A DNA stretch of 64,000 bases from IMG/VR virus record IMGVR_UViG_3300006226_001721, positions 10,314 through 74,313 of that record; one strand, written 5' to 3'. Source of the DNA: a virus. This document shows positions 1-64,000 of the stretch, one piece after another; the first letter of the stretch is position 1; each line of letters starts with the position of its first letter. The position numbers were made by a program, and so were the translations under genes. Under the pieces are notes generated by a model. It was not told the origin of the DNA. It ran no database searches and saw nothing but the letters and a program-made list of their open reading frames with translations.

Positions 1-445
1 CATTATCTCCTTGTATATAGTTGCTTTTATGACATAAGTCATCTACACGCTTCATCCATTCGCAGCTGCGTCTAGCTTTCCATTTGACTTGGAATGACAC
101 AGGCAATGGACTACCCTTGAACATACTAATAGATTCTTGTATGTATCTAACATGCGGGTTATGTGTTGCATTAGCGCAACGATTTTCTATCTTGTCTATG
201 AAAGACCGGCTATCACTGTACATCACATAGTTGTCAGGCTTATTGCTGATATAGTCTTTTATGACTTGATACATAGCCTCACTTTCAGCTGTTTCGACAT
301 CAGCCGAATGGTTACCAGATGCATATAATGAGCCGCTTTTGCTTCCTATTACGTCACCATTTCGTTCTACAATGTAAGCCCATGTCACTAAGTTATGGTC
401 AGCATAGACTCCGCCATCTACATAAACATTAATGTTCTGTTTCAT
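1..445 (-). CDS. rnhA: RNase H (RNase HI-like), runs off the left edge of the window
   Basis: Translated by hand (absent from ORF track): MKQNINVYVDGG...TAESEAM...MYSDSRSF...KWKAR...RVDDLC, matching the D-E-D-D RNase H carboxylate pattern. Confidence 0.75.
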   Translation of the reverse strand, partial: MKQNINVYVDGGVYADHNLVTWAYIVERNGDVIGSKSGSLYASGNHSADVETAESEAMYQVIKDYISNKPDNYVMYSDSRSFIDKIENRCANATHNPHVRYIQESISMFKGSPLPVSFQVKWKARRSCEWMKRVDDLCHKSNYIQGDN

Positions 446-450
446 ATTCT

Positions 451-2265
451 TTACCCATGCAATAGTGCTGGCTCTGAAGGTTGTTCTTCTATTAGCCGCT
501 TTTTCTTTTCTTCTAGTTCACTTAACTTTTCTTTGTAACTTTCAACAGCTTCATCTTTGCATTTAGGACAAACACCTTGAGTATTCCCTTTGATGAATCC
601 GTGCACTTGACAATGGCTAAAAGTTGGCGTTATAGTCAAATAGGGCAATTTCGTATTGTACATTACTTTCTTGATGAAGTCTTTGATCTTTTGCCAATCG
701 TCTAACCCTTCACCGAGATATGTATGAAATGTTGTTCCACCTGTGTACAAATTCTGTATCTCTTGTTGATGCATGATAGCATCCCAAGGGTTATCAGTAA
801 AGTCTACAGGCAAGTTACTACTATTAGTATAGTACGGACTCTGCATCGTACCTGCAGTCAAAATGTCTGGGTACTTAAGTTTGTCATGTTTAGCTAATCT
901 AAATGAAGTTGACTCAGCTGGTGTGGACTCTAAGTTATAGAGATGGCCAGTCTGCTCTTGAAAGTCGCTGCACTTAGTACGCATAAACTTAAGAATCTCA
1001 ATAGTAAGCGCTTTGCCTTCCTTTGTTGATATGTTCCAATCCTTCTTCTTAGTATTGCGGAAAAAGTTCCGACACAGTTCATTCATGCCAACGAGACCAA
1101 TCGTGCTAAAGTGATTTTCGTATTTGGCTTTTAGATAGCGCTTTGTGTATGGGTAGAGCCCTTTGTCAAACCAATCATTAAGTTTTGCTCTTTTGAGTTC
1201 TAATGACTTCTTAGCTATGTTCATTACAACACCGAGCCGTTCAAAAAGTTCCTCTTTAGTATGCGAAAGATATCCAATCTTTGGTAGGTTGATGGTGACA
1301 ACTCCAATCGATCCAGTATTGTCACCACTACCAAATAGCGAGCCGTTCTTACGAGAAAGTTCACGCAAGTCGAGACGCAACCTGCAGCACATTGATCGAG
1401 CATCTTCTGGCTTCATATCAGTGTTCACAAAGTTGCTGAAATAGAAGCTACCAAACTTACCAGTTAGACGATAGATGCGCTCTTCTATCTCTGGGTCTAA
1501 TGTCTCAAAGAATTCCTTAGTACAGTTCAGTGTAGGAATAGGGTACTGAAAGATATTCCCAGTAAAGTCGCCAGCTTCAAAGACGTCAAAAAATGCCTTG
1601 TTGAACATATTCATTTCGTTTTGAAGATCTCCATATGTATAGCATTGCTTTCTTCCACCAATAATCGGGTTCTTAGTCTTTAAGTCTTCAGGCACTACAA
1701 GATCTAATGTCACATTGCTAAAAGGTGCTTGACTTCCCCAACGAGATGGCGTGTTGATACTAAAGCAAAAGAACTGTAAGCACTGTTTGATCTCATCGTA
1801 TGTCATATTGTCTTTACGAATGAAAGGCGCCAAATAAGTATCGAATCCGTTGAGAGCTTGAGCACCATTCCATTCATTTTGTAGTATGCCAAGAAAGTTG
1901 ACTATTTGTTGAACTGCTGTGTTAAGATGTTTGGCTGGACCAGAGTTGACTTTTCCCTTAACTCCTCCCAGACCTTCTTCTAAGATAGTAGCGATTGACC
2001 ACCCAGCACAATAGGCTGCTACTAATTGTAAGTCGTGAATGTGAAAGTCACAACTTTGATGTGCGTTTTTGATATCAGTTGAGTAAACCCGATTAAGCCA
2101 ATATTGGGCTGAAACTGAACCAGCTTGATGTAGTATTAAACTACCAATTGAATAAGAACTTGTTGAGTTCTCCTTGACTCTCCATGTTTGTTGATCTATA
2201 TAGGAATCTGTCAATGCGACAGGATCAATCGTAACAGGAGCAAAATTTTCGCCGTTATCTGCCAT
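451..2265 (-). CDS. nrdD: Anaerobic (class III) ribonucleoside-triphosphate reductase, lacking the C-terminal glycyl-radical loop
   Basis: MCCRLRLD, GSIGVVTINLP, TPAES, YYTNS and HCQVH...CPKC motifs; no RxxGY after the zinc site. Confidence 0.92.
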   Translation of the reverse strand: MADNGENFAPVTIDPVALTDSYIDQQTWRVKENSTSSYSIGSLILHQAGSVSAQYWLNRVYSTDIKNAHQSCDFHIHDLQLVAAYCAGWSIATILEEGLGGVKGKVNSGPAKHLNTAVQQIVNFLGILQNEWNGAQALNGFDTYLAPFIRKDNMTYDEIKQCLQFFCFSINTPSRWGSQAPFSNVTLDLVVPEDLKTKNPIIGGRKQCYTYGDLQNEMNMFNKAFFDVFEAGDFTGNIFQYPIPTLNCTKEFFETLDPEIEERIYRLTGKFGSFYFSNFVNTDMKPEDARSMCCRLRLDLRELSRKNGSLFGSGDNTGSIGVVTINLPKIGYLSHTKEELFERLGVVMNIAKKSLELKRAKLNDWFDKGLYPYTKRYLKAKYENHFSTIGLVGMNELCRNFFRNTKKKDWNISTKEGKALTIEILKFMRTKCSDFQEQTGHLYNLESTPAESTSFRLAKHDKLKYPDILTAGTMQSPYYTNSSNLPVDFTDNPWDAIMHQQEIQNLYTGGTTFHTYLGEGLDDWQKIKDFIKKVMYNTKLPYLTITPTFSHCQVHGFIKGNTQGVCPKCKDEAVESYKEKLSELEEKKKRLIEEQPSEPALLHG

Positions 2266-2302
2266 AAATCCTTCTAATTATAGTTAGTACTAGGTTCAGC
2301 TT

Positions 2303-3475
2303 TTAGAACCTATCATGCTGTCTAGAGACACGAATGAAAGAGCCGCACTTACCCATGTTCTTTAGTTCGGCAGCGCCAATATATGTACAGGCTGATCTTA
2401 AGCCTCCCAGAATATTGCGCACTTGTATCTCTACTTTTCCTTTGTAAGGTACTTCTTCAATTAGTCCTTCACTTGCTCTGTAATCTTTAATCCCGCCAAA
2501 ATGTTCAGCTTGACTTAGATCAGATGACATTCCATACCACTTTTTGTACTTCTTTTCTACTATGTTTGGTTCAAATTCAGTTGGTACAGCAACAAAAGAA
2601 TTGCCTGGTATAGATTTCTCATCGTTAAATGGTTCTTTAGTGAACTTGCTCACTTTATATGTTCCATCATGTTCATATTGAGTTATGATATCTCCATCAC
2701 ACTCATCAGTACCAGCAAACATCCCGCCTAACATAACAAAATCGGCATTAGCACAAAAGGCCTTAGCGATATCACCAGGTACTCTCATTCCACCGTCAAG
2801 ACAAACAAGAGCATTTAGTCCATGTGCTACATCTGCGTTTTCTATCGCTGCGCTTATTTGTGGATAACCCACACCTGTCATCTTACGAGTTGTACAAACG
2901 CTTCCAGGTCCAATTCCAATTTTGACAATATCTGCTCCAGCTAAAATGAGCTCTTGCGTCATTTCAGGTGTACAAACATTGCCAACCATTATGATTCTGT
3001 TCTCATAGCGACTTCTTATAGTACGAATGTAATCTGCAAATTTCTGAGAGTAGCCATTAGCAATATCTACACATATCATAAGGCTGTCTTCTAATTGGGG
3101 TCCTTTAAGTGGACTTATTCTACTTAGATGATTATTGAACTCATGCAACTTCTGTTCTTCATCACTACACATTCCTATAGTATAGAAGCAGTACTTAAGA
3201 TAGATATTCTTCAAGTCTTCTTTAGATATGTTGAGCCAGTCTTCATTGTGATGTTTGGCTATCGCTGTGAACATATTGTGCTTAGCTAATGCAGTTGCCA
3301 TTCTAAAGTTCCCAGTCGACATATTAGCCGCTATGATTGGAACACCCGTTATCTCTCTTCCATGTCTTGTCTTAAATGTTCGTTCTAATACTACGTTTCT
3401 TCTAGATGCTAAAGTACTACGTTTGGGTTTGATTAGCACGTCTGTGAAATCTAATTTCTGATCTTCTATATGCAC
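2303..3475 (-). CDS. guaC: GMP reductase
   Basis: [45 protein letters not shown]; no CBS domain. Confidence 0.9.
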
Positions 3476-3730
3476 TTACTTCCTCCATTTTGCTAATTCT
3501 TCATCACTAAAAAGATGATTGACTGCTCTTCTTCTTTTCAGTTCGTCCTCTTCTTCTTTCTTTTGCTGTTGTCTTCTAGCTTCTAATTCTTCGTAAATCT
3601 GAGCTCCGTGTTTCTTCATTAAGTCAAATGCTAATTGTTTTGTCTCATCTGATATTCCATCATCGTGTGTTTTGATAGCCTCTTTGAACTTACGATGAAG
3701 CTCGTCTAAATGAGTGTTCTCGTCTGTCAT
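3476..3730 (-). CDS. Hypothetical protein
   Basis: ORF coupled to both neighbours. Confidence 0.6.
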   Translation of the reverse strand: MTDENTHLDELHRKFKEAIKTHDDGISDETKQLAFDLMKKHGAQIYEELEARRQQQKKEEEDELKRRRAVNHLFSDEELAKWRK

Positions 3731-4092
3731 GAGTCGATAATGTTGTCAATGACTTTATTAACGAAATTTTCTTGAAAGAATTGTACCAAGCCAGTATCAT
3801 TTCCTAGGCGGATGTTCTTAATCACGTCTTGAAAACTTTGGTCTAATAAGATGAACTTATCTATATCTGAATTCTCGTCATTAAAGCGCAACATTATCTT
3901 GCCTAGATACGGCAACTTAATTTCGTTCAAGTTCTTATCTTTCTGTTCTAATAACGATAGATAGATGTTAAAGAATGTGTATTGCCAAACTTGTTTGATT
4001 ATGTCTTGCTTTAATCCGCACAAGGCAGATATTTTAGTAATGAGTTCTTTTTGTTCTGTGTCTTGCACAAATAGCTTTTCTATTGATTTCAT
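3727..4092 (-). CDS. Hypothetical protein, possibly HU/IHF-like
   Basis: KELITKISALCGL...IKLPYLGKI weakly resembles the HU pattern; GTTAATATA motif upstream. Confidence 0.3.
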   Translation of the reverse strand: MKSIEKLFVQDTEQKELITKISALCGLKQDIIKQVWQYTFFNIYLSLLEQKDKNLNEIKLPYLGKIMLRFNDENSDIDKFILLDQSFQDVIKNIRLGNDTGLVQFFQENFVNKVIDNIIDS

Positions 4093-4108
4093 ATTTGTAT
4101 ATTAACAT

Positions 4109-4131
4109 AAAAAAGCTCCCTTTCGGGAGCT
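4109..4131 (-). terminator. Intrinsic terminator
   Basis: AGCTCCC-GAAA-GGGAGCT hairpin followed by a U-tract on the minus strand. Confidence 0.8.
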
Positions 4132-4151
4132 AAGGTAAGGGGATCTAAATG

Positions 4152-4556
4152 TTAAGGAGTTAAATGTGCGTCTTGTAACGTAAATCTACTCAAAGACACT
4201 CCATTAGTTAAAGTACCTTTTCGTCTGTATAAAGATATCATATACCTATCAGGATAGAGCCTCCAAAACATAATTATGTCAGGAGTTACATATCCGATAT
4301 ACGAATGATAGCCTCTATTAATGTCGAACCTGAGCTCAAAGAACTTTTCGTCAAACTCTTCAAAATCTCTAAGTTCCCTCCACTCTGCCATATTAGTGGC
4401 TTGATCCCAATGCTCAAATGTTTCATAGTTAGCTTGTTGCTGACCATGAAGACACAAACTCATTGTCTGACCGTAGATTTTAGCTGGGCCAAACAAGAAT
4501 AGTAAAACTATTACGAATAGTAGTACTATCAAAATCGCTTGTCTTGTATTTAGCAT
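4152..4556 (-). CDS. Exported or membrane-anchored hypothetical protein (start moved to 4556)
   Basis: GGAGA SD before MLNTRQAILIVLLFVIVLLFLFG hydrophobic segment. Confidence 0.6.
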   Translation of the reverse strand: MLNTRQAILIVLLFVIVLLFLFGPAKIYGQTMSLCLHGQQQANYETFEHWDQATNMAEWRELRDFEEFDEKFFELRFDINRGYHSYIGYVTPDIIMFWRLYPDRYMISLYRRKGTLTNGVSLSRFTLQDAHLTP

Positions 4557-4578
4557 TCTATCTCCTAAAAAAGAATAC

Positions 4579-4814
4579 TCTAGGTGGGGTTGTGACGCTC
4601 TCGCCCTCCAGTGCCGCCTATCATCCGTCGATGATTCTTTCACCTTGCTTCGAGCCCTGGGGAAATGCAGCCGATCATTGAGTTTCACCGAATTATAAGT
4701 TCGGGAGGGACTTCATCTAAACAACATTATCCAGTCCGCTTCGGCCATTAAGCTGCGCACCGGTGATCAAATCCAGTGATTCTTAACAACCAGCCTCTAC
4801 CGGCCAGACCTAGA
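4579..4814 (-). ncRNA. Unassigned structured RNA (~236 nt)
   Basis: Terminal helix TCTAGGT/ACCTAGA, internal helices CACTGG/CCGGTG, GCAGC/GCTGC, GGACT/AGTCC, ATCATC/GATGAT; GC-richer than flanks. Confidence 0.45.
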
Positions 4815-4887
4815 AAACGTATGTGAGAATTGCACTCACCATCTCCGGCGCCGTTCCTCCAGCGCCGGCCAATGACTAATATACATT
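4815..4887 (-). ncRNA. tRNA-like element with no D stem
   Basis: Acceptor AATGTAT/ATACGTT, T arm GTGAG-TGCAATT-CTCAC, extended anticodon stem CCGGCGC/GCGCCGG. Confidence 0.45.
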
Positions 4888-5055
4888 AAGCAACTCTTCT
4901 AATGCAAATTCAACATCAGCAATCTCGTCAAACATCATGTTGATATCTGCCTGCTCCAAACGATCTTTTACCAATTTGATAAAAGCCAACTTTTCTTCTT
5001 TCGATAACTTATCCATAACGTCCTCCATACCACTGGGAACGAAAATGTTCAAAAT

Positions 5056-5152
5056 ATGAGTGAGCGCAGTAGTACTTTCTCACCGGGGCTCTAACTTTCA
5101 GTCTCGTTAGATTATCGGACCATAGTCCTGGCAGTGCCCGTTCCTCACTCAT
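5056..5152 (-). ncRNA. Unassigned multi-branched structured RNA
   Basis: 9-bp closing helix ATGAGTGAG/CTCACTCAT, GGGC/GCCC, GGAC/GTCC, TCTAAC/GTTAGA. Confidence 0.4.
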
Positions 5153-5168
5153 GAAGAAAGTTTCCGTT

Positions 5169-5250
5169 TCACACAGGCGAGATTTGCACTCGCAAACTCT
5201 GGGACGTTATCCCCAAAGCACAGTTTGCTTTTCTTATTGCATACTGCGTG
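5169..5250 (-). ncRNA. tRNA-like element with an aberrant anticodon arm
   Basis: Acceptor CACGCAG/CTGTGTG, T arm GCGAG-TGCAAAT-CTCGC; no clean 7-nt anticodon loop. Confidence 0.5.
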
Positions 5251-5435
5251 ATATTATTTCCAAAAGTATGTATTACCGTATTGTTCAATCAAACTATTAA
5301 GCTTGATTTTGTCTTTTGTAGGGAACCACATAGTATTTCCATACTTCTGCAATTTTCCATTCAGCCATTTTAAGGCTGCTGCTTTACTGATTATCCTCTT
5401 ATATGCAGCTGGTTTTCTCATTATTATCTCCCTTA

Positions 5436-5472
5436 CATATATTATATAAGATTAACTTCTCAGTCGTTCAAA
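5436..5472 (-). promoter_or_regulatory. Sigma70-like early promoter, copy 1
   Basis: TTTGAACGA-N11-ATCTTATATRATATATG with identical spacing at 38018-38054 and 56518-56554. Confidence 0.7.
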
Positions 5473-5487
5473 TATCTCCTAATTATT

Positions 5488-6381
5488 ATGAAATTCTTTT
5501 ATGGAAATAATTGTGAAAAAAGACCTAATAGTTATGTTGCTTGTAGGTTAACTAAAAAATGTCCACATGACTGTGTATATTGCATATCCGATGAATATAC
5601 AACTGATAATGTATTAGACAAACCTAATATTGATAAGATGGTGGAAAGTATAGTTATTACTTCCCCAGATGTTGTTATAGAAGGCGGAGAGCCGCTTCTA
5701 ATGATGGATGAATGTTTAGAATTAGTTCAGAAATTAAGACCTAAAGTTGATAAAATACATATTTATAGTAGTATGCCGCCAATATGTAGCACTAAAAAAG
5801 ATGTACTTAAACAAATACTTAATATAGTAGATGGAATAAATTTCAGTATGCAACATTATGACCCTATTATAGCTGACAAATTACGAAATACTGTAACCCC
5901 AGATTATCATAATAGAAATGAATTGTTAAAAGAATTGGTAGATGAATTTGGCAATAAGATAAGAGTATCATTTAATCTTATATTAGGATCATTAGATACT
6001 TTTGAGCATCTGTATAATAATATAATGTTTTTCATAAATATAGGAATTACTAATTTAAGAATTAGTGAGCTGTTATTAATGCCCCCTTTGTATGTTCCAA
6101 TAACTTCCATTATTAAAAATAAAAAATTATTTAAAAGTCCTTACGCATTTGGGTGTAAATTAGATTATGATGCCCATCAGCTTATAGATGAAATTCCTAT
6201 TGGAAAATGTAAAATAACTATTAGACGAGCATGCTTTTTAGTTGAACCAAGTGAAAAAGCCACTATTTATGATTTGATTAAGATGTTCAAATTATCTAAA
6301 AAGAAATCTGATGATTTTAACTTTAAGATCGTATTAGAAGATGGGACTATTCATAATAATTGGAACTCAGAACTTACATAA
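5488..6381 (+). CDS. Radical SAM protein
   Basis: CPHDCVYC (CxxxCxxC) and EGGEPLL motifs. Confidence 0.85.
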   Translation: MKFFYGNNCEKRPNSYVACRLTKKCPHDCVYCISDEYTTDNVLDKPNIDKMVESIVITSPDVVIEGGEPLLMMDECLELVQKLRPKVDKIHIYSSMPPICSTKKDVLKQILNIVDGINFSMQHYDPIIADKLRNTVTPDYHNRNELLKELVDEFGNKIRVSFNLILGSLDTFEHLYNNIMFFINIGITNLRISELLLMPPLYVPITSIIKNKKLFKSPYAFGCKLDYDAHQLIDEIPIGKCKITIRRACFLVEPSEKATIYDLIKMFKLSKKKSDDFNFKIVLEDGTIHNNWNSELT

Positions 6382-6393
6382 GTACTAATTTAT

Positions 6394-7053
6394 ATGAGCA
6401 TAATAACAAATTTTGCAAAAATATATGCCGCTAATAAATTAACAGAAAGTTGTTTTGGGGGAGGTGGAGGATGTCACACTAATCGTCCAGAAAGCTGGGA
6501 ACAATATGAAGCTAGAATAAAAGCAGAAAAAGATGCTAGAAAAGCTGAATTAAAAGATTTAAGATCACAATATCCAGGACATTCTGGTACATTAGCTGAA
6601 TTTAGAATAAAAGCAGAAGAAGATATAGAAGAGTGTGAATCTATAAAAGCCGGGAAAGCTCATCCACATTATAGGTCTATGGGATATGTAGTAGATTATT
6701 ATGAAAGAGTCATCAAAATGTTGAACTTAAAACTTAAAAAGTTTAACGATAAAGGTGGCTTATTATTTGAATCTTCGTTGTATACTTTATTTGCTACTAT
6801 TTATAGCAAATCTAGACTTTTAGAAGGTTGTGGTGGTGGCGGGGGCAGTTGTAGTAGTCGTACATCTTTACCAAAACTTACAAAAGCAGAAAGAGAAGCT
6901 GAAAAAGAAAGACACGCTAGAATAAATGCTGAAAGAGAAGCTGAACAAATGGCTTCTTACAAAAGAAATCTTAAAAAAATTCCTCAACTTAAAAAACAGA
7001 TAAAATACCTTTGTGATACATTAAATATTGATGCTAATCTTTATTTACTTTAG
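6394..7053 (+). CDS. Two-repeat hypothetical protein, probable capsid-internal polyprotein
   Basis: Repeated FAxIY...LxE followed by SCFGGGGGC and GCGGGGGSC, each followed by a charged helical segment. Confidence 0.5.
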   Translation: MSIITNFAKIYAANKLTESCFGGGGGCHTNRPESWEQYEARIKAEKDARKAELKDLRSQYPGHSGTLAEFRIKAEEDIEECESIKAGKAHPHYRSMGYVVDYYERVIKMLNLKLKKFNDKGGLLFESSLYTLFATIYSKSRLLEGCGGGGGSCSSRTSLPKLTKAEREAEKERHARINAEREAEQMASYKRNLKKIPQLKKQIKYLCDTLNIDANLYLL

Positions 7054-7164
7054 TCCGTTTACTCTGAAATTCTGAAAAGGCTAAATTTACCTTTAAAAAG
7101 ATAAGAAAATCTTAGTAAACAGTTGATTACTATAAGAAGTAGTTAACTCTATTAACTAAATAAT

Positions 7165-8151
7165 ATGAGATTAGAAAAAGATGCATTGTTGAAAAGTAAG
7201 AAACAGTTACCCTTTTATGATGGGCCAAATTCTGTCAAACCAGGCTCTCGTGGAAGAACTATCGACTACGAATTTGAAGGACAAGACTTATCTGCATTTG
7301 TACAATGGGATAAGCTACATCTTCGCAAATATTCACCAATGATAAGTCCAAGTGATGGTCATGTTCTAACTGACCAAGAGATAGATCTACTCATTCGTTC
7401 TGTTACTCAAGGCTTCAGAGAAGACGCATTCGAATCTACTGAGCAATTCATTCATTATCTTTCTTATCGTCAGTTGCTTCCGGAAAAGACATATTCAGCT
7501 TGGGAGGCTGATATTTCAGTTTGTCGGTTCTTTACTAATAAAGTTGGAGAAAAAGAAGAGAACATACTATCAGACATTCGTCGTATCAATGAAGAACAAG
7601 GAATGGGCAATGTCAAAATTCCTGACACAAACATAGAGATCATTAACTATAGTCCTTGTCCAAAATGCAAAACTATTCATTCGTTCTCAGATGTGTTCAA
7701 CTATTATATGAACCCAACACCAGACCCTCGTTTCAAATCTAAGCAAGAACAATACGCTTTAGACACGCGAGTTCAATGCAAAGAATGCAATGACTATTTC
7801 TTACCAGCATTGATAGTAACAGACGGCTCACCTAAGAATGAATGTCAACTTATTTGTCGCTCTCAGACAATGAGAGAGGTAGTAGTGTTCATGCAAGAAT
7901 CCTATAGCTTACGAGTATTGACAATGAAGAAAGAGAACATATTGACTCACCCAGAAGATCCAAACAAACGAGCTTGGAGAAATGATGTTGATGCTAGACT
8001 ACTCAAGACAAGACAGACTCTCTTTACTAATTTCTTACAGTACACTCCAGCACCTAATATTTTGAACTTCATAACGCGAAAGAACTTGACACTTCAAGAA
8101 CCTATGTATGGTGCTTGGATGCCAAAAGAGCACGTTAAATATTACGAATAA
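7165..8151 (+). CDS. Hypothetical protein with two CxxC zinc knuckles
   Basis: CPKC and CKEC; ACTAAATA motif 2 nt before ATG. Confidence 0.6.
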   Translation: MRLEKDALLKSKKQLPFYDGPNSVKPGSRGRTIDYEFEGQDLSAFVQWDKLHLRKYSPMISPSDGHVLTDQEIDLLIRSVTQGFREDAFESTEQFIHYLSYRQLLPEKTYSAWEADISVCRFFTNKVGEKEENILSDIRRINEEQGMGNVKIPDTNIEIINYSPCPKCKTIHSFSDVFNYYMNPTPDPRFKSKQEQYALDTRVQCKECNDYFLPALIVTDGSPKNECQLICRSQTMREVVVFMQESYSLRVLTMKKENILTHPEDPNKRAWRNDVDARLLKTRQTLFTNFLQYTPAPNILNFITRKNLTLQEPMYGAWMPKEHVKYYE

Positions 8152-8390
8152 TTTTCACTTAAGTCTTTAAGAACAGCCCCAATTTTCTTCTTATCATAAA
8201 GATCGACTGGGCCAGTGTTGATTCCCAGTTCAGCCATCTTAGCTTCAAAAGCTGGACGAGCACTTTGATGCATAAAGCCTGGTCCTTGCTCTCTTAATGT
8301 TTGTATTTCGTAATCTAATGGGGCATAAGCTATTGCATTTAGCTCAGCTATTTCTTCTTCTGTGAATGGACAGTCTGGATCAAATCTCAT
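8142..8390 (-). CDS. Hypothetical protein
   Basis: ORF with ACTAAATA motif 2 nt before ATG. Confidence 0.55.
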   Translation of the reverse strand: MRFDPDCPFTEEEIAELNAIAYAPLDYEIQTLREQGPGFMHQSARPAFEAKMAELGINTGPVDLYDKKKIGAVLKDLSENYS

Positions 8391-8411
8391 ATTATTTAGT
8401 AACTATATATT

Positions 8412-9065
8412 ATGAGCAAGAATATCTATAGAGCATTGAAGGGCACCTGTCCATATGTCCTACTTTTCGGAGTAGTTGTTGGTATTTCTTTGCTGTTGCA
8501 ATGTTTCATTCCATTCTTACAAAAGATGGCCGAACTTCGAAATGGAGAATGGCAATGGTTCTTGAACATATTCAACTCACAGTTCGTATTACCAATGGAT
8601 GTCATATCTCAGTTTTGGGCTGCGATATCAGCCACATATGTTGGATTAGACAGAGCCGCTTACACATTTGATGCATTTAAGAATGGCTCAGAGACAGTTG
8701 CCTTTGATGAGACTAGGATGGTACAACTTACTCAAGTCATCTGGTTATCATTCATCATATATGCTATGTCAGTTGGTCTTAATGCATTCTTTAATGCTGA
8801 ATTAGCGCTAACTCCATTGTTTGTATCGTTTGGTTCATCTATGCTTTGTTACGTTGCCGGCAATAAGGCAGTTGTAGCATTGCAACGACTTTCTAAATAC
8901 GACGATGACGACGATGAAGATTCAGATGGTGAAGGTGAATTCTTAGAGGGCTTAACTGAAATTCAAATGAAGACAATGGAACGACTATCTAATCTACTTC
9001 GTCAAAATAAGCAGTTCATAGTTAAGATTGACAAAGAGTCTAAGATAATTGGAATGTCGCACTAA
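8412..9065 (+). CDS. Multi-pass membrane protein
   Basis: About four hydrophobic segments followed by an acidic tract. Confidence 0.65.
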   Translation: MSKNIYRALKGTCPYVLLFGVVVGISLLLQCFIPFLQKMAELRNGEWQWFLNIFNSQFVLPMDVISQFWAAISATYVGLDRAAYTFDAFKNGSETVAFDETRMVQLTQVIWLSFIIYAMSVGLNAFFNAELALTPLFVSFGSSMLCYVAGNKAVVALQRLSKYDDDDDEDSDGEGEFLEGLTEIQMKTMERLSNLLRQNKQFIVKIDKESKIIGMSH

Positions 9066-9607
9066 AGAATCGGCTTCTTCTTTTTGCTTCCAATATTACG
9101 CACTACATTTATGAATTGTTGAAATGTCTTCTTCGGCTGTTCATAAGAAATAGCATCAATAATAGTATCATTGTACTCTTTGCTACTTTTCTTAAAGTTA
9201 TCATTTATAGTCTCTTTAACCAATGACTTTCTACTCTCAGCCATCAACTCATGAGGTCTAATATTGTCCATGTCAACAGCTTCGCGAACTTCTCTAAAGT
9301 CATTCTTAACTCTGTCATAATAGAAGATCCCGCCATAGACACGAAGTGACTCTCTGATGCGGAAAAGAGTGTACTGTCTATCTTTCTCTAACGTTTCATT
9401 TAGAATGTCAGTCATTATCTTCTCAAACTTATCACGTTTGAGATACATCTTGATACTACCATCATCTAAGACAACCCTAACATTATCACGCAATGGATTG
9501 ACTATCCATACTATAAAGATGAACTGGTCAAAATACTCTTTAGTTTCTAATATGCGCTTGGGTTCTAATAGACCTTCTGGGTTGACTTGTTGATTACTGT
9601 CTGACAT
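9062..9607 (-). CDS. Hypothetical protein
   Basis: ORF downstream of the methyltransferase with GGAGG SD. Confidence 0.6.
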   Translation of the reverse strand: MSDSNQQVNPEGLLEPKRILETKEYFDQFIFIVWIVNPLRDNVRVVLDDGSIKMYLKRDKFEKIMTDILNETLEKDRQYTLFRIRESLRVYGGIFYYDRVKNDFREVREAVDMDNIRPHELMAESRKSLVKETINDNFKKSSKEYNDTIIDAISYEQPKKTFQQFINVVRNIGSKKKKPIL

Positions 9608-10889
9608 CTGTCCTCCAAAATGCTTGTTTAGTTGGATGAATATTGTCGTGGAACATTATGCCGAGCTCACCAGCTTTAGGCCAGTTTTCTAATACTCGTT
9701 TGCACTCATTGATCCAAAAGTATGCCGTGCCAACTGGAACATTCTGACCAATGACAGAACCAAAAGTGAAGCGCGTATGTTGATACTCAAAGTCTGCGGG
9801 GAGTCCCATTAGATGCATATACTCACGGAATGTCAAACATCTATCTTCTTTAGGATGAAGTGCTGACCAACTATTACCATGATAGACAGTGGGGAACTTC
9901 TCATTGCCAACTGAAAAGAACGACCTATCAAAGTAGCCTTTTTGAATAGCACGCTTACTGATGCAATAGTCATAATGCGCTTTAAGTTTGGCGTCTTCGT
10001 GGAACTTATAGAACTCATCTGACAACTTGTTAGCTATTATGAAGCTTTTGAAGCGACATCGTTCAACGGTATCTCTCCAGTTAGGCCCGAACTTCTTCTT
10101 TAAGAATTTGAACTCTAAGTTCTCAGTGACATCATTTAAGATATGCTCCGCGCTATTTTGACTGGCCTTTTTTGGAATCTTAGCTAGGTACTCTAACACA
10201 CCAGCTTCTTTAGCTTGTTCATAATTCAACATAGGAGGAGCTATTCCTTTCCAAAAGATAACGAATGTTCTAGGTCGACTTTGTATGTTGTGGTGTAGAT
10301 TAGTGTCAGTCTTTATGTAAGTAACTGAGTAGCTGTTAGCCATTGCGACATCATTAAGATACTCTCTAACTAAGTTCCCCTTATTGGTGTACAACCCAGG
10401 CGCATTCTCAAAGATATAGACTTTTGGCTTAATGCTTTGTAAGACATATTTAGTTAAGAACTTAAGATTGTTGTTCTTAGAGCTATCTAATTTGCCGTGA
10501 TCTTGCGTGTTAGCACCAGATAGGCCACTACAAACTGGCACTGCACAAACTAAGTCTATCTCACCGCCCTTATAGTTGTCTAATTGCTTGAGATCAAATG
10601 GGCTACTATACTCATTGTCATTTTGATAAGTTACTGGTGAACCCCATTCGTAGTCAAACATGCCATGGGTGAATTGAATGTAAGGCGGAAGTGATTTCTT
10701 CTTCTTTAGATACTCGAGTAAGTGTCGTTCGTTACCCATGTTGATACACTTACCATCTTTGTTGAAAATCTTTTGTTCGAGACCAGGATATGATAGGATC
10801 CATTTAGCTGGATTCTTAAATGCTTGTTCAGCTGCCACATACATTCCACCAGTTAATGGTTGAATTGCCGCCCATTGTAATGTACTCAT
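9594..10889 (-). CDS. dcm: DNA cytosine-5 methyltransferase
   Basis: PLTGGM (motif I variant), PVCSGLS (PC), FENAPGL (ENV), QSRPRTF, LTFREYMHLMGLP, IGQNVP. Confidence 0.85.
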   Translation of the reverse strand: MSTLQWAAIQPLTGGMYVAAEQAFKNPAKWILSYPGLEQKIFNKDGKCINMGNERHLLEYLKKKKSLPPYIQFTHGMFDYEWGSPVTYQNDNEYSSPFDLKQLDNYKGGEIDLVCAVPVCSGLSGANTQDHGKLDSSKNNNLKFLTKYVLQSIKPKVYIFENAPGLYTNKGNLVREYLNDVAMANSYSVTYIKTDTNLHHNIQSRPRTFVIFWKGIAPPMLNYEQAKEAGVLEYLAKIPKKASQNSAEHILNDVTENLEFKFLKKKFGPNWRDTVERCRFKSFIIANKLSDEFYKFHEDAKLKAHYDYCISKRAIQKGYFDRSFFSVGNEKFPTVYHGNSWSALHPKEDRCLTFREYMHLMGLPADFEYQHTRFTFGSVIGQNVPVGTAYFWINECKRVLENWPKAGELGIMFHDNIHPTKQAFWRTDVRQ

Positions 10890-10921
10890 AATATCTAGTG
10901 TGAACTAATTGACTTAAAGAA

Positions 10922-11329
10922 TTAGGGTGCGCTATTCCTAACTTGTGGTCTAGGGTGCTTTGGATAGTCTTTGGTTTCTTCATCTGTTAGTGTTCTAAAT
11001 CCTTGTCCTAAAGCTTGCTCTAACCAATACGATGTGTTTCTATAGTACTTCTTAATGACATCTAACACTGGTCCAGTTTGGGCTTTATGTTTCCACAAGA
11101 ACTTTTTGAGAATGATAACCGGTTCATTATCACCAAACATAACAAAGCTATCTTTTGACTTACTAACTACGTCTTCGATTTCCTGTTTAAGATCACCAAT
11201 AAAGTCCCACACTTCATATTGTAAGTCCATGTCTTCTGGATCACCGCCAATAGCCTTAATCATCTCTTGACATACTGCTCTAGGTGGTGCCTCTTTTCCT
11301 TCTTTTAGAATCTGAGTGAATGACTTCAT
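10922..11329 (-). CDS. Probable capsid-internal protein
   Basis: N-terminus MKSFTQILKE|G resembles the T4 capsid targeting sequence MKTYQEFIAE. Confidence 0.45.
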   Translation of the reverse strand: MKSFTQILKEGKEAPPRAVCQEMIKAIGGDPEDMDLQYEVWDFIGDLKQEIEDVVSKSKDSFVMFGDNEPVIILKKFLWKHKAQTGPVLDVIKKYYRNTSYWLEQALGQGFRTLTDEETKDYPKHPRPQVRNSAP

Positions 11330-13110
11330 TAGTTGCTCCTTAATGGTGTTGCCAAGAACGGAATGACTTTTCGTCGAATGATCTCTGGTACTAAGTCGTT
11401 GGATAGCTTATTCATATAGGCCTTGTCTCCAACATCTAACTCTCTACCATCAACACGTTCTGCTCTATCCATAGCATATCGTTCCCATGCTGATACGAAC
11501 TCATCAAACATACGGAAAGTGAGCTTACGATTGATCTCGATTGGTTTGCCAAATACTGGCTTATTAGCTTTCCAAGATTCAATAGCAATACCTATTACGG
11601 TGTAGACGCACTTTTTAGCCCAGTCACGAACTTGTGGGCTAGCTTGACTACCTTCACCAATACGAGCTAATCCGCCATAGATCTTTCCAAGTCGTTCTAG
11701 GAATTGGTCTAATGTCAACTTAACTTCAACGGCTTCAACACGGTCTAATACGGCACTATTGATATCGTTCATTTCTAAGTTAGACACAAAGATTACAGAT
11801 GAGTTGAATAAGAACCTTCTAGGGAAGGTGGCGTTCTCATCACCTTGTTCAGTCGCACCAGAAGCCTTCATTGACTTCATTGCTTTGATGTCGTCTTCTT
11901 CCATACCTTCATATTCGTCTGGTTCTTCTTGACCTAATAGATCATCTAATAGTTCCTTATTGGTAGCTTCTCGTAAGTAGCGAGTTGATTTAGCGTGAAT
12001 GTTGCTATATGTTCTTTCGTCTTCTCGTAGTGGACGAATGCGATTTTGTAAGTCGTGTGATTCTTGTAGCGAGATCATTTTGTCTACAACAGGTTCACCA
12101 TCGATTGATAAGCGGAAGCGATTCTCACGGAGGGCCTCAGTGTCTATCTCAAATAGAACACCTTCCTGTAGTTCGTCGCCTTCATCTAAGTCATCTAATC
12201 TGGCTTGGAAGATCTTCAACATATTAGCACGAACAGTAATTGGCTTTTCAGTTGCTGACTTAGGATCGAGTAAGCCTTTCATAATGTTCATAATGTCCTG
12301 AGACAAGCCTTTCATAATCATCTTGTCATTGTCGTCTAATACAATGACTTTGTTCTGTGAGTGCTTATAGAAGAATGGCACCAATGTGCTCATTGATGAT
12401 CCAATGTCACCTGCTTCATACACATAGCCCGCTTTAGTTGGACTTTGTGGCATGTATCGTTTGCATGTTTCCATGACTTCATAAGTTTTGCCAATACCAG
12501 GATCGCCATATACGATAACATGGCGCTTATCTGTTTTGCGTAAGATAGTGTTCTTACACATGTTGTGGATCTCTTGGAACGTTTCTTCAGCTGTACCTTT
12601 GACACTAGCATTGCCGTATTTAGTAGTAAGATCAAGCGCTTGTTTTGCATATTCTCCTTCTTCATACACTTCAGGTCTTTCGTATGGTCCGGCTTGTTTT
12701 GAACCTTTTGCTGCTTTGACTTCGCCACCAGTCGCGTAGCCCTTTCCTAATGTGGAGAACTGTTTGTCTCCACCAATGTAGCCGTGACCTTCTAACCAAG
12801 TTAAGTCCTTTTTGAAGGTAGCTTCAGTTGTACCAGGGTGTGCCCATTCAGAAGCCATGAAGCCTTTGAATGTTGGGTTGTCAGTGTTATTAGCATAAGC
12901 GGCTATCATATCGCCTCGCTTAGCTTCTCGTAGCTGCATTTGAGCTTCCCTATTAGCTAAAGCCTCTCGGCGAACTTCAGGGTCTTTTCTTTCATCATAA
13001 ATTGTGCCAGTAGCAGTTGTTGGTTCAGTTGGCTCAGGTGCCAGTTCGTCTGGAGTGACGGGTGATCCACCCTGCTCCAAATCCTTTAAGTATTCTAAGA
13101 AATCGTTCAT
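11329..13110 (-). CDS. AAA+ ATPase
   Basis: Walker A GDPGIGKT, Walker B VIVLDDND, FVSN and LDRVEA sensor/Arg-finger region. Confidence 0.8.
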   Translation of the reverse strand: MNDFLEYLKDLEQGGSPVTPDELAPEPTEPTTATGTIYDERKDPEVRREALANREAQMQLREAKRGDMIAAYANNTDNPTFKGFMASEWAHPGTTEATFKKDLTWLEGHGYIGGDKQFSTLGKGYATGGEVKAAKGSKQAGPYERPEVYEEGEYAKQALDLTTKYGNASVKGTAEETFQEIHNMCKNTILRKTDKRHVIVYGDPGIGKTYEVMETCKRYMPQSPTKAGYVYEAGDIGSSMSTLVPFFYKHSQNKVIVLDDNDKMIMKGLSQDIMNIMKGLLDPKSATEKPITVRANMLKIFQARLDDLDEGDELQEGVLFEIDTEALRENRFRLSIDGEPVVDKMISLQESHDLQNRIRPLREDERTYSNIHAKSTRYLREATNKELLDDLLGQEEPDEYEGMEEDDIKAMKSMKASGATEQGDENATFPRRFLFNSSVIFVSNLEMNDINSAVLDRVEAVEVKLTLDQFLERLGKIYGGLARIGEGSQASPQVRDWAKKCVYTVIGIAIESWKANKPVFGKPIEINRKLTFRMFDEFVSAWERYAMDRAERVDGRELDVGDKAYMNKLSNDLVPEIIRRKVIPFLATPLRSN

Positions 13111-13138
13111 AGTAATTAGTTACAATAGACTAACTATT

Positions 13139-13744
13139 ATGAGTAAAGGTATTGTAATTGCAGATATCGATGACACAATGATCAAAGCAGAAGCAGGAGA
13201 TATCGGCATTTGGAAGCTAAAAGATGGTAAAGAGACTCGCTTATCAACAGATGATTTCGCTAAAGATCCAGACAAAGATGATCCAAAGGTCAAATTTGAC
13301 TATCGAGAATTCAACGATCCAGAAAAGGTAAGAGATAGTATCATTAATGGCACACCTTTACTTAAGAACTTAAAGATCATAGACAACTATTTGAGCAAAG
13401 GATTTGACTTTGCTTTTCTAACAGCTCGAGGTAGTGAAGATGTCATTAAAGAAGTGATGACTTCGTTCTTAAAAGACAGAGATAAAGATGGTCATCTTAA
13501 GCATATAGGTGATAAGTTCAATAAGACTCTCTCATTTGCCGTTAGTGATGAAAAGTACTGTGAGATATTAGACGGCATTAAAGATTTTGATAGAAAGGCT
13601 AAAGTCATTAAGACAATAGCTGAAATGTATGATAATGTTGCTTTCATCGATGATGATATTAGGAATCTAGTAGCAGTTAAGAATTTGCATTTACCAAATG
13701 TGAAGATAATTCGATCATTGAAAGAATCTACAGACCAAACTTAA
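13139..13744 (+). CDS. HAD-superfamily phosphatase/nucleotidase-like protein (start moved to 13139)
   Basis: IADIDDT, LTARG, K, FIDDD motifs. Confidence 0.7.
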   Translation: MSKGIVIADIDDTMIKAEAGDIGIWKLKDGKETRLSTDDFAKDPDKDDPKVKFDYREFNDPEKVRDSIINGTPLLKNLKIIDNYLSKGFDFAFLTARGSEDVIKEVMTSFLKDRDKDGHLKHIGDKFNKTLSFAVSDEKYCEILDGIKDFDRKAKVIKTIAEMYDNVAFIDDDIRNLVAVKNLHLPNVKIIRSLKESTDQT

Positions 13745-14600
13745 ATCCAGTCTTTAACTCGTGTTCATATCCAGGTGGGCAAGGTACTACATCTCTGCCC
13801 GTAGCATTCATAACAGCACAAACACCATGCTTCCATCCTATTTCACCTGGCCATTTCTTATTCAGCCAGCGCCAAACTTCAATGTGTTGTTCATTGTCAT
13901 TTTCGTTCCAACAAATAGAACTCTTTTGCATATGATCTTTCTCGCCTGTTTTGTACATAGCATTCACAAAGCGTATAGTCTTACCATATAGCCGCTTCTT
14001 TCCGATCTGCATAGACAAGTCGTTATCTTCACCTCGCCCTCCAGGTGCTGTTACATCAAAGTTGATGTTGTGCTTAGCTAATATGTCTATGTTAAGACCA
14101 TAACAGCCGGCTATCAATGTCTTAGTAGACTTTTGAACTAATCGCATGTCTTCTTTGATCGCAAAATTGATGAAGCCCATAGTAACTGGCTTAATGAATG
14201 CGTCTTGTTGTATGTCGAGGAACTGCTCCATTGTAGCAAAGAATGAAGCCATGCTAATGTGCATCGTTTTCTTATTAGTATTCTGAGTTATGAATCGACG
14301 ATAATCATCATCAACAGACCAATAGAAATGATAGCCATGCTCTTTTAGCCAGTTGAACATAAAGTGCCGCTTTTCAGCTATGTTGTATCGAGGGTGATAG
14401 ACTAGCTCATTCTCTTCTGAGTAAGTGCCTCGTTGGTCTTCATCTAAAAAGACTATAAGCTTAAGTCCACATTCTTTAGCTAACTGAAATGTCCGACCAT
14501 TCGGCCGACCTCGAGAAGGAACTACTACTGGGTGAATGGGCTTGCCGTCTATGATATGATCGAGATGGTTAAATGCCACGGCGCTTTCCTGCTCTGACAT
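13728..14600 (-). CDS. GT-A fold glycosyltransferase, phage DNA-modifying (TAGT/GREB1-like) type
   Basis: VVVPSRGRP, NIAEKRHF, WSVDDDY, GEDNDL pattern. Confidence 0.55.
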   Translation of the reverse strand: MSEQESAVAFNHLDHIIDGKPIHPVVVPSRGRPNGRTFQLAKECGLKLIVFLDEDQRGTYSEENELVYHPRYNIAEKRHFMFNWLKEHGYHFYWSVDDDYRRFITQNTNKKTMHISMASFFATMEQFLDIQQDAFIKPVTMGFINFAIKEDMRLVQKSTKTLIAGCYGLNIDILAKHNINFDVTAPGGRGEDNDLSMQIGKKRLYGKTIRFVNAMYKTGEKDHMQKSSICWNENDNEQHIEVWRWLNKKWPGEIGWKHGVCAVMNATGRDVVPCPPGYEHELKTGFKFGL

Positions 14601-15276
14601 ATGTGTCTTTCTTACCGAAGTATTTGGTATCTAACTTATAGAGTGTTTCAAATTCGCTATCAAACCAAGCTAAAAGTTGTTCGGCTTTTTCTTCGTTCTT
14701 TATACAGTGAATCTCTATAGCAAAGTATTGCACACTCTTTGGCAACTTAGTCCAGTCTATTGTGTATTCTCCACCTTCAGTGTCGCACTTAATGATAGTT
14801 GGCTTGTACTTCTTAAACTCATCATAGAAGTCTACTGTCTTAACAGTAATCTCTTTGCGACCTTTAGTTGGGATGATACTGTGTCGTCCCATGCATTGCT
14901 TTTTGTTGGGCTTTCTTTCTGTGATATAGAACTTAGTTTCACCATTGCTATCAGTAACAGCTACATTGTTCAATATGACTCTTGTTGGATCTAATTCCTG
15001 TTCAGAAAGTACTAGAAAATTCTCAGGTTCTGGTTCGTAACTTATGACACGCTTAGCACCCGCCTTGAGTGAAAGAAAGGTGAACATACCAATGTTAGCC
15101 CCAATATCCATTACAGTATGTCCTTCACAAACTTCAAAAATAGCCTTGTATTCTCTGAGTTCTTTTAGAACATCGATATCTAATGTGTCAGGACGATATT
15201 TGAAGCCTGTCTTTTCATCTGTTGCTATTATGAGTTCATTCACAAGTTGAGTCTTTTCTCCAAACTTATATGCCAT
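14569..15276 (-). CDS. FkbM-family SAM-dependent methyltransferase
   Basis: VMDIGANIGMF, SYEPEPEN, NVAV, IKCDTEGGE. Confidence 0.85.
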   Translation of the reverse strand: MAYKFGEKTQLVNELIIATDEKTGFKYRPDTLDIDVLKELREYKAIFEVCEGHTVMDIGANIGMFTFLSLKAGAKRVISYEPEPENFLVLSEQELDPTRVILNNVAVTDSNGETKFYITERKPNKKQCMGRHSIIPTKGRKEITVKTVDFYDEFKKYKPTIIKCDTEGGEYTIDWTKLPKSVQYFAIEIHCIKNEEKAEQLLAWFDSEFETLYKLDTKYFGKKDTYVRAGKRRGI

Positions 15277-16181
15277 TAGTTACTCCCAAAATGAAAGCCA
15301 GCATTCTTGGCCTTCTCTGATTTACGAATGTTGTGTGCATTATTTAGTACATCTTCTTTCCAATGTTCATATGTGTCTACTCGATATGTCCAAAATCGGG
15401 GATGATAAGACTTACTCATAGATGGCGCGACATCAATAATGTTGACTTTCAACTTGATTAGTGTGTTAGCGTGACCGTGTTTCTTATAGAGTTCATATCC
15501 TAACATTGAAGCTTTATCATTCCCGGCGGCTGCAATGCTCTTCCCAACTGTTTCGCTATCCTGTGTACCAGATTTGATAATGGCATATTCATTGAATGTT
15601 TGTGGTAAGATTCCCATTTTCCGCATTTCAAGAGCAAAGTCAAAATCGTCCCAAGTTGCAACACCTGTTTCAAATGTTGGTACTATTCCATATCTTTCTT
15701 GATAGATTTTCAAATTAAAGTAGATACATGAATATGGAATTTGATTAGAGTACTTTTTGCCAGTTTTAAGTTTGAAGCGCTTAAAGTTGGCTCCTATGAT
15801 TCCGCCATATACTTCTTCAAAGTTAGGAAGTGCAGCCCGCTTTTCATATTTGAGTGGCTCATCATCTTTCATATTTGCAGCGTCATACTTATTGAAGCCA
15901 GTAATATCATCATCTATAATGAGTAACTGTTCATAACCATTATCTATTGCATATCGTATTATGTTATTACGAATCGTTGGTACAACGGGTGTCTTAAAAG
16001 GGCCGCCATCATCCATTAGAATACCAATTTTAGGATCTAAGTTCCAGTCTGGATATCTATTAGTTGGATAGAACACTATCATATCTTGTGTTTTGTTAGT
16101 TTGGAATGTTAGAAAATCACTATCATATATTTTAGACTTTGGTCCATTTCCAGCTAAAACACCTATCATTAATTTCTTCAT
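15276..16181 (-). CDS. Second GT-A fold glycosyltransferase (TAGT/GREB1-like)
   Basis: PTIRNNII, LIIDDDI, WDDFDFAL pattern paralleling 13728..14600. Confidence 0.5.
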   Translation of the reverse strand: MKKLMIGVLAGNGPKSKIYDSDFLTFQTNKTQDMIVFYPTNRYPDWNLDPKIGILMDDGGPFKTPVVPTIRNNIIRYAIDNGYEQLLIIDDDITGFNKYDAANMKDDEPLKYEKRAALPNFEEVYGGIIGANFKRFKLKTGKKYSNQIPYSCIYFNLKIYQERYGIVPTFETGVATWDDFDFALEMRKMGILPQTFNEYAIIKSGTQDSETVGKSIAAAGNDKASMLGYELYKKHGHANTLIKLKVNIIDVAPSMSKSYHPRFWTYRVDTYEHWKEDVLNNAHNIRKSEKAKNAGFHFGSN

Positions 16182-16570
16182 TTAAATTCTTCCTCATTCT
16201 TTATAGTTTCATATCCATAAGCAACAGCTTTCAATATCTCTTCTTCAATTACTTTAATACTTTGATGATAATTCTTATATGAATCTGGCAAATAATCTTC
16301 TCTACTCATTTTAGTTACTTTATGTATTGCCTCCAATTTCTTTTTAAGACTTAACAAGTCATTTATATTTTTTCCAATGTTATCTAATATTATCTCAACA
16401 TTAGATTTTGTTGTCTTTTTAGATGGCGGAACTTTTGCAAATGCTTTTTTGATTGAACGCTCATCTTCTTCTCCAATAAGATCTTCTGGATCTATTTTTT
16501 TAAATGTGGTAGATTCTACTCCTGCTAATAAAGCATCAATTTCATCTTGACTTAGAGATCCGTCACTCAT
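16178..16570 (-). CDS. Protein with a FliM/FliY-type N-terminal CheY-binding peptide
   Basis: MSDGSLSQDEIDALLAGV contains LSQxEIDALL; remainder is not FliM/FliY-like. Confidence 0.65.
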   Translation of the reverse strand: MSDGSLSQDEIDALLAGVESTTFKKIDPEDLIGEEDERSIKKAFAKVPPSKKTTKSNVEIILDNIGKNINDLLSLKKKLEAIHKVTKMSREDYLPDSYKNYHQSIKVIEEEILKAVAYGYETIKNEEEFK

Positions 16571-16585
16571 AGGCACAATTTTATA

Positions 16586-16888
16586 TTAACTGTACAAATC
16601 TCTAAAGTCGTCATCAAAAGAAGATTTCTTCTCTTGCAATGAAAATTCTTCAAAATCTAAATCTAATGTTTTAACTTCTATATTTTTGATTTCTTTAATT
16701 GTTTTCAAATCTTTTTTAATTTCTTCTTTTATATTTTTCTTTTTTGGTATTGTTATAGAGTCTTTATATCGAAATCTATGATATAAAAACTCTATTAAAT
16801 AACAAAGAATAAAAAGACAAAGAAATGTAATAATTAAACAAGCAAAAATATAATCAATTATCCCGAACATACTCCTCTTCTGAAGCAT
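16586..16888 (-). CDS. Small membrane protein
   Basis: N-terminal hydrophobic helix. Confidence 0.55.
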   Translation of the reverse strand: MLQKRSMFGIIDYIFACLIITFLCLFILCYLIEFLYHRFRYKDSITIPKKKNIKEEIKKDLKTIKEIKNIEVKTLDLDFEEFSLQEKKSSFDDDFRDLYS

Positions 16889-17032
16889 AAATCATTTTAT
16901 TTTCTTCATATAATTTGACTAAAATTTTATATAATTCTTCTTGTTTTTGCTTATTTAATTCTATAATTCCTACTGGTGTCTTAAATTCATTAATCCAATA
17001 TTCAATTCTGTCTGTCATTTTGAGTGCTCCTT

Positions 17033-18424
17033 TTAAAGATTATCAATAATTTCTTTTACTGTTTTTTGTGATTGCTCTATAACTTGATCCATATTAAGAT
17101 ACTGCCAAGAACCTTGTCTTCCAGTAAAATAAATATTTGAATTATTAAAATAATCAAATATTATTTGTTTGTTTTTCTGTTGATCTAAATCATTTATTAC
17201 ATAAGCATTATTAAAATCAAAAGTTTCTATTGTTTTTATTTCTAATTTTCCAAATAATTTTTCTAATCCTTCTGTAATTTTTTTAGGATAATATCCTCTA
17301 ATAAATGTAGGACTATCATCTCTTTCTGTGACTTCTGTCATAAATGTAGTTGTTCCTGAATTATGATAATTTTTTCCAAAAAAATCCAATTTTGAAAATC
17401 TATGAAATTTTATACCAACATCAGCCGAATAAAAAGCAAAATTATTTCCTCCAATATCTCCTTCAATAGTTACTATTCCAATATTTATTTTATTGGAAAT
17501 TAATTTTTGTGCTGTTTCTTTTACTATTTTATGATTAGTATCATAATTTTTTACAAATGTTGTTAATGGAATTGTATTTATTAAGATATCATAATTATAA
17601 CTTAATTCAGTAGTTTCATTAATTGTACTTTTAATTACTACAACAGGTGGTTCATTTTTATTTATTTCTTGTTCTGTTATAGAAGTTTTTCCATCTGTTA
17701 GTCCAAAAGAATGTATTTGTTTTTTAGTAATTTTATGAACTTTTTCATTTAATCGTATTTTAATTTTATTATTTAATTTTTGTGCAAAGGAATCTATAAA
17801 AGTTTTTGTTCCACCAGATTCCGGATAAAAGAAATTTAACTGGTGAAGATAGCCATCGACAGTTTCTCCTTTTAATGATCGTTCTATATCTTCAATAGGT
17901 GGTTTTGGTATTCTTTCTACCATTTGTAAATCCATAAAAGTTGGATCAAACTTCCATATTTTTTCATTATATGGTAATAAATATAATTTTGAAATTCCAA
18001 CTCCAAAAGTTTTAAGAAAGAATTGTCTCATATTAGTTGCTTCATAATTTTCATACGGATTATTTCTAAAAGTAGACTCTACATATTGTTTTTCTCCTTC
18101 AGATAATTTTCCTAAATCATTTTCAAATGGATATTGTAAGTATTTTTTATCATGAATTATTATATTAGAACGTCTATGAACATTAATATTAGGCATCATT
18201 ATATCTTCCATAAAATCTAATGTATCTTTATTTTTAGAAAAGAATATATGAGGACCAATATCAAAAGTTATCCCAGATTTAGACTTAAATGACCTACAAA
18301 GACCACCTAAAGTATCTTCTTTTTCTATAATAATAATTTCATCTATATCAGGATTATCTTGAAGAAAATAAGCCGAACTTATTCCAGCTAGACCTCCGCC
18401 TAAGATAACAACTCTTTTACCCAT
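17033..18424 (-). CDS. FAD-dependent UDP-galactopyranose-mutase-like enzyme
   Basis: GGGLAG dinucleotide motif, GGLCRS, FDIGPHIFFS, YPFEN, PYNEKIW, YPESGGT, GRQGSWQYLNMDQ. Confidence 0.7.
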   Translation of the reverse strand: MGKRVVILGGGLAGISSAYFLQDNPDIDEIIIIEKEDTLGGLCRSFKSKSGITFDIGPHIFFSKNKDTLDFMEDIMMPNINVHRRSNIIIHDKKYLQYPFENDLGKLSEGEKQYVESTFRNNPYENYEATNMRQFFLKTFGVGISKLYLLPYNEKIWKFDPTFMDLQMVERIPKPPIEDIERSLKGETVDGYLHQLNFFYPESGGTKTFIDSFAQKLNNKIKIRLNEKVHKITKKQIHSFGLTDGKTSITEQEINKNEPPVVVIKSTINETTELSYNYDILINTIPLTTFVKNYDTNHKIVKETAQKLISNKINIGIVTIEGDIGGNNFAFYSADVGIKFHRFSKLDFFGKNYHNSGTTTFMTEVTERDDSPTFIRGYYPKKITEGLEKLFGKLEIKTIETFDFNNAYVINDLDQQKNKQIIFDYFNNSNIYFTGRQGSWQYLNMDQVIEQSQKTVKEIIDNL

Positions 18425-18433
18425 TAAAATATC

Positions 18434-19015
18434 CTAATTAAAAGTTATATGTTTGTAACAATCAAAGATAATATGGTCAATAATTAAAGATAAGTCTTCA
18501 AAAATGCCCATATTATTTGTTTCTAGATGAAATGATTTTTTTGCTGTTTCTTTTAACTTTCCACCATTAAATCCAACTATAGCATAAGTAATAGCATTGT
18601 TCTCATTAGCATATTGCATTGCTTTAATTACATTTTTAGAATTGCCACTACCAGAAATTCCCAATACTAAATCTCCTGGTTGTAAAAAGTTCTTTAACTG
18701 TTCAACAAAAATATCATCATAACTAGCATCATTAGCAATGGCTAACATAGTTGGAATATTGTCATTTAAGCAGATCATCTTAAATCGAGTATCATTTTGA
18801 TGATTAGCATAATTCATTCCCTTATTAAAGTCGTTTGCCCAATGTGATGCTGTTGAACCAGAGCCACCATTTCCCATAACAAATATTTGTCGTTTTTCAT
18901 TTCGAGCTTTAATCAACTCTAAAATTAGATCTATAAGAAGAGTATCTTTCTTTTTTAACTCATCTAATTGTGCTTGCAAATCTGCAATATATTTGTGTAC
19001 ATTAGTTATTAGCAT
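18434..19015 (-). CDS. gmhA: SIS-domain phosphosugar isomerase (sedoheptulose-7-P isomerase-like)
   Basis: MGNGGSGSTASH, AIAND..YDDIF.EQL, GISGSGNSKNV, EDLSLIIDH. Confidence 0.85.
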   Translation of the reverse strand: MLITNVHKYIADLQAQLDELKKKDTLLIDLILELIKARNEKRQIFVMGNGGSGSTASHWANDFNKGMNYANHQNDTRFKMICLNDNIPTMLAIANDASYDDIFVEQLKNFLQPGDLVLGISGSGNSKNVIKAMQYANENNAITYAIVGFNGGKLKETAKKSFHLETNNMGIFEDLSLIIDHIIFDCYKHITFN

Positions 19016-19952
19016 TCATTAACTCCTTAATTGCCTTTTTAACTGCATTATCAGAAGATAAATCTAAATCAAATCCAAGTTTGTGCAACTTATCTGTATT
19101 ATATTTGAAAGTATTTAAGTCACCAACCCATCCAATATCTTCTGTTCCATATCTAATTGTGTTACAATTAAATTCAGCCGCGCACCATTCAGCCATATTT
19201 TTGATAGTTGTTGTAGAATTATCCATTGGTGCGACATTATATACATTAACTCTTCTAGATGAACTTATCCACGAATACATAATAGCATCTATCAAATCTT
19301 TAACATGAATATATGGCTTATGCTGTGTGCCATTTCCTAATACTTCTAATTGTGTTGAATCTTTCTTTAATCTCTCTATAAAGTCATAAAGAGCACCATG
19401 TGTCATTCGTGATCCAACTACATTTGGAAATCTTATTATCCAAGCTCTAATATCATAATTGTGAACAAACGATGATATAAAACTTTCTGATGCTAATTTA
19501 GCAGCGCCATAATGAGACACTGGCATTAATGGTCCATGATTTTCTTGAACTTGAAGGCTACCAGTATCTCCATAAATAGCAGAAGTAGATGCGAATACAA
19601 ATTGTTTTATCTTATAGATATCAGCAACACACAACATATCATATGTAGTCTTAAATGTGCGATCAAAATCTATTCGAGGGTTTTTGTGAGATTTAGATAT
19701 ATCTGAATTAGCAGCAAAGTGAAATATCACATCTGATTCTTTTAAGTATTCATTTTCTACATATGATAGTTTGGTGATATCTTGTTGTATGAAAGTAAAT
19801 CTAGGATGCTTAGGATTTATCAGATGAGCGAGATTTTTAAGATTTCCTAATGATAAGTCATCAATACCAATCACGCTATAATCTCGCTTAATAAGTTCGT
19901 CAACTAAATGACTTCCAATAAAGCCCGCAGCACCGGTTACTATACATTTCAT
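19002..19952 (-). CDS. NAD-dependent nucleotide-sugar epimerase/dehydratase (extended SDR)
   Basis: TGAAGFIGSH, FASTSAIYG, YGAAK, RFPNVVG. Confidence 0.9.
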   Translation of the reverse strand: MKCIVTGAAGFIGSHLVDELIKRDYSVIGIDDLSLGNLKNLAHLINPKHPRFTFIQQDITKLSYVENEYLKESDVIFHFAANSDISKSHKNPRIDFDRTFKTTYDMLCVADIYKIKQFVFASTSAIYGDTGSLQVQENHGPLMPVSHYGAAKLASESFISSFVHNYDIRAWIIRFPNVVGSRMTHGALYDFIERLKKDSTQLEVLGNGTQHKPYIHVKDLIDAIMYSWISSSRRVNVYNVAPMDNSTTTIKNMAEWCAAEFNCNTIRYGTEDIGWVGDLNTFKYNTDKLHKLGFDLDLSSDNAVKKAIKELMNANN

Positions 19953-19955
19953 GTT

Positions 19956-20624
19956 CTACTCCAATTCTAACAAATTAGTCAATGTTATTTCTACTGAGGA
20001 TCCTGGCTTGACTATTTTCCAAGGTTCTTGATCTTCTCTATAAAAAGTTGTTGACATTTCATTGTAAGCATTCTTTACTCTAGTTTCAAAAAGAACAGTT
20101 TCATTATCAAATAAGTCATGCTCATTATCTTTTCTATTTCCAACTTTCTCAGGGAAATAATAGATGATATTAGGAATAACGTCCTTATATGGATTTTTGA
20201 ACCAATTTAGCAGATCAATTGCAACTCTTTGACCTTGAGTTTTAGTTAAGTCATCTATTAACTTTTTGCCAAATAACTGATATGCTACAGTAGAATAGGT
20301 GTATCTATCACATATAACTGTTTTGCCTTCTTGTAATGCTGGACGAATAATCTTATCAACACATTCAGCTCTATCTAAAAGAAAGGCAAATAGATTTCCA
20401 TAATCTGATAAGTTCCATCGTTTGTCTTTACACAATGATCTTAATGTTGTAGCTAATGGACCCCAATCTCCACCAGGTTGTCGTGTTAAAATAGTTGATA
20501 TATTGTTTTGACTTAAAGTATCTGCTAATAGTTCAGCAACAGAACTTTTTCCAGTATTTTCGTAACCTTCAAAAACTATAAGTTTTTTAGTAAAATGATC
20601 TATTTGTTTTGGTGTTAAAATCAT
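19956..20624 (-). CDS. tmk: Thymidylate kinase
   Basis: FEGYENTGKS, TRQPGG, LLDRAE, CDRYTYSTVAYQ. Confidence 0.85.
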   Translation of the reverse strand: MILTPKQIDHFTKKLIVFEGYENTGKSSVAELLADTLSQNNISTILTRQPGGDWGPLATTLRSLCKDKRWNLSDYGNLFAFLLDRAECVDKIIRPALQEGKTVICDRYTYSTVAYQLFGKKLIDDLTKTQGQRVAIDLLNWFKNPYKDVIPNIIYYFPEKVGNRKDNEHDLFDNETVLFETRVKNAYNEMSTTFYREDQEPWKIVKPGSSVEITLTNLLELE

Positions 20625-21259
20625 AGGCTTTCATCATATATAGAATTCCAAGCTGTTTCTGTCATATTAAGATTAGTTACCTTATCCTGATAGACATCAT
20701 CTACATCCTTCCCGTCTTCTTTTCTAACATAAAGATTAAGAGCACCCTTAAATTCACTTTTTGGTGTAAAGTTGATATCCTCTGATACTTGAGAACAGCC
20801 AAAGTTCAACTCATCTGCTAAATCACAAATAGTTTTTTGATAGCCTTTCATATTCTCAATAGCTTGCCAAGTTTCATCTACATCATTAACTCTAACATCT
20901 TTATTGCTAACAGTAATTTCAACTCCTTTAGCTTTCAATGCATCAAAGTAGACATCTAACATATCTAATTTGCCAATGGCAGCTAAATCATCTACTATTT
21001 GAAGTAACTTTCTAAATGTTGGTGTTACTCTGTCTGGGAACTTTTCATCAGGATCTCTGCTCAATGGATCATTTCCAACCCAGCCACTTCCTCGGTAATA
21101 AGCATAATCTTTACAACGAATCATAATTGGCTTTTCTATCTTTTGCATTTTAGCCATATCTGCACCAATCATATTCATGTGTTTACTATTAGTCTTTTTC
21201 TCTCTTAAAATTTCGGCTGACTCTTCTAATAGTTCAGCAGGTGTAGTAGTCTGTGACAT
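20621..21259 (-). CDS. Hypothetical protein
   Basis: ORF with GGAG SD and GTTAATATA motif upstream. Confidence 0.6.
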   Translation of the reverse strand: MSQTTTPAELLEESAEILREKKTNSKHMNMIGADMAKMQKIEKPIMIRCKDYAYYRGSGWVGNDPLSRDPDEKFPDRVTPTFRKLLQIVDDLAAIGKLDMLDVYFDALKAKGVEITVSNKDVRVNDVDETWQAIENMKGYQKTICDLADELNFGCSQVSEDINFTPKSEFKGALNLYVRKEDGKDVDDVYQDKVTNLNMTETAWNSIYDESL

Positions 21260-21291
21260 ATTTTATCTCCTTAAATGTCTTTTATTTTATA

Positions 21292-21834
21292 TTAACTATC
21301 ATGATATTGTTCTATATCTATCGAACTTTTAGAATAATGTCCTAAAAGATTAATGATATCTGCACCATTGTATTCTTTAAAATAGCGCTTATTATCTATA
21401 ATAATCTGTCTGTTGAAATTAGTAACTTGGCTTTCTATGTCTCTATCATAATAATGGTCAAAGATGATTCGTTTGATACCAGCAGCAATTACTAATTTAG
21501 CACAATTTTTGCAAGGACAAATAGTAGTGTAGAGAGTTGATCCTTCTGGAGATAATCCGCGCTTTGCTAAATCTAATATTGCGTTCATTTCGGCATGTAT
21601 TTCATATTGTTCTGAAAAAAGATGATGTTCAGATTGTTCTTTGTTATCTCTTAAGTTCTCACAAGCCTCATTACAGTTGATAAATCCGCTGGGTGTGCCA
21701 TTATATCCACAACCAATAATACGATTATCTTTAGTAATAACAGCACCAACTTTTAATCGAGAACATTTAGACTTTTCAGCCATTATTCGAGCAATTTCTA
21801 TAAATGTTTTGTCCCATTCTTTTTGATTAGGCAT
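21292..21834 (-). CDS. dCMP deaminase
   Basis: KVGAVI, GYNGTPSG, HAEMNA, PCKNC. Confidence 0.9.
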   Translation of the reverse strand: MPNQKEWDKTFIEIARIMAEKSKCSRLKVGAVITKDNRIIGCGYNGTPSGFINCNEACENLRDNKEQSEHHLFSEQYEIHAEMNAILDLAKRGLSPEGSTLYTTICPCKNCAKLVIAAGIKRIIFDHYYDRDIESQVTNFNRQIIIDNKRYFKEYNGADIINLLGHYSKSSIDIEQYHDS

Positions 21835-21996
21835 CTTTTTTCCTTTGTTTGAGTCTTTCTTTTTTACTCATTTTGATTTTTGGTTCATGTCTTCTTATAG
21901 ACCCCTCATAATGAATCCAATATTTGTTTGTATCTAATGTTTCATGAGAGAGATTTTCATATCTTTCTTCAAATGTTTGTTTCTTGTCTTCCATTT

Positions 21997-22809
21997 CTAT
22001 AATTTATAATAGTCTTGAAATTCTTTAATGATTTTATTTACTAAATCAAAATCTCTTTCATAGACATGTAATGATCCAGCATTCCAATAAATACTTCCAA
22101 TTTCTGGATCTCTATTGCTAAACATTTTGATATCACTTAATAGTTGATTATACACATATCCATGCCATGGAAGATCTCCACAATGTAATCCTCTAATTAC
22201 ATCATTACTTCTCATAGTTACAATGTATTCTAATTTGTTCTTACGAATGAAATGTTGAGTACAAAAAGTACAAGTAAAATCTGATTTAGCATTTACATTA
22301 TCATTCCATTCCCATTGCATTTGAGGTCTGCCATAATAGATGACAGACTGTCTTCCTTCTGGTTTATCACAAAGTTGTTCCAAAGCATATTTATATTGAG
22401 ATTTGCCAATTTTTGCTGGACCTAAGTTCTCTGGACCATTTGGATATCTTTCAGCACCCCAATTATTTCCATTCTCTGGACTAAATACACACCAACCATA
22501 ATTACTATTTACTCTCCCATCATCAGAACATATTTTAGACCAAATAGGATTATCTTCAATACCAGGGTGACCTTTGATACATCTATCTTGACTTAAATAC
22601 CAATTAGTTTCATTTTCAATGTATTTAAGTTGCGGCTTTCTTGCTTCACCTAAATAGAGCTTAGTATCTTGAGCCTCAAATACTAAATTAGCATTCAAAA
22701 TCTCAGCTGTGCCATTTACTAAATCATTTTTTTGAATCTTTTCCCACAATGGAAATAAAGCATTCTTAATTAAATAAATAGAATTTCTACTATATTTTGT
22801 TTGTTCCAT
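21997..22809 (-). CDS. dCMP hydroxymethylase-like enzyme (T4 gp42 family of the thymidylate synthase fold)
   Basis: ENETNWY, NSNYGW, RPQMQ, DFTCT (catalytic Cys), MRSND, GDLPW (Asp at the specificity position), WNAGSLHVY align with T4 gp42. Confidence 0.8.
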   Translation of the reverse strand: MEQTKYSRNSIYLIKNALFPLWEKIQKNDLVNGTAEILNANLVFEAQDTKLYLGEARKPQLKYIENETNWYLSQDRCIKGHPGIEDNPIWSKICSDDGRVNSNYGWCVFSPENGNNWGAERYPNGPENLGPAKIGKSQYKYALEQLCDKPEGRQSVIYYGRPQMQWEWNDNVNAKSDFTCTFCTQHFIRKNKLEYIVTMRSNDVIRGLHCGDLPWHGYVYNQLLSDIKMFSNRDPEIGSIYWNAGSLHVYERDFDLVNKIIKEFQDYYKL

Positions 22810-23338
22810 TTAAAGTTTCCTTTATTATTTCAAATACTTGTTCTGGTGATTTTTGATCTATATTTATTAAACATTTATTTTTTATATTAGATTTTTCGAA
22901 AAAGCTAGAAAAACGATTTATTTCATTTTGTTTTTTCTCAAATTCAACTGAAAATGATAGACCATCTTCTCTCTTTATTAAGTTTTCTGGATTATCTATA
23001 AATACAAATAAAATACAATTTTGTAATACTTTATTTCCAAAATTAGTTTCTATTTCATAAACATATTCACCAGAATAATTTCTATAAATAGGAGAATAAA
23101 CAGTTTCACCTCCATGAGCTCTATCAAAAATTAAATTTTTATTATTATAAGTTGCAAATTTGATTAAATCAAACATTTCTTTATAATATTGTTTGGATCT
23201 TTCTTCTATATTGTTGCCTTTTATTGAAGAATAGTGTAATACATGAACTAATTTATCTTTTTCTTCTAAATACTTTTTAATGTTAGATATTTGAGTTCCT
23301 TTTCCAACATTATCAGGTCCTTCACATACAATTACCAT
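22790..23338 (-). CDS. Second dNMP (thymidylate-type) kinase
   Basis: CEGPDNVGKGTQ P-loop, FDRAHGGE. Confidence 0.75.
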   Translation of the reverse strand: MVIVCEGPDNVGKGTQISNIKKYLEEKDKLVHVLHYSSIKGNNIEERSKQYYKEMFDLIKFATYNNKNLIFDRAHGGETVYSPIYRNYSGEYVYEIETNFGNKVLQNCILFVFIDNPENLIKREDGLSFSVEFEKKQNEINRFSSFFEKSNIKNKCLINIDQKSPEQVFEIIKETLNGTNKI

Positions 23339-23355
23339 CTTTAATCTCCTTAATT

Positions 23356-24003
23356 TTAAATTAACTTAAGAAAAAGCTCACCATAATTATTATAGTGATA
23401 TCTGATACCATTATCTAAACAATATTTTTTAAGATTATCATCATTTTTATTATCTACCACATAAAGTTTTCTTTTAAGAATATATTTCTCTTTTAGAGAT
23501 TTAATTAACTTCTTATAGTCATCTGATATAACTATAATACTAGTAAATTTATGATTTATGATTTCTTGAGTTGCTAATTGGTTATAGCTTTTATCTGTAA
23601 TAATCCCACAAAGACTATTAAATTGTTCATAAAATAATCGAGGTCCAGTAAACTGAGTAGGTGTTCCTATCCATAAACAATAAGGAGCTCTCCATTCTCC
23701 TATTTTTAGTGTCTTGGCGATTTCTACCGATTCAAGAGAAAAATCTGTTTTGAAATCTTCCCACTCTTGAAAATGGTCAGGATTTTCTATCGCGCCACCT
23801 TTGAAAGCTAAAAGAGTTAGATGTGTAGAATCTATTGCAGTCCGCCATTCTTTTTCTAATTTCTTTTCTTTTAATTTGATTTTAAGTTGTTCATATAAAG
23901 AAATCTCTTCTTCACCTTCACCTATATCAATATACATTCCTCGTTCACCATTAGCTGGTCCATAAGGAAATAATCCAAATGTAACATCATTAAGCTTTAG
24001 CAC
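23356..24003 (-). CDS. Hypothetical protein
   Basis: ORF in the operon. Confidence 0.55.
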   Translation of the reverse strand: MLKLNDVTFGLFPYGPANGERGMYIDIGEGEEEISLYEQLKIKLKEKKLEKEWRTAIDSTHLTLLAFKGGAIENPDHFQEWEDFKTDFSLESVEIAKTLKIGEWRAPYCLWIGTPTQFTGPRLFYEQFNSLCGIITDKSYNQLATQEIINHKFTSIIVISDDYKKLIKSLKEKYILKRKLYVVDNKNDDNLKKYCLDNGIRYHYNNYGELFLKLI

Positions 24004-24403
24004 TTTCTTGTTCCTTTATTATTTTCTCTCTAATTATATCTTTATTTTCTATAAAGTTATCTATTTTTCCTTTTAATTCTTCTAAAATCTTATCATAAGA
24101 TTTAGATCCTTTTTTCTCATTTGTAGAATATAATTCAGTAACTGAATACTCTATTCGTTTTTCTTCATCATAATAATATAAGGTTGTTCTATTATCTTTT
24201 CCTGGTCTAATGGAACACTTTAATCCTTTTTCGAAGGTGTATTCAAAGACTTCTTGAATTAGTGGGTCCATTTCAATTTTAGGTGCTAATTCTACTGCTT
24301 TTGTTTCTAATTGTTTTAAGTTTTTGATGAACTTAATCAAACTGAATAATAAACCTAAAGTTATTACGTTAAAAATAAATTGTATAATGATAATTATTTC
24401 CAT
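23990..24403 (-). CDS. Membrane-anchored hypothetical protein
   Basis: N-terminal hydrophobic helix. Confidence 0.55.
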   Translation of the reverse strand: MEIIIIIQFIFNVITLGLLFSLIKFIKNLKQLETKAVELAPKIEMDPLIQEVFEYTFEKGLKCSIRPGKDNRTTLYYYDEEKRIEYSVTELYSTNEKKGSKSYDKILEELKGKIDNFIENKDIIREKIIKEQESAKA

Positions 24404-26253
24404 ATATCTATATTAACTCCTATTTCTTCATCAGCATTAAAGATCATTCTCCATTCGTTTTGACTTAAAGAATTTCTTTTAATGAGATTTTCTAATACTT
24501 TTCCTTTTCTCTCTAAGTTTTGGAACATAAGATTATCTATGCTATAATTGTAACATAAATTATAGTATCTAACTTCATCTTCTTGTCCAATGCGATAATT
24601 TCTTCCTCGAGATTGTTCATAATTTATGTAACTTGCAGTTTTTTCAAAAAATACAGATGCTTTAGCCTCTACTAATGTAATTGATGTAGTCATTATATTT
24701 ATAGATGCTAATAATATCTTATCTTTACTTTTCTTAAAGTTTTCTATAATTTCAAAGCGTTCTTCTTTTGGAACTTCTGCAGATAAAATATGAAAGCCTT
24801 TTTTAAGATGTTGTTCTAAGCATTTCAAAGTTATCGGATGATAATAAAAGATAATAATCTTATTCTCATTTTCAATGCACTCTTCTTCTATAATTAGGTC
24901 TAAAGCATTTAGTTTTTCAAAATCTTTTTCAAAATTAAATTGTTTGATTTTTTGTTGTAATAATGGATCAAACTTATCAAAAGATGGTGTAGTTAGAAGA
25001 CATAATGGATTATCTACTGCTAATTGTAGATACATAAAAGTGTTCATTAAATTAGCAACTAATCCAGCATTATTTATAGAGTTTCTATTTTTAATATCAT
25101 TAATAACTTCATAAGTAAAAGTCTCATATATCTCTCGATGCTTAGGCGTCATATCTAAATGAATTACTGGCACATCATAAGCTGGAGGTAAGTTAAGAAG
25201 TTCTTTTCCTCTTTTAACTGCGTAATTCTTATATAGTTCATCTTGTAATTCAGCCCACTTAATTTGATTCCAGCTGTCTTTATTAATGCCATATTTTGAC
25301 CATCTATTTCCTAACTCACAATATTCAGACAACCAACTATAATAGTCCAAACCATTAATAAGTTTGTTATTCAATATTTTAAGAAGCAAATACATCTTTT
25401 CTTCTTTATCATTAGGTGTTGCAGAGAACATATAACGATATTCAAAAAATTGTAAGTTCATATTGATAAACTTTGATCTTAATGAATTAGGACTTCCTAA
25501 TAAATGACATTCATCTAAAAAGATAATTCCTTTATGATTTCCAAACCATTCTTGTAATGGTAATGGTGATTTTCTATATTTAACTTTCTTTTTACGATTG
25601 TTAAAGTTCTTATCATAAGCATCACCTATTATTCGAAATGTATCATAACCGCATATTACAATATCATATTGATCTGTAAATATTAGTCTGTCTTTTAATC
25701 CAGTTACTGACTTAATTACTAAAGTTTTCGATTCATCATAATTAGGTATAAACTTATTTAATTCATTTGGTAAGTTCATAACACCAATAGATGATGTTAA
25801 AATAATAGCTTTTTTAATTTCACCAATATTTTTTAAGTGTTGATATAAAGAAGCTAAAGCCCAACTTTTTCCTAAACCAGTTTGCCAAGCAAACAAATAT
25901 CTATTACGATTATGTGCTGTATTAAAATCTATAAGTTGAAAATCTTTTAATGGTGGGACTCTTAATAAGTTTTGATCAAACTTTCTATAATCTGATCTTT
26001 TAGATATTATTTTTAATTCATCTAAATTGATAAAATATTGCTTAATTTCTTGTTTGGTGTATTCATCTATATCTAATTTATATTGTGATAATTCTTTAAC
26101 AACTTCATCAAACTTACCTACTCCAATTTGCCAATATTTCTTTTTAGCATCATATCTCATACCTAATAACTTTACAGACTCAATTTGTTCTGTAAAATTA
26201 TCACCTGAGCATTTAACTAATAATTGTTCATCTTCGTAGGCAAGTTGGATCAT
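24394..26253 (-). CDS. SF2 (SNF2-like) helicase
   Basis: QTGLGKS, LDECH, SATP, QSRGRNYRIGQ. Confidence 0.85.
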   Translation of the reverse strand: MIQLAYEDEQLLVKCSGDNFTEQIESVKLLGMRYDAKKKYWQIGVGKFDEVVKELSQYKLDIDEYTKQEIKQYFINLDELKIISKRSDYRKFDQNLLRVPPLKDFQLIDFNTAHNRNRYLFAWQTGLGKSWALASLYQHLKNIGEIKKAIILTSSIGVMNLPNELNKFIPNYDESKTLVIKSVTGLKDRLIFTDQYDIVICGYDTFRIIGDAYDKNFNNRKKKVKYRKSPLPLQEWFGNHKGIIFLDECHLLGSPNSLRSKFINMNLQFFEYRYMFSATPNDKEEKMYLLLKILNNKLINGLDYYSWLSEYCELGNRWSKYGINKDSWNQIKWAELQDELYKNYAVKRGKELLNLPPAYDVPVIHLDMTPKHREIYETFTYEVINDIKNRNSINNAGLVANLMNTFMYLQLAVDNPLCLLTTPSFDKFDPLLQQKIKQFNFEKDFEKLNALDLIIEEECIENENKIIIFYYHPITLKCLEQHLKKGFHILSAEVPKEERFEIIENFKKSKDKILLASINIMTTSITLVEAKASVFFEKTASYINYEQSRGRNYRIGQEDEVRYYNLCYNYSIDNLMFQNLERKGKVLENLIKRNSLSQNEWRMIFNADEEIGVNIDIWK

Positions 26254-26864
26254 TCTATTTTATCTATTTTAAATTTATTTAAGCTATTTCTTTTTTCTTT
26301 ACTACTATTTGAACTTAAATTTAATTTAAAAGCATAAGTACCATTTCCATTAGAAGATAAAAATTTATAAGGACTATAAGTACATCCAAAATTATTTTTT
26401 TTATCTTGTAATATAGAAGAGTCAATTTTATATAAATTTACAACTTCTTCTCTAATATCATAACCTATTAATAATAAATAATCAAAATATTTAGGAATTA
26501 TTCTAGACCATTCATAATGATAATAACCATTAATTATATGAGACGCAGAATACTTTATTTCCCAAACTTCTCCATTTTTATCAAGTAAATCAGCTGTCTC
26601 AGTATATTGATCTCTATTATCCCATCCATAATTTATTTCTATATATTTTTGAGTTAATCGTCCAATAGTTTGAGAATTACTAACAGGGTATTGAACAATT
26701 ATAAATTCATCTAATGGGAGTTCACAAATTAATGGATTTTTTTCTTTATATTTTAATAAAATATCTCTTACTTTACTTGATGAGTTTTGTCTTTGTAGTT
26801 GTAAATTTTGTGTAATTGAAGAAGTATTTGGAAAACATTGCTTAAATTCATTATTTCTTTTCAT
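26250..26864 (-). CDS. Possible PD-(D/E)xK nuclease
   Basis: TADLLDKNGEVWEIKYS. Confidence 0.35.
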   Translation of the reverse strand: MKRNNEFKQCFPNTSSITQNLQLQRQNSSSKVRDILLKYKEKNPLICELPLDEFIIVQYPVSNSQTIGRLTQKYIEINYGWDNRDQYTETADLLDKNGEVWEIKYSASHIINGYYHYEWSRIIPKYFDYLLLIGYDIREEVVNLYKIDSSILQDKKNNFGCTYSPYKFLSSNGNGTYAFKLNLSSNSSKEKRNSLNKFKIDKIE

Positions 26865-26879
26865 CTATATCCTTCCCTT

Positions 26880-27992
26880 TTAATATAAATTAACATGTTT
26901 GCCATTGAATGGTTTGTGTTGATAACAATCTTTAAAAAACTGTACTTCGTTCTCTGTATAAGTTTTTCTAATTCCATACAAATCTGTAAAAAGTTGCTTA
27001 TAATACTTATATTCTTCTGTAGATTTACAATAATGCAATCTCATAACTGCCCAACGTAAATTGTATGATCTAGGTTTCGGTTGTTGTTTTAGATATCGCT
27101 GACAATATCTTTGCATTATATCTATGTCTACATCTGTTGAAGCAATTATATAAGAAATATCTTTTGCTTTCTTAAGCACATTTTTATGATTAATTATAGG
27201 TTTTTCAGATAATGCATTTTGATTATGAAATTTAATATGATAACTATAACCTGAAGTAGACTTAAAGCCATTAGTTCCAAACTCTTTTAACAGATCTTTT
27301 AAGTTCATAAAATCTTTATATTCAAAAATATAATCTGAATGTTCTATTCGATAAGCTCTATATTTTGCATTTGCTCCAATAAAAGCTCCTCGTAATGTTG
27401 TTTGTAAGTATATTGGATCAACTTTAAGATGTATGAGATTAGTTTGTACATGTTGATTTTGATCATAATAATCTACATCATAATTATTGAGATTAAGATA
27501 GCCAAAATAACAAATTAAATTAGCATTAAAAAGATCAGATATAAATATCTCATAATTCTTTACTTTAGATTTATTGAATCTTATTAGCTGATTAGATATT
27601 TTATCATATAAATCTTTACAGTTAACTGTCAAAAACATATCACCGCATGTAAAGAAAAGATATTGTCCTTTTAAGAAGTATTGATATTCTTCTATTGGAA
27701 AAGATACCATGTTATTCTGAATATCTAAACAAGTTGATAATCTAATTGCATAATTAAATGGAGATGCTGTAATATGTCCATATATGAAATTATCTTGTAT
27801 GCCTTTTTCATTTTTGATTTTTACACAACCAGGAATGATTTTAGTAAGAGGTGTGCTATATAAATGAATGAACAATTTAGCATACTTATTTGATAATAAA
27901 TTTAGAAATTTCAGATGAGCAAATCTATCTGTAGCCTTCCATTTAGAATAAATGGACTTTTTGGTTAAAGTTTCCCAGTCTATATAGTTCAT
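26880..27992 (-). CDS. Hypothetical protein
   Basis: 370-aa AT-rich ORF with no recognised motif. Confidence 0.5.
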   Translation of the reverse strand: MNYIDWETLTKKSIYSKWKATDRFAHLKFLNLLSNKYAKLFIHLYSTPLTKIIPGCVKIKNEKGIQDNFIYGHITASPFNYAIRLSTCLDIQNNMVSFPIEEYQYFLKGQYLFFTCGDMFLTVNCKDLYDKISNQLIRFNKSKVKNYEIFISDLFNANLICYFGYLNLNNYDVDYYDQNQHVQTNLIHLKVDPIYLQTTLRGAFIGANAKYRAYRIEHSDYIFEYKDFMNLKDLLKEFGTNGFKSTSGYSYHIKFHNQNALSEKPIINHKNVLKKAKDISYIIASTDVDIDIMQRYCQRYLKQQPKPRSYNLRWAVMRLHYCKSTEEYKYYKQLFTDLYGIRKTYTENEVQFFKDCYQHKPFNGKHVNLY

Positions 27993-28002
27993 TTATATTA
28001 GA

Positions 28003-28392
28003 TTAACTTCGCTTGATACCAAGTTTCTCTTCGTATTGACCAAACTGTTCATGAAAGACTTTGAAGGCTGTCTTATATAGTTCTTCTGAAAACTTAACAA
28101 AAGCCCAGCCAGCATCAGCAGCTGATTTCCAAAAGCCAGTCCGGATGTCAGTTTGTATCGCAGTTTTCTCAAACTTAGGATCTTTTAGCTCAGCTAATAC
28201 TGCGTTGTCATTTGGTTCAATACCTTCAATATGTGTTTCTTTTGTGAGATATTTGACAAAGACTAATTCTTTAGTGATAAGAGTAGCTTTGCCATTTTCT
28301 TGAGCGAACTCTACAGTAAAAAGACTGTCTCCTTCTTTGAGCTGAGTTACGTCCCAATCACTATCAATTGGAACATTTTGTTGTTGTTTCAT
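28003..28392 (-). CDS. Hypothetical protein
   Basis: ORF in the operon. Confidence 0.55.
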   Translation of the reverse strand: MKQQQNVPIDSDWDVTQLKEGDSLFTVEFAQENGKATLITKELVFVKYLTKETHIEGIEPNDNAVLAELKDPKFEKTAIQTDIRTGFWKSAADAGWAFVKFSEELYKTAFKVFHEQFGQYEEKLGIKRS

Positions 28393-28393
28393 A

Positions 28394-28594
28394 TTACTTC
28401 CTTCTTATAGAACTTTTCAAACTAGCTTTAAGCTTATCTGCACAATATTGTCTGGCCTCATCTAAAGTCTCAAATGTCTTTTCTTTAGTAGATTCAGATG
28501 GCTGACCCTTATAGCAATTATAGAAGCCTTCCTCTAATCTAACAATGTAATAACCAACATTTGGAAATTGTTGTATCTCAATCTTGTAGCCCAT
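28394..28594 (-). CDS. Hypothetical protein
   Basis: ORF in the operon. Confidence 0.5.
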   Translation of the reverse strand: MGYKIEIQQFPNVGYYIVRLEEGFYNCYKGQPSESTKEKTFETLDEARQYCADKLKASLKSSIRRK

Positions 28595-28949
28595 CGTGGT
28601 ATTCTTCCATCATTTCATTGTGTAGATATTGCCGAGTTTTCTTATTGGCAGTTGACTTGTAGTGTCGTCTCATTGTTGATGACGTATTCTGCTTTCGTTC
28701 ATGTGCCCACGAGCCATGTCCTCTTCTTCCTAATTCACAATAGGCAATCTGTTTTGCCTTTCCATAATTTCGGCCTTTGTTGAGATCATTATGCAAGTTA
28801 ACTAGAACATGATATTCCAAATGAGTAAGATGTTTTGGATGTCCGGGATTACCTAAATCCCATTTATGATATCCCTCTGGCATTAAACAGCCATGCATGT
28901 AGTCATAATTTCCGTGGTCATACATAATAATTAGTTTGGTGGAAGCCAC
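28578..28949 (-). CDS. Hypothetical basic protein
   Basis: ORF overlapping both neighbours. Confidence 0.5.
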   Translation of the reverse strand: MASTKLIIMYDHGNYDYMHGCLMPEGYHKWDLGNPGHPKHLTHLEYHVLVNLHNDLNKGRNYGKAKQIAYCELGRRGHGSWAHERKQNTSSTMRRHYKSTANKKTRQYLHNEMMEEYHDGLQD

Positions 28950-29557
28950 TTTAATTCAGTAGTCCAACTTCCTTCTTTTCTCCACATAAACCAAGCATAA
29001 GCAACCGCCCCGCCATTTCCAAAATCAGTAGCTCCTCCTGGACTGCATCCTTGCCTAGATGAATGTACATAAACGTATTCTAATGGCAAATCTTTAAAGA
29101 GTAAGTAACGTCTTTTACCTTCTAAAAATGTTAGTTTGAGATACATGATTATCCACATGTCTGGATTACCAATTTCGTAAGCGTGTCGTATAAAGTCTTC
29201 TGCCATAGAAAAAGGCGGGTTTGTCATAATACATGTTACATTTGGATCTATCGTTTCAAAGTCAAAAAAGCTGGCTGGTTCATAGATTTGTCCAATGTCC
29301 GTCAAATGTGTGTATCTATCTATTAAGTCAGATGAAATGACATTAAAGCCATTCTTAACTAAAGTTCTGGATATGTTGCCTTTTCCGCAGGCTGGTTCCC
29401 AAATAAGAACATCTTTCTTGTCAAGATAATGACCTCTAAAACCATAATTTAAGAACGTTTCTACTGAATTAGGATGAGTACTGTAAAATTCGTGAGGTTG
29501 GACATCTTTTTCTTTAAATCGATGATTTTGTATGTATATGGACTTATTAGGTTTCAC
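28931..29557 (-). CDS. Amino (N6-adenine-type) DNA methyltransferase
   Basis: EFYST, WEPACGKG, SSDL, MTNPPF, YAWFMW. Confidence 0.8.
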   Translation of the reverse strand: MKPNKSIYIQNHRFKEKDVQPHEFYSTHPNSVETFLNYGFRGHYLDKKDVLIWEPACGKGNISRTLVKNGFNVISSDLIDRYTHLTDIGQIYEPASFFDFETIDPNVTCIMTNPPFSMAEDFIRHAYEIGNPDMWIIMYLKLTFLEGKRRYLLFKDLPLEYVYVHSSRQGCSPGGATDFGNGGAVAYAWFMWRKEGSWTTELKWLPPN

Positions 29558-29844
29558 TAAGATATATTAACTATCTTAAGTTTGTCTAATATTTGGTCCA
29601 TCTTTTTGTCTATGTGTTCTATCTTTATAGTTAATACAGCTACTTCTTTAGAAAGAGCTTCAATTTTATCACCATGCTTTTCTACTATAGTATCTATTCG
29701 CTTATGAGCAGATTCTGTACTCTTTTCTATTTGATTAACTCTGTTATCTAATTTTCCATATTGAGCGCCAAACTTACATAAAGTAAAGATGAATAATGCT
29801 ATAGTAATTCCTAACGTAATAGCTGAAGAAATTGTAATTTCCAT
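29557..29844 (-). CDS. TM helix plus coiled-coil protein (start moved to 29844)
   Basis: Hydrophobic N-terminus, heptad C-terminus, ACTAATTA motif upstream. Confidence 0.5.
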   Translation of the reverse strand: MEITISSAITLGITIALFIFTLCKFGAQYGKLDNRVNQIEKSTESAHKRIDTIVEKHGDKIEALSKEVAVLTIKIEHIDKKMDQILDKLKIVNIS

Positions 29845-29857
29845 AATATAATTAGTA

Positions 29858-30262
29858 CTATGTTTTACCAAAGTTCCTAATGAAAGAAGGCTTTCTTTTA
29901 CAATAAGCTTTCCATGTTTCTAAAGGATCTTTTTGCCAAAATTCATCTTCTGTTATTGGATCTTCTAAGCAGTTACCAAGTTGAAAATGTCCACCAGGAA
30001 ATTTCTTAATACAAAACTTAATTGCTTCTGAATCTATATCTATTCCATAAAGATCAGAAGTATCAATGAAAGGATAGGTTGAAAGAACAGCTACAAAAAG
30101 ATTACCTTTCCCGCAACAGGGATCTAATATTGTTTGTTTGTATTTAAGTTTAAGGAGTTTAGCCATTTTAAGAGCTAATTTTTCTGGTGTATAAAAACTA
30201 CCTTGGTCCTGTTGAGAAGTTTTATCAAGATAATATTCAGCTGATTCATATTTTATGACCAT
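29858..30262 (-). CDS. SAM-binding half of an N6-adenine methyltransferase
   Basis: GSFYTP, ILDPCCGKG, GIDID, LGNCL; no NPPY. Confidence 0.75.
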   Translation of the reverse strand: MVIKYESAEYYLDKTSQQDQGSFYTPEKLALKMAKLLKLKYKQTILDPCCGKGNLFVAVLSTYPFIDTSDLYGIDIDSEAIKFCIKKFPGGHFQLGNCLEDPITEDEFWQKDPLETWKAYCKRKPSFIRNFGKT

Positions 30263-33200
30263 ATATATTTTTCCATAGTCTCTAAAATAAGTTTTTTATC
30301 TTTTTCCCAACCAAATAAAGATAAAACATCGTCATCAGTTATTTCTCTTTTATATGATTCAAAATATGGAATACAATTAAATACTACATTTGTTGATGTC
30401 TTAAATAATAATTCACAAAATTTAATAGTTGGAAGTTGTAAATAATTATGAAAGTTTATCGCCTCTTTTTCAGTATCAAATTCAAAATATATTTGTCTTT
30501 CATTTTTTATCTTATTCACCAAATCATATTTTGGTGTAATTACATCATAAAAATCTTTTTTTCCAGGATTGCCATGGATTGGACTTAAGGCAATAACAAA
30601 CTCTTTATTTATTTTGTTTTTTCTAATATCAATACCAAAATCTAATATACTAGTATGGTCTTTAAAAAATTCTTTATTTGAGATTACATATTTTTCAATA
30701 TTTATATTTTCTTTTTGATACTTAAAACTATCTAAACAAAAATTATTTTTTATATTATTTCTAGATATGTGAAAAATTCCTAAATCCTTGGTAAAAGATG
30801 CGCCATCAAAATTTGCTAATTCTGCATTTATTTTAACGATATTTTTTATATTGCCTCTAAAATTATTAATCATTTTGTCATATTTGCTTGTTATTTTTTT
30901 ATCTTGTGTTTTTTGGAATTTATCACAAGGCATTAAACTAACAATATTTTCAATGCCAAGATCATAAATTTTATTTGTTATCTCAATAAAGAGAGGTCTA
31001 CTATCTTTTATATTTCCTGTATTATATGGCGGATTCATAATTACTGTATCAAATTTCATAGAACTTATTACCTTTATATTAAAATTAACTTGAAGATATT
31101 TTTTATGGTCTTCATTCCAAATATTCATAACATCAAATAATTTAATATTACATTCATAATTTCTCATATAAATATAAAAATCAAAATTTAATGTTCCAAA
31201 ATTATCTTTTTTATTCAAATATTTTTCAAAATATTTATTAAAATCATTATTTTGAAGAGGATACTTCTTAAATACAATAGAACTCACAGCCCTCATTGCT
31301 TCATAATCTTCAATTGAATTCACACTTTTGAAATAGTCTTCAAAAAGATGTTCGTGCTTTAGATAAACAATAATCAATTTTCTTAAATTATTTTTACCAA
31401 TAAACTTATCTAAAAGTTTACCATTAGTTAGTTTAAGAAGAAGCATCATATCAAGTACTTGTTGAGGACTTAAAACTTTTTCATCTTTTTCATTTTTTTC
31501 TTTAGATTCTTTAACACCTTTCTTTTTGTTAGTACTTTTTGCATAAGTCTCTCCAGTATCAAATAATGATTCAGCAATTTTGCTTGGTTTACTATTACTT
31601 AATCCCTCAATAAAATCAAGCTCGTGGATTAGCATATCAACTAATCCGCTTATTTGTGATTTATTGACGCCCTTGAAAAAATCTTCTTTATGTTTAATAA
31701 TAAAATCTTTTTCATAATCAGGAATTGGCTTCCACATTCCAAACTCAACATCTAATCTACTAATTGATTCTAATTTACGAATTTCAAAATTTTGATTTGT
31801 ATATGATTCAGCTAAAAGATTATTGATATTTGTAAGTGTAGGATTATATTCAAGAGATGCTCCTATCATTAATGAAGCTGATATGAAAAAGACAAATGAT
31901 TCTTTCCCAGGAACATACATTGCAATTCTAGCATTAGACTGTTCCATTCTATTGATGCCCATGTTCTCTTGGTCGACTAACCAAATAAGATAGTTAACAT
32001 TTTTGACACTTACACCACACATTGCTCGTGAGATAGTTACGAAGATAGTTTTGTCGCCATTTGCTTCATTGTCGATTAGTACTTGATTGACTACTTCCTC
32101 AAGTGATAGCTTTCGGTACTTGGCATCTATTTTAGTTCTCCAAGCTGCCGTCAAATCTACTGTCTTCAACCCAATAAATCGTTCAGTGATTTTGCATAAG
32201 TTAGTGGCGGCTTCTACACTCTTGACTACCACAAATGCGTTTTGCATTTTCTTATAGAATTGACTTTGTTTGTCAAAAAGTTTCTCTAAAAAGTCAGCTT
32301 GTTCGTGTGGCTGCAACTTTTCCATTTCAATTTCGTTTCCGTAATAAGTTAGGTGACACATACTTAATCGGGTACAGATTTTGTTTTGAATTAGTGTTTC
32401 ATTTGAGATAGATTTAACATGAGTTGGGGCGATACTATCATAGATTTTAGCTGGAACATTTGGAGTACCAGTTACGAGAATGATCTCCTTGCCTAATTGT
32501 TGAAGAGCTGATGTGTACTTTTCGTGCCACACACCCCAGTGGAATTCGTCTAATACAATAGCATCATAATCTTGAGTGATTTCTAAAAGGTAATCTAATA
32601 TAGTTTTGAACTGCTCATCATCACCAACAGCTGCGCCTATTCCTTGAATAGACTTAACTGTGAAATGCATATTGTGAAAATCGAAGAATTGGTTTGGTAA
32701 TTTCTTCCACGCATCTTTTATCTCATTAGGCTTCCCACTTACTACCAACACATTAGTTTTATTTCTCTTCATTAAGTAATATGAAGTTGTGATTGATTTG
32801 CCACCCCGTGGAGGGATGAATAATGCCTTAATGTTGTTATCTTTCAAAGCAAGAAATGCGTCTATAATTTCTTTTTGATATTCTCTATCAGTAAAGCTAA
32901 CAATGAGATAATCTTTCTTTTTCATTAAGCGAACATTCTTTTTGATGATTGTTTCAGGAAGTCCTTGAATGAAATATGAAATGATAATGTAATCGACAAT
33001 ACTTATGACAACATCTTTATCTTTAGATATGCTATCAGCTACAAAAACTTCTGGACTAAAATCGCTCGGTTTACAGTTTAGATCAACTAATATTTTATGA
33101 ATTTTCTTATCTTGACCATGAACATTATCATCATTAATATGAATATCTTTAATATATTCTTGTTGGCCTCTACCTTTTCCTTTGGAATATCTACCTTCCC

Positions 33201-33270
33201 AACCATTTTTAGATTCACCTATATTGATATAGTATTTTGAAGAGTCCCACCATGATTCATAAATGTCCAT
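30253..33270 (-). CDS. SF2 helicase fused to the catalytic/TRD half of an Eco57I-like methyltransferase
   Basis: PPRGGKS, LDEFH, VTGTP, EQSNAR; C-terminal DTVIMNPPY. Confidence 0.7.
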   Translation of the reverse strand: MDIYESWWDSSKYYINIGESKNGWEGRYSKGKGRGQQEYIKDIHINDDNVHGQDKKIHKILVDLNCKPSDFSPEVFVADSISKDKDVVISIVDYIIISYFIQGLPETIIKKNVRLMKKKDYLIVSFTDREYQKEIIDAFLALKDNNIKALFIPPRGGKSITTSYYLMKRNKTNVLVVSGKPNEIKDAWKKLPNQFFDFHNMHFTVKSIQGIGAAVGDDEQFKTILDYLLEITQDYDAIVLDEFHWGVWHEKYTSALQQLGKEIILVTGTPNVPAKIYDSIAPTHVKSISNETLIQNKICTRLSMCHLTYYGNEIEMEKLQPHEQADFLEKLFDKQSQFYKKMQNAFVVVKSVEAATNLCKITERFIGLKTVDLTAAWRTKIDAKYRKLSLEEVVNQVLIDNEANGDKTIFVTISRAMCGVSVKNVNYLIWLVDQENMGINRMEQSNARIAMYVPGKESFVFFISASLMIGASLEYNPTLTNINNLLAESYTNQNFEIRKLESISRLDVEFGMWKPIPDYEKDFIIKHKEDFFKGVNKSQISGLVDMLIHELDFIEGLSNSKPSKIAESLFDTGETYAKSTNKKKGVKESKEKNEKDEKVLSPQQVLDMMLLLKLTNGKLLDKFIGKNNLRKLIIVYLKHEHLFEDYFKSVNSIEDYEAMRAVSSIVFKKYPLQNNDFNKYFEKYLNKKDNFGTLNFDFYIYMRNYECNIKLFDVMNIWNEDHKKYLQVNFNIKVISSMKFDTVIMNPPYNTGNIKDSRPLFIEITNKIYDLGIENIVSLMPCDKFQKTQDKKITSKYDKMINNFRGNIKNIVKINAELANFDGASFTKDLGIFHISRNNIKNNFCLDSFKYQKENINIEKYVISNKEFFKDHTSILDFGIDIRKNKINKEFVIALSPIHGNPGKKDFYDVITPKYDLVNKIKNERQIYFEFDTEKEAINFHNYLQLPTIKFCELLFKTSTNVVFNCIPYFESYKREITDDDVLSLFGWEKDKKLILETMEKYIWS

Positions 33271-33447
33271 TTATTTTCCTCTTATTATTATATAAGATGT
33301 CTGTTTCGTATCCACCAAATTAAGTCTTGAATCTTCCAAATAGTGAACTGAATTGTCAATACCGGAATTCCAATTATCAAATAGATTCCTAATATAACAA
33401 GTACTGCACCAAATATGTTCCATAATTCTAATAAGAAGTTGTTCACT

Positions 33448-33936
33448 TCAGTTAGTTGTTAAAGTGTACCATGGCTTTAATTGTCCACAAGCCTCAACAT
33501 CACTCAAATATTCACCTTTAGCTAAAATGAAATTAGATCCTTTCCATTGCTCACAAGCATCTATCCACTTATCCCAGCATTTGTCCATTATAGAAAAGAA
33601 TGCAGATTCTGGATTCCGTCTTTTAGCTCTTTCTATCCACTCATCTTTCAAACTAGAATGTGGGTGTACTACTAATGATTTAGATTCTATTCTTTCTAGG
33701 ATAATGGGCAATGCATTTACGAACACAAAGTCAAATTTAGATTGTAACTGCTCAGCTCTAGCTATATAAGGATCTATCCATAATGATCCGCCACCAATAG
33801 ACCTAGCCCAGTCATACATGTCTAAATCTATGCAGCTCACTCTGAAAAAGTTGTTAAGTACATAATGAGTCTTTCCGCTACAGCTAAAAACGGCTACTAT
33901 TCTACCTTTCGACAAATTCGACATATCCAATAACAC
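33448..33936 (-). CDS. P-loop kinase-like hypothetical protein
   Basis: AVFSCSGKT. Confidence 0.45.
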   Translation of the reverse strand: MLLDMSNLSKGRIVAVFSCSGKTHYVLNNFFRVSCIDLDMYDWARSIGGGSLWIDPYIARAEQLQSKFDFVFVNALPIILERIESKSLVVHPHSSLKDEWIERAKRRNPESAFFSIMDKCWDKWIDACEQWKGSNFILAKGEYLSDVEACGQLKPWYTLTTN

Positions 33937-35143
33937 CTTTCAAATACTCAAGATAATTCTTATCTCTACACATACATTTTCCCGGACTATCACTAAGTTT
34001 TGCAACTGGTTTTCCATTAGCATAAGTCAACTTAAATACGATATTTAGCGGCTTTAGTAATCGACCAAAGTTGTTAGTTAACTTAGTTCCAATTCCAAAT
34101 GCAACTTTTATCCGCCCACCAAACCAATTATTGATAATGCTTGCATTTTGAAAATCTAATCCATCACTAAAGACAATAGTTTTAGTTTTAGGATCAATGT
34201 TCAATTTCTCATAATGCTTAATGATCTTTTCGCCAAAGGCTATTGGATCTCCGCTATCATGTCGAACACCGTCGAACAATTTCCCATAGTAAGAATTAAA
34301 GTCGTGATTAAGAAAGTAGTCAACTCCTAATGTATCACTTAAGACTATTCCTAAATCACCTTTGTATTCTTCAGCCCATTGTTGTAGCATATATTGTTGT
34401 GAATTAGCAATAGTCACACAATCAAGAGCTTGTCCTAACATCATGTATTCATGTGCCATTGTTCCAATAGGAGTTATTCCAAACTGTTTGGCAAACATCA
34501 CATTAGAAGTTCCAGAAAACATAAAGGCTGGAAAGTTCTCATTGTTGTGTTGTTCAAGGCATCTATTAATGACATATTCTTGCCAGCTTTTGCTAAAACG
34601 CCGCCTTGTTCCGAAATCACTAAAGTTGAACTTAACTGGCGAATCATCTAATACTGCTATTGAAGATTCTAATATGTCAATGCCTTCTTTGTTCAATGCG
34701 ACTTTTTCTTCCTCAGACATTTGCTCAAACTTATAGTTGAAATAGACCTCATTGACAATGGCTAATACATAAATCTCGAACATGCTAACTGACCATATTG
34801 GACCAGTTGCTATTATCTCAAGAGCGCCTTCACCATCTCGACTAATAGTAATGTAATCTCTGTTCAGACGAAATAGTCTCAAGAACTCCAAGAAGCCCTT
34901 CGCCTCTCGCATATAGTAAATGTTGCGTATGTACTTAATCTCATCATCAGTAAAAGATAGAGTGCACAGATGATCAATTTGATTACGAATCTCCCTAACT
35001 ACTTCTTCTGGCCAACCAATAGTATCTCGACATTTGAACTCGTATGTCGCATTGACATTTGGAAAGCGAGAGAAGAAAGTTCGCATCATTGACAATTTGT
35101 ACATGTCAGTATCTAATAACGAAGTGATGATAAGTCTTTTCAT
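33902..35143 (-). CDS. pncB: Nicotinate phosphoribosyltransferase
   Basis: LLDTDMYK, SDFGTRRRFS, GTMAHE, RHDSGDP, VFSDGL, FGIGT, KLSDSPGK. Confidence 0.93.
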   Translation of the reverse strand: MKRLIITSLLDTDMYKLSMMRTFFSRFPNVNATYEFKCRDTIGWPEEVVREIRNQIDHLCTLSFTDDEIKYIRNIYYMREAKGFLEFLRLFRLNRDYITISRDGEGALEIIATGPIWSVSMFEIYVLAIVNEVYFNYKFEQMSEEEKVALNKEGIDILESSIAVLDDSPVKFNFSDFGTRRRFSKSWQEYVINRCLEQHNNENFPAFMFSGTSNVMFAKQFGITPIGTMAHEYMMLGQALDCVTIANSQQYMLQQWAEEYKGDLGIVLSDTLGVDYFLNHDFNSYYGKLFDGVRHDSGDPIAFGEKIIKHYEKLNIDPKTKTIVFSDGLDFQNASIINNWFGGRIKVAFGIGTKLTNNFGRLLKPLNIVFKLTYANGKPVAKLSDSPGKCMCRDKNYLEYLKGVIGYVEFVER

Positions 35144-35838
35144 ACATAATCCTTATAGTCGTGTATCATAATTCCAACAGCCATCATATCTTCAATGGCT
35201 TGCTTGCCGTGCTCTGGGTTGACAGCAGCAATAGCATCTTTGATAACAGTCACTTTGTTCCTTGTGATTAGTCTAGCTGCAATCGCCGTTTGTTTGACAC
35301 AGTAATCTGTAGCATAACCACATATGATAATTTCTTGAAGAGGGTTTCCAGGTGCAGCACTTGCTTGCTGCAGCATTATTCCATGAGGTGTGTAGTCATG
35401 ATAGCCAGCTTGACCTTCATGTACATATTCAAATACACTATAGCATTCTCGCTCAGAGTCATATCCTTTCTTCATAATAGCATGAGCAAGGTGACCTTTA
35501 ATTGCTTCACAATATCCAGTGTCTCCAGGTTCTTTCCATTCACCAAAAATTTCTGCTCCCCAAGTATTTTGTACACAATGATTAGGCCACATTACTTGAC
35601 TGATAAACTTACTACCTTGATATGTCTGTTTCATTGTAAAGAATTCTGTTCCATGTGTAGACGCAAATGATATATGATTTTGTGGATGCCAATCTTGTGT
35701 GATTATCTTATAGTCAATATAGTCACTTGCTAAAAGTGCATTAATAGGTGCAACCGCATTCATTGCGCCTTTTATGCTTAATGCACCATCCGGGTGAACA
35801 AAATCGTTCTGTGGGTCAACCACAATCAATATTTTCAT
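35140..35838 (-). CDS. pncA: Nicotinamidase
   Basis: VVDPQNDF, QDWHP, WPNHCVQ, KKG, GYATDYCV. Confidence 0.92.
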   Translation of the reverse strand: MKILIVVDPQNDFVHPDGALSIKGAMNAVAPINALLASDYIDYKIITQDWHPQNHISFASTHGTEFFTMKQTYQGSKFISQVMWPNHCVQNTWGAEIFGEWKEPGDTGYCEAIKGHLAHAIMKKGYDSERECYSVFEYVHEGQAGYHDYTPHGIMLQQASAAPGNPLQEIIICGYATDYCVKQTAIAARLITRNKVTVIKDAIAAVNPEHGKQAIEDMMAVGIMIHDYKDYV

Positions 35839-35991
35839 ATTATACTTCCTTTAGCCTTAAGGCTATTACCTTAAATGTTTTTTCATTAATACGAACAAAA
35901 TTAAATGTTACTATATTAGGTACTTCTTTAATATTGTTAATGAACTCATAACACTCTTCTTTTGTGCCACTTACTTCCCAAGATTCAGTCA

Positions 35992-36261
35992 TTATAGTCT
36001 CCTTACTATTTCTATAACTAATTCTTTCTTATATTCTAGATTAACTAGGAAGTTAGAAAGTTCTTCTCTTAAGTCATGCTGTTCTGAAAGAGTTCGACTA
36101 TAATCATCACTGCAATCAGCACAGAACATTAGATATTTGAACTTAGTCATCCTTTCTTTTAGTTCATCCGTAATCTGAATTTGGAAAGCTGATTCTAACT
36201 TTTTAGCTGCTTCTAATCCTAAATATTCGAACCGTTCTTTTTCTGTCATTATCGTCTCCAT
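35992..36261 (-). CDS. Hypothetical protein
   Basis: ORF with SD. Confidence 0.5.
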   Translation of the reverse strand: METIMTEKERFEYLGLEAAKKLESAFQIQITDELKERMTKFKYLMFCADCSDDYSRTLSEQHDLREELSNFLVNLEYKKELVIEIVRRL

Positions 36262-36287
36262 AAAAGAGCTGCCCTTTCAGGCAACTC
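36262..36287 (-). terminator. Intrinsic terminator
   Basis: GC-rich hairpin with a U-tract after cca. Confidence 0.6.
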
Positions 36288-36292
36288 ATTCA

Positions 36293-37705
36293 TTATACAG
36301 TCAATCCAACTGCGTGGTTGACAAGTTTCTTCTTATCTGTTGTTCCATCCAACTGCATATTGAAAGCTACATCCAACCGTTTCTTAAAGTCCGGGCCAGG
36401 TTTCAACCCCTCAGCTATCAAATGAACTCCAGTCACTATTGGCTCTGGCAGTACTTGACCAAACTGTTTCACCAAGTCAGTCACACACTTATCAAAGTCT
36501 ATCATATCTTTCGTATTAGGTACACCATTCGATGCAGCAGTTCCCAAAGTATCACAAGCAGACAAGTTGAACAGTAAGTGAAAGTCTTTGCTTCCCAACA
36601 GTCGCCGTATCTTATGTACTTTCTTCATTTTCGGCAAATCATGAGCATTCATGTGCCGGCGAACTAAAGAAGCAACTCGATCAACTATCTCAGAAGGGAA
36701 CCGCATCCTCACTAGTATCTCTCTAGTCAGATCAGCACCAACTGTATCGTGATTTAGAAAGCGGCTACTACCATCAGTTTTCTTCTCACGGCAAAAAGGC
36801 TTTCCAATATCATGCAACAAAGCGGCCAACATTAGAACCAACTTCTCATTGTCATCTGCCAACGGAGCATCGAACTTACCAACTTGTCCACCACAAACTA
36901 CATCATTTGCTGCTTGAAATACGAACATAACATGGGCTAATATCGTATTGCCGAAAGGCTTCATTGTCTCAGTGTGCCAAGAGTTGTTGTGTGCCTCGTG
37001 CAGTCTTGCGGTCTCAGGAATTAGCATCTGCATTATGTTCAACTCAAACATGAGCTTAACTGTTTCAAATGCAGAAGGACCAATTAGCAACTTACTCAGC
37101 TCAGCAGTGATCCGCTCCTGACTCACACCAGAAAAGCTGCAGCCATTTAGCACGAACTTCTCAATGGCCTTCATTGCTGCCTTGTCTAAAGTGAAGCTCA
37201 GTTGACTCATGAAGCGAAAAGCACGTAAGATCCGCAACTTGTCTTCGGTGATTCTGTCTATTGGGTTACCAACAAAACAGATCTCCTTATCATGAATGTC
37301 AAGAGTTCCAGCAAATGGATCTCTCATTATCTCCTTAATAGGATCCCAAGCCATCGCATTCATTGTGAAGTCGCGCCGTGCTAAATCTATCTCAATGTCA
37401 CGGACAATCTCTATACCATCCGGCCTGCGACCATTTCCGCCAATATCTTTTCTATACTGGGCGATCTCATAAGGAATGCCATTCACAACAACGGCTGTTA
37501 TTCCAAAAGCCTCACCAATTTCTAACACCTGAAAATCTGCAAAGATGCGCTTAATGTCAGCAGGTGATGCATTGCTTGTCAAGTCAATATCGTGAGGTTC
37601 TTTACCCATTTGAAAGTCTCTGACTGCTCCACCTACTACATAGCACTCAAAGCCATTAGAGTTCAGACGGCTAGCAATCAGATTAACGTTTGCATTTTTC
37701 TTCAT
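36293..37705 (-). CDS. cca: CCA-adding tRNA nucleotidyltransferase with HD domain
   Basis: VGGAVRD, DIDL, DLARRDFTMNAMA, EDKLRILRAFRF, ERITAEL, HDIGKP. Confidence 0.88.
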   Translation of the reverse strand: MKKNANVNLIASRLNSNGFECYVVGGAVRDFQMGKEPHDIDLTSNASPADIKRIFADFQVLEIGEAFGITAVVVNGIPYEIAQYRKDIGGNGRRPDGIEIVRDIEIDLARRDFTMNAMAWDPIKEIMRDPFAGTLDIHDKEICFVGNPIDRITEDKLRILRAFRFMSQLSFTLDKAAMKAIEKFVLNGCSFSGVSQERITAELSKLLIGPSAFETVKLMFELNIMQMLIPETARLHEAHNNSWHTETMKPFGNTILAHVMFVFQAANDVVCGGQVGKFDAPLADDNEKLVLMLAALLHDIGKPFCREKKTDGSSRFLNHDTVGADLTREILVRMRFPSEIVDRVASLVRRHMNAHDLPKMKKVHKIRRLLGSKDFHLLFNLSACDTLGTAASNGVPNTKDMIDFDKCVTDLVKQFGQVLPEPIVTGVHLIAEGLKPGPDFKKRLDVAFNMQLDGTTDKKKLVNHAVGLTV

Positions 37706-37995
37706 TATATGTTCCCAAGATAGAAAACGTTGGGGTACCTCTTAATCTTTGTCTCGAAGAAGGGGTCAACGTTCTTTCCAAAAACGAGATATTTGTTCTC
37801 GTCCTGGATTTTGTTAAGTACTATTTCAACCTGTTTGCCAGTGAGCTTCAAAGTTTTGGCTATGATGTTTCTGGCGTTGCAGATTCCAATAATCTCCCTG
37901 TTTCCTACCGGGCAGTAGCCTTTCTCATTGGAAGCCCAAAGTGTGAATTCACGTTGTGGCTTCTTTTTGTTGACGGTTCTGACAGTCTTTTTCAC
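37705..37995 (-). CDS. Early hypothetical protein
   Basis: First ORF after the early promoter, AGGAGG SD. Confidence 0.55.
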   Translation of the reverse strand: MKKTVRTVNKKKPQREFTLWASNEKGYCPVGNREIIGICNARNIIAKTLKLTGKQVEIVLNKIQDENKYLVFGKNVDPFFETKIKRYPNVFYLGNI

Positions 37996-38017
37996 TTTGT
38001 ACCTCCTATTGGTTACT

Positions 38018-38054
38018 CATATATTATATAAGATTTGAAGATTAGTCGTTCAAA
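38018..38054 (-). promoter_or_regulatory. Sigma70-like early promoter, copy 2
   Basis: Same 37-nt layout as 5436-5472. Confidence 0.7.
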
Positions 38055-38069
38055 ACTTAACTAAATACT

Positions 38070-39185
38070 ATGAATGCTAATTTGTTCAACAAAATTCATG
38101 GATCTAATCTAAAAGAGGCTCGAGAGCCGAAAGAAGGCGAAATAGCTTCAAAAGATGGAAAACGAACATATATAGAATCCCATGATGCTGCTGTTCAACG
38201 ATTCGGTAGTAATGTACCTGCTAAACCAGAAGGTTATAATACTGTCTATGATAATGTTAGAGGAGTTTGGGCTCCTAATAATGATGTAGAGGGCTACGGA
38301 TATGAAGATGCTTGTCGATCAATCATGCAATCATTGCCACAAGGTTCTCCAGAACGACAACAAATGGCTCAACGCATTCAGTCATTACGAAGTAATGAGC
38401 GCACTTCAAGTTGGCTTAACATATTCAATGATCTATCAGGAGTCAATCAAAATAGCACTCGAAATTATGGAATGAATGCTGCCGGCAATCAAGCTGAAAA
38501 TGATGCTATTGTTGGTGGAGCAACTGCTGAAGAAGCCAGACGTGCTGGGAATTCTGCGGCATGGGATCAAGGGATTAAAGGTTGGGCTACTGGAACAGCA
38601 GGATTAGCTGCAGGTATGGCAGTTGGATATGCTGCAGTATTTACATTACCAGCGTTATTAGCAAAAGCTGGTCCACTATTAGCAAAGTTTGGTATTAGAT
38701 TAGGTGCAGAGGCTCTTAAGAAACTATTTGGAGAATTAGCATCATTATTCCAAAGTCTATTTGCTGACAATCCAGAATTAGATCCAGCTAATCAAATGGC
38801 AGATAACTTTCTGCAGTTTGATGTTAAGAACTTAGTCACTAAGGCACAACAGCAACAAGATGCTTATTCTAAAAGTGTAGCCACTGCACTATCACCATTA
38901 GCTAATAGAAAGAATGATGCAATCAAAGAATCTGTTCTTAAAGAAGTTGGTTGGTTGAATGCTGCTAAAGCTATTGGTAGTGGAATTAAGAATGTTGCGG
39001 GGGCTGTTGGAAATGCTTTAGGTGGAAGTGAGCAAGGACCAAATGAGACACTTAAACAACAAACTAACAATGGCTTACAATTTGATGTCAATAATCTATA
39101 TCAAAAGACAACAATGGTGAAGACTAAATACTCACAAGAGTTAGAAACAGCAATGAAAAGCCTATTACAAGGAATGCAAAATTAG
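38070..39185 (+). CDS. Probable virion internal/ejection protein
   Basis: LKE|A and LKE|V sites, Ala/Gly-rich hydrophobic stretch, located upstream of the prohead protease. Confidence 0.5.
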   Translation: MNANLFNKIHGSNLKEAREPKEGEIASKDGKRTYIESHDAAVQRFGSNVPAKPEGYNTVYDNVRGVWAPNNDVEGYGYEDACRSIMQSLPQGSPERQQMAQRIQSLRSNERTSSWLNIFNDLSGVNQNSTRNYGMNAAGNQAENDAIVGGATAEEARRAGNSAAWDQGIKGWATGTAGLAAGMAVGYAAVFTLPALLAKAGPLLAKFGIRLGAEALKKLFGELASLFQSLFADNPELDPANQMADNFLQFDVKNLVTKAQQQQDAYSKSVATALSPLANRKNDAIKESVLKEVGWLNAAKAIGSGIKNVAGAVGNALGGSEQGPNETLKQQTNNGLQFDVNNLYQKTTMVKTKYSQELETAMKSLLQGMQN

Positions 39186-39194
39186 GAGAATGAA

Positions 39195-39596
39195 ATGAAA
39201 ACATTTGAAGAGATATATCGGCTAAATGAAAAAGAATTACCGACAACTATTAATCACCCAGCAATGAAAACTCTTAAACTTAAAGGATATAAAATGGTTA
39301 TATTACCACCTGAAAGTGATCGTGAATTACCTGATGTACATGGCATACCTGATGATTGTATCGCCTATGGAAGAGGTGGAGTATTAGGAAGTCAACTTTG
39401 GATGGAGGGCGGAACTCAAGGATCAAAAGTTGGTCATAGAGACGGAACTAAAGATGGCTTCTATTGGGGAGCCAAAGAAGAGTCAGATGGTGGAAAAATT
39501 TATGTTCGAGGAAGAGCTGGAGTATCTGAAAGAGACCTTGCTAAAATGGAAATTCCAATTGTTAATTGGATTAGTGCAAAAGTTCCGAGAGTGTAA
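39195..39596 (+). CDS. Probable capsid-internal protein
   Basis: MKTFEEIYRLNE N-terminus resembles the T4 capsid targeting sequence. Confidence 0.5.
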   Translation: MKTFEEIYRLNEKELPTTINHPAMKTLKLKGYKMVILPPESDRELPDVHGIPDDCIAYGRGGVLGSQLWMEGGTQGSKVGHRDGTKDGFYWGAKEESDGGKIYVRGRAGVSERDLAKMEIPIVNWISAKVPRV

Positions 39597-39901
39597 TGGA
39601 CTATAAGATCGACTGGTCAATACAAGATGGAAAACTCGATTATGATGTCGGACGAATAGTCATATATGATGGTCGAGCTGTCAAAAGTAATGGACCGAGT
39701 AGAGATCATAATGACTTAATAACAGCATTAGCAGCTAAGTATCGTTACAAAAGATCAGACGTTGCAGGAAATGCATATCGTTACTATTGGAGACCAACTA
39801 GAGGTAGATACATAATCATTAGCCCAGTTCGTAAAATAGACGAAAACTGGTGCTATGATCATAATGAGCAATTTAATATGATAATTGATGAACTATTTTA
39901 A
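39596..39901 (+). CDS. Hypothetical protein
   Basis: Coupled ORF. Confidence 0.55.
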   Translation: MDYKIDWSIQDGKLDYDVGRIVIYDGRAVKSNGPSRDHNDLITALAAKYRYKRSDVAGNAYRYYWRPTRGRYIIISPVRKIDENWCYDHNEQFNMIIDELF

Positions 39902-39948
39902 CTAACTAATAACACAAACTCCAATTAGTGTTATATGTAATAGGAGAC

Positions 39949-42102
39949 ATGATGGAAAGACTACGTGAAAGTTACACATTTGAATTCAATCAATATACTC
40001 GTCTAACAGAACAACAAGTCCAAAATTTGAACATTAAACCTCGTCTCACTGAAAATCAGCTTACACTTAATGAAGTACTCTCTGCTGCTAAGCAAATAAG
40101 ATCAACATTACAAGAAAAAGATCAACAAATGTTAGATCAGATATTAGCGCAACTTAGAGAAAAAGGCTTTGAGAACTCATTTAAGGTGTGGAAATTACCT
40201 ATTGGAAAGTATGGTAATCTAAATGGTAATAAGCGAGTCTATCCTCGCAAATTGTGGGAGAACGTAAGGGACAGACAACATTCTACATGGAAGGGCTTCT
40301 GTGGCTTATGTGATCATCCAGTAGCTGATAATGATCCTGGTGAGTTCAAAAATCAAGCCGTTATTTGGCACAATATGGACGTTGGCGATGACAATACTGT
40401 CTATGGTTATTGTTCGTTCGTTGGTCCTTATGGTCATTTAGCCCAGGAAATTTTAGAGCACGGTGGGCGAGTTGGTACATCATCATCTGGATTTGGTGAT
40501 GTTGATCCTGTCACAAAGACAGTAGATCCAGAGACATATGTAATTGAAAGATTAGCAGACTTGGTGTTGAATCCATCTCAGGGAACATTTGGAACAGGCG
40601 ACTGTCCTCATACACCTGCAGAGTTCTTAAACAATGTACATCAAGGAGCAACAATAGAATTTGGTAAGCAGCAAAGCGGAGTAGTTCGTGAAGCGGCTTC
40701 AACAATATTAAGGAGAAAAAGTATGGCAGATCAAATGAAGTATGATGCAGCTGCTCAACCAGGGCAACAGCAACAACAACCTGCCGCTCCAGCACAGGGT
40801 GGCGCACAGCAACCCGCTAATGGGCAGGCAGCAGGTGCGGCACCAGCACAACCACAAGGTGCGCAACAACAAGTACAGGAGAGTATGAAAGTGTCAACAA
40901 CATTAACAAAAGTAGAAGAAAAAGCATTTCGCAAATATGTGCAAACATTCATCGATGATGCTAATAAGTTAGACAATCCTATTCAAAGACTTAATGAATG
41001 CGTTGACATTCTTAATTGCTTTGATGAAGGTAACTGTCCTGACTTACGAGAAGCACTTGAAAAACAGTTGCTTGAAGAAAAGGGCAAGTTAGAACAGCTT
41101 GTAGAAAAAGTCGTATCAACTGAAAAAGACTATGATATGGACATTGGCCAGTTCAGAGAAGCAGCTGAACGAAACACAGCAGCTGGCCTCTTACTCCAAG
41201 AACAGGTAACTGACTATAAAGAACTTTGTGACGGATTAGCAAAACGAAATGTCCAACTTAGAGAAGAAAATGACAAACTCAAAAAGAAGCTCAACATTAA
41301 AGATAAACTTTCTGAGAAACGAATTATGCAGATGAATAAGACTAATGTTGACAAATCATCTGAAGTTGAATCATTGCAAGAACAAGTAGAGACACTAGCT
41401 GAAAAGAACGAACGACTTATCGAAAGAGTTAGCAAATTAGCAATGAGCAACAAAGAGTTTGAGAAAGAAAACGATATGTTAACTAACAAGCTCAAAGAAG
41501 CTGGAAACATAATGAAGGGAGTTAAGCAGCGCGATACTGTTAAGCTTCAAGAATCACAAAAGATAGAAGGCGGCATTGTTCAACTTCAAGAACGCATTCG
41601 AGAATTAGAAGCTATTAACAAAGAGATCGAATTGAATTACGATGCACAGTCTAAACGCTTTGACAAACTTCAAGAAGATTTCGCAGCATACAAGCAAGAA
41701 GTTAACGATACATATAACCCAATAGCTAGAATGCAGCCAAAGTTTGAAGAACGTGTTGGCAAGTATCTCAACTTACGAGAAGGAAAAGGCGCTGAGGTTG
41801 AAGCATATTGGAATGACTTAAGCAAACGATACGGCGAAGTTATCACACCATTTGAACAACAAATCAGAGGGGCTAAGACACTCCGAGAAGCAACTTCTGC
41901 TTTCTTAAAGTACAGAACTTCTATTGATTCAGACTTTGCAGTAGCTCAACCACAAGAACACGCTTATCGCAATCGAGAAGAAAGAGCGCGCTTATATGAA
42001 TATCAAGGCATAGTCAACCCAGTAACGTCATATCAAGAAAGTTCAACAGAACAAAAGAATGAAGAATTCTTGAAGCAGCTACGTGCATCAGGGTTACAAT
42101 AA
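39949..42102 (+). CDS. Prohead core protease (T4 gp21-like) fused to a coiled-coil scaffold
   Basis: NLNGNKRVYP, GLCDHP, VGTSSSGFG, DLVLNPS, then a Q-rich linker and a long coiled coil; SD-supported start at 39949. Confidence 0.85.
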   Translation: MMERLRESYTFEFNQYTRLTEQQVQNLNIKPRLTENQLTLNEVLSAAKQIRSTLQEKDQQMLDQILAQLREKGFENSFKVWKLPIGKYGNLNGNKRVYPRKLWENVRDRQHSTWKGFCGLCDHPVADNDPGEFKNQAVIWHNMDVGDDNTVYGYCSFVGPYGHLAQEILEHGGRVGTSSSGFGDVDPVTKTVDPETYVIERLADLVLNPSQGTFGTGDCPHTPAEFLNNVHQGATIEFGKQQSGVVREAASTILRRKSMADQMKYDAAAQPGQQQQQPAAPAQGGAQQPANGQAAGAAPAQPQGAQQQVQESMKVSTTLTKVEEKAFRKYVQTFIDDANKLDNPIQRLNECVDILNCFDEGNCPDLREALEKQLLEEKGKLEQLVEKVVSTEKDYDMDIGQFREAAERNTAAGLLLQEQVTDYKELCDGLAKRNVQLREENDKLKKKLNIKDKLSEKRIMQMNKTNVDKSSEVESLQEQVETLAEKNERLIERVSKLAMSNKEFEKENDMLTNKLKEAGNIMKGVKQRDTVKLQESQKIEGGIVQLQERIRELEAINKEIELNYDAQSKRFDKLQEDFAAYKQEVNDTYNPIARMQPKFEERVGKYLNLREGKGAEVEAYWNDLSKRYGEVITPFEQQIRGAKTLREATSAFLKYRTSIDSDFAVAQPQEHAYRNREERARLYEYQGIVNPVTSYQESSTEQKNEEFLKQLRASGLQ

Positions 42103-42115
42103 TAAGGAGCATAAG

Positions 42116-42868
42116 ATGGCAAGATTAAACGAAGCAGCAACAGGCAATATAGACAAACTATATGGACAAATAAGCAAAGCGTCTTCTGCCATTCAGAAAG
42201 CTCAATCTGCTTTAATGGATGCAGCCGACGAAATGGATGCTATTTTAGTAGAAGCAATGGCAATAGGCGGGAAGGTTGCTGAAATAGTTCCTTCTCACGT
42301 TAAGACACATATTGCTAAGCTAACTGAAATAGCAGATGGACAATTAGGACCTATCATAGAAGGTGACTCACAATCTGCACTTAATAAGTTGCAAGACTTA
42401 ATCGGTAGTATTCCGTATCGAGACATAAGACCACAGAGCGCAGAAGAAAGACGAGGAACTCTATCAATGCAGCCTAATTTAGCAGCTGGACCACAAAGTG
42501 CAGTAGCTAGGGAATCTCTTGAGGATTTCTATAGGAGCATTTTGCAAAAGGACACAAGATCATATAATGATAATTCGCTTAGCTTTGACAAACTACGAGA
42601 GTCAGAGGTGTATGGTCATCAATATGAAACAGATATGATGGACGCAGTCAACATGAGAATGGCAGCTCCATTACAAACTAAACAGATACGAGAACAAGCT
42701 CGAGCTTCTGCTGAAGACGCAATGTTCGAAGATACAGATTTAGAACAACTCACTGAAGGTCGATTAGACTTTAGCAGCATAAAAGCCTTTGGTGGAAATG
42801 ATGGAATGCCAATTAAGTTTGATGCTTTAGGAAGCGGAAGTCATATTGTTGGAGACGGGGTGAAATAA
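42116..42868 (+). CDS. Prohead core/internal protein
   Basis: RLNE|A, KLRE|S, QLTE|G sites; SD-supported start at 42116. Confidence 0.5.
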   Translation: MARLNEAATGNIDKLYGQISKASSAIQKAQSALMDAADEMDAILVEAMAIGGKVAEIVPSHVKTHIAKLTEIADGQLGPIIEGDSQSALNKLQDLIGSIPYRDIRPQSAEERRGTLSMQPNLAAGPQSAVARESLEDFYRSILQKDTRSYNDNSLSFDKLRESEVYGHQYETDMMDAVNMRMAAPLQTKQIREQARASAEDAMFEDTDLEQLTEGRLDFSSIKAFGGNDGMPIKFDALGSGSHIVGDGVK

Positions 42869-43497
42869 TGCCTAAAGAAGGTTTGACCACATATTTACGA
42901 CAAACATATAGCTTATTGAATGCTATTTGGGATGAGAAAAGCAAACCCGCTCGTGAGAAACTAATTAGAACAGCAATGAATAAAGTTGGCTATGCACTTG
43001 AAATAGCAGAAAAAGGAGAACCTATGAATGAATCAAAGAACTCTACATATGAAGCTATGTATGAGAAAATCAGGCCGGCAATGAATACTAAATTGTCTTT
43101 TAAAGAATACAAAAAATCAGCCCACCCTAGAACATTTAATGAGATGTTTGGTGAAGGCGGAGACCGCTTAGCTGAGAATAAGACATATGAACAAATCTAT
43201 CGACAGCGCAAACTTAAAGAAGGTATATATGGACCAAGCGGTAACAATATTGGTTCATATGAAGATCTTTCTCAATATGATACTATAGTCAGATGCGCTC
43301 AAGAAATGATTTCTTGTGGTTGTGAAGAAGACAAAGTACGATACGTATTAGATGCTTTTGGATTAGACGACTCAGAACTAGAAGACATATTGGCTAAAGC
43401 TAATAACAAGTATAGATGGGATGATGATGTTGAAGATGATGATTTTGAAACTGAATGGGATGATGCTTATAGTAAAGACTTTACTCCAGATAATTAA
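42868..43497 (+). CDS. Prohead core/internal protein
   Basis: MNE|S, KLKE|G sites, acidic tail. Confidence 0.5.
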   Translation: MPKEGLTTYLRQTYSLLNAIWDEKSKPAREKLIRTAMNKVGYALEIAEKGEPMNESKNSTYEAMYEKIRPAMNTKLSFKEYKKSAHPRTFNEMFGEGGDRLAENKTYEQIYRQRKLKEGIYGPSGNNIGSYEDLSQYDTIVRCAQEMISCGCEEDKVRYVLDAFGLDDSELEDILAKANNKYRWDDDVEDDDFETEWDDAYSKDFTPDN

Positions 43498-43502
43498 ACA
43501 AC

Positions 43503-43527
43503 AAGGCCGCTATTTAAGCGGCCTTTT
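43503..43527 (+). terminator. Intrinsic terminator between convergent genes
   Basis: AAGGCCGC-TATTTAA-GCGGCCTT-TT. Confidence 0.8.
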
Positions 43528-43530
43528 CTA

Positions 43531-44010
43531 TTAGAGGTACTCTCCAGCAGAGTCAACTGATACCATAATTGCTGGGTCTGTTAAAATAAGTTTGGTGCCC
43601 TTATCTTGTGCGACTATGCGAATATGCCACTCTCTTCTAGCGATAATAGCTTTTACTTCACAGTCTATAATAGTAATATCTGGCCATTTAGCAGCGGTCT
43701 CTTCATAAATGATCGCTTTTACTGATTCTTCATTCTCTACACTAAATGTTACTCTATCATTTAGAGCCATATCAAATAGGCCGCCGAATAATGGGGCTCT
43801 TACATAATCGTATCGTCTAGATTGTAGCCATAGTCTATATGCATTTAAGATAGCATAATCACTATACAATATCATAGAGCGCGTCTTTGTTGTCCAAGGA
43901 TCATCTTCTGGTCGTTTTATGTCATAATCTATATCAACATAATTGATAGCATTATTGAGATTGTTGTTAAGTCTCTTTATGTTCTTCGCTAGTAGGCTCT
44001 TGATCGCCAT
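43531..44010 (-). CDS. Baseplate wedge protein, gp25-like
   Basis: AILNAYRLWLQS...DYVRAPLFGG...KWPDITI pattern and size, next to tail genes. Confidence 0.5.
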   Translation of the reverse strand: MAIKSLLAKNIKRLNNNLNNAINYVDIDYDIKRPEDDPWTTKTRSMILYSDYAILNAYRLWLQSRRYDYVRAPLFGGLFDMALNDRVTFSVENEESVKAIIYEETAAKWPDITIIDCEVKAIIARREWHIRIVAQDKGTKLILTDPAIMVSVDSAGEYL

Positions 44011-44185
44011 TGTTTCTCCTTATTTGATTCCAAGACTCTGATCTATTTAGACACGCTGATCTAAATATGATTCTGTAACATTCTTTAGCATTTGTAGCTG
44101 GACATTCTCCACACATTGGCTTATCAAAAGGTGCATCCTTTTGCATTGCTATAGCTTGTTTCACTTTGAGTTCTATATCTGCCAT
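43967..44185 (-). CDS. Small Cys-rich hypothetical protein
   Basis: CGEC...C...C; starts just after the upstream stop. Confidence 0.35.
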   Translation of the reverse strand: MADIELKVKQAIAMQKDAPFDKPMCGECPATNAKECYRIIFRSACLNRSESWNQIRRNNGDQEPTSEEHKET

Positions 44186-44190
44186 TAGGC

Positions 44191-44595
44191 CTATTCCTCA
44201 AGTTCTAACTCCGATGCAGCGTCACTTGCTCGTGCACTAGCTGTTGAGACCTGTCCAGTTGTTCTAGCTCTAACTGATGTATCTACTCGTGTTACAGTAC
44301 CACTTATTTGTATCGTACCACTTATAGTATCACTTAGTATGTCCATTATCATACCAACTTTCCCGCCATTTATGATATGAACTTCTGATGTACTTTCATT
44401 ACGAATTGTTAGTCTAGCCCCTATTCCTGTTCGTATGACTGAATCAGAACGCAGTCTTTGGTCTCTTGTTATAGATTCCCATTTGTTGATAGTAACTTCT
44501 TGATCAACTCTTCCAGTTACTTCTGTGACGACATATTGTGCCCACGAAATAGATGCTATCATGATCATTGCTATTGCTAATATTGTCCTTTTCAT
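44191..44595 (-). CDS. Secreted beta-rich protein with signal peptide
   Basis: MKRTILAIAMIMIASISWA signal; ends STASARASDAASELELEE. Confidence 0.6.
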   Translation of the reverse strand: MKRTILAIAMIMIASISWAQYVVTEVTGRVDQEVTINKWESITRDQRLRSDSVIRTGIGARLTIRNESTSEVHIINGGKVGMIMDILSDTISGTIQISGTVTRVDTSVRARTTGQVSTASARASDAASELELEE

Positions 44596-44607
44596 TATCT
44601 CCTCCTT

Positions 44608-45465
44608 TTATCCTATAGCACCTTCAGATGCTTGATAACTCGTTGCTGCTCTAGTAATACGAAGTTTTTCTAATAATGAAGTACCGTCTCTTTCTAAAGC
44701 ATCCTGAATGAATCCTTCTGGATTCCAAGTTAGTATTGTATCTTTATCTCTATCTAATGATTGAACACCTTGTTCAGCGGTTCCCCAGATTGATGCACTT
44801 TGGCCTAAGCCTATTTCATCACTGTATGCCCACTGTACTCTACCGCATTTGTAACGAACACTTAATGCTTGATCATTTTGATCTGAGTTATAGTCAAATG
44901 TCATATCTGGCAAATCTAATGGAATAAGTCCACCAATATGAAATGCCATTATTGGTTGTACTGTTGGTGTTTCTATCAAATATTGTTTTTCTTCTCTAGA
45001 ATTTACATAATGATAGGCTATTACTAATAATTTTCTAAATTTACCTTGAACACCACATCTTAATACATCATATTGTCTATTGTACCATCTAGCATACCAG
45101 TCTAAATGATACTTTTGAACTGAATGATAAACGTCTTCAACCCATTCAATATTTACTTCTTGTGTAAAATTAGCATTCTTAAAGATAGGTGCTCTTAATA
45201 CATTATTTTGATCGATTTCCATTTTAGGCATTGGTATTGTGATTTTACGAATACGATAAGCTGCATTATAGAAAGCTTTTTCTTGTGCTGTACCTTCTGA
45301 TGCTTCGCAGAAATAACCAGCCCAGAATAAGTTTTGAGACTGTGGTTCTAAATCATAGAGATAGTCTATTGCATCTGATTGAAAGCGATCTAAAACATCT
45401 TTAAATTGTGATAAATCTATTTGTCCAGACCTATTTGAACTTTCTCTAAATTCTTCTAATGCCAT
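44608..45465 (-). CDS. Tail tube-like/baseplate hub protein
   Basis: RIRKITIP...EWVED block shared with the two upstream ORFs. Confidence 0.4.
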   Translation of the reverse strand: MALEEFRESSNRSGQIDLSQFKDVLDRFQSDAIDYLYDLEPQSQNLFWAGYFCEASEGTAQEKAFYNAAYRIRKITIPMPKMEIDQNNVLRAPIFKNANFTQEVNIEWVEDVYHSVQKYHLDWYARWYNRQYDVLRCGVQGKFRKLLVIAYHYVNSREEKQYLIETPTVQPIMAFHIGGLIPLDLPDMTFDYNSDQNDQALSVRYKCGRVQWAYSDEIGLGQSASIWGTAEQGVQSLDRDKDTILTWNPEGFIQDALERDGTSLLEKLRITRAATSYQASEGAIG

Positions 45466-45470
45466 AATAA

Positions 45471-47882
45471 TTAGTTAGATTGTCCATAGTACCATTCTTG
45501 ATATGATTGTCCTGCAAATGAACGACTTAATATAGTTTCATCCATATTACGTAATTCAAAAGAATCTTTTAACTCATTTCCATCAAATAGTGCAGTTTGA
45601 TTTATTCCATGTCTAAATTGTCTATCTATTTTGATGCATCGTTTGAAAAGAAAAGGAAATGACATTTCTTGAATAGTACTGTCTTCTCTACCAAATGTTA
45701 GACCTTCTGATTGACCTAAGAATGTAACATCTTCAAACCACCATAATGGTAACTCTTTAGATTGTAATCCAGCAAAACTTTTTACTAATTCGTTGGATGA
45801 AAAATACCAAGGATTATTTGCTCTATATTTTAAGTATTCTACATCAGTATTGTTCATTAATTGTTGATGTTTAATAATGATGTCTAATCTAATTTGTTTT
45901 GAAATAACACTCTCTCTAACTATATTATTTGCAGTTAACGGAGCAAATCCTATAGGATATCTATTATTAGTTGACAAATTATTAAAGATTACTTTATTGT
46001 TATTAGATAATAAATTAAATACACTCATAAAGAAAAGAGGTTCATCTAATAGTACTTTAAGTTCAGCTTTACGCTCATATTTGACTTTAGAACGAACTTT
46101 CTTAACTGTTTCATACCCAACTTTTAGTTCAAATGTATCAGATTCCATTTGTGGAACTGTAATTGCAGCCGTTCGTACCATAAAGATATTACCTGTACCA
46201 ACCACATTATTAGTTCCACTTTCTTGATGACGAAGACCTTGTAACATGCTACTTTCATATAGTTCATCAAAGAAATTAGAAAAAGCACCTTTATTGTCTT
46301 CTCTAGAACAAACTAACATGACATCAAACATGTGTTTCATAAAATCTGGACCAGAGTTCAATATAGCCTCTGCTGCAGCTGAACGTCTATTTGTCAATTT
46401 AGCTAAAAGATTATCCTCTGCGCTATTATCTGGATTAGTTGGTTCTGGTTCTAATTCTAATAAGTTGCGTCTATAATCTGCTATGACTGGAAATTGTGTT
46501 ACTAATGGTAATTGTTCATTGTGTTCTATATATGGTTCATCTGGATAAGCTTGTTCTATTGTTTCAATAGAGGGAATATTGAATGGCTCTCGTTGAGCAT
46601 CCAAACCCCAGTTATGACTTTCGTTTTCTGTAACTATTGAAGTTTCATAAGCTTCACGTAATGAATTGATTGCCAATAATAATGAAGGATGTTCTTGAAC
46701 TAATCGTGTATTAACTCTAACAGATTTTCCAGTAATGGGACTATATTCTGTAACATATTTGCCTAGAGGATATATTGGCAAAATTGTTCGTATTGGTTCC
46801 ATTTCAGGACTTTCAAATGGAAATCTACGATTAAGATATGGTCCTCCAGGGCCGATACTAAAACTTTGTCTAGTATCTCTAATATTAGGAGTTCGTCTTA
46901 CTCTTCTGTCTACTTGTTCAAATCTTTTATTTAGGCCTTGAGCAAAATTTTCACCCTCTGCCATATCACCGTCTTTCCAGTCATCCCAACCACTTGTAAG
47001 TTCTTTTCTTAAGTTTGCACCAACTGCTTTTGTTTTAGCAAATGGATCCATTAAGTCAAACTTTTCATTGGGATCATCTGGGCCCATAGCCCATGGAAAA
47101 AGTCCAGTAAATGTTGCATCGTGTTTCCATCTGTATTGTGCTAGTGCTCCTTCACCTGTTATAGTTGCTGTTATCCAGTTTGGAAAAGGCCGTAATCCCC
47201 AATAACTTTCTAATTGTTCATCCCAAAAATCTAATATCTCAGTTGCTGCTTCTTTAAGCTTATCTTCCTCTTCTTCTAATTTCTTCTTATTTGATTTGAA
47301 TAAGTCTTTAGCATTATCACTAAAAAGCTTAGCTATTGTTTCTCTAATTGCAGCGCCTTTTTCATTGGGCGCCAATCCAGATGGCAAACGATCTCCACCA
47401 CCAACTAGATATGGATCATAAAAGCTATCTGCTTGATAAGCTGTCGTATAAGTACTACCTGGTTTCCAAATTTCTTTAGCTGCGTCTGCTAATCCTCCAC
47501 CAATACCTCTTCCAAATACACTTCCCCAATCTGCAATTTCTCTACCAACTGGAACTAAAATTTTATTCCATGTCCATGACCAAATTGAATTTGTATTAAC
47601 TTCTGGTTTTAGAATTTTTATTTCATTATTTATTGTATTATTTACTGGCAGAAGTTTAATAAATAAATTTTCTGGTGATGATGGAATTGTTGGCTGAACT
47701 TGAGTAAAGTCAATTTCCTGAAAAATGGATAACTCAGATGGATCAAAAATATTAATAATTGAATCTGATAATTCTTCGTGATTATAGATAATAACTGGAT
47801 TAAGACTAATATCAGATGATGGCTGTCCGCCAGCCATTATTGGAATAGGAAGAACATTAATCATTAGCTTCTCCTTTTCCAA
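45471..47882 (-). CDS. Large structural protein with a C-terminal tail tube-like domain
   Basis: GPDFMKHMFD...VRTAAITVP...LLDEPL...WFEDVTFLG, paralogous to 47864..49759. Confidence 0.45.
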   Translation of the reverse strand: MEKEKLMINVLPIPIMAGGQPSSDISLNPVIIYNHEELSDSIINIFDPSELSIFQEIDFTQVQPTIPSSPENLFIKLLPVNNTINNEIKILKPEVNTNSIWSWTWNKILVPVGREIADWGSVFGRGIGGGLADAAKEIWKPGSTYTTAYQADSFYDPYLVGGGDRLPSGLAPNEKGAAIRETIAKLFSDNAKDLFKSNKKKLEEEEDKLKEAATEILDFWDEQLESYWGLRPFPNWITATITGEGALAQYRWKHDATFTGLFPWAMGPDDPNEKFDLMDPFAKTKAVGANLRKELTSGWDDWKDGDMAEGENFAQGLNKRFEQVDRRVRRTPNIRDTRQSFSIGPGGPYLNRRFPFESPEMEPIRTILPIYPLGKYVTEYSPITGKSVRVNTRLVQEHPSLLLAINSLREAYETSIVTENESHNWGLDAQREPFNIPSIETIEQAYPDEPYIEHNEQLPLVTQFPVIADYRRNLLELEPEPTNPDNSAEDNLLAKLTNRRSAAAEAILNSGPDFMKHMFDVMLVCSREDNKGAFSNFFDELYESSMLQGLRHQESGTNNVVGTGNIFMVRTAAITVPQMESDTFELKVGYETVKKVRSKVKYERKAELKVLLDEPLFFMSVFNLLSNNNKVIFNNLSTNNRYPIGFAPLTANNIVRESVISKQIRLDIIIKHQQLMNNTDVEYLKYRANNPWYFSSNELVKSFAGLQSKELPLWWFEDVTFLGQSEGLTFGREDSTIQEMSFPFLFKRCIKIDRQFRHGINQTALFDGNELKDSFELRNMDETILSRSFAGQSYQEWYYGQSN

Positions 47883-49759
47883 TCAAATAGTTCAGCAATA
47901 GCTGGAATTTGTGGAATGCCCCATTGTCTTCCTCGTGGGCTATCAAACATACTAAAATCTCTATTACCTTTTCTTACAGTATTAGTTGTTAGTTCAAACT
48001 CAGATACTTCATATGGTTCATAATTAGGCGGCCCACTTAATTCTTGAGTTAGTTGATGACATCGTTTGAAGATAAAGTTAACAGTTATCTCTTGAGTACT
48101 TTCTCCTTCTCGTTCATAAGTTAACTTATCAGAAAGTCCTAATATGCGAACATTTTCAAAAATAAAATAAGGTAAAGCTCTTTGCTGATAATTAGGATTA
48201 ATCCAGTTAGATAAATGAACCATTTTAATGACAAGACAAAATTCAGAATCTTTTACATTATAGTTCATACCTTTACTATGTGTTGGCCAAGATTTAGCTA
48301 CTGTCTTTAATACATGGCGCCATTCTAATGATGTATTATTTGCCTGCACTGCTTTCATATAAGGATGATAATCTTCATGAGTTGGAAATGTTTCATCAAT
48401 ACCGTTCTTATGTCCTGCTAATTCATTGATTTTATCAAGCCATATTAAATTTTGGTCTAACCGTAATGTAAATGATGTTTGATTGTTGATTGTTTTTGTT
48501 GATTTCGGTTTTCTAATTTCTGTTTCTAAAAAAGGAATCGAATAATCATCATTAATGATATTAGGAACAGTAATTTGTCCTATGCGAACAGCAAATCCTC
48601 TACGACTAAGAATATATTTCTCATAGGCTGTTATCCAGTCTGATTCTGTATCTGCACTTGAAAGAAGTTCTTCAAATGATTTAGGATCATTATCAATATA
48701 ATTCCACATAAAAAAGGCATCAAATTTATGTTTCATAAAATCTGGTCCAATAGCTTGCATTAAAGCCCACGGACTCCCTGTTGGAACATCTCCATCAAAT
48801 CCCATAGAAGCAGCTTGTCTAGTAGAATGATCTAATGGATGTGGGAAAACACTATCACTAAAGCTTGTTCCTTTACCAACTATCGGATTTAACGATTGAT
48901 CTCCTCTTCCATTATCATAAGGTTTCCATTTGTGTCCAACTGGTTTCTTATTATGAAATGGAGTATCTGGATTACCAGAAGCTGCATCATATATTTCAGT
49001 ATTAAAGTCATTTATGTACATAAGCATCGAATCTTCAATGCCTGGCCATACTGGCCAATAAACAAATTCGTCATCATCATTCAGTTTGACTGGTTGATAA
49101 TAGTATCCATTTACTTTATATAAGTGTTCTACGTCTGAAAGAGAGACCTTTTGACCATTTTGATACTTCGCTAAAAACTTTTCTAATGGTTCATTTTCTG
49201 GTGGTTGTTTTGTAAATAAATTACGTAATCGTTTTGCATTGTCTGCGCTGTCAAAAAAGTCGCCTATAATATTGTCTACAACATTCATAGCCATATCTTT
49301 CATTTTATCCCCAGCTTCTTTTAGACCATCAGTAAATGCATCCCACTCTGACTTTGCTCCACCATCTGCAAATAGACCAGTGACATATATTGGTTGATCA
49401 AATGCTAAGTTATCTCGATTCCATATCTCAAGCTTTTCGTTTCTAGGTCTGTTCATACTGAGGATATTGATAGCCCTCTTACGTTGAACTGGCCTTTGAC
49501 CTGAGAACTTTTTGACTATCTTCTTAATACCCCAAATTTCTTCTTCTTCGACTATTACTGGATCTTCATTAACGTCTAAGGCATTAAGATATGTGAGTTC
49601 GCTATTAGTTGGACTAATTGGTATTTGATCTGTACTAATGTTTATGCCTTCAAATAGTTCAGAACTAGGAATATCGTAGAGAACAACAAATGGCTCATTA
49701 GATTCTATTTGAGGGAATGCATAGGACTGTACTAATTGATCTTGAGATACGATAGCCAT
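47864..49759 (-). CDS. Large structural protein with a C-terminal tail tube-like domain
   Basis: GPDFMKHKFD...VRIGQITVP...RLDQNL...IFENVRILG. Confidence 0.45.
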   Translation of the reverse strand: MAIVSQDQLVQSYAFPQIESNEPFVVLYDIPSSELFEGINISTDQIPISPTNSELTYLNALDVNEDPVIVEEEEIWGIKKIVKKFSGQRPVQRKRAINILSMNRPRNEKLEIWNRDNLAFDQPIYVTGLFADGGAKSEWDAFTDGLKEAGDKMKDMAMNVVDNIIGDFFDSADNAKRLRNLFTKQPPENEPLEKFLAKYQNGQKVSLSDVEHLYKVNGYYYQPVKLNDDDEFVYWPVWPGIEDSMLMYINDFNTEIYDAASGNPDTPFHNKKPVGHKWKPYDNGRGDQSLNPIVGKGTSFSDSVFPHPLDHSTRQAASMGFDGDVPTGSPWALMQAIGPDFMKHKFDAFFMWNYIDNDPKSFEELLSSADTESDWITAYEKYILSRRGFAVRIGQITVPNIINDDYSIPFLETEIRKPKSTKTINNQTSFTLRLDQNLIWLDKINELAGHKNGIDETFPTHEDYHPYMKAVQANNTSLEWRHVLKTVAKSWPTHSKGMNYNVKDSEFCLVIKMVHLSNWINPNYQQRALPYFIFENVRILGLSDKLTYEREGESTQEITVNFIFKRCHQLTQELSGPPNYEPYEVSEFELTTNTVRKGNRDFSMFDSPRGRQWGIPQIPAIAELFDWKRRS

Positions 49760-49780
49760 AATAATTAGTTTGGGAACTAA

Positions 49781-50533
49781 TTAGGCGGAAAGTCTGTTCT
49801 GTAATTCCAATTCAAAAAGGTGCAATAGATCGTATTCTTTCTTGTTAGGTGTGATATATCGCAGGAACATTGGTCTGACATGTTTGTTTTTGCTCTTTCG
49901 TAATAGAATGAAGATATAGAACATCAACTTAAAGCGCAACGTTTCATCATCAACTTCTTTATTGAATTCTTTAATGATAGAGCCAACTACTTCTTTAAGT
50001 TCGACTCTGTCTATAAAGTCTCCGGGATTATCAGCTATGTTGTTATAGATAGATTCAAATCCAATACGCTTTTGCATATCTTCTAATTCGAGATTAGTAT
50101 CTCCAACTATATTATGCAACGATATATGACTATCTTCTTTAGAATGTTTGTATAGCGTTTCTAACACCTTCGGATTGATCATACCAGCGAATGACGCGCC
50201 TACATGATAGCCAGGTCGGTATATGTACTGACTCATGAAAGCGAGGGCTGTTTGAGTGGCATCATCATCAACTTCATCTGGATCTCGATAGCGATTACTG
50301 CCTTTTATCTTCTTAAGTATCAATGACTTAGAGTATCGTTGAACTAAAGTGAACATATCTGACCAAATACGTTGCTTTTTAGCTTCGTTCTTTTCTTTGT
50401 AAAATGCAGCTTGCTTGAGAAAAAGCTGCTGTTCTATTTCTGGTTTGAGTTCAAATTCTCCATACCATTCTGTTCCATGATCTGATAATACTATTGGTAC
50501 TTTCTTTGCATCATCATACTTAATCGGCTCCAT
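49781..50533 (-). CDS. Probable phage sigma factor (gp55-like, region 2-3)
   Basis: DDATQTALAF...GASFAGMI...ISLHNIVG resembles sigma regions 2-3; no clear region 4. Confidence 0.45.
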   Translation of the reverse strand: MEPIKYDDAKKVPIVLSDHGTEWYGEFELKPEIEQQLFLKQAAFYKEKNEAKKQRIWSDMFTLVQRYSKSLILKKIKGSNRYRDPDEVDDDATQTALAFMSQYIYRPGYHVGASFAGMINPKVLETLYKHSKEDSHISLHNIVGDTNLELEDMQKRIGFESIYNNIADNPGDFIDRVELKEVVGSIIKEFNKEVDDETLRFKLMFYIFILLRKSKNKHVRPMFLRYITPNKKEYDLLHLFELELQNRLSA

Positions 50534-51308
50534 AGATCTCCTTTTTTAGTTGTTTGATAGCGAGCTCTTCTAAGAACTCACGACCAGCGTGTTTCAATAC
50601 TTCTAATTTTTCTTTATATTGAACATATTTCTTATATTCATCAAAAGCTGCTCTGATACACTCTTCATGTGTAAATTGTGTGTTGTCTCTTGCTATATCT
50701 ATTAAACAGCTCAGAGTCTCAATAGTTACATCTTTTCGTATTATTGATTCTCGATACATATTAGTAGCCTTTTCTTTGAATGTAGTTTTATGTTCTGGTG
50801 AATCTCGATATCCGTCTTCATTATCATTACCACCCGACACATAAGAATCTGGATTAAACAAAAACTTAATAAGAGTATCTCTGTTCTTAAAACACTCATT
50901 AGATATAGACTGATGATCAATATAAGCATCAAAATATTTTCTGTCATACACATTTAATTGTGTCACTATTTCACCACAATGAAGATATTCTTTTAGAACA
51001 TCAAATAACATAAACTGATTATATGAATTATCATCAGCCTTTTTGCTAGTTTCTACTATGTAAATTTCTCCATCTGCATATTGTGCTTGTAATAATGCCC
51101 AACATAACTTGTCTTCAAAACGATCATACATTTTGTATTCCCAACCAAACTGATAATGCGGCTTATCTAAATCATTAGGAATGGATAACGTATTATATAT
51201 AGTATTTGTTATTAAGTATTTTTCTGGAATTTCAAGTTTGTCATTATAATTAACTACAATGAATGAACTACTTGAACTATTACTAACAAAACTATTTCTA
51301 ATTTTCAT
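50520..51308 (-). CDS. MKxRxxFVSNSSSSSF-family hypothetical protein
   Basis: MKIRNSFVSNSSSSSF N-terminus. Confidence 0.6.
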   Translation of the reverse strand: MKIRNSFVSNSSSSSFIVVNYNDKLEIPEKYLITNTIYNTLSIPNDLDKPHYQFGWEYKMYDRFEDKLCWALLQAQYADGEIYIVETSKKADDNSYNQFMLFDVLKEYLHCGEIVTQLNVYDRKYFDAYIDHQSISNECFKNRDTLIKFLFNPDSYVSGGNDNEDGYRDSPEHKTTFKEKATNMYRESIIRKDVTIETLSCLIDIARDNTQFTHEECIRAAFDEYKKYVQYKEKLEVLKHAGREFLEELAIKQLKKEIYGAD

Positions 51309-51528
51309 CTTCTTTCTCCAATATTACTAATGATGCAAATACTATCTGTGTGTAAAACTTAGCCCAATTTGATGTACCTGTTGCTTGACCAACTCCATAT
51401 GATCCAGAACTCATTCGTTCTATTGACTTAATATTCCAACCTTGATCTAATAGTATATTTAATTTGTCAACGTTAGAATCCCAACCTTCATTATATGATT
51501 GGTACACTATAAATATTTTAGTTTTCAT
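51298..51528 (-). CDS. Hypothetical protein
   Basis: Coupled ORF. Confidence 0.5.
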   Translation of the reverse strand: MKTKIFIVYQSYNEGWDSNVDKLNILLDQGWNIKSIERMSSGSYGVGQATGTSNWAKFYTQIVFASLVILEKEDEN

Positions 51529-51823
51529 GCTTTTTGCCTACATTTTCCACCACAAGCTTCAAAACCGTCTCCCTCAATAATGTCTTTATAAGAAATACCA
51601 ATTTTTGAAGATATTCTATAAAGTCAAAATTATTCATACATGTACAATAACTTAAAACATCTTTATTATTTTTAACTAAAACCCAAGGATCTGAATCAGC
51701 ATATTCTTCACCACTATTTTTATGGTCTTTAATTAGCTTAATTTGCTTTGGTGATAAGTTCTCCTTTTTAAGAACAAAAGAACTGCTAGAGCTGTTGCTA
51801 ACAAAACATAGACGTATTTTCAT
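51518..51823 (-). CDS. MKxRxxFVSNSSSSSF-family hypothetical protein, possible 3' frameshift
   Basis: MKIRLCFVSNSSSSSF N-terminus. Confidence 0.55.
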   Translation of the reverse strand: MKIRLCFVSNSSSSSFVLKKENLSPKQIKLIKDHKNSGEEYADSDPWVLVKNNKDVLSYCTCMNNFDFIEYLQKLVFLIKTLLRETVLKLVVENVGKKHEN

Positions 51824-51852
51824 TATTTCTCCTATAATAGTATATTAACAAT

Positions 51853-51879
51853 AAAAAAGCTCTATCCAAAGATAGAGCT
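51853..51879 (-). terminator. Intrinsic terminator closing the ACAGCA RNA array
   Basis: AGCTCTATC-TTTG-GATAGAGCT followed by a U-tract. Confidence 0.85.
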
Positions 51880-51881
51880 AC

Positions 51882-52208
51882 TAGATTCTCAAAAAATTAT
51901 TTTAATTAACCAGATTAAATTTTATAAGTATAACTTGCTGTTAGAATCTAAAAACAAGACGCTCTATAAGATAGCCGAAGCTATTTGTAAGTGTCGAAAC
52001 TTACTAAATTTCATTAAAAATTAAAATTATTACCAGATTGTATAATTTGCTGTAAGCGTCTTAAAATCTCCTTTTTATAATAACACGATACGTCTTTGCT
52101 TCAAAATTCCAAGTATTTTTGCTTTAAGTTTTGCTGTATGTACCGTAAACTAAAATTCTAAAATCACGATGCATTTTTAACCATTGTAATAAATGCTGTT
52201 AGCACCGT
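51882..52208 (-). ncRNA. Tandem array of four stem-loop RNAs carrying ACAGCA
   Basis: Units 52166-52208, 52085-52146, 51956-52062, 51882-51950; each has a 7-8 bp closing stem immediately followed by WWACAGCA. Confidence 0.7.
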
Positions 52209-52262
52209 CTATCTATATAACGTTCAGAGCCGGTAAGGGAGGTGAACAACCAGCTCTTACTT

Positions 52263-52281
52263 GTTATTTAGTTATATTAAC
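52263..52281 (-). promoter_or_regulatory. Compound promoter GTTAATATAACTAAATAAC upstream of the RNA array
   Basis: Identical 19-mer at 53798-53816 upstream of the DUF2828 gene. Confidence 0.7.
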
Positions 52282-53777
52282 ACGATTGGTTTGTACCTTT
52301 CGCTATTTAATATCTCCAATAAGGCTTGATATGGATCAAGAGTTCCACTCATCACCATTTTGATTAAGTTGATGCTAAAGCCGCTCACTAAAGCTACTCC
52401 GCATTCGTTTTCTACAACAGGAATTGCTCCAGTTCTACTGTTCACATTCCAAAAGATCAAACGTGGAAGTTTGTAACCTAAGTTAGCATACTCGTTTGCT
52501 ATGTGTTGAAAAAGCTTGACATCAGTTCGACCAGTACAAGCATCGAATTCCATATCTGAAATGATCAAAACGTTCTTAATCATTTCTTCTTGTGTCATTT
52601 TAGCTTTTGCAGCTGTTCTTAATATCAACTCAAACACGGCTTGTATGTTAGTATTAGCAACTTCATTATGTTCGAGTGCTATCAACATTTTACCTAAGAG
52701 TGACTGAGCGCTTGAAAAGTTGATCATTTGTGGTCGTTCACTGAAAGTAATGTACTTATCTTTGAAGTCACCAACATTGTGTTCGGCACAGTAGATAGCC
52801 AACGCATTAGCTATTTCTAAAGCCTGAGCTGAAGTGCCTGGAATTGTTGTCATCATTGATCCACTTCCATCTGCAACGACTAAAGTGTCTCGCAAACCAT
52901 ATTCTGGCAATGCTTTCCACATAGCTTCAATAGCTGGATCAACCTTATTATGAGTGATCTTTCGTGACCATGGATCCATCTTACAACCATATTGATGCAC
53001 TATATCGTGTGGAAATGCTACTGATGCATTGATCTTAGCTTCACCCTTTTCAAGCTTACCAAGATACTCACGTCGTCTTTCTTCATCATTCTTTAAGAAC
53101 GCGTTACGATACTTTAAGTTTGCCATTGATGGTACATGTTCATAATTGATAGCGCCCCACTTTTTGGCGGCCGCTTTGACTTCAATAACGTCAAGATAGG
53201 CTCTTAATGATGAAAGCATCTTACGATAATCACGTTCTTTCATACTCAAAGCCATTGCTAACTTACGAGCCATTTTACGAACACCAGCTGAACTAGTGTT
53301 GACGCTTGGCATCCATTTAGCACAAAGTGATGCTGGCTTTCCAGCCTTCATTGCGATAACGTCATCATTTAGCTGCTTAGATAAGATAGCCACAACTTCT
53401 TCTTGAGCTGAGTCGAACGCGATAAGTAAGTCATCCCACCGACCATATTCTGGTACCAACTTCAAAAGTGGCTTAACGCGAACATCTAACGTAATAAGTC
53501 GTTGCAAGATTGTACGGAACAAATCTCTCTCACCTAAGCCCTCTCTAACGTCTCTGACGAAGAAAAGCCACTTAACTGCTAATTCTGCATTTTCTGAGTA
53601 AGCTTTAGTAAAGTCTTGTATGATTGTTTGTTGTGAAGCGCCTCTGTAAGAAGCAACTTTGAAGTTCATGTCTAAAAGAGCACGACCTGTTGATACGTGG
53701 ACACGAGCACCATTTTCTGTATAAGCATCTCGTGATATTTCACTCTGCACGAGTTCTTTTTCGATAGCATTAATCAT
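52272..53777 (-). CDS. DUF2828-family vWA/TROVE-like protein
   Basis: VRDVREGLGER, VPEYGRWDDL, AKWMPS, DGSGSM (MIDAS), TFS, IISDMEFD, FWNV, SGFS. Confidence 0.8.
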   Translation of the reverse strand: MINAIEKELVQSEISRDAYTENGARVHVSTGRALLDMNFKVASYRGASQQTIIQDFTKAYSENAELAVKWLFFVRDVREGLGERDLFRTILQRLITLDVRVKPLLKLVPEYGRWDDLLIAFDSAQEEVVAILSKQLNDDVIAMKAGKPASLCAKWMPSVNTSSAGVRKMARKLAMALSMKERDYRKMLSSLRAYLDVIEVKAAAKKWGAINYEHVPSMANLKYRNAFLKNDEERRREYLGKLEKGEAKINASVAFPHDIVHQYGCKMDPWSRKITHNKVDPAIEAMWKALPEYGLRDTLVVADGSGSMMTTIPGTSAQALEIANALAIYCAEHNVGDFKDKYITFSERPQMINFSSAQSLLGKMLIALEHNEVANTNIQAVFELILRTAAKAKMTQEEMIKNVLIISDMEFDACTGRTDVKLFQHIANEYANLGYKLPRLIFWNVNSRTGAIPVVENECGVALVSGFSINLIKMVMSGTLDPYQALLEILNSERYKPIVLI

Positions 53778-53797
53778 TATAAAATCTCCTCTGGTTA

Positions 53798-53816
53798 GTT
53801 ATTTAGTTATATTAAC
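53798..53816 (-). promoter_or_regulatory. Compound promoter upstream of the DUF2828 gene
   Basis: Identical to 52263-52281. Confidence 0.7.
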
Positions 53817-53829
53817 ATAAACTGAAAAA

Positions 53830-53901
53830 TAGTTCCAACCGGATTTGCACCGATACTACAACCTTCGCAGGGTTGTGTGTTATCTATTACACTATGGAAC
53901 T
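53830..53901 (-). tRNA. tRNA-Arg(GCG)
   Basis: Cloverleaf; anticodon loop CT-GCG-AA; no encoded CCA. Confidence 0.9.
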
Positions 53902-54118
53902 AAAAGATACGCCAAGGCCGTAGTTGCTTAAGAAAAAAGATAGAAAAGTATATAGCAAAGTATGGCCACATTAGAAAGCACAACATAAAATGAAGCACTT
54001 TTTCACTGAGGAGTTCTACTGAATCTTTTAACGCTAATTCATTACAAACGGCAAATATCATGCCAATAACAAAATAAGAAATCAAATACATCATATCCGA
54101 TCCTAACAGGAATTGCAC
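53900..54118 (-). CDS. Small membrane protein
   Basis: Two hydrophobic segments between tRNAs. Confidence 0.45.
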   Translation of the reverse strand: MQFLLGSDMMYLISYFVIGMIFAVCNELALKDSVELLSEKVLHFMLCFLMWPYFAIYFSIFFLKQLRPWRIF

Positions 54119-54169
54119 CCATATTCCTGGTTCCGAAGACCAGTGTCTTATCTGTTAGACGATAGGACC
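54098..54169 (-). tRNA. tRNA-Arg(TCG)
   Basis: Cloverleaf; loop CT-TCG-GA. Confidence 0.9.
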
Positions 54170-54304
54170 TCAATCAAAAATATCTTCTAATACTTCTTCT
54201 ATTTTCTCAGGTATATCTTCAAAAATAACTTCAGGTACCTTTTCAAATAAAAATTCTGGTACATCCTCAAAAATAAAATCTAATAAACCCATTTAAATTC
54301 CTTT

Positions 54305-54377
54305 TACCTCCAGAGAGAATTGCACTCCCGACCAACGGATTAGAAGTCCGCTACTCTATCTCCTGAGTTATGGAGGC
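54305..54377 (-). tRNA. tRNA-Arg(TCT)
   Basis: Cloverleaf; loop CT-TCT-AA. Confidence 0.9.
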
Positions 54378-54725
54378 GTTCATAAACTTCGCTCTATCTC
54401 GAAATAGGCGATCAATATCTTTTTGTACATCTGTTAAGTCACTTTCTACAATGATAAGACCATCATTAGGAGTTGCCCAAACTGAAATGAAGCAACAGTC
54501 AGGATCATCATAGTTGTAGTTGAAAGTGATCTCTGGTTCTCTGTGCCAGATGACATCTAATCCATCTTCTCCTAGAACGATATAGATATCTGAATCTATC
54601 ACATTAGCCAACTTTTCTAAGAATTTGGCTGATAGTGTCATATTCAGCTTTATCTTACCATAAAGTTGAATGTATCGCTTTATAGCATCTTGCATCTTCA
54701 AATCTAACATATGTAGTGTTATCAT
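54351..54725 (-). CDS. Hypothetical protein
   Basis: ORF whose 3' end overlaps tRNA-Arg(TCT). Confidence 0.45.
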   Translation of the reverse strand: MITLHMLDLKMQDAIKRYIQLYGKIKLNMTLSAKFLEKLANVIDSDIYIVLGEDGLDVIWHREPEITFNYNYDDPDCCFISVWATPNDGLIIVESDLTDVQKDIDRLFRDRAKFMNASITQEIE

Positions 54726-54878
54726 AATAAATAGTAACGGATGGGAACAACCGCCCTTCACTCGATCGATTGAATGGGTCCGTCAACTCCATAAGACAGT
54801 TTGCTATGATTGTCTCCTAACACAGAACGTAACGTGTTCATCTACGTCACAGTCTACTACTATAGTCTCGACTGTTAG

Positions 54879-54951
54879 TCAGAACGGCTGGATTTGAACC
54901 AGCGACATCTTGGCTCCAGACCAAGCAGGCTCCCAACTGCCCTACGCTCTG
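54879..54951 (-). tRNA. tRNA-Pro(TGG)
   Basis: Cloverleaf, C1-G72, A73; loop TC-TGG-AG. Confidence 0.85.
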
Positions 54952-54962
54952 ATACGGGTGAT

Positions 54963-55124
54963 ATGGATAGGAAATGGATTGGACCACTCATCTTTTACAC
55001 ATAGTATGATTACTCCTGTTTTCGTCATACTGTCTACTATTCTCTTAACTAGTATGGGTGAGAAATACGTAGAACCCTCTTTGCACTCCTGCTAGTGTAA
55101 CTGTTTTCTTTAAACTACTATCCA
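54963..55124 (-). ncRNA. tRNA scaffold with a 96-nt insert replacing the anticodon loop
   Basis: Acceptor TGGATAG/CTATCCA, D stem GTTT/AAAC, anticodon stem TTACA/TGTAA, degenerate T arm. Confidence 0.6.
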
Positions 55125-55130
55125 AGCTAT

Positions 55131-55288
55131 TCGACAAGGTAGAGTTACGAACTCTCATTTTCTGCAAAGGTGTTCAACATCAGCGTCGACTATGCCAACG
55201 TTGAATGAAGGGCTTATCAGTGTCCGGATTGTTGCCCACACTCATCTCTCTCCGATATTGCAGCTGTTTTTCATTAAACTACAAGTCG
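55131..55288 (-). ncRNA. tRNA scaffold with a 90-nt insert replacing the anticodon loop
   Basis: Acceptor CGACTTG/CTTGTCG (two U-U), D arm nearly identical to its neighbour, stem CTGCAA/TTGCAG, T loop TTCGTAA. Confidence 0.55.
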
Positions 55289-55405
55289 TTAAAATGTGGG
55301 CTTTCCACCCACTCTGGGATTCCACCAGTTGGCTCATTACTAGTTCACCTCACCTGTTAACTCAGGGACTCTCGAAAGAGCGGAGTTTAGTGAACATCGC
55401 AAGAT

Positions 55406-55478
55406 TGGACCTGACGCGATTCGAACGCGCATTTCACTCCTTGCAAAAGAGGACGATAGCCTTTATCGTAACAAGCCC
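55406..55478 (-). tRNA. tRNA-Ala(TGC); an alternative register would read GCA
   Basis: G3.U70 and A73 Ala determinants; loop TT-TGC-AA. Confidence 0.7.
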
Positions 55479-55483
55479 AAAAG

Positions 55484-55681
55484 CAGGAACTGTCTAAGGC
55501 GACACTAGACGAACAGCTCCTATTGTACGCATCCTCACCAGGCCTTACGTAAGTATGTAGTCGCAAAGTGTGGATCTAAGATCTTTATTGAACGACTATA
55601 TCCTCGGCCATACTAAACCGGACCTGGTAACTTTAGTCCAGGCTACATAACAGATACTAAACTCCCTAGGGTTTTTCTGCT
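55484..55681 (-). ncRNA. Unassigned structured RNA between tRNA-Gly and tRNA-Ala
   Basis: AGCAG/CTGCT closing helix, CCTGG/CCAGG, TAGTCG/CGACTA, GGAGCTGT/ACAGTTCC. Confidence 0.45.
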
Positions 55682-55686
55682 GTTTG

Positions 55687-55759
55687 AGCGGGTAAGGGGA
55701 ATTGAACCCCTGACAACAAGTTTGGAAAACTCGTACTCTACCAACTGAGTTACACCCGC
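55687..55759 (-). tRNA. tRNA-Gly(TCC)
   Basis: Cloverleaf; loop TT-TCC-AA; U73. Confidence 0.92.
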
Positions 55760-55766
55760 AAAAATG

Positions 55767-55848
55767 CACCGGTCCGCGGGCTTAGCACCCACGGTCCGGC
55801 GTCTTAAACTATTTTGACGTACATAGTTCATGACGCTATGCAACCGGT
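55767..55848 (-). ncRNA. Degenerate tRNA-like element
   Basis: ACCGGT/ACCGGT acceptor, ATAG/CTAT D stem, extended T stem CCGTGGG/CCCGCGG, 12-nt anticodon loop. Confidence 0.4.
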
Positions 55849-55849
55849 T

Positions 55850-56515
55850 TCTATCCCGTCGGATCTTTTCCAGGATAACCTTCAACCTGCTGGCTGCCAA
55901 ACTATGGGCATTTAAAGCGGTACCTCTACCAGAATTTCTACTAATTTGAAGCTGCAGCAATTACCCGCACTTATGACCTTTTGAGTCCACTTCTTATTTC
56001 CACCACTTAGTATGCCGCAATTCGGCGGGTGCGGCTCACATTCACTTTTAGACCAACGAACGTGAAAGTCATGGATATACAGACGAACGACCATCTGCTG
56101 TTAGTCCTTCTGCCCTCCGGCGAACCAACTCCCAAACTGACGTCTCTACTCGTCCAACATTTGGGTATTTTCTACTAACAATAAAGTTCAAGGCTTAACC
56201 GATTCGCGGTACCACCTTTTACTTCACTATCAATAACGGTCAATAAAAGCCGCGCTTACTTAATATACCGCCAACGCGTGGGTCACGGTCAGGATTACAC
56301 TTCCGTCATATCTTGGTGGTCCAGCGACCTGTTGGTAACTCTACACCTAATGTCACATCCTAATAAGTTCTACCAAGTGGCTCGTACCAATAGAGCTCTT
56401 CTTGCAGCCGTAAGCTTGAATTAAGTCCCTGATCCAGATACTCACCACCTCCAGCGGCCTGTTGGCAACTCTCAGCTTGTTATATCCGCTAGCAGGAGCG
56501 GCTCTCGGTTTCCCT
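55850..56515 (-). ncRNA. Candidate large structured ncRNA (or cluster of them)
   Basis: No credible ORF, GC-richer, starts at the early promoter, 22-nt repeat at 56321-56342 and 56451-56472. Confidence 0.4.
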
Positions 56516-56517
56516 TA

Positions 56518-56554
56518 CATATATCATATAAGATTAGATCTTATATCGTTCAAA
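56518..56554 (-). promoter_or_regulatory. Sigma70-like early promoter, copy 3
   Basis: Same 37-nt layout as 5436-5472. Confidence 0.7.
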
Positions 56555-56661
56555 ATACTATGCTGGCAAGAGGTCTTGCACCATTCAACTATCTTTACGC
56601 TCGAGCCGTAGATAAGTCTTCGCCCCTTCGTTTCGTCTCCACTACTCCGCCGGCTTCCAGC

Positions 56662-56847
56662 TTATATGTACTCCGTCAGATCTTCTTCTAACGGCGTAAT
56701 TGCTATTCCATACTTCTTTTTGAGACGATATCCCTCTTCTAGAATGCCGTCTTCTAAACCATGATTGTAACCATTAGCATAACCTATCTTCATAGAAAAG
56801 ACAGCTACCAAGATAAGTCCAACTAATAGCAAACTATACGCTATCAT
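56662..56847 (-). CDS. Small membrane protein
   Basis: N-terminal TM helix. Confidence 0.5.
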   Translation of the reverse strand: MIAYSLLLVGLILVAVFSMKIGYANGYNHGLEDGILEEGYRLKKKYGIAITPLEEDLTEYI

Positions 56848-57017
56848 CGGCTAACTTGTCTATGGCTTTACGTATGGCTGATGCCATGTTGTGGACATCA
56901 TTTGTAGTTTCACATTGATTGAAAAGCTCTGTCATTCGTTTAGTCAGTTGATGTAGAGCATTAAAGATGATTGTTGGCTTGTTTTCTTCCATAATGATAT
57001 ATTAACATTAGTATAAG

Positions 57018-57138
57018 TCCGCCAGACAGGGTTTGCACCTGTACGATGGTCTAGCCATCAGCAGGCTATACTCACCAGCCCTCCGGCCTTAAGGTTACAT
57101 ATAGTTCCCGCCGCGTCTCCTATTTTCGCCACTGACGA
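57018..57138 (-). ncRNA. tRNA-Leu-type scaffold with a 41-nt anticodon loop
   Basis: Leu-type D arm TGGCGAAAATAGGAGACGC, stem GCGGG/CCTGC, long variable arm, T arm ACAGG-TGCAAAC-CCTGT, A73. Confidence 0.65.
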
Positions 57139-57213
57139 CAGAGCCGCCGCGATTTGAACGCGGAATTACCTGATTTGGAGTCAGGAGGCTTAGCCAATTA
57201 AACCGACGGCTCT
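57139..57213 (-). tRNA. tRNA-Trp(CCA)
   Basis: Cloverleaf; loop CT-CCA-AA; G73. Confidence 0.9.
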
Positions 57214-57505
57214 ATTTTAATGGACGGATATACTGTCGATAAGTGTTCCAAGCTTGAACTGGAGTTGCATCACCGAAGACAAATCGTGTCCTATACTGTC
57301 CGCAACAGCAACACTGAAGTTGCTCTCCGCATGTACAACAAGTGGAAGAAGACTGTCCGGCATTTTGTTCCAAACGCCATTTTTCGTATTCTTGTAAGAA
57401 GAACTCTCTCATAGTAGTTGCGCCTGTGTAGTCGTACATCTTCCAATTATCAGGTTGCTTCTTTTCTTTGTGTACATAATGACAATGGTTATGTTTGCAT
57501 TTCAT
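57212..57505 (-). CDS. Cys/His-rich hypothetical protein
   Basis: CKHNHCH and CCTC...CCCC; ACTAACTA motif 2 nt before ATG. Confidence 0.5.
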   Translation of the reverse strand: MKCKHNHCHYVHKEKKQPDNWKMYDYTGATTMREFFLQEYEKWRLEQNAGQSSSTCCTCGEQLQCCCCGQYRTRFVFGDATPVQAWNTYRQYIRPLK

Positions 57506-57823
57506 ATTAGTTAGTAACGCTTCTTCGGTGGCTTTACATCTTTAAGAAGATTCTCTATTTGGTACATCTCTCTTAAGACGTCTTCCTCTCTACTCTTATT
57601 CCCATTCTCTCTAGCATAAATGAGTTGGTCTATCTTCCTCTTATAGATTTTACGTAAATGATGTTCAGATAGGCCCTCATACCCATTCATTTACTCTCCT
57701 ATAACATGTTGATCAGCTGTATTACTAAATTTCCTATGCTACCAACAATAATGATGCTTGTTCCTATTAGCATCAATAGTTCATATTTCCTTATTGACAT
57801 ATTATCCTCTCTAAATTAAGATA

Positions 57824-57895
57824 GGTGACATACGGGAATCGAACCCGTGTATCAAGATCCACAATCTTGCGCCTAAACCACTCGGCCAATGCCAC
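57824..57895 (-). tRNA. tRNA-His(GTG)
   Basis: Cloverleaf; loop TT-GTG-GA; C73. Confidence 0.9.
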
Positions 57896-57949
57896 ATACG
57901 GAATAGATGGTTCTGCCCCACCGCCGTAATTCTTTACGCTTGCTTTCGC

Positions 57950-58432
57950 CTAGCTGTCCAACCCATAATAGAATATGCCGTTGTCCTGCTTTTTACTCCG
58001 TTCTATTTTCTTCATTTCTTTTTCTATTTCTTCTTTCTTATATTCTAATTCCTTTATCGACCTATATGCTTGCCAATGTTCGTTAAAGTTGATAGATTCT
58101 TTGAACTCCTCAAACCATTTACTTTCGCGCTGTTCTGTTTCTGAAAGCTCTCTTTCTTTTGACCAATACTTAGTCGGATGGCCTTTCCCAACAACAAAAG
58201 CATAGCTAAAAAGAACAAGCCCTGCAATGAGATACAGTCCACCTATAAAGATCGTTATCACTAAGTTCATCCAACCCATCCCCCAGATGAATCTACTTAA
58301 TGTCCAAAGTTCTTGCGGATTCATTAGAATGGCTCCTAACAATGCAAACATCAAACAGAAAAAGCCATTACAGGCTGCATAAAAGTAGACTGTCTTTTTG
58401 ACGATAGACCTTATCTCACTATAACTAAACAT
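57950..58432 (-). CDS. Membrane protein
   Basis: Two TM segments plus a coiled-coil tail. Confidence 0.55.
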   Translation of the reverse strand: MFSYSEIRSIVKKTVYFYAACNGFFCLMFALLGAILMNPQELWTLSRFIWGMGWMNLVITIFIGGLYLIAGLVLFSYAFVVGKGHPTKYWSKERELSETEQRESKWFEEFKESINFNEHWQAYRSIKELEYKKEEIEKEMKKIERSKKQDNGIFYYGLDS

Positions 58433-58443
58433 ATTACTCCTCT

Positions 58444-58514
58444 AGCAGAAGGCCGGTAACGCTCCGGCATCACGTATTTGGCAAACACGTATCTTTCTGT
58501 TGGACCACATCTGC
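58444..58514 (-). tRNA. tRNA-Gly(GCC)
   Basis: Cloverleaf; loop TT-GCC-AA; U73; atypical T loop AGCGTTA. Confidence 0.8.
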
Positions 58515-58647
58515 ACGACACTTAGAACACAGTCCATATTCATAGACTGGGTTATCTAAATCTTCTCCTTCTTTAACGTCGTGTTCTATTACGTCCCCAC
58601 ATATAGAACACCATACCACCCTACTCATCTCTTTCCCCCTTTTTCGA

Positions 58648-58718
58648 TACTCGATAAAGGATTTGCACCTCTGCGAAAACGGTGTAAACGTTCCATGCTC
58701 CTGTTACATCAATCGAGC
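58648..58718 (-). tRNA. tRNA-Val(TAC)
   Basis: Cloverleaf; loop TT-TAC-AC. Confidence 0.88.
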
Positions 58719-58755
58719 ATATACCAGATAAGGGACTTGCACCCTATACTCTTTT

Positions 58756-58829
58756 TACACGGGGTGAGATTCGAACTCACACTACTAAGGGCCTAAACCT
58801 TATGACTCCTTCCGTTGGTCTACCCGTGC
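58756..58829 (-). tRNA. tRNA-Leu(TAG) with a short variable loop
   Basis: Cloverleaf; loop TT-TAG-GC; 5-nt variable region. Confidence 0.8.
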
Positions 58830-59453
58830 ATTATATAGTAATTTTTTGGACTCATTATATCTCCAAAAATCACAATTTAATTTTTCTATAATAATATTTT
58901 GTCTTATTATATCTTTTTCTTTTAATTCACCATTTATATAATGTTTTGGTTCATCATATTCAAAAACTATGTTTAATTTAGCATCATACCCATCTAAAAA
59001 ATAACCACAAAATGTAAATTCACCACCATTTAAAGCATGTTGTAAATTCCAATTTTTTTCTTTATTAAGTTTATCAATAAAATCACAAGCTTTTTTATTA
59101 AAATTAGCTCCTCTATTTTTACCTGTAAGTTTTAATCTTTCAATAAATATTAGTCTTAATTTCTCTTTAGTTTCTTTTGATAAATTTTTATTTAACCAAT
59201 AATGACCACTTTTATTTGGATTTTTTTCACATAATTTTTCATGTAAAGAATTTCCACTATTAGTTGTTATTTTTATTCTTTTACACCACTTACATTGCCT
59301 TTTTATTTTTTCATCTCTATTACTAGAATAATTCATTTGATGACCTTCAATTCTTTTATGGTCTAAACATTCCTCCTTTGTTCTAAAAGTTTGGTTACAT
59401 ATTCTACATAACCAATTATTTTTTGAATTTCTATATTGTCTTTTTCTTTCCAT
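58800..59453 (-). mobile_element. Free-standing homing-endonuclease-like gene (C2H2 zinc finger plus Vsr/DUF559-like nuclease)
   Basis: CRIC...H...H, CKWC, LDGYD...FEYDEPKHY...KDIIRQ; very AT-rich; own ACTAATTA promoter. Confidence 0.6.
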
Positions 59454-59615
59454 AATAATTAGTACACATACTTAAATTAACTAGCACGTGTACTAATTCC
59501 GCCAATCTGGCTAAAACGGATATAGCATAAGATTCCTACTATACCCAATGGATAGCAATTCGCTGCAGCAATTCTATCCGTGGTAAGTTTCAGGCCTAGA
59601 ACTTACAAACCGGCC

Positions 59616-59701
59616 TACCGAAAGGGAGACTTGCACTCCCACGCCCCTTATTGGACACAAGACTCTCGATCTTGGGCGTCTTCTAATTCCGCCATTTCGG
59701 C
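59616..59701 (-). tRNA. tRNA-Leu(GAG)
   Basis: Cloverleaf with long variable arm; loop TC-GAG-AG. Confidence 0.85.
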
Positions 59702-59958
59702 TTTTCTTGCTTTCGTCTTTTTAGCTTGGCATCTTTCACAAACTACATAGACATCCTTTTGTCCATCCTCGTCACTAGCGATAAGTCTTACAACCTGTCT
59801 ACAACTAGTACACCACTCTATTATGCTCCCCATGCTGATCACCTCTTACACATATTTAGTAAGGCATGATGTCTAAAATGATGGTCAATCTAGGGAGATA
59901 GAAGGCACTCTCCAGTCCTTCCACGGAAGTTTGAGGGAGCTTACTTCTAACCACATTA

Positions 59959-60033
59959 AGTCCCAGGAGGGAATCGAACCCTCTAAACATCTGCTTTGCA
60001 GGCAGTGCGCCAGGCCACTAACGAATCCGAGAC
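59959..60033 (-). tRNA. tRNA-Cys(GCA)
   Basis: Loop CT-GCA-AA; U73. Confidence 0.85.
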
Positions 60034-60284
60034 ATAAAGTGACGTTTTAACTCCAGTCGAGTGATCCTGTCGATCCGTCACGTAATTAGTCGGGCGGTCC
60101 TTTTTAAGTAGTCACCGCCTGCCTACTGACATTGGTTGTTGACGGAGTTACCAACCTCTTCTCCGACATGACTTACATGCTTCATAGTTAAGCACCTTCC
60201 GAGGGATTATGTTCTACTTAACTATTGGGGATGCACCGGTTACAATGCAACCTTCCACCATCTGCTTTAATCTAAGCAGAAAAT

Positions 60285-60857
60285 CTAAAACCCAAACAAA
60301 GACCATTCCGGTTGATGAACCGTAACGGACGCTTTCAACTTTTGCATGTTAGATAGAACTGGCTTAGTTGGCATGAACTTTGGTTTGACTTTCATCTCAC
60401 TCAATGTCTTATCACCTTTGTCCCAGTTGCATCTTTTGCAACATGTCACCATATTCTCCCAAGAACTCCGTCCTCCTTTTGAAAGCGGAATTACGTGATC
60501 GATAGACAATTTGCCTTCACTGAATACATCACCACATAGATAACATGTGTAATGATCTCGCTCATATATGCTCTTCCGAGAAAGTCTAAATGACACTTTC
60601 GGAACTTTGTCATATCGAAGATAACGAATGACCTTTGGAATAGCTATTCGCTGTGATACTGAGTTGATGAACTCTGTACCTTCCGGCCACTTATCTTGTA
60701 ATGATAGATTAACCCAATCATCCCAATTCATAGGAGTCCAACTATCTCCCATTATGTACATTGCCTCCACGGCACCTGTGTACATCTTACCAATCGTGGC
60801 ATATTTGCTACACAATCTTATGGGGATATAGCTTTTGTTCAATGCTAAAACTTTCAT
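60285..60857 (-). CDS. HNH endonuclease (start moved to 60857)
   Basis: VLALNKSY, RKSIYERDHYTCYLCG, IDHVIPLSKGG, NMVTCCKRCN. Confidence 0.9.
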   Translation of the reverse strand: MKVLALNKSYIPIRLCSKYATIGKMYTGAVEAMYIMGDSWTPMNWDDWVNLSLQDKWPEGTEFINSVSQRIAIPKVIRYLRYDKVPKVSFRLSRKSIYERDHYTCYLCGDVFSEGKLSIDHVIPLSKGGRSSWENMVTCCKRCNWDKGDKTLSEMKVKPKFMPTKPVLSNMQKLKASVTVHQPEWSLFGF

Positions 60858-60872
60858 CTTAAAACTCCTAAA

Positions 60873-60945
60873 TGCGCGAGGGTGGACTTGAACCACCAAC
60901 CTTTACCTTATAAGAGTACTGCTCTCACCATTGAGCTACTCACGC
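60873..60945 (-). tRNA. tRNA-Ile(TAT)
   Basis: Cloverleaf; loop CT-TAT-AA; A73. Confidence 0.85.
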
Positions 60946-60949
60946 ATGT

Positions 60950-61220
60950 AGTCCATCCTGAAAAGCGGCTTGCCGCATTGTCGCATTCGGTAGGACGCCG
61001 TTATCTTCTCTTTCAGTAACTCTTTTGAGCTCGCGCCACTCCTGGTCGCATTCGTGGCTCTCAATTAGTGTTTCAGGCTTGGCAGTAGCTGTACTGATGC
61101 CTCGGCTCTGCTGCGTGGTCACTAATCCCGGGATTTCTAACGTTGCCCGGATCTCAATTCAGCGGCTATTTGCTAGATTGCCTCCACATTCTTCTCAGCA
61201 GGCTGCCACAATCTCACTTT
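60950..61220 (-). ncRNA. Unassigned GC-rich structured RNA between tRNA-Ser and tRNA-Ile
   Basis: No credible ORF; CGAATGCGAC repeated at 60980-60989 and 61045-61054. Confidence 0.4.
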
Positions 61221-61240
61221 AAGTCTATAGCTAGACACTT

Positions 61241-61324
61241 CGGAAAGAGGGAGACTCGAACTCCCAGTACCTTGCGGTACACACAGTTTAGCAAACTGGC
61301 CGACTACCATTATCACATCTTTCC
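61241..61324 (-). tRNA. tRNA-Ser(GCT)
   Basis: Long variable arm; loop TT-GCT-AA; G73. Confidence 0.88.
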
Positions 61325-61505
61325 ATCTAATCAAATAACTCAGCACCTTGTGTTCGTTCTAGTGTTCTCATTCTAACGAACTTTTGCCATTCTGGACTTT
61401 TTCGTATGTACTGATAGTAACGAGAAAGCCAAACTGCGTCTTTTTGCTTACACGCTTTCATCACATGGTCTGGAGTTAGCTTTCTAACATCGTCTAGTGC
61501 TCTCA

Positions 61506-61745
61506 TTAGTCAAACAACTCCCACACTTCTGGTTGATCCTCTGGCTTATTAGATAGTACAGCACTAAATAGATCATACAGATCTTTATGATACAGATCAC
61601 AATATCCAACACATAACTCCTTATCACCATAAGACAACCCCATCTTTCTCGCTTTGAAGTACTTACATTTAGTTTCACATACGATCCTTATAGACGGATC
61701 TCTAACATACTTCTTCATCTCATCACGAGACACACAATTTAGCAT
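61506..61745 (-). CDS. Cys-rich hypothetical protein
   Basis: GAGG SD; several Cys pairs. Confidence 0.45.
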   Translation of the reverse strand: MLNCVSRDEMKKYVRDPSIRIVCETKCKYFKARKMGLSYGDKELCVGYCDLYHKDLYDLFSAVLSNKPEDQPEVWELFD

Positions 61746-61915
61746 ATATTACCTCAATTTTCGTTTGGCAGAACTATACTGCTCTTTGAACAATATGTCA
61801 AACTCTACTCTTGACAGTTTCTTTTCGGCACCTGTTACTTTGTTCACTAATAGGTACTCCTTTTTGTGGCAATCATATGAGATAACTGTGAACTCAAATG
61901 ATGCATGAGCCGGCT

Positions 61916-62581
61916 TCAACTTTTGCATTCTTCATAAACCTCTGTAAAATTAACACCATACTTATTAGTTGCATAATTAATATATGGTTCAATATCAACA
62001 TTATCAATAATAACAAGTTTGTGTTTAAATGCTGCTATTTTTGCCTTTGTTTGTTGATCATAAGCGCCCCTTTTTCTTCCTTTAATTTCATAATAAGTAT
62101 CTCCTATAAGAAAATCAGGATAATATTTCCTATTTTTTCCTTCAAACAAATATTCAAATCCTTCATTATTTCTTATTGGCTTGATTCCATTATCTAATAT
62201 CTTAATAAGAAAAGCAAGTTCCCACGAACTATCACAAAAAAATCCTTTATACCATCCTTTTTTTCCTCTTCCACTTCCATGTCGCTTTCCTCCAATAGTT
62301 CCTTTTATCGATGCTGTTAGTCTTATCTTTGCTTTTGTTTCTTCACTAACAGTATGTCCTATACAATCAACTCTATTAGGATTTTCTTTACAATATTTAA
62401 CATGATTAGATCCTCTTTGTTCTTTACAAAATGGACATTCTCTTTTACTTGAATTTTTTCCCTCAGTTCTATGATTAGGATTTTGATTAAAATGTTGTTG
62501 TAATAGTTTTCTTGTAACAAAAATTTCATTACAAGTTTTACAGAGCCAACCACCTTCTTTTCGTTTTCTATTATCTTTCAT
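61916..62581 (-). mobile_element. Free-standing homing-endonuclease-like gene (C2H2 zinc finger plus PD-(D/E)xK nuclease)
   Basis: CKTC...H...H, CPFC, DSSWELAF, YYPDF...YEIKG; AT-rich; ACTAAATA promoter. Confidence 0.6.
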
Positions 62582-62622
62582 ATTATTTAGTTAAATTAAC
62601 AATCAAGACTATAAGAACTTAC

Positions 62623-62714
62623 CGGAAAGTGTAGGATTCGAACCCACGGTACCTTTCTCAAGGTACTCTCGATTTCAAGTCGAGTGCATTTTATCCAGAC
62701 TCTGCCAACTTTCC
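62623..62714 (-). tRNA. tRNA-Ser(TGA)
   Basis: Long variable arm; loop CT-TGA-AA; G73. Confidence 0.9.
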
Positions 62715-62772
62715 ATTACGTTCAATTTCAATTTAGGTAGAAATACCACGCGGGACCTAACAACACCTTTTT

Positions 62773-62888
62773 GGCAATATGGTAGGATTTGAACCTACGA
62801 CCACTGGATTAACATTCCTGATAGTAATTGCGGTAAAAGCCGTTACACGGCTCACTTTTAAGCGCTCTACCACTGAGCTACATATTGC
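62773..62888 (-). ncRNA. tRNA-like RNA (GTT, Asn-type anticodon arm) with a 42-nt insert after position 26
   Basis: 8-bp acceptor GCAATATG/CATATTGC, canonical D and T arms, CAGGA-ATGTTAA-TCCAG arm, insert 62821-62862. Confidence 0.6.
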
Positions 62889-62891
62889 TTC

Positions 62892-62962
62892 TGAGCCCGG
62901 GTGGAATCGAACCACCATAACAAGATTAAAAGTCTTGGGTACTACCATTGTACTACGAGCCC
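62892..62962 (-). tRNA. tRNA-Lys(TTT)
   Basis: Cloverleaf; loop CT-TTT-AA. Confidence 0.92.
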
Positions 62963-62965
62963 ATT

Positions 62966-63153
62966 TAACGACTATAAGCAGGGTTCTGTTAGTCGACTAT
63001 CATCTGTCTATTTGCCCGCTACCTTGCATCATAGGAGAATCCATATCCTAGCTAACTTGCGGTTGCATCCTGAAGTGGTGATAACGCTAAATGCTCCCAC
63101 TACTGATTCTGATGCCCTGACTTTCCTCTCCGCAGAGCGATAGTCCGTCGTTA
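62966..63153 (-). ncRNA. rnpB: Minimal RNase P RNA (catalytic domain only)
   Basis: GAGGAAAGTCAGGGC and AACAGAACCCTGCTTAT (P4), P1 TAACGAC/GTCGTTA, P2 GACTATC/GATAGTC, P5 CATC/GATG, P15 CCGC/GCGG. Confidence 0.85.
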
Positions 63154-63225
63154 TGCCAGATGTGGCGCTCGCATCCACACTATACGATTTTCAGTCGCAT
63201 GCTCTACTACTTGAGCTAATCCGGC
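63154..63225 (-). tRNA. tRNA-Phe(GAA)
   Basis: Cloverleaf; loop CT-GAA-AA. Confidence 0.88.
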
Positions 63226-63450
63226 GAAAATAAGGAGAGTCCCAGCACTTCGCAGAGGTCCATAATCTCTTAATAGCTTTTCATCTCCTTTTTAGTTCCG
63301 CGTATTCTCCACCGTTTGGAACATCAATCTTCCTTGATGACCAGACACATTTCCACCCGTACTTGATGGAACGCCCGTCAACTCATAAGATAGGGGCCTT
63401 TATGGACTTAGCCCTTTGCGCTAAGCAGATCCTCTCGCAAGGAGTTGCTT

Positions 63451-63560
63451 TCGCGGGGAGTTGGAATCGAACCAACTGGGAGGCACAGAGACTTGCGCAA
63501 GTTTACCCTCCGACCCAAAGAAACGGAGCAACGGCTCATTGTTGTTCCCATTCTTCCGCG
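63451..63560 (-). ncRNA. tRNA-like RNA with an 8-nt acceptor strand and long variable arm
   Basis: Perfect T arm GTTGG-TTCGATT-CCAAC, CGCGG/CCGCG acceptor, CTCCG/CGGAG stem with an 11-nt loop. Confidence 0.45.
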
Positions 63561-63563
63561 ATA

Positions 63564-63949
63564 TGGAGATGGCGGGATTCGCACCCGCGTCCAAAATACA
63601 GTCAATATAACTGAATACTTACAAGGTTAGCTGAATGTTCTGCGACCTAACCGAGACATCTAAATTCAGCATGTCGTGTCTCCAGTTGCACCTTCCGTTT
63701 CATCTTAACGATAAGCCCGTTAGGACTAACTAACCGTCCAGGTTGTAGGTGTCGCCCTATCCTTCATACAACCATTTGAAGGAGGACGGGTTATGCAGCT
63801 CGTGCAAATGCTACAGCAGTTCTGTTAGAACGACCGTAGTTGTAACCTGTTGAATAATCGTTGCCAATTATCGTGTGAGCTTTTAGAGTGCCCTAACTAC
63901 ATTCCTTGTCAATTATACCACTATTATCCTGTCGAATCTATTCATCCCC
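63564..63949 (-). ncRNA. ssrA: tmRNA
   Basis: 5' GGGGATGAATAGATTCGAC, 3' GCGAATCCCGCCATCTCCA, G3.U70; tag ORF 63791-63865 (A)GNDYSTGYNYGRSNRTAVAFARAA*. Confidence 0.92.
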
Positions 63950-64000
63950 TTTTCTTAATTTGTCTATCAACTTGCCAATCGGATTAGCATGAGCAACATA

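Follow-up and report, generated by a model that had tools for sequence, protein, structure and literature searches.

Two adjacent elements in the tRNA array of a large gut phage, here called A and B, are paralogous and share a loose cloverleaf whose anticodon loop is interrupted. The interpretation that we tentatively favour is that they are non-decoding, tRNA-shaped stable RNAs which would be cut out of a tRNA operon; the position, spacing and strand of A and B inside the array support it. The window, that is the whole stretch of 64,000 nt that was analysed, is part of a 94-kb IMG/VR record (G000) estimated by CheckV to be about 29% complete. A 174-kb contig and three gut-type metagenome assemblies also contain this phage, and the region of A and B is 100% identical by blastn across all these copies.

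Layout of the elements within the tRNA array

On the minus strand of the window, 24 tRNA genes and a tmRNA form an array, which runs from about 53.8 kb to past the window end and has homing-endonuclease-like ORFs scattered through it. A and B, together with one spacer, occupy an interval of 453 nt between two tRNA genes, as listed below.

36293-37705: phage-encoded gene for a CCA-adding enzyme
52272-53777, minus strand: gene for a predicted Ro60-like protein (TROVE ring plus vWA), assigned to DUF2828+DUF7788 by Pfam and to PHROG 850
54878-54951, minus strand: tRNA-Pro(UGG), 12 nt downstream of B
55405-55479, minus strand: tRNA-Ala(UGC), flanking A on the upstream side
55289-55404, minus strand: spacer between tRNA-Ala and A, 116 nt
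63561-63949: tmRNA, the sole tmRNA match in the window
55288 to 55131, minus strand: element A, 158 nt
55288-55282 (5' strand) with 55138-55132 (3' strand), minus strand: acceptor of A, 5 of 7 positions paired
55279-55266, minus strand: D arm of A; spacer AG at 55265-55264
55263-55259 with 55166-55162, minus strand: anticodon-type stem of A
55168-55252, minus strand: insert of A, 85 nt, between positions 37 and 38
55156-55140, minus strand: T-like arm of A, GAGAG-UUCGUAA-CUCUA
55139 and 55131, minus strand: extra C and discriminator A of element A
55124 to 54963, minus strand: element B, 162 nt
55124-55118 with 54970-54964, minus strand: acceptor of B, 7 of 7 positions paired
55115-55103, minus strand: D arm of B; spacer AG at 55102-55101
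55100-55096 with 54999-54995, minus strand: anticodon-type stem of B
55001-55089, minus strand: insert of B, 89 nt, between positions 37 and 38
54989-54972, minus strand: T-like arm of B, GAGUGG-UCCAAU-CCAUUU, with two G.U pairs
54971 and 54963, minus strand: extra C and discriminator U of element B

An earlier sequence-only reading had placed two adjacent elements of about 160 nt here, with an acceptor, a D arm, an anticodon stem and a T-like arm in each. This layout was confirmed, coordinates included: both elements lie on the minus strand, the four helices are present in both, and the two D-arm strings that had been quoted occur exactly twice in the window against none expected. Only 7 nt separate A from B and 12 nt separate B from tRNA-Pro, so that the pair is spaced like tRNA genes. 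UA at positions 8-9 and an identical GUUU/AAAC D stem are common to A and B, and the D loops, of 5-6 nt, have a single G (AAUGAA and AAAGA). In both elements two extra nucleotides stand between the D arm and the anticodon stem and one C between the T stem and the acceptor, and the variable region is of 4 nt. The anticodon stem consists of a G.A mismatch and then 6 bp, the 5-bp anticodon-type stem being lengthened by a 32:38 pair, and it encloses about 99-103 nt. The acceptor of A (CGACUUG/CUUGUCG) has a tandem U.U, with two U.U mismatches, and the T loops read UUCGUAA in A and UCCAAU in B. The two G.U pairs in the T stem of B would be A.C on the other strand, which points to the minus strand as the functional, folding strand; the minimum-free-energy fold of B is the cloverleaf. 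Protein coding was rejected, as no ORF of at least 50 aa is found on the minus strand at A and B and B has nothing that corresponds to a 21-codon ORF in A.

How tRNA-like the elements are depends on the tool. Rfam gave no family match over 54963-55288 at E<=10, RF00005 included, and ARAGORN made no call on intact A or B, either with introns allowed (-i300) or at the 90% threshold (-ps90). When the insert is taken out, A is called only at the 80% threshold (-ps80), as "Asp" with anticodon AUC, and B only in metazoan-mitochondrial mode, as "Ala" with anticodon AGC, these relaxed and mitochondrial modes being noisy (9 and 19 calls, respectively, in 53 kb of coding sequence); none of 500 shuffles of either spliced scaffold gave an ARAGORN call. 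A covariance model seeded with B (R1) recovers A with 31.2 bits (E about 1e-4), and its next-best match is tRNA-Ile(UAU) of the same array (60872-60946, 22 bits), which is the closest scaffold relative of B and has the G27.A43 mismatch in common with it. These matches and the common mismatch indicate that A and B are tRNA-derived, and the likeness of the B scaffold to tRNA-Ile(UAU) fits an origin by tRNA duplication. The description of the pair as tRNA scaffolds thus holds for the descent and for the four helices, but the scaffolds are degenerate and are missed by tRNA finders and by Rfam. tmRNA identity, of which the hallmarks are G3:U70, a tag reading frame, pseudoknots and a match to RF00023, was rejected, because the sole tmRNA match lies at 63561-63949 and A has A3:U70 and B has G3:C70.

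Other elements were noted in and near the array. In the spacer between tRNA-Ala and A, at about 55296-55316 (minus strand), there is a hairpin resembling a T arm (GUGGG-UGGAAAG-CCCAC, with UUUU after it), which the repeat family D12 aligns with the T arm of a tRNA-Ser and which could be a weak terminator or what is left of a tRNA; a second such hairpin without an accompanying tRNA (ACCGUGGGUGCUAAGCC) is at 55779-55795 on the minus strand, and both probably remain from tRNA genes that have been lost. Directly after tRNA-Trp, at 57018-57138 (minus strand), a Leu-type (class II) tRNA scaffold has a good T arm, a long variable arm and a GCGGG/CCUGC stem enclosing 41 nt. Between tRNA-Phe and tRNA-Lys, 192 nt at 62962-63153 (minus strand) match the bacterial RNase P class A model over its full length with 58 bits (E 5e-16), where the gathering score is 100; the phage may have an RNase P RNA here in strongly reduced form. 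An ORF-free element of 141 nt (56373-56513, minus strand) has counterparts in related phages (L034 6578-6718, L040 13134-13274) with 93.6% identity between phages whose Ro60-like proteins share only 61%; it has no Rfam match and its fold z-score is +0.3. Just upstream of tRNA-Ala, an element of 97 nt (55553-55648, minus strand; L034 8144-8239, 86% identity) contains a class-II-like D-arm string, GGCCGAGG, and displays compensatory changes from GAUC/GAUC to GGUC/GACC. In a 329-kb relative, FliG- and FliM-like genes adjoin the tRNA array (L037/L038 1-2038).

Conservation of the body, of the inserts and of the pair

The cloverleaf of A and B is supported by the alignment of the two elements, in which 93.5% of cells are paired as against 41-52% in slid-partner controls. 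Eight of the 23 pairs are changed on both sides and still paired (the acceptor and the anticodon stem have three each, the T stem two), a count that 0 of 500 shuffles reach; 12 stem pairs differ between A and B, and 9 of them are paired in both (binomial estimate of P ~0.01 under random change). The comparison comprises two sequences only, in an alignment fitted to the structure, and part of the covariation could stem from an origin of A and B in two different tRNAs. The eight doubly compensated pairs indicate that cloverleaf pairing has been kept under selection since A and B diverged. Moreover, the odd features that they have in common, namely the short D loop, the AG spacer, the extra C and the insert site, imply that an already aberrant ancestor preceded the compensatory changes.

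The scaffolds of A and B are 63% identical and their inserts align over the first ~25 nt only (UA.C.GGAG.G...GAG.GU), the remainder being unrelated; this difference suggests that selection has acted on the body rather than on the insert. That the anticodon loops are interrupted was borne out, with inserts of 85 and 89 nt placed exactly at 37/38 where 90-96 nt had been proposed, and when they are removed, both elements are left with a loop of 7 nt that has U33 and, at 37, a purine. The A insert has a strong 12-bp hairpin (UUCAACGUUGGC/GCUGAUGUUGAA), and the 21-codon ORF, which is not conserved, stands behind GGAGAGAG; in the B insert, CAGGAGU occurs twice and a 7-bp hairpin closes a loop of 15 nt which starts with CGAA. 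The view of the inserts as structured domains was not supported: they fold no better than shuffled sequence (z-scores of -0.78 for A and 0.0 for B), and the whole elements reach -0.8 and -1.0. Since the inserts are not thermodynamically distinctive, the idea of natural tRNA-scaffolded aptamers loses support. No repeat or antisense target of the inserts exceeding 12 nt was found in the 94-kb record. A search for a homologue of RegB, with possible cleavage at the conserved GGAG in mind, gave no match, and control genomes likewise gave none. Self-cleaving ribozymes (hammerhead, twister and others) were rejected, with no Rfam match at E<=10.

The nearest relatives, chosen by the adjacent protein (~60% identity), are L034/L040 (G001), L037/L038 and L046. 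Their tRNA arrays are syntenic with that of the window and have other non-tRNA elements in common with it at 86-94% identity, and there is nothing at the position of A and B in L034/L040, L037/L038 or L046. A blastn search with the A/B region against L034, L037, L040 and L044-L046 matched only the identical phage (L031, L033), and R1 had no match in the relatives or in the whole 198-kb G001 record. The exact D-arm pattern had 29 matches in IMG/VR, all of them due to chance as judged by blastn, two motif-pair patterns had 0 matches in JGI metagenomes, and an IMG/VR search for related loci with the DUF2828 protein found no close relative. The absence of A and B from the relatives and from the IMG/VR and JGI scans marks the pair as lineage-specific, seen so far in one phage only. 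A homologue comparison had been suggested as a check on insert variability; neither the nearest relatives nor IMG/VR nor the JGI metagenomes yielded a homologue of A or B. Lack of stem conservation in related phages had been named as a mark of decayed pseudo-tRNAs; the elements are absent from every related phage reached, but the stems of A and B are compensated with respect to each other, which argues against simple decay.

Possible nature and role of the pair

If A and B are non-decoding stable RNAs, they would be transcribed within a polycistronic tRNA operon; a phage promoter-like TGTTAATATA motif is present at about 57007 and its next copy at 53817. They would be released like the neighbouring tRNAs, by RNase P at the 5' end, 3' trimming and the phage CCA-adding enzyme, because an acceptor stem stacked on the T-like arm has been retained and their spacing is that of tRNA genes; the extra nucleotide between T stem and acceptor and the degenerate D and T loops may impair recognition by RNase P or by the CCA enzyme. 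The released RNAs would then hold or titrate a protein which binds the tRNA body; the long arm on the anticodon side would vary as an appendage, perhaps a dispensable one. The first choice for such a partner would be the Ro60-like protein, whose gene is 1.2 kb away on the same strand, because bacterial and phage Ro60 proteins use nearby tRNA-mimicking Y RNAs; alternatively, the partner could be a tRNA-targeting defence enzyme of the host. Against the Ro60 partnership, A and B are missing from syntenic relatives that have the Ro60-like gene (~60% identity); a partner on which the protein depends would be expected to occur together with it.

A bolder form of this proposal, which we consider quite improbable, is that the minimal tRNA body would serve as a scaffold for processing and stability (RNase P, 3' trimming, CCA addition) and display a fast-evolving arm of ~90 nt, and that this arm would recruit the Ro60-like protein or trap a host defence enzyme directed against tRNA, making the pair a new RNA class. 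If true, the pair would parallel in nature the engineered tRNA scaffold and would amount to a Y RNA in tRNA order (5'-D-arm-T-3'). Y RNAs illustrate that tRNA mimicry can serve Ro60-type RNA surveillance, and A and B adjoin a Ro60-like gene, a CCA-adding enzyme, a tmRNA and the reduced RNase P-like RNA, so that they offer a test case for the use of the tRNA shape beyond decoding by large phages. The weight of the case is limited by its being a pair in a single lineage with decay as a rival.

Decay is indeed the main rival of the stable-RNA interpretation, and we hold it to be rather unlikely. A and B would be pseudo-tRNAs, that is duplicates of a tRNA like tRNA-Ile(UAU), inactivated by insertion into the anticodon loop and now drifting without function. 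Much of what has been described above agrees with this: the absence of A and B from all relatives reached, the degenerate D and T loops and extra spacer nucleotides, the two U.U mismatches plus the G.A mismatch of A, the rejection of the pair by tRNA finders and Rfam, and the lack of insert structure beyond chance. Furthermore, the array holds other tRNA debris (~55296-55316 and 55779-55795), and its homing endonuclease genes suggest rapid turnover. What speaks against drift is the pairing retained at most of the differing stem positions, with eight pairs changed on both sides, and a scaffold that is far better conserved than the insert.

The Ro60-like neighbour was examined by its predicted structure. 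The AlphaFold model of the protein encoded at 52272-53777, built with a 40-sequence alignment, has a pLDDT of 80.7 (a single-sequence model of the DUF2828 protein, with a pLDDT of 40, was unusable), and its top 13 PDB matches are all Ro60/TROVE structures, from Thermus phage phiLo, Xenopus, human and Deinococcus, with E values of 2e-8 to 1e-5 and TM scores of ~0.5. By predicted fold, the DUF2828+DUF7788 family, which counts 711 phage records, is therefore Ro60/TROVE-like over its full length; at the sequence level the protein has a marginal match to Pfam vWA_Ro60 (E 0.13), and PHROG 850 is annotated as "RNA-binding protein".

It is thus conceivable, and in our judgement distinctly unlikely, that A and B are Y-RNA-like partners of this DUF2828 protein, with the body and the arm tethering the ring to a nuclease of the host such as PNPase. 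YrlA Y RNAs mimic tRNA, and their genes are no more than 4 kb from Ro60 and share its strand (PMC4201824), and Thermus phage phiLo has two Y-like RNAs (Yrl1 and Yrl2) upstream of its Ro60 (PMC12135203). A and B, which also are tandem and tRNA-like, are located 1.2-1.5 kb from a gene whose protein model matches Ro60 at full length, which lies downstream of them on the same strand and hence inside the 4 kb. As to motifs, CGAA opens the hairpin loop of B and CUGCAAU stands directly after the D hairpin in A, B being without it; short motifs such as CGAA are expected by chance. The YrlA covariance model (RF02553) has only a weak match elsewhere (62864-62917, E 0.83) and none on A or B, neither A (GUCGAAUAG) nor B (GACGAAAAC) matches the motif GNCGAAN0-1G, their topology is the reverse of that of YrlA, and relatives with the same protein are without the pair. 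A circularly permuted YrlA-like reading across the A/B junction was also rejected, because the sequence from the A T arm to the B D arm cannot form an acceptor hairpin.

Other RNAs are also found next to DUF2828 genes. In two unrelated phages, tRNA-shaped genes with anticodon-side inserts of 24-76 nt are located directly upstream of the DUF2828 gene:

L044 9683-9804: insert-bearing tRNA-shaped gene
L045 9618-9736: insert-bearing tRNA-shaped gene
L045 9744-9881: insert-bearing tRNA-shaped gene

Their inserts consist of a hairpin and then an ACWGCAAU module (AAACUGCAAU), which the CUGCAAU of A resembles and which recurs in stem-loop units just downstream of the DUF2828 gene of the window. No such arrangement was observed when Vibrio phage nt-1, Klebsiella phage KP2025 and Enterococcus phage VRE9_3 were examined, so the link between insert-bearing tRNA-like genes and DUF2828 is not universal. 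In a "Val-like" tRNA-shaped RNA of 114 nt (62774-62887, minus strand), the acceptor, D arm and T arm are canonical, and the two arms are separated by an additional hairpin and an A(A)CYGCAAU module. Conservation of this RNA extends over several phage families, the acceptor showing compensatory changes, its family including G001:C1:174889-175007 and the genes at L044 9683-9804 and L045 9618-9736, both directly upstream of DUF2828. Directly downstream of the Ro60-like gene, at about 51880-52240 (minus strand), there are four stem-closed ACAGCA units, each starting with UAACAGCA/UACAGCAA, preceded by a repeat of a phage promoter-like TGTTAATATAAC motif and with a terminator hairpin as the last feature; similar units flank the DUF2828 genes in L044 and L045. 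The ACAGCA units and the Val-like family are better-conserved candidate partners of the Ro60-like protein than A and B, which weighs against a Y-RNA role of the pair.

Finally, A and B could be intron-containing tRNA genes from which inserts of 85-89 nt are excised at 37/38 by a protein-dependent or self-splicing route, which we consider very improbable. The loop left by excision is of the right size and composition in both elements, a conserved body with a fast-evolving insert is an intron-like pattern, and an Rnl2-type RNA ligase is present in one relative (G001 only). A group I core comprises P3-P9 and a G-binding site and usually exceeds 200 nt; the earlier view that the inserts are too short for it was borne out, with no group I, group II or ribozyme signal in Rfam at E<=10. 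A bulge-helix-bulge, with two 3-nt bulges at the splice sites and a 4-bp helix between them, had likewise been judged not to be present, and manual threading of both elements in every register agrees: in B, CUAG faces CUAU with 3 of 4 pairs and leaves a 1-nt bulge, and in A there is no complement to AUAU. Splicing endonuclease (PF01974) and RtcB (PF01139) are absent in the partial records G000 (29%) and G001 (60% complete). The spliced anticodons AUC and AGC, both with A34, would be redundant with Asp-GUC and Ala-UGC of the array, B is without the Ala identity pair G3:U70, and the tRNAs missing from the array (Met, Cys, Gln) are not derivable from A or B. In addition, positions 32:38 would be Watson-Crick pairs and the elbows are degenerate. 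With such A34 duplicates, 32:38 pairs and elbows, a new class of tRNA intron is the weakest of the three roles proposed by the sequence-only reading, the others being scaffolded aptamers or sRNAs and nuclease decoys; none of the three was demonstrated.

Comparison with known RNAs

Canonical tRNAs, and especially tRNA-Ile(UAU), resemble A and B in the cloverleaf helices, in U8, A14, A21 and G53:C61 and in the G27.A43 mismatch. A and B differ from them in having neither a 7-nt anticodon loop nor G18G19, in their aberrant T loops, which do not give a T-Psi-C-R-A elbow, in the spacer nucleotides at two junctions and in the missing match to RF00005. With intron-containing tRNAs they have in common the placement of the insert at the canonical 37/38 position.

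Y RNAs often occur two per locus. The likeness of A and B to YrlA and to Yrl1/Yrl2 consists in tRNA-like elements being encoded near a Ro60-family gene, on the same strand and two per locus. In YrlA, however, the 5' and 3' ends form the Ro-binding stem, the tRNA-like domain is internal and its acceptor is a closed hairpin, whereas the ends of A and B form the acceptor. Unlike the Ro60 of YrlA systems, the neighbouring protein of A and B falls into DUF2828/DUF7788, and its sequence does not place it in Pfam TROVE.

Small stable RNAs of phage tRNA clusters, such as RNA C and RNA D of T4, have been known since the 1970s. These two are the closest analogue of A and B, being tandem, a few nucleotides apart, oriented like the tRNAs and placed within the tRNA cluster, and A and B are likewise tandem non-tRNA genes with tRNA-like ends in a phage tRNA cluster. 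In T4, rnaD (119 nt) and rnaC (139 nt) lie in tandem at the end of the tRNA cluster, and their role is unknown (PMC3014915; PMC9697503). R1 finds no homology in the T4 tRNA region (best match 9.1 bits, E 0.22). The expression of RNA C and RNA D is proven, A and B being predicted RNAs. T4 rnaC has a canonical T arm, and its acceptor (CGAUUCG/CGUUUCG) contains two U.U mismatches, as does that of A; it has no recognisable D arm or anticodon stem, whereas A and B keep all four helices and, unlike rnaC, have their extra sequence strictly inside the anticodon loop.

Follow-up and report, generated by a model that had tools for sequence, protein, structure and literature searches.

In the tRNA arrays of phages, genes are usually taken for decoders and the oversized ones for introns or pseudogenes. 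The 'enigmatic' tRNA introns of Lak megaphages, found in oversized genes of a jumbo-phage tRNA set, place extra sequence in the anticodon region that is conserved between phages, and they have been defined by alleles with and without the insert at near-identical sequence (Devoto et al., bioRxiv 10.1101/356790). The species 1 and 2 RNAs of T4 (rnaC and rnaD) are stable non-tRNA RNAs of 119-139 nt that are co-transcribed in a phage tRNA cluster. The YrlA Y RNAs of bacteria and phages combine a tRNA-like D/T elbow with a long protein-binding stem; they are circularly permuted, have a closed acceptor, end in the protein-binding stem and carry the motif GNCGAAN(0-1)G, and location within 4 kb of a Ro60-like gene has served as a criterion for them (PMC4201824). 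In engineered tRNA scaffolds, according to the account of the work of Ponchon and Dardel in PMC3401473, an intact tRNA body carries a structured RNA where its anticodon loop would be, and such RNAs are processed and protected in E. coli. Moreover, CsrA binds GGA in hairpin loops, as in the CsrA site ACACAGGAGGGU of Leptospira biflexa flaB3 (PMC8668096).

Here we describe a phage RNA gene that resembles the tRNA-shaped non-coding RNAs of phage clusters (T4 species 1 and 2, and YrlA in concept), and that, by the tests applied here, is a member of none of these groups, nor of the intron-containing tRNAs. Besides decoders on the one hand and introns or pseudogenes on the other, its family represents a third case. 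The gene lies in the window, by which we mean the whole stretch of 64,000 nucleotides analysed here, part of a 94-kb virus record (CheckV 29%, partial) that has the same gene set as a 173.8-kb contig. Minus-strand genes for tRNAs, a tmRNA and a short RNase P-like RNA form an array at 53.8-64 kb of the window, and a Leu-type tRNA with a 41-nt loop is confirmed within it. The features of the locus are as follows.

57018-57138, minus strand: the whole tRNA-Leu-derived RNA gene; 121 nt from U1 to A73, CCA not encoded
57132-57138, minus strand: acceptor stem, 5' strand; pairs with 57025-57019 (7 bp, with G-U at 1:72 and 4:69)
57113-57129, minus strand: Leu-type D arm; 3-bp stem and 11-nt loop, with A14, A15, A18 G19, G21 A22
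57107-57111, minus strand: anticodon stem, 5' strand; pairs with 57065-57061 (5 bp, GCGGG/CCUGC)
57066-57106, minus strand: replacement of the anticodon loop; 41 nt, drawn from pair probabilities and covariation
57104-57099 with 57071-57066, minus strand: helix P2; 6 bp, the last pair U-G
57095-57093 with 57076-57074, minus strand: helix P3; ACC/GGU
57092-57089, minus strand: 5' bulge UUAA; 4 nt, between P3 and P4
57077-57088, minus strand: terminal hairpin P4; GGAG tetraloop at 57084-57081, invariant in three copies
57043-57060, minus strand: long variable arm in Leu-type orientation; one unpaired G before U48 (U44..G47j U48)
57026-57042, minus strand: T arm; loop UGCAAAC, G55
57018-57025, minus strand: acceptor 3' strand and discriminator A73
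57139-57213, minus strand: tRNA-Trp(CCA), immediately upstream of the RNA gene, zero spacer
56834-56992, minus strand: 52-aa ORF directly downstream of the RNA gene; function not assigned

The original prediction had reported an intact Leu-type scaffold, a 41-nt anticodon loop and no spacer after tRNA-Trp, and these parts of it stand, whereas the hidden TAA anticodon that it also proposed does not (see below). A full cloverleaf parse of minus strand 57138-57018 was obtained, with exactly 41 nt (57106-57066) inside the 5-bp stem, and the end of tRNA-Trp falls at 57139. Outside the arms, U8 G9 are present, and G26 precedes the anticodon stem. A covariance model of the window copy and one orthologue scored tRNA-Leu genes highest among ordinary tRNAs, at 33-43 bits. 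Those tRNAs of this phage (window 53830-63225) that have G55 in the T loop carry AG in place of GG in the D loop; A18/G55 of the element is the same swap, so that its elbow obeys the rule of the working tRNAs of the phage. The element was not detected by ARAGORN at default settings and has no Rfam match, and the 52-aa ORF matches no Pfam family at cut-off. The ARAGORN default also misses a tRNA-Val(UAC), a tRNA-Cys(GCA) and a tRNA-Met (window 58648-58718 and 59960-60033, minus strand; genome C1 79008-79079).

Compared with class II tRNA-Leu (RF00005; for instance the Leu(UAA) of the relatives L287 and G001), the element shares the 7-bp acceptor, U8 G9, the 3-bp D stem, the Leu-type D loop, the long variable arm in which a single unpaired G precedes U48, and A73. 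In place of the 7-nt loop, however, its family has a structured arm of 41-45 nt (41 in the window, 45 in one orthologue, L289, and 43 in another, L107), and an anticodon loop with U33 and purine 37 is absent. The element differs from the Lak introns in that a canonical loop is not regained by any single excision, that the three loci showed no allele free of the insert (the normal Leu(UAA) genes of relatives sit elsewhere), and that structure rather than sequence is conserved. With T4 rnaC and rnaD no similarity in sequence or fold was seen, and these have no GGAG arm. Unlike YrlA, the element has ordinary tRNA ends and a closed anticodon end, and it lacks both GNCGAAN(0-1)G and an Rfam match; a DUF2828/DUF7788 gene lies about 3.2 kb from it. 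In contrast to the engineered scaffolds, as far as they are described in PMC3401473, it is natural and phage-encoded, with a putative cargo.

The arm inside the anticodon stem of the window copy is predicted to form three helices with pair probabilities of 0.96-1.0, where a purine-rich GUA/GA internal loop separates P2 from P3. The CTATA/TATAG pairing noticed at the outset agrees with this fold (probability 0.97-1.0). The CCGG/CTGG and CCTTAAGG hairpins suggested along with it are not part of the predicted fold, reaching -10.1 kcal/mol against -19.8 kcal/mol for the GGAG fold; in the RNA, CCGG/CUGG and CCUUAAGG have a predicted pair probability of about 0. The folding z-score is only -1.9 for the whole RNA and -3.0 for the arm alone. 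The pair that closes P4 is C-G, C-G and A-U in the three copies, and GGAG became the terminal loop in 6, 11 and 6 per 2000 loop shuffles (0.3-0.6%). Since the motif had been set from the window and L107 copies before L289 was discovered, the GGAG loop of L289 was a genuine prediction that came true. On the other hand, GGAG is also the core of the Shine-Dalgarno sequence, and GGAG-capped hairpins are only mildly enriched in the arrays (6.5-9.8% of GGAG sites, compared with 4.8% in the rest of the genome). A free-standing hairpin, GCUG-GGAG-CAG(C/U), recurs in non-coding parts of the arrays (genome C1 79453 and 74992, minus strand; L105 7135; L112 355). A second pattern match in the genome of this phage, at 63505-63526, was rejected as unrelated to the element, its GGAGG being paired.

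Absence from relatives had been named as an argument against the original prediction; we found two divergent orthologues, at L289:484-606 and L107:13483-13588. They were reached via neighbouring proteins, after DNA searches had given none. L107 (and also G002) has a homologue of the 52-aa ORF and, immediately 5' of it, a tRNA-shaped gene whose anticodon stem encloses 43 nt. A profile search with the 52-aa ORF led to the third locus, L289. Here the order of the window is repeated, with tRNA-Trp, a Leu-type gene (45 nt in the stem) and the small ORF homologue. The spacer between tRNA-Trp and the L289 copy is about 15 nt, and no tRNA-Trp stands before the L107 copy. Two more homologues of the small ORF, P0144 (with a 125-nt gap before it) and P0146, lie outside this three-locus comparison.

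In each orthologue, 31 of 31 compared pairs are kept, a count that is biased towards the fold because only three sequences were aligned, by hand, to its prediction. Two-sided changes number 10 in L289 and 15 in L107, several of them within P2 and P4, and all seven acceptor pairs are formed in the three copies with different sequences. Invariant are U8 G9, the GAGA that ends the D loop, the U-G pair topping P2, the CC/GG of P3, GGAG and A73. The arm architecture and GGAG are fixed while the scaffold sequence with its stems, the bulge (4, 7 and 5 nt in the window, L289 and L107), the T loop and the variable arm drift. This variable arm measures 18, 18 and 4 nt, with compensatory changes in L289 and a reduction to 4 nt in L107. 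The elbow covaries, with A18/G55 in the window and G18/U55 in L289, and with A-U, A-U and G-C at 15:48. L289 has A54 in place of U54, and L107 is without G18G19 and without the long arm; for the L107 arm, alternative folds compete (z -0.7 to -1.0).

Run unfiltered, a model of the window and L289 copies finds the full length of the L107 copy, its GGAG in register, at 20.4 bits (E 1e-4 in 2.8 kb). The filtered search overlooked the L107-type copy present in G002, and its negatives are therefore weak. BLAST of the three copies against 50,697 phage records gave merely short chance matches. DNA pattern scans of IMG/VR and metagenome contigs yielded no new members among the loci returned, and chance matches dominated two of the scans. 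A description of the family was not found in Rfam, in phage records or in the literature, of which few subscription papers were covered. The family of three members seems to be new and rare. As a complete relative is without the element, it is not essential to this phage group.

The hidden TAA anticodon is unsupported, given that the UUAA bulge reads GUUUGAA and GCUAC in the orthologues and that two separate cuts would be required. We consider it unlikely that the gene is an intron-containing tRNA-Leu(UAA), similar to those of Lak phages, that is spliced into a normal UUA decoder. The Leu scaffold would suit such a gene, a loop of CU UAA GG could be accepted, no Leu codon is used more often in the genome than UUA (780 of 1784), and short intron-like inserts are known in these phages and in Lak phages (10.1101/356790). 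However, this loop needs two excisions, of 13 and 21 nt. When all single excisions leaving an arm of 17 nt were enumerated in the three copies, no U33 appeared in the window or L107, and L289 gave an Asp anticodon on a mismatched stem with 4 of 5 pairs, while other insert-bearing tRNAs of these phages, used as controls, regained their loops. Neither the UAA triplet nor, in L107, the long variable arm is conserved; the stem has no canonical bulge-helix-bulge, its bulge being 2 nt on the 5' side; and RtcB and the archaeal-type endonuclease (PF01974) were not found in three records. Rnl1/Rnl2-type RNA ligases are encoded by relatives, so that ligation capacity is no obstacle to splicing. A normal tRNA-Leu(UAA) was said to be missing from the window, and indeed none was found there or in the 94-kb record; the gene was not found in the two element-bearing records and is present in two element-free relatives. 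Both element-bearing records are incomplete, however, and the Leu UAA and Gln UUG genes of relatives lie far from the array. With a partial record, and with the Leu(UAA) of the complete relative about 190 kb from its array, the missing gene is weak, merely suggestive evidence. The pattern may reflect descent of the element from the Leu(UAA) gene. tRNA-Gln(UUG) was likewise not found in the record, and relatives keep it outside the array. Splicing to an amber suppressor, with an AA CUA AG loop that would read UAG as Leu, is hardly credible. One single excision does leave CUA at 34-36 and a purine at 37, but A33 takes the place of U33, and single excision does not reproduce CUA in either orthologue. 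Moreover, TAG serves as a normal stop codon, used by 15 of 62 long ORFs, TAG read-through raises coding cover by only about 3 points, as does TGA read-through, and an alternative genetic code was ruled out, the code being standard.

That the tRNA body is the working part, being leucylated or just bound, either to donate an amino acid outside translation or to serve as decoy for a tRNA-binding defence nuclease, with the arm only sealing its anticodon end, is possible and should be taken more seriously than splicing, even though we hold it to be the less likely function. [quoted passage not shown] A short-arm tRNA-Leu can be charged by a LeuRS (PMC6614811), and phage tRNAs countering tRNA-targeting defences are outlined in bioRxiv 10.1101/2023.03.15.532788. 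On the other hand, the window copy has a U4-G69 wobble, and wobble at 4:69 cut leucylation in Aquifex about 40-fold (C69U, 0.026; PMC2377443). Together with A54 of L289 and with the loss of G18G19 and the long arm in L107, this argues against efficient charging of the three copies, and if the arm were just a seal, there would be no need to conserve its three helices and an invariant loop. Decay of a tRNA-Leu gene into a pseudogene, with an insertion by chance, is very improbable and already largely refuted. The three G-U pairs across the acceptor and anticodon stems, the modest z-score of the whole RNA and the complete relative without the element would fit decay, but none of the compared pairs (0 of 31) is broken despite the strong sequence divergence of the orthologues, the elbow covaries, and the GGAG loop is common to the three copies beyond chance.

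The evidence leans, if not heavily, towards a selected RNA that derives from a tRNA-Leu gene, stays unspliced and does not decode, in which the body would serve processing and a putative host or phage protein would bind the arm. Conservation is stronger in the arm than in the tRNA identity elements, and for this reason we read the arm as the working end, with the body serving as a scaffold for processing and stability. If the array is expressed, RNase P cutting at U1 would free both the 5' end of the RNA and the 3' end of tRNA-Trp. Trimming of the 3' end and then a CCA-adding enzyme may follow, both acting through the tRNA body (acceptor, D/T elbow and A73), which would keep the RNA stable after its excision from the phage tRNA transcript. 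The phage encodes a CCA-adding-type enzyme (PF01743/PF12627) at 36293-37705, plus the RNase P-like RNA. The RNA would remain unspliced in the cell and, having no anticodon loop, would not decode; its rigid three-helix arm would present the GGAG hairpin, most likely as a protein-binding site.

Host CsrA is a candidate partner of the arm. CsrA is a translational repressor, with control of flagellin in spirochaetes. The element resembles CsrA/RsmA hairpins in exposing GGA in a hairpin loop (PMC8668096). The tips GC-CGGAGG-GC, GC-CGGAGG-GU and GU-AGGAGU-GC are similar to AC-AGGAGG-GU of L. biflexa flaB3, which is bound by CsrA (PMC8668096). Yet each RNA has one GGA hairpin and not many, as a CsrA/RsmA-sequestering sRNA would; C and not a purine precedes GGA in two of three copies, and the full RUACARGGAUGU consensus is unmatched (PMC8668096). 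We regard it as doubtful that the arm titrates CsrA as a natural tRNA-scaffolded aptamer, alongside the FliG/FliM that relatives carry in their arrays. csrA itself was not found in the three phage records. Should the arm bind a host regulator, the trick of the tRNA scaffold would already be natural, and many oversized 'tRNAs' of jumbo phages would become candidate regulatory RNAs.

The host is probably a gut spirochaete. The best named homologue of the DUF2828 protein is from Treponema, and a related contig lies within a termite-derived MAG. The JGI source samples are presumably termite guts. From these points and from FliG/FliM we infer the spirochaete host. A DUF2828 search in IMG/VR and a search with a 97-aa ORF returned no homologues. 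FliG and FliM, proteins of the flagellar switch, or a hybrid histidine kinase are encoded inside the tRNA array of relatives (L105 1-2038; L107 6658-9552).

Further candidates for the element were rejected. Likenesses to SRP domain IV, a T-box stem I and a kink-turn were dropped, since not every copy keeps their required motifs and Rfam gives no match. The intron mode of ARAGORN called an Ile(UAU) whose intron would be 34 nt long, but only at a lowered threshold where it makes 197 calls, most of them false. Group I introns in tRNA-Leu(UAA) have a catalytic core of at least about 200 nt and are inserted after U34. In the element the extra sequence is 34 nt, and no Rfam intron matches it.

The excision test separates likely introns from mimics inside one genome. 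A tRNA-Asn-like gene at about 7627-7730 of L287 has a 28-nt hairpin insert after anticodon position 34, and its excision gives CU GUU AA. A tRNA-like family at window 62773-62888 (minus strand), about 5183-5305 of L107 and about 6338-6452 of L112 carries an insert of 41-46 nt that separates positions 28 and 29. Once it is excised, all five pairs of the anticodon stem (5/5) form again in the three phages, with compensatory CU/AG and GG/CC as well as GGA/UCC versus GCA/UGC, and the loop that is left reads AU GUU AA (Asn) or AU UUU AA (Lys). The insert of this family is a promising candidate for a genuine non-canonical intron or for a fifth arm.

More tRNA-shaped genes with enlarged or rebuilt anticodon arms, the inner fold of which is different in each, were seen at L107 14222-14327, at about 13008-13093 of L287, and at 6962-7106 and about 5785-5855 of L105. 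The tRNA-Leu(UAG) at window 58718-59511 (minus strand) is split by a 217-aa ORF and a nested short-arm tRNA(UAG); in L107 it is intact (11011-11093) and shares 27 identical 3' bases with the window. Short-arm tRNA(UAG) genes also occur in L105 and L287. About 900 nt at window 55760-56660 are mostly non-coding and contain blocks that are 89-94% identical in L107 (14069-14209 and 15178-15254), far above the identity of the neighbouring proteins, with no convincing Rfam match. Directly after the tmRNA, a structured RNA with a T arm is found at window 63451-63560 (minus strand) and L107 4990-5097, where GGAGG/CCUCC covaries with GGUGG/CCACC.

Follow-up and report, generated by a model that had tools for sequence, protein, structure and literature searches.

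What is encoded in the 188 nt between tRNA-Phe(GAA) and tRNA-Lys(UUU) in the tRNA array of a large phage, and could it supply the phage with an RNase P of its own? RNase P is the RNA enzyme that trims new tRNAs, and its RNA is considered a housekeeping ribozyme of all cells. A first-pass annotation of the 64,000-nt stretch of viral DNA analysed here (the window) had proposed that this interval is a phage RNase P RNA without the specificity domain (S-domain). In this study, Infernal matches, helices checked by hand and the covariation seen in ten relatives agreed that the element, as judged from its sequence, is a bacterial type-A RNase P RNA consisting of the catalytic domain (C-domain) only, phage-encoded and embedded in a tRNA array; its catalysis is untested. 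The match to RNase P RNA is far beyond chance.

The miniature RNase P RNA gene occupies 63153-62966 on the minus strand. Its 5' end, 63153, directly follows the discriminator of tRNA-Phe (63225-63154), P1 closes at 62966, and after three nucleotides (AAU) tRNA-Lys starts at 62962 (Infernal). The 5'-to-3' order on the minus strand is thus tRNA-Phe(GAA), the 188-nt element, AAU and tRNA-Lys(UUU); the ARAGORN and Infernal coordinates agree with the flush start and 3-nt gap described in the first-pass annotation. The comparison with the Rfam RNase P models that it had suggested was run with Infernal. RF00010 (bacterial class-A RNase P RNA) matched 63153-62962 at 58.3 bits over model positions 1-367, which is the whole model, with an E value of 4e-17 on 901 nt and of 1e-18 on the whole 94-kb record, where the match is single-copy. 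It was also the best match kept for the element within the Rfam RNase P clan. The score falls below the gathering threshold for RF00010 (100 bits) only because the specificity domain is missing, and a search of Rfam at gathering thresholds called tRNAs and the tmRNA only, with no RNase P RNA. In the cmscan alignment, CR-I (GAGGAAAGUC.GGGC), CR-V (AACAGAACCC.GCUUA), J5/15 (GCAA) and the L15 GGUA match RF00010; J18/2 is aligned as well, but has AGAU in place of the bacterial consensus GAAU. The same alignment replaces 140 specificity-domain model positions by 38 nt, leaves out the entire P18 hairpin of the model and reduces P3 to a stub. A plain minimum-free-energy fold of the 188 nt gave z = -0.9, which is uninformative for this element because P4 and P6 are pseudoknots. 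The parts of the RNA are listed in Table 1.

Table 1. Positions of the miniature RNase P RNA, its parts and the flanking tRNA genes in the window
Feature	Position	Strand	Basis or remark
Whole RNase P RNA gene	62966..63153	-	RF00010 58.3 bits; R1 137.8 bits
tRNA-Phe(GAA), flush upstream	63154..63225	-	ARAGORN and Rfam; T-loop UGCGAGC non-canonical
tRNA-Lys(UUU), 3 nt downstream	62892..62962	-	Rfam tRNA 67.2 bits; ARAGORN
P1 5' strand UAACGAC	63147..63153	-	pairs with 62966-62972
P1 3' strand GUCGUUA	62966..62972	-	pairs with 63147-63153
P2 5' strand GACUAUC	63139..63145	-	pairs with 62995-63001
P2 3' strand GAUAGUC	62995..63001	-	pairs with 63139-63145
Minimal P3 CUC-UGCG-GAG, 3 bp, UNCG-type tetraloop	63128..63137	-	read from sequence
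CR-I AGGAAAGUCAGGG, P4 5' strand with bulged U	63115..63127	-	cmscan consensus match
CR-V ACAGAACCCUGCUUA, P4 3' strand	62975..62989	-	cmscan, helix table
P5 5' strand CAUC	63111..63114	-	pairs with GAUG 63066-63069
P5 3' strand GAUG	63066..63069	-	followed by J5/15 CAA 63063-63065
P6 pseudoknot 5' strand AGAAUC	63105..63110	-	complementary to GAUUCU in P16/17 loop
P6 pseudoknot 3' strand GAUUCU	63036..63041	-	within P16/17 hairpin loop
35-nt hairpin replacing P7-P14 (specificity domain)	63070..63104	-	folds alone, GUGG/CCAC-centred, -7.0 kcal/mol
P15 5' strand CCGC	63059..63062	-	pairs with GCGG 63016-63019
P15 3' strand GCGG	63016..63019	-	pairs with CCGC 63059-63062
Single P16/17 hairpin UAGGA-loop-UCCUA	63032..63050	-	covaries
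GGU of L15 loop	63021..63023	-	aligns to consensus GGGUa (cmscan); in all relatives
J15/2 GCAAAUAGACAGAU, P18 absent here	63002..63015	-	cmscan deletes P18

Which parts of a bacterial RNase P RNA does the element keep? The helices P1, P2, P3, P5 and P15, which the first-pass annotation had named, were all recovered by hand and scripted helix checks and by covariation. Its reading of P4 as two conserved strands with a compensatory change was also borne out. The strands, AAGUCAGGG at 63123-63115 and CCCUGCUU at 62983-62976, form AAG-U-CAGGG / CCCUG-CUU with the bulged U present, meet the CR-I/CR-V criterion and carry a C-G to A-U double change. Beyond that list, the element has the P6 pseudoknot and the P16/17 hairpin, keeps the GGU and lacks P18. 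The L15 GGU, which pairs with the tRNA 3'-CCA (3'-RCCA) in bacterial type-A RNAs, lies just 5' of the P15 3' strand. J5/15 CAA (the A248-equivalent region, CR-IV) is present in all family members, and P18 is absent from all relatives as well as from the element. The interval between the P5 strands (63070-63110) is indeed 41 nt long, as had been stated, but not all of it sits in the place of an S-domain: because its first 6 nt (AGAAUC) form P6, the S-domain remnant is the 35-nt hairpin. The GUGG/CCAC stem of this hairpin also forms a P8-like hairpin in the larger relatives. P9-P14 with CR-II/III have been lost together with P18, and CR-II and CR-III have left no recognisable trace. On a published domain map, the element corresponds to a complete C-domain (P1/P4/P5, P2/P3 and P6/P15/P16/P17) minus P18 (PMC4919922).

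The family sample comprises 11 sequences from six lineages: the element and ten relatives, all flush inside phage tRNA arrays. The relatives were found by blastn and by scans for patterns in which a short spacer separates the two conserved P4 strands. Three are from IMG/VR: L006 (12-kb contig with 34 tRNAs), L014 (203 kb, 96% complete) and L018 (171 kb, 89% complete). JGI metagenomes contributed L019, L022, L024 and L020 (identical to L021 and L023). A blastn search of GenBank with L018 retrieved the Microbacterium foliorum phages A3Wally (99.5% identical), Zooman and Big4 (both 91%) and a fourth. A3Wally, Zooman and Big4 are cultured phages, in which the RNA gene lies flush between tRNA-Arg(CCG) and tRNA-Arg(CCU). 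This stretch is unannotated in the three GenBank records inspected; mini RNase P genes remain unannotated in phage genomes because the Rfam threshold misses them. Every copy lies inside or at the edge of an array of 10-34 tRNA genes, with gaps of usually 0-7 nt to the neighbouring tRNAs. The element is the shortest member at 188 nt, followed by L006/L020 (192-193 nt), a group of 202-237 nt and L019 (269 nt). The first-pass annotation had recommended collecting homologues for covariation and had held that a lack of conservation in related phages would count against it; relatives exist and covary, so this objection fails.

A strict CR-I/CR-V pattern had no viral matches, and the AAGUU variant of CR-I had no matches; looser patterns gave three true matches (L006, L014 and L018), and the element's own type, CAAGGU...GCAAAUAG, was matched by L006 only. 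Fourteen other pattern loci (among them L004, L005, L007-L013 and L015-L017) were rejected as chance matches in coding sequence. Blastn of the element, of its 1.3-kb region and of the L006-type RNA against 50,697 GenBank phages returned no match. Rfam at E <= 10 missed the clear homologue L006, and therefore Rfam alone undercounts the mini RNase P RNA family. Among 185,579 bacterial and archaeal species genomes, no match was found in the size class of 40-70 nt between the P5 strands, and in these cellular genomes the class of 70-100 nt was represented by four rumen Bacteroidales metagenome-assembled genomes (MAGs) only. The same phage was recovered on a second assembly, ENA contig ERZ27257348 k141_2693397 (L036; 173,799 nt), where the RNase P RNA and its flanks are identical. 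This contig, which is nearly twice as long as the IMG/VR record, was reached by an exact-protein look-up of the adjacent HNH gene and added no new sequence variation.

Several observations concern the relatives themselves. In L014, L018, L019, L022 and L024, the segment from the P8-like hairpin to the P5 3' strand includes a single-stranded stretch, CUAAGC...(A)CUUAAAAAGCA, that is conserved among them, and in the 200-270-nt relatives a short P7-like helix covaries (GCC/GGC, CCC/GGG, CCCC/GGGG). The stretch and the helix may be a vestigial substrate-contact module; this module is absent from the 188-nt form. In the A3Wally record (L025, MZ150783.1, 92355-95565), the tRNA names seem to result from reading the anticodon as a codon: its tRNA-Pro(ccg) and tRNA-Pro(cct) are tRNA-Arg(ccg) and tRNA-Arg(cct) in Zooman, in Big4 and, by ARAGORN, in the near-identical L018. 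An RNA ligase gene follows the A3Wally tRNA array.

Is the fold of the element maintained by selection? In a helix table of eight sequences, 344 of 352 pair cells are canonical, with many double changes, and 2-4 pair types occur at the positions of P1, P2, P3, P5, P6, P15 and P16. All seven P1 pairs are canonical in 8/8 sequences (2-3 pair types per position), and P2 covaries with up to four. P5 has U-A in the element versus C-G in the larger relatives; P15 reads CACA/UGUG, CGCC/GGCG, CUCC/GGAG or CCUC/GAGG in the relatives, and P16/17 occurs as UAGAA/UUCUA, UAGGG/CCCUA and GGGAG/CUCCU. The P3 of the relatives has 3-5 bp with a UACG, GCAA or GAAA loop, and that of L019 is long. Even P4 varies: the second pair after the bulge is A-U in the element, G-C in L006/L020 and C-G elsewhere, and the normally invariant AAG/CUU is AGU/GCU in Zooman and Big4. 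P6 differs in sequence in each of six lineages and pairs in all of them (AGAAUC/GAUUCU, AUUGCU/AGCAAU, GAAUGA/UCAUUC, GACCAA/UUGGUC, CAUGAC/GUCAUG and UGAUAA/UUAUCA); shuffling of the hairpin gave p values of 0.003-0.05 per lineage and a Fisher combined p of 6.5e-6.

The helix table was aligned by hand, with RNAalifold and model-based counts as unbiased controls. Without a supplied structure, RNAalifold recovered P1, P2 and P5 from seven sequences, and 15 of 28 pairs showed compensatory double changes. A covariance model, R1, was built from nine sequences with L019 left out of the seed; it found a single copy in the element's own record (137.8 bits) and detected L019 at 125 bits. In the R1 alignment, 92% of cells pair, compared with 73% in shuffles and 38-48% when the partners were slid; both partners have changed in 20 pairs, and none of the 500 shuffles attained the observed covariation score. 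The 35-nt hairpin is without covariation support, because only two lineages (the element and L006/L020) share the 188-193-nt form. The element is not a decaying fragment, and its fold is under purifying selection. With the RF00010 score, the checked helices and the covarying relatives, the initial identification of a 188-nt phage RNase P RNA without a specificity domain was upheld.

What kind of genome carries this gene? The IMG/VR record (93,990 nt) is estimated by CheckV as 29% complete and is labelled 'provirus'. It carries genes for NrdD, an SNF2 helicase, a CCA-adding enzyme, a UvsX-like recombinase, NAMPT and a DNA methyltransferase, and no rRNA genes were found in the 94 kb. Most of its proteins have no PHROG match, which marks it as a large, poorly sampled phage; no IMG/VR relatives of the neighbouring DUF2828 protein were found. 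The array contains ~26 tRNA genes and a tmRNA, with HNH homing endonucleases scattered through it, and extends from ~53,800 to 5 kb past the window end. No minus-strand terminator-like site was found between the tmRNA and the HNH gene, a stretch that spans the tmRNA, tRNA-Phe, the element, tRNA-Lys and the following tRNAs. A 3'-CCA is encoded in no phage tRNA gene. RnpA (PF00825) was found neither in the element's own 94-kb record, nor in the 203-kb (96%) and 171-kb (89%) relatives, nor in the complete A3Wally genome, and no RnpA or other recognisable RNA-processing protein occurs among the array ORFs. Any protein partner must therefore come from the unidentified host.

The array has further features of its own. 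Over 53829-63225 and L002:596-5228, 6 of 23 tRNAs called by ARAGORN have NGCRA T-loops, with G in place of U55, rather than UUCRA (for example UGCAAUU, UGCAAGU and UGCGAGC). A tRNA found by Rfam only, at 58648-58718, has the T-loop UGCAAAU, and that of tRNA-Gly(GCC) is AGCGUUA. Four nucleotides after tRNA-Lys, at 62774-62887 (-), lies a tRNA (Rfam 48 bits, no ARAGORN call) with an insert of ~55 nt in the region of the anticodon arm. The tmRNA at 63561-63949 (-; Rfam 87 bits) has a predicted tag ending in ...AVAFARAA versus the usual ...ALAA. Between the tmRNA and tRNA-Phe, 335 nt (63226-63560, -) have no assigned gene; their first 110 nt (63560-63451) can adopt a cloverleaf-like fold, closed by a CGCGG/CCGCG stem and including a canonical UUCGAUU T-arm, that is not significant (z = -1.2). 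A weak Rfam match to YrlA (Y RNA-like) at 62864-62917 overlaps tRNA-Lys and probably reflects tRNA likeness. Two protein genes adjoin the array, one for the CCA-adding enzyme (36293-37705, -; PolyA_pol head, RNA-binding and HD domains) and one for the DUF2828/DUF7788 protein (52272-53777, -).

What could such an RNA do for the phage? In bacterial RNase P RNA, both the active site and the site for RnpA are located in the C-domain. Given the homology, the fold, the purifying selection on that fold and the genomic setting, all of which were observed, we consider it probable that the element is a catalytically active RNA, which borrows RnpA from the host and matures the polycistronic tRNA transcript of the phage; its transcription, catalysis, partner and substrates are inferred. 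The element would be transcribed with the tRNA/tmRNA array as one long precursor. Its 5' end would be made by 3' processing of tRNA-Phe, and its 3' end by RNase P cleavage at the 5' end of tRNA-Lys. It would then most likely bind host RnpA, for which the docking surface lies in the retained catalytic domain, and the hybrid enzyme would remove the 5' leaders from ~26 phage pre-tRNAs by P4 metal-ion chemistry and GGU-CCA pairing. Since the phage tRNA genes lack CCA, the GGU contact would need prior CCA addition. Substrate choice would rest on the acceptor stem, leader and CCA only, because the domain that reads the T/D-loop elbow is missing.

Published work on truncated bacterial RNAs bears on this proposal. 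Both alone and together with RnpA, the C-domain cuts pre-tRNA, though not as efficiently as the complete RNA (PMC4919922). When isolated, C-domains have much lower activity than full-length RNAs (PMC4919922, PMC5839562), and without protein they need unphysiological salt (PMC4919922). The E. coli C-domain alone is catalytic and needs a P6-like contact (PMC5839562). P18 is useless to it once the S-domain is gone; the role of P18 is to dock on P8, and it is therefore dispensable without the S-domain (PMC5839562). In the phage RNAs, P6 is retained and P18 has been dropped, which fits this prediction. Points that speak against the proposal are the low activity of isolated C-domains, the Rfam score under the gathering threshold, the AGAU of J18/2, the lack of an RnpA gene in the phage records searched and the dependence of the GGU contact on CCA addition.

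Other explanations have to be weighed against a host-assisted enzyme. The element might be a specialised RNase P that is blind to the tRNA elbow, works without protein or with an unrecognised phage protein, and serves the G55 tRNAs, the insert-bearing tRNA-like RNAs and the tmRNA. The loss of the S-domain that reads the T/D elbow would suit such an enzyme, as would the 6/23 NGCRA T-loops, which include that of the flush upstream tRNA-Phe, the tRNA with the 55-nt insert 4 nt after tRNA-Lys, and the absence of an RnpA gene from every phage record searched. However, the T-loops of the other carriers are nearly all canonical (30/34, 29/32, 26/29 and 18/20), and C-domains without protein require salt outside the physiological range (PMC4919922). 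We therefore regard this explanation as unlikely. Non-canonical elbows were also considered as a general reason for carrying a mini RNase P and were rejected: they fit the present phage (6/23) and cannot explain the whole family, because the T-loops of the other carriers are mostly canonical. A decoy or regulator, which would titrate host RnpA or pre-tRNAs without cutting and so divert or shut down host tRNA maturation, would account for a phage that supplies RNA and not protein, and for an RNA that keeps its protein-binding catalytic domain and has lost the affinity-giving S-domain. A decoy would not need the active-site letters, the bulged U of P4, the GGU or P6, all of which are conserved or covary, and this function seems decidedly improbable.

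Two further explanations deny the phage a working gene. If the element were a functionless, decaying relic of a captured host rnpB, a score below the Rfam gathering threshold and the deletion of half of the molecule would be expected; however, the losses of the S-domain, P18 and the long P3 recur across the six diverged lineages, where every helix shows compensatory changes, the gene is placed exactly between tRNAs, and an identical copy exists on the second assembly. We judge a relic very improbable, the covariation having already gone most of the way to refuting it. The record could also be a reduced bacterial genome mis-called viral, with the element as the only RNase P RNA of the cell; the 'provirus' label, the lack of PHROG matches for most proteins and the short RNase P RNAs (258-260 nt) of four rumen Bacteroidales genomes can be cited for this. 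Against it stand 94 kb without rRNA genes, the presence of a UvsX-like recombinase, NrdD, HNH homing endonucleases among the tRNAs and a CCA-adding enzyme, the empty 40-70-nt size class in 185,579 species genomes, and close family relatives in cultured, sequenced phages. A cellular origin of the record is hardly credible.

An active RNA that borrows host RnpA thus remains the preferred explanation. A bolder generalisation can be offered only tentatively, namely that large phages carry an elbow-blind RNase P of <200 nt, either hijacking host RnpA or protein-free, which excises itself and its neighbours from the array transcript. If this were true, the phage tRNA supply would be freed from the host RNase P RNA, and tRNA shapes that the host handles poorly would be allowed.

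A full-text literature search found no publication on a phage- or virus-encoded RNase P RNA; subscription-only papers were outside its coverage. A conserved bacterial-type RNase P RNA without an S-domain would define how little RNA RNase P needs, a minimum that deletion studies have approached only with crippled constructs. The 5' maturation of tRNAs would also join the translation toolkit of large phages, which includes tRNAs, tmRNA and the CCA-adding enzyme. The unannotated relatives in cultured M. foliorum phages make the idea testable with existing strains.

How, then, does the phage RNA compare with known RNase P RNAs? With E. coli M1 RNA (rnpB, RF00010) it shares CR-I, CR-V, P1-P6, P15, the L15 GGU, the 7-bp length of P2 and the U bulge in P4; of CR-IV, J5/15 is present and J18/2 deviates from the consensus. 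Bacterial type-A RNAs are typically 340-420 nt long (PMC4919922), whereas the element has 188 nt, lacks P9-P14, CR-II/III and P18, has a 3-bp P3 and a single hairpin for P16/17, and is phage-encoded within a tRNA array. The first-pass annotation had likened it to the archaeal type T RNAs (PMC3012483; Chan et al. 2012, PMC3579882), which likewise keep the catalytic domain and have lost most of the specificity domain. The likeness stands as an analogy but not as a relation in sequence, the element being bacterial type A in this respect. Type T RNAs are archaeal in sequence, with a 3-bp P2, a shortened P15 and a 2-nt P5/P15 linker, and work with Pop5, Rpp30 and Rpp29 (PMC3579882). In contrast, the element has a 7-bp P2, a 3-nt CAA linker, P6 and the L15 GGU, with no such proteins nearby. 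Because these core details differ, the domain losses were independent.

The closest parallel in parts list, which is essentially the same, is the engineered E. coli 'CP RPR' (Mao et al. 2018, PMC5839562). CP RPR was made by deletion in the laboratory and has low activity, whereas the element occurs naturally as a conserved gene, its P3 is smaller still and it has kept a P8-like hairpin. Reduced cellular RNAs, such as those of Mycoplasma fermentans, CPR bacteria and rumen Bacteroidales, have also lost peripheral helices, including P18 and the long P3; the RNase P RNAs of CPR bacteria, for example, lack P12, P13, P14 and P18 (PMC8172020). The four rumen Bacteroidales MAGs (L028:3352-3599 (-), L029, L030 and L031; e.g. 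JAGCFX010000056.1) have genomes of 1.8-2.0 Mb, each with a single type-A RNase P RNA of 258-260 nt located 4 nt after a lone tRNA-Gly(CCC). These RNAs have a mini-P3 and no P18, their P5 strands are ~88 nt apart, and J2/4 contains an additional CCC-GCAA-GGG hairpin; they may be some of the shortest bacterial RNase P RNAs encoded by cells. They and the element have in common a tiny, tetraloop-capped P3 and the missing P18. However, the reduced cellular RNAs keep enough of the S-domain to pass Rfam (~141 bits) and are the only copy in each cell, whereas the phage RNA has been reduced much further and is a viral accessory gene.
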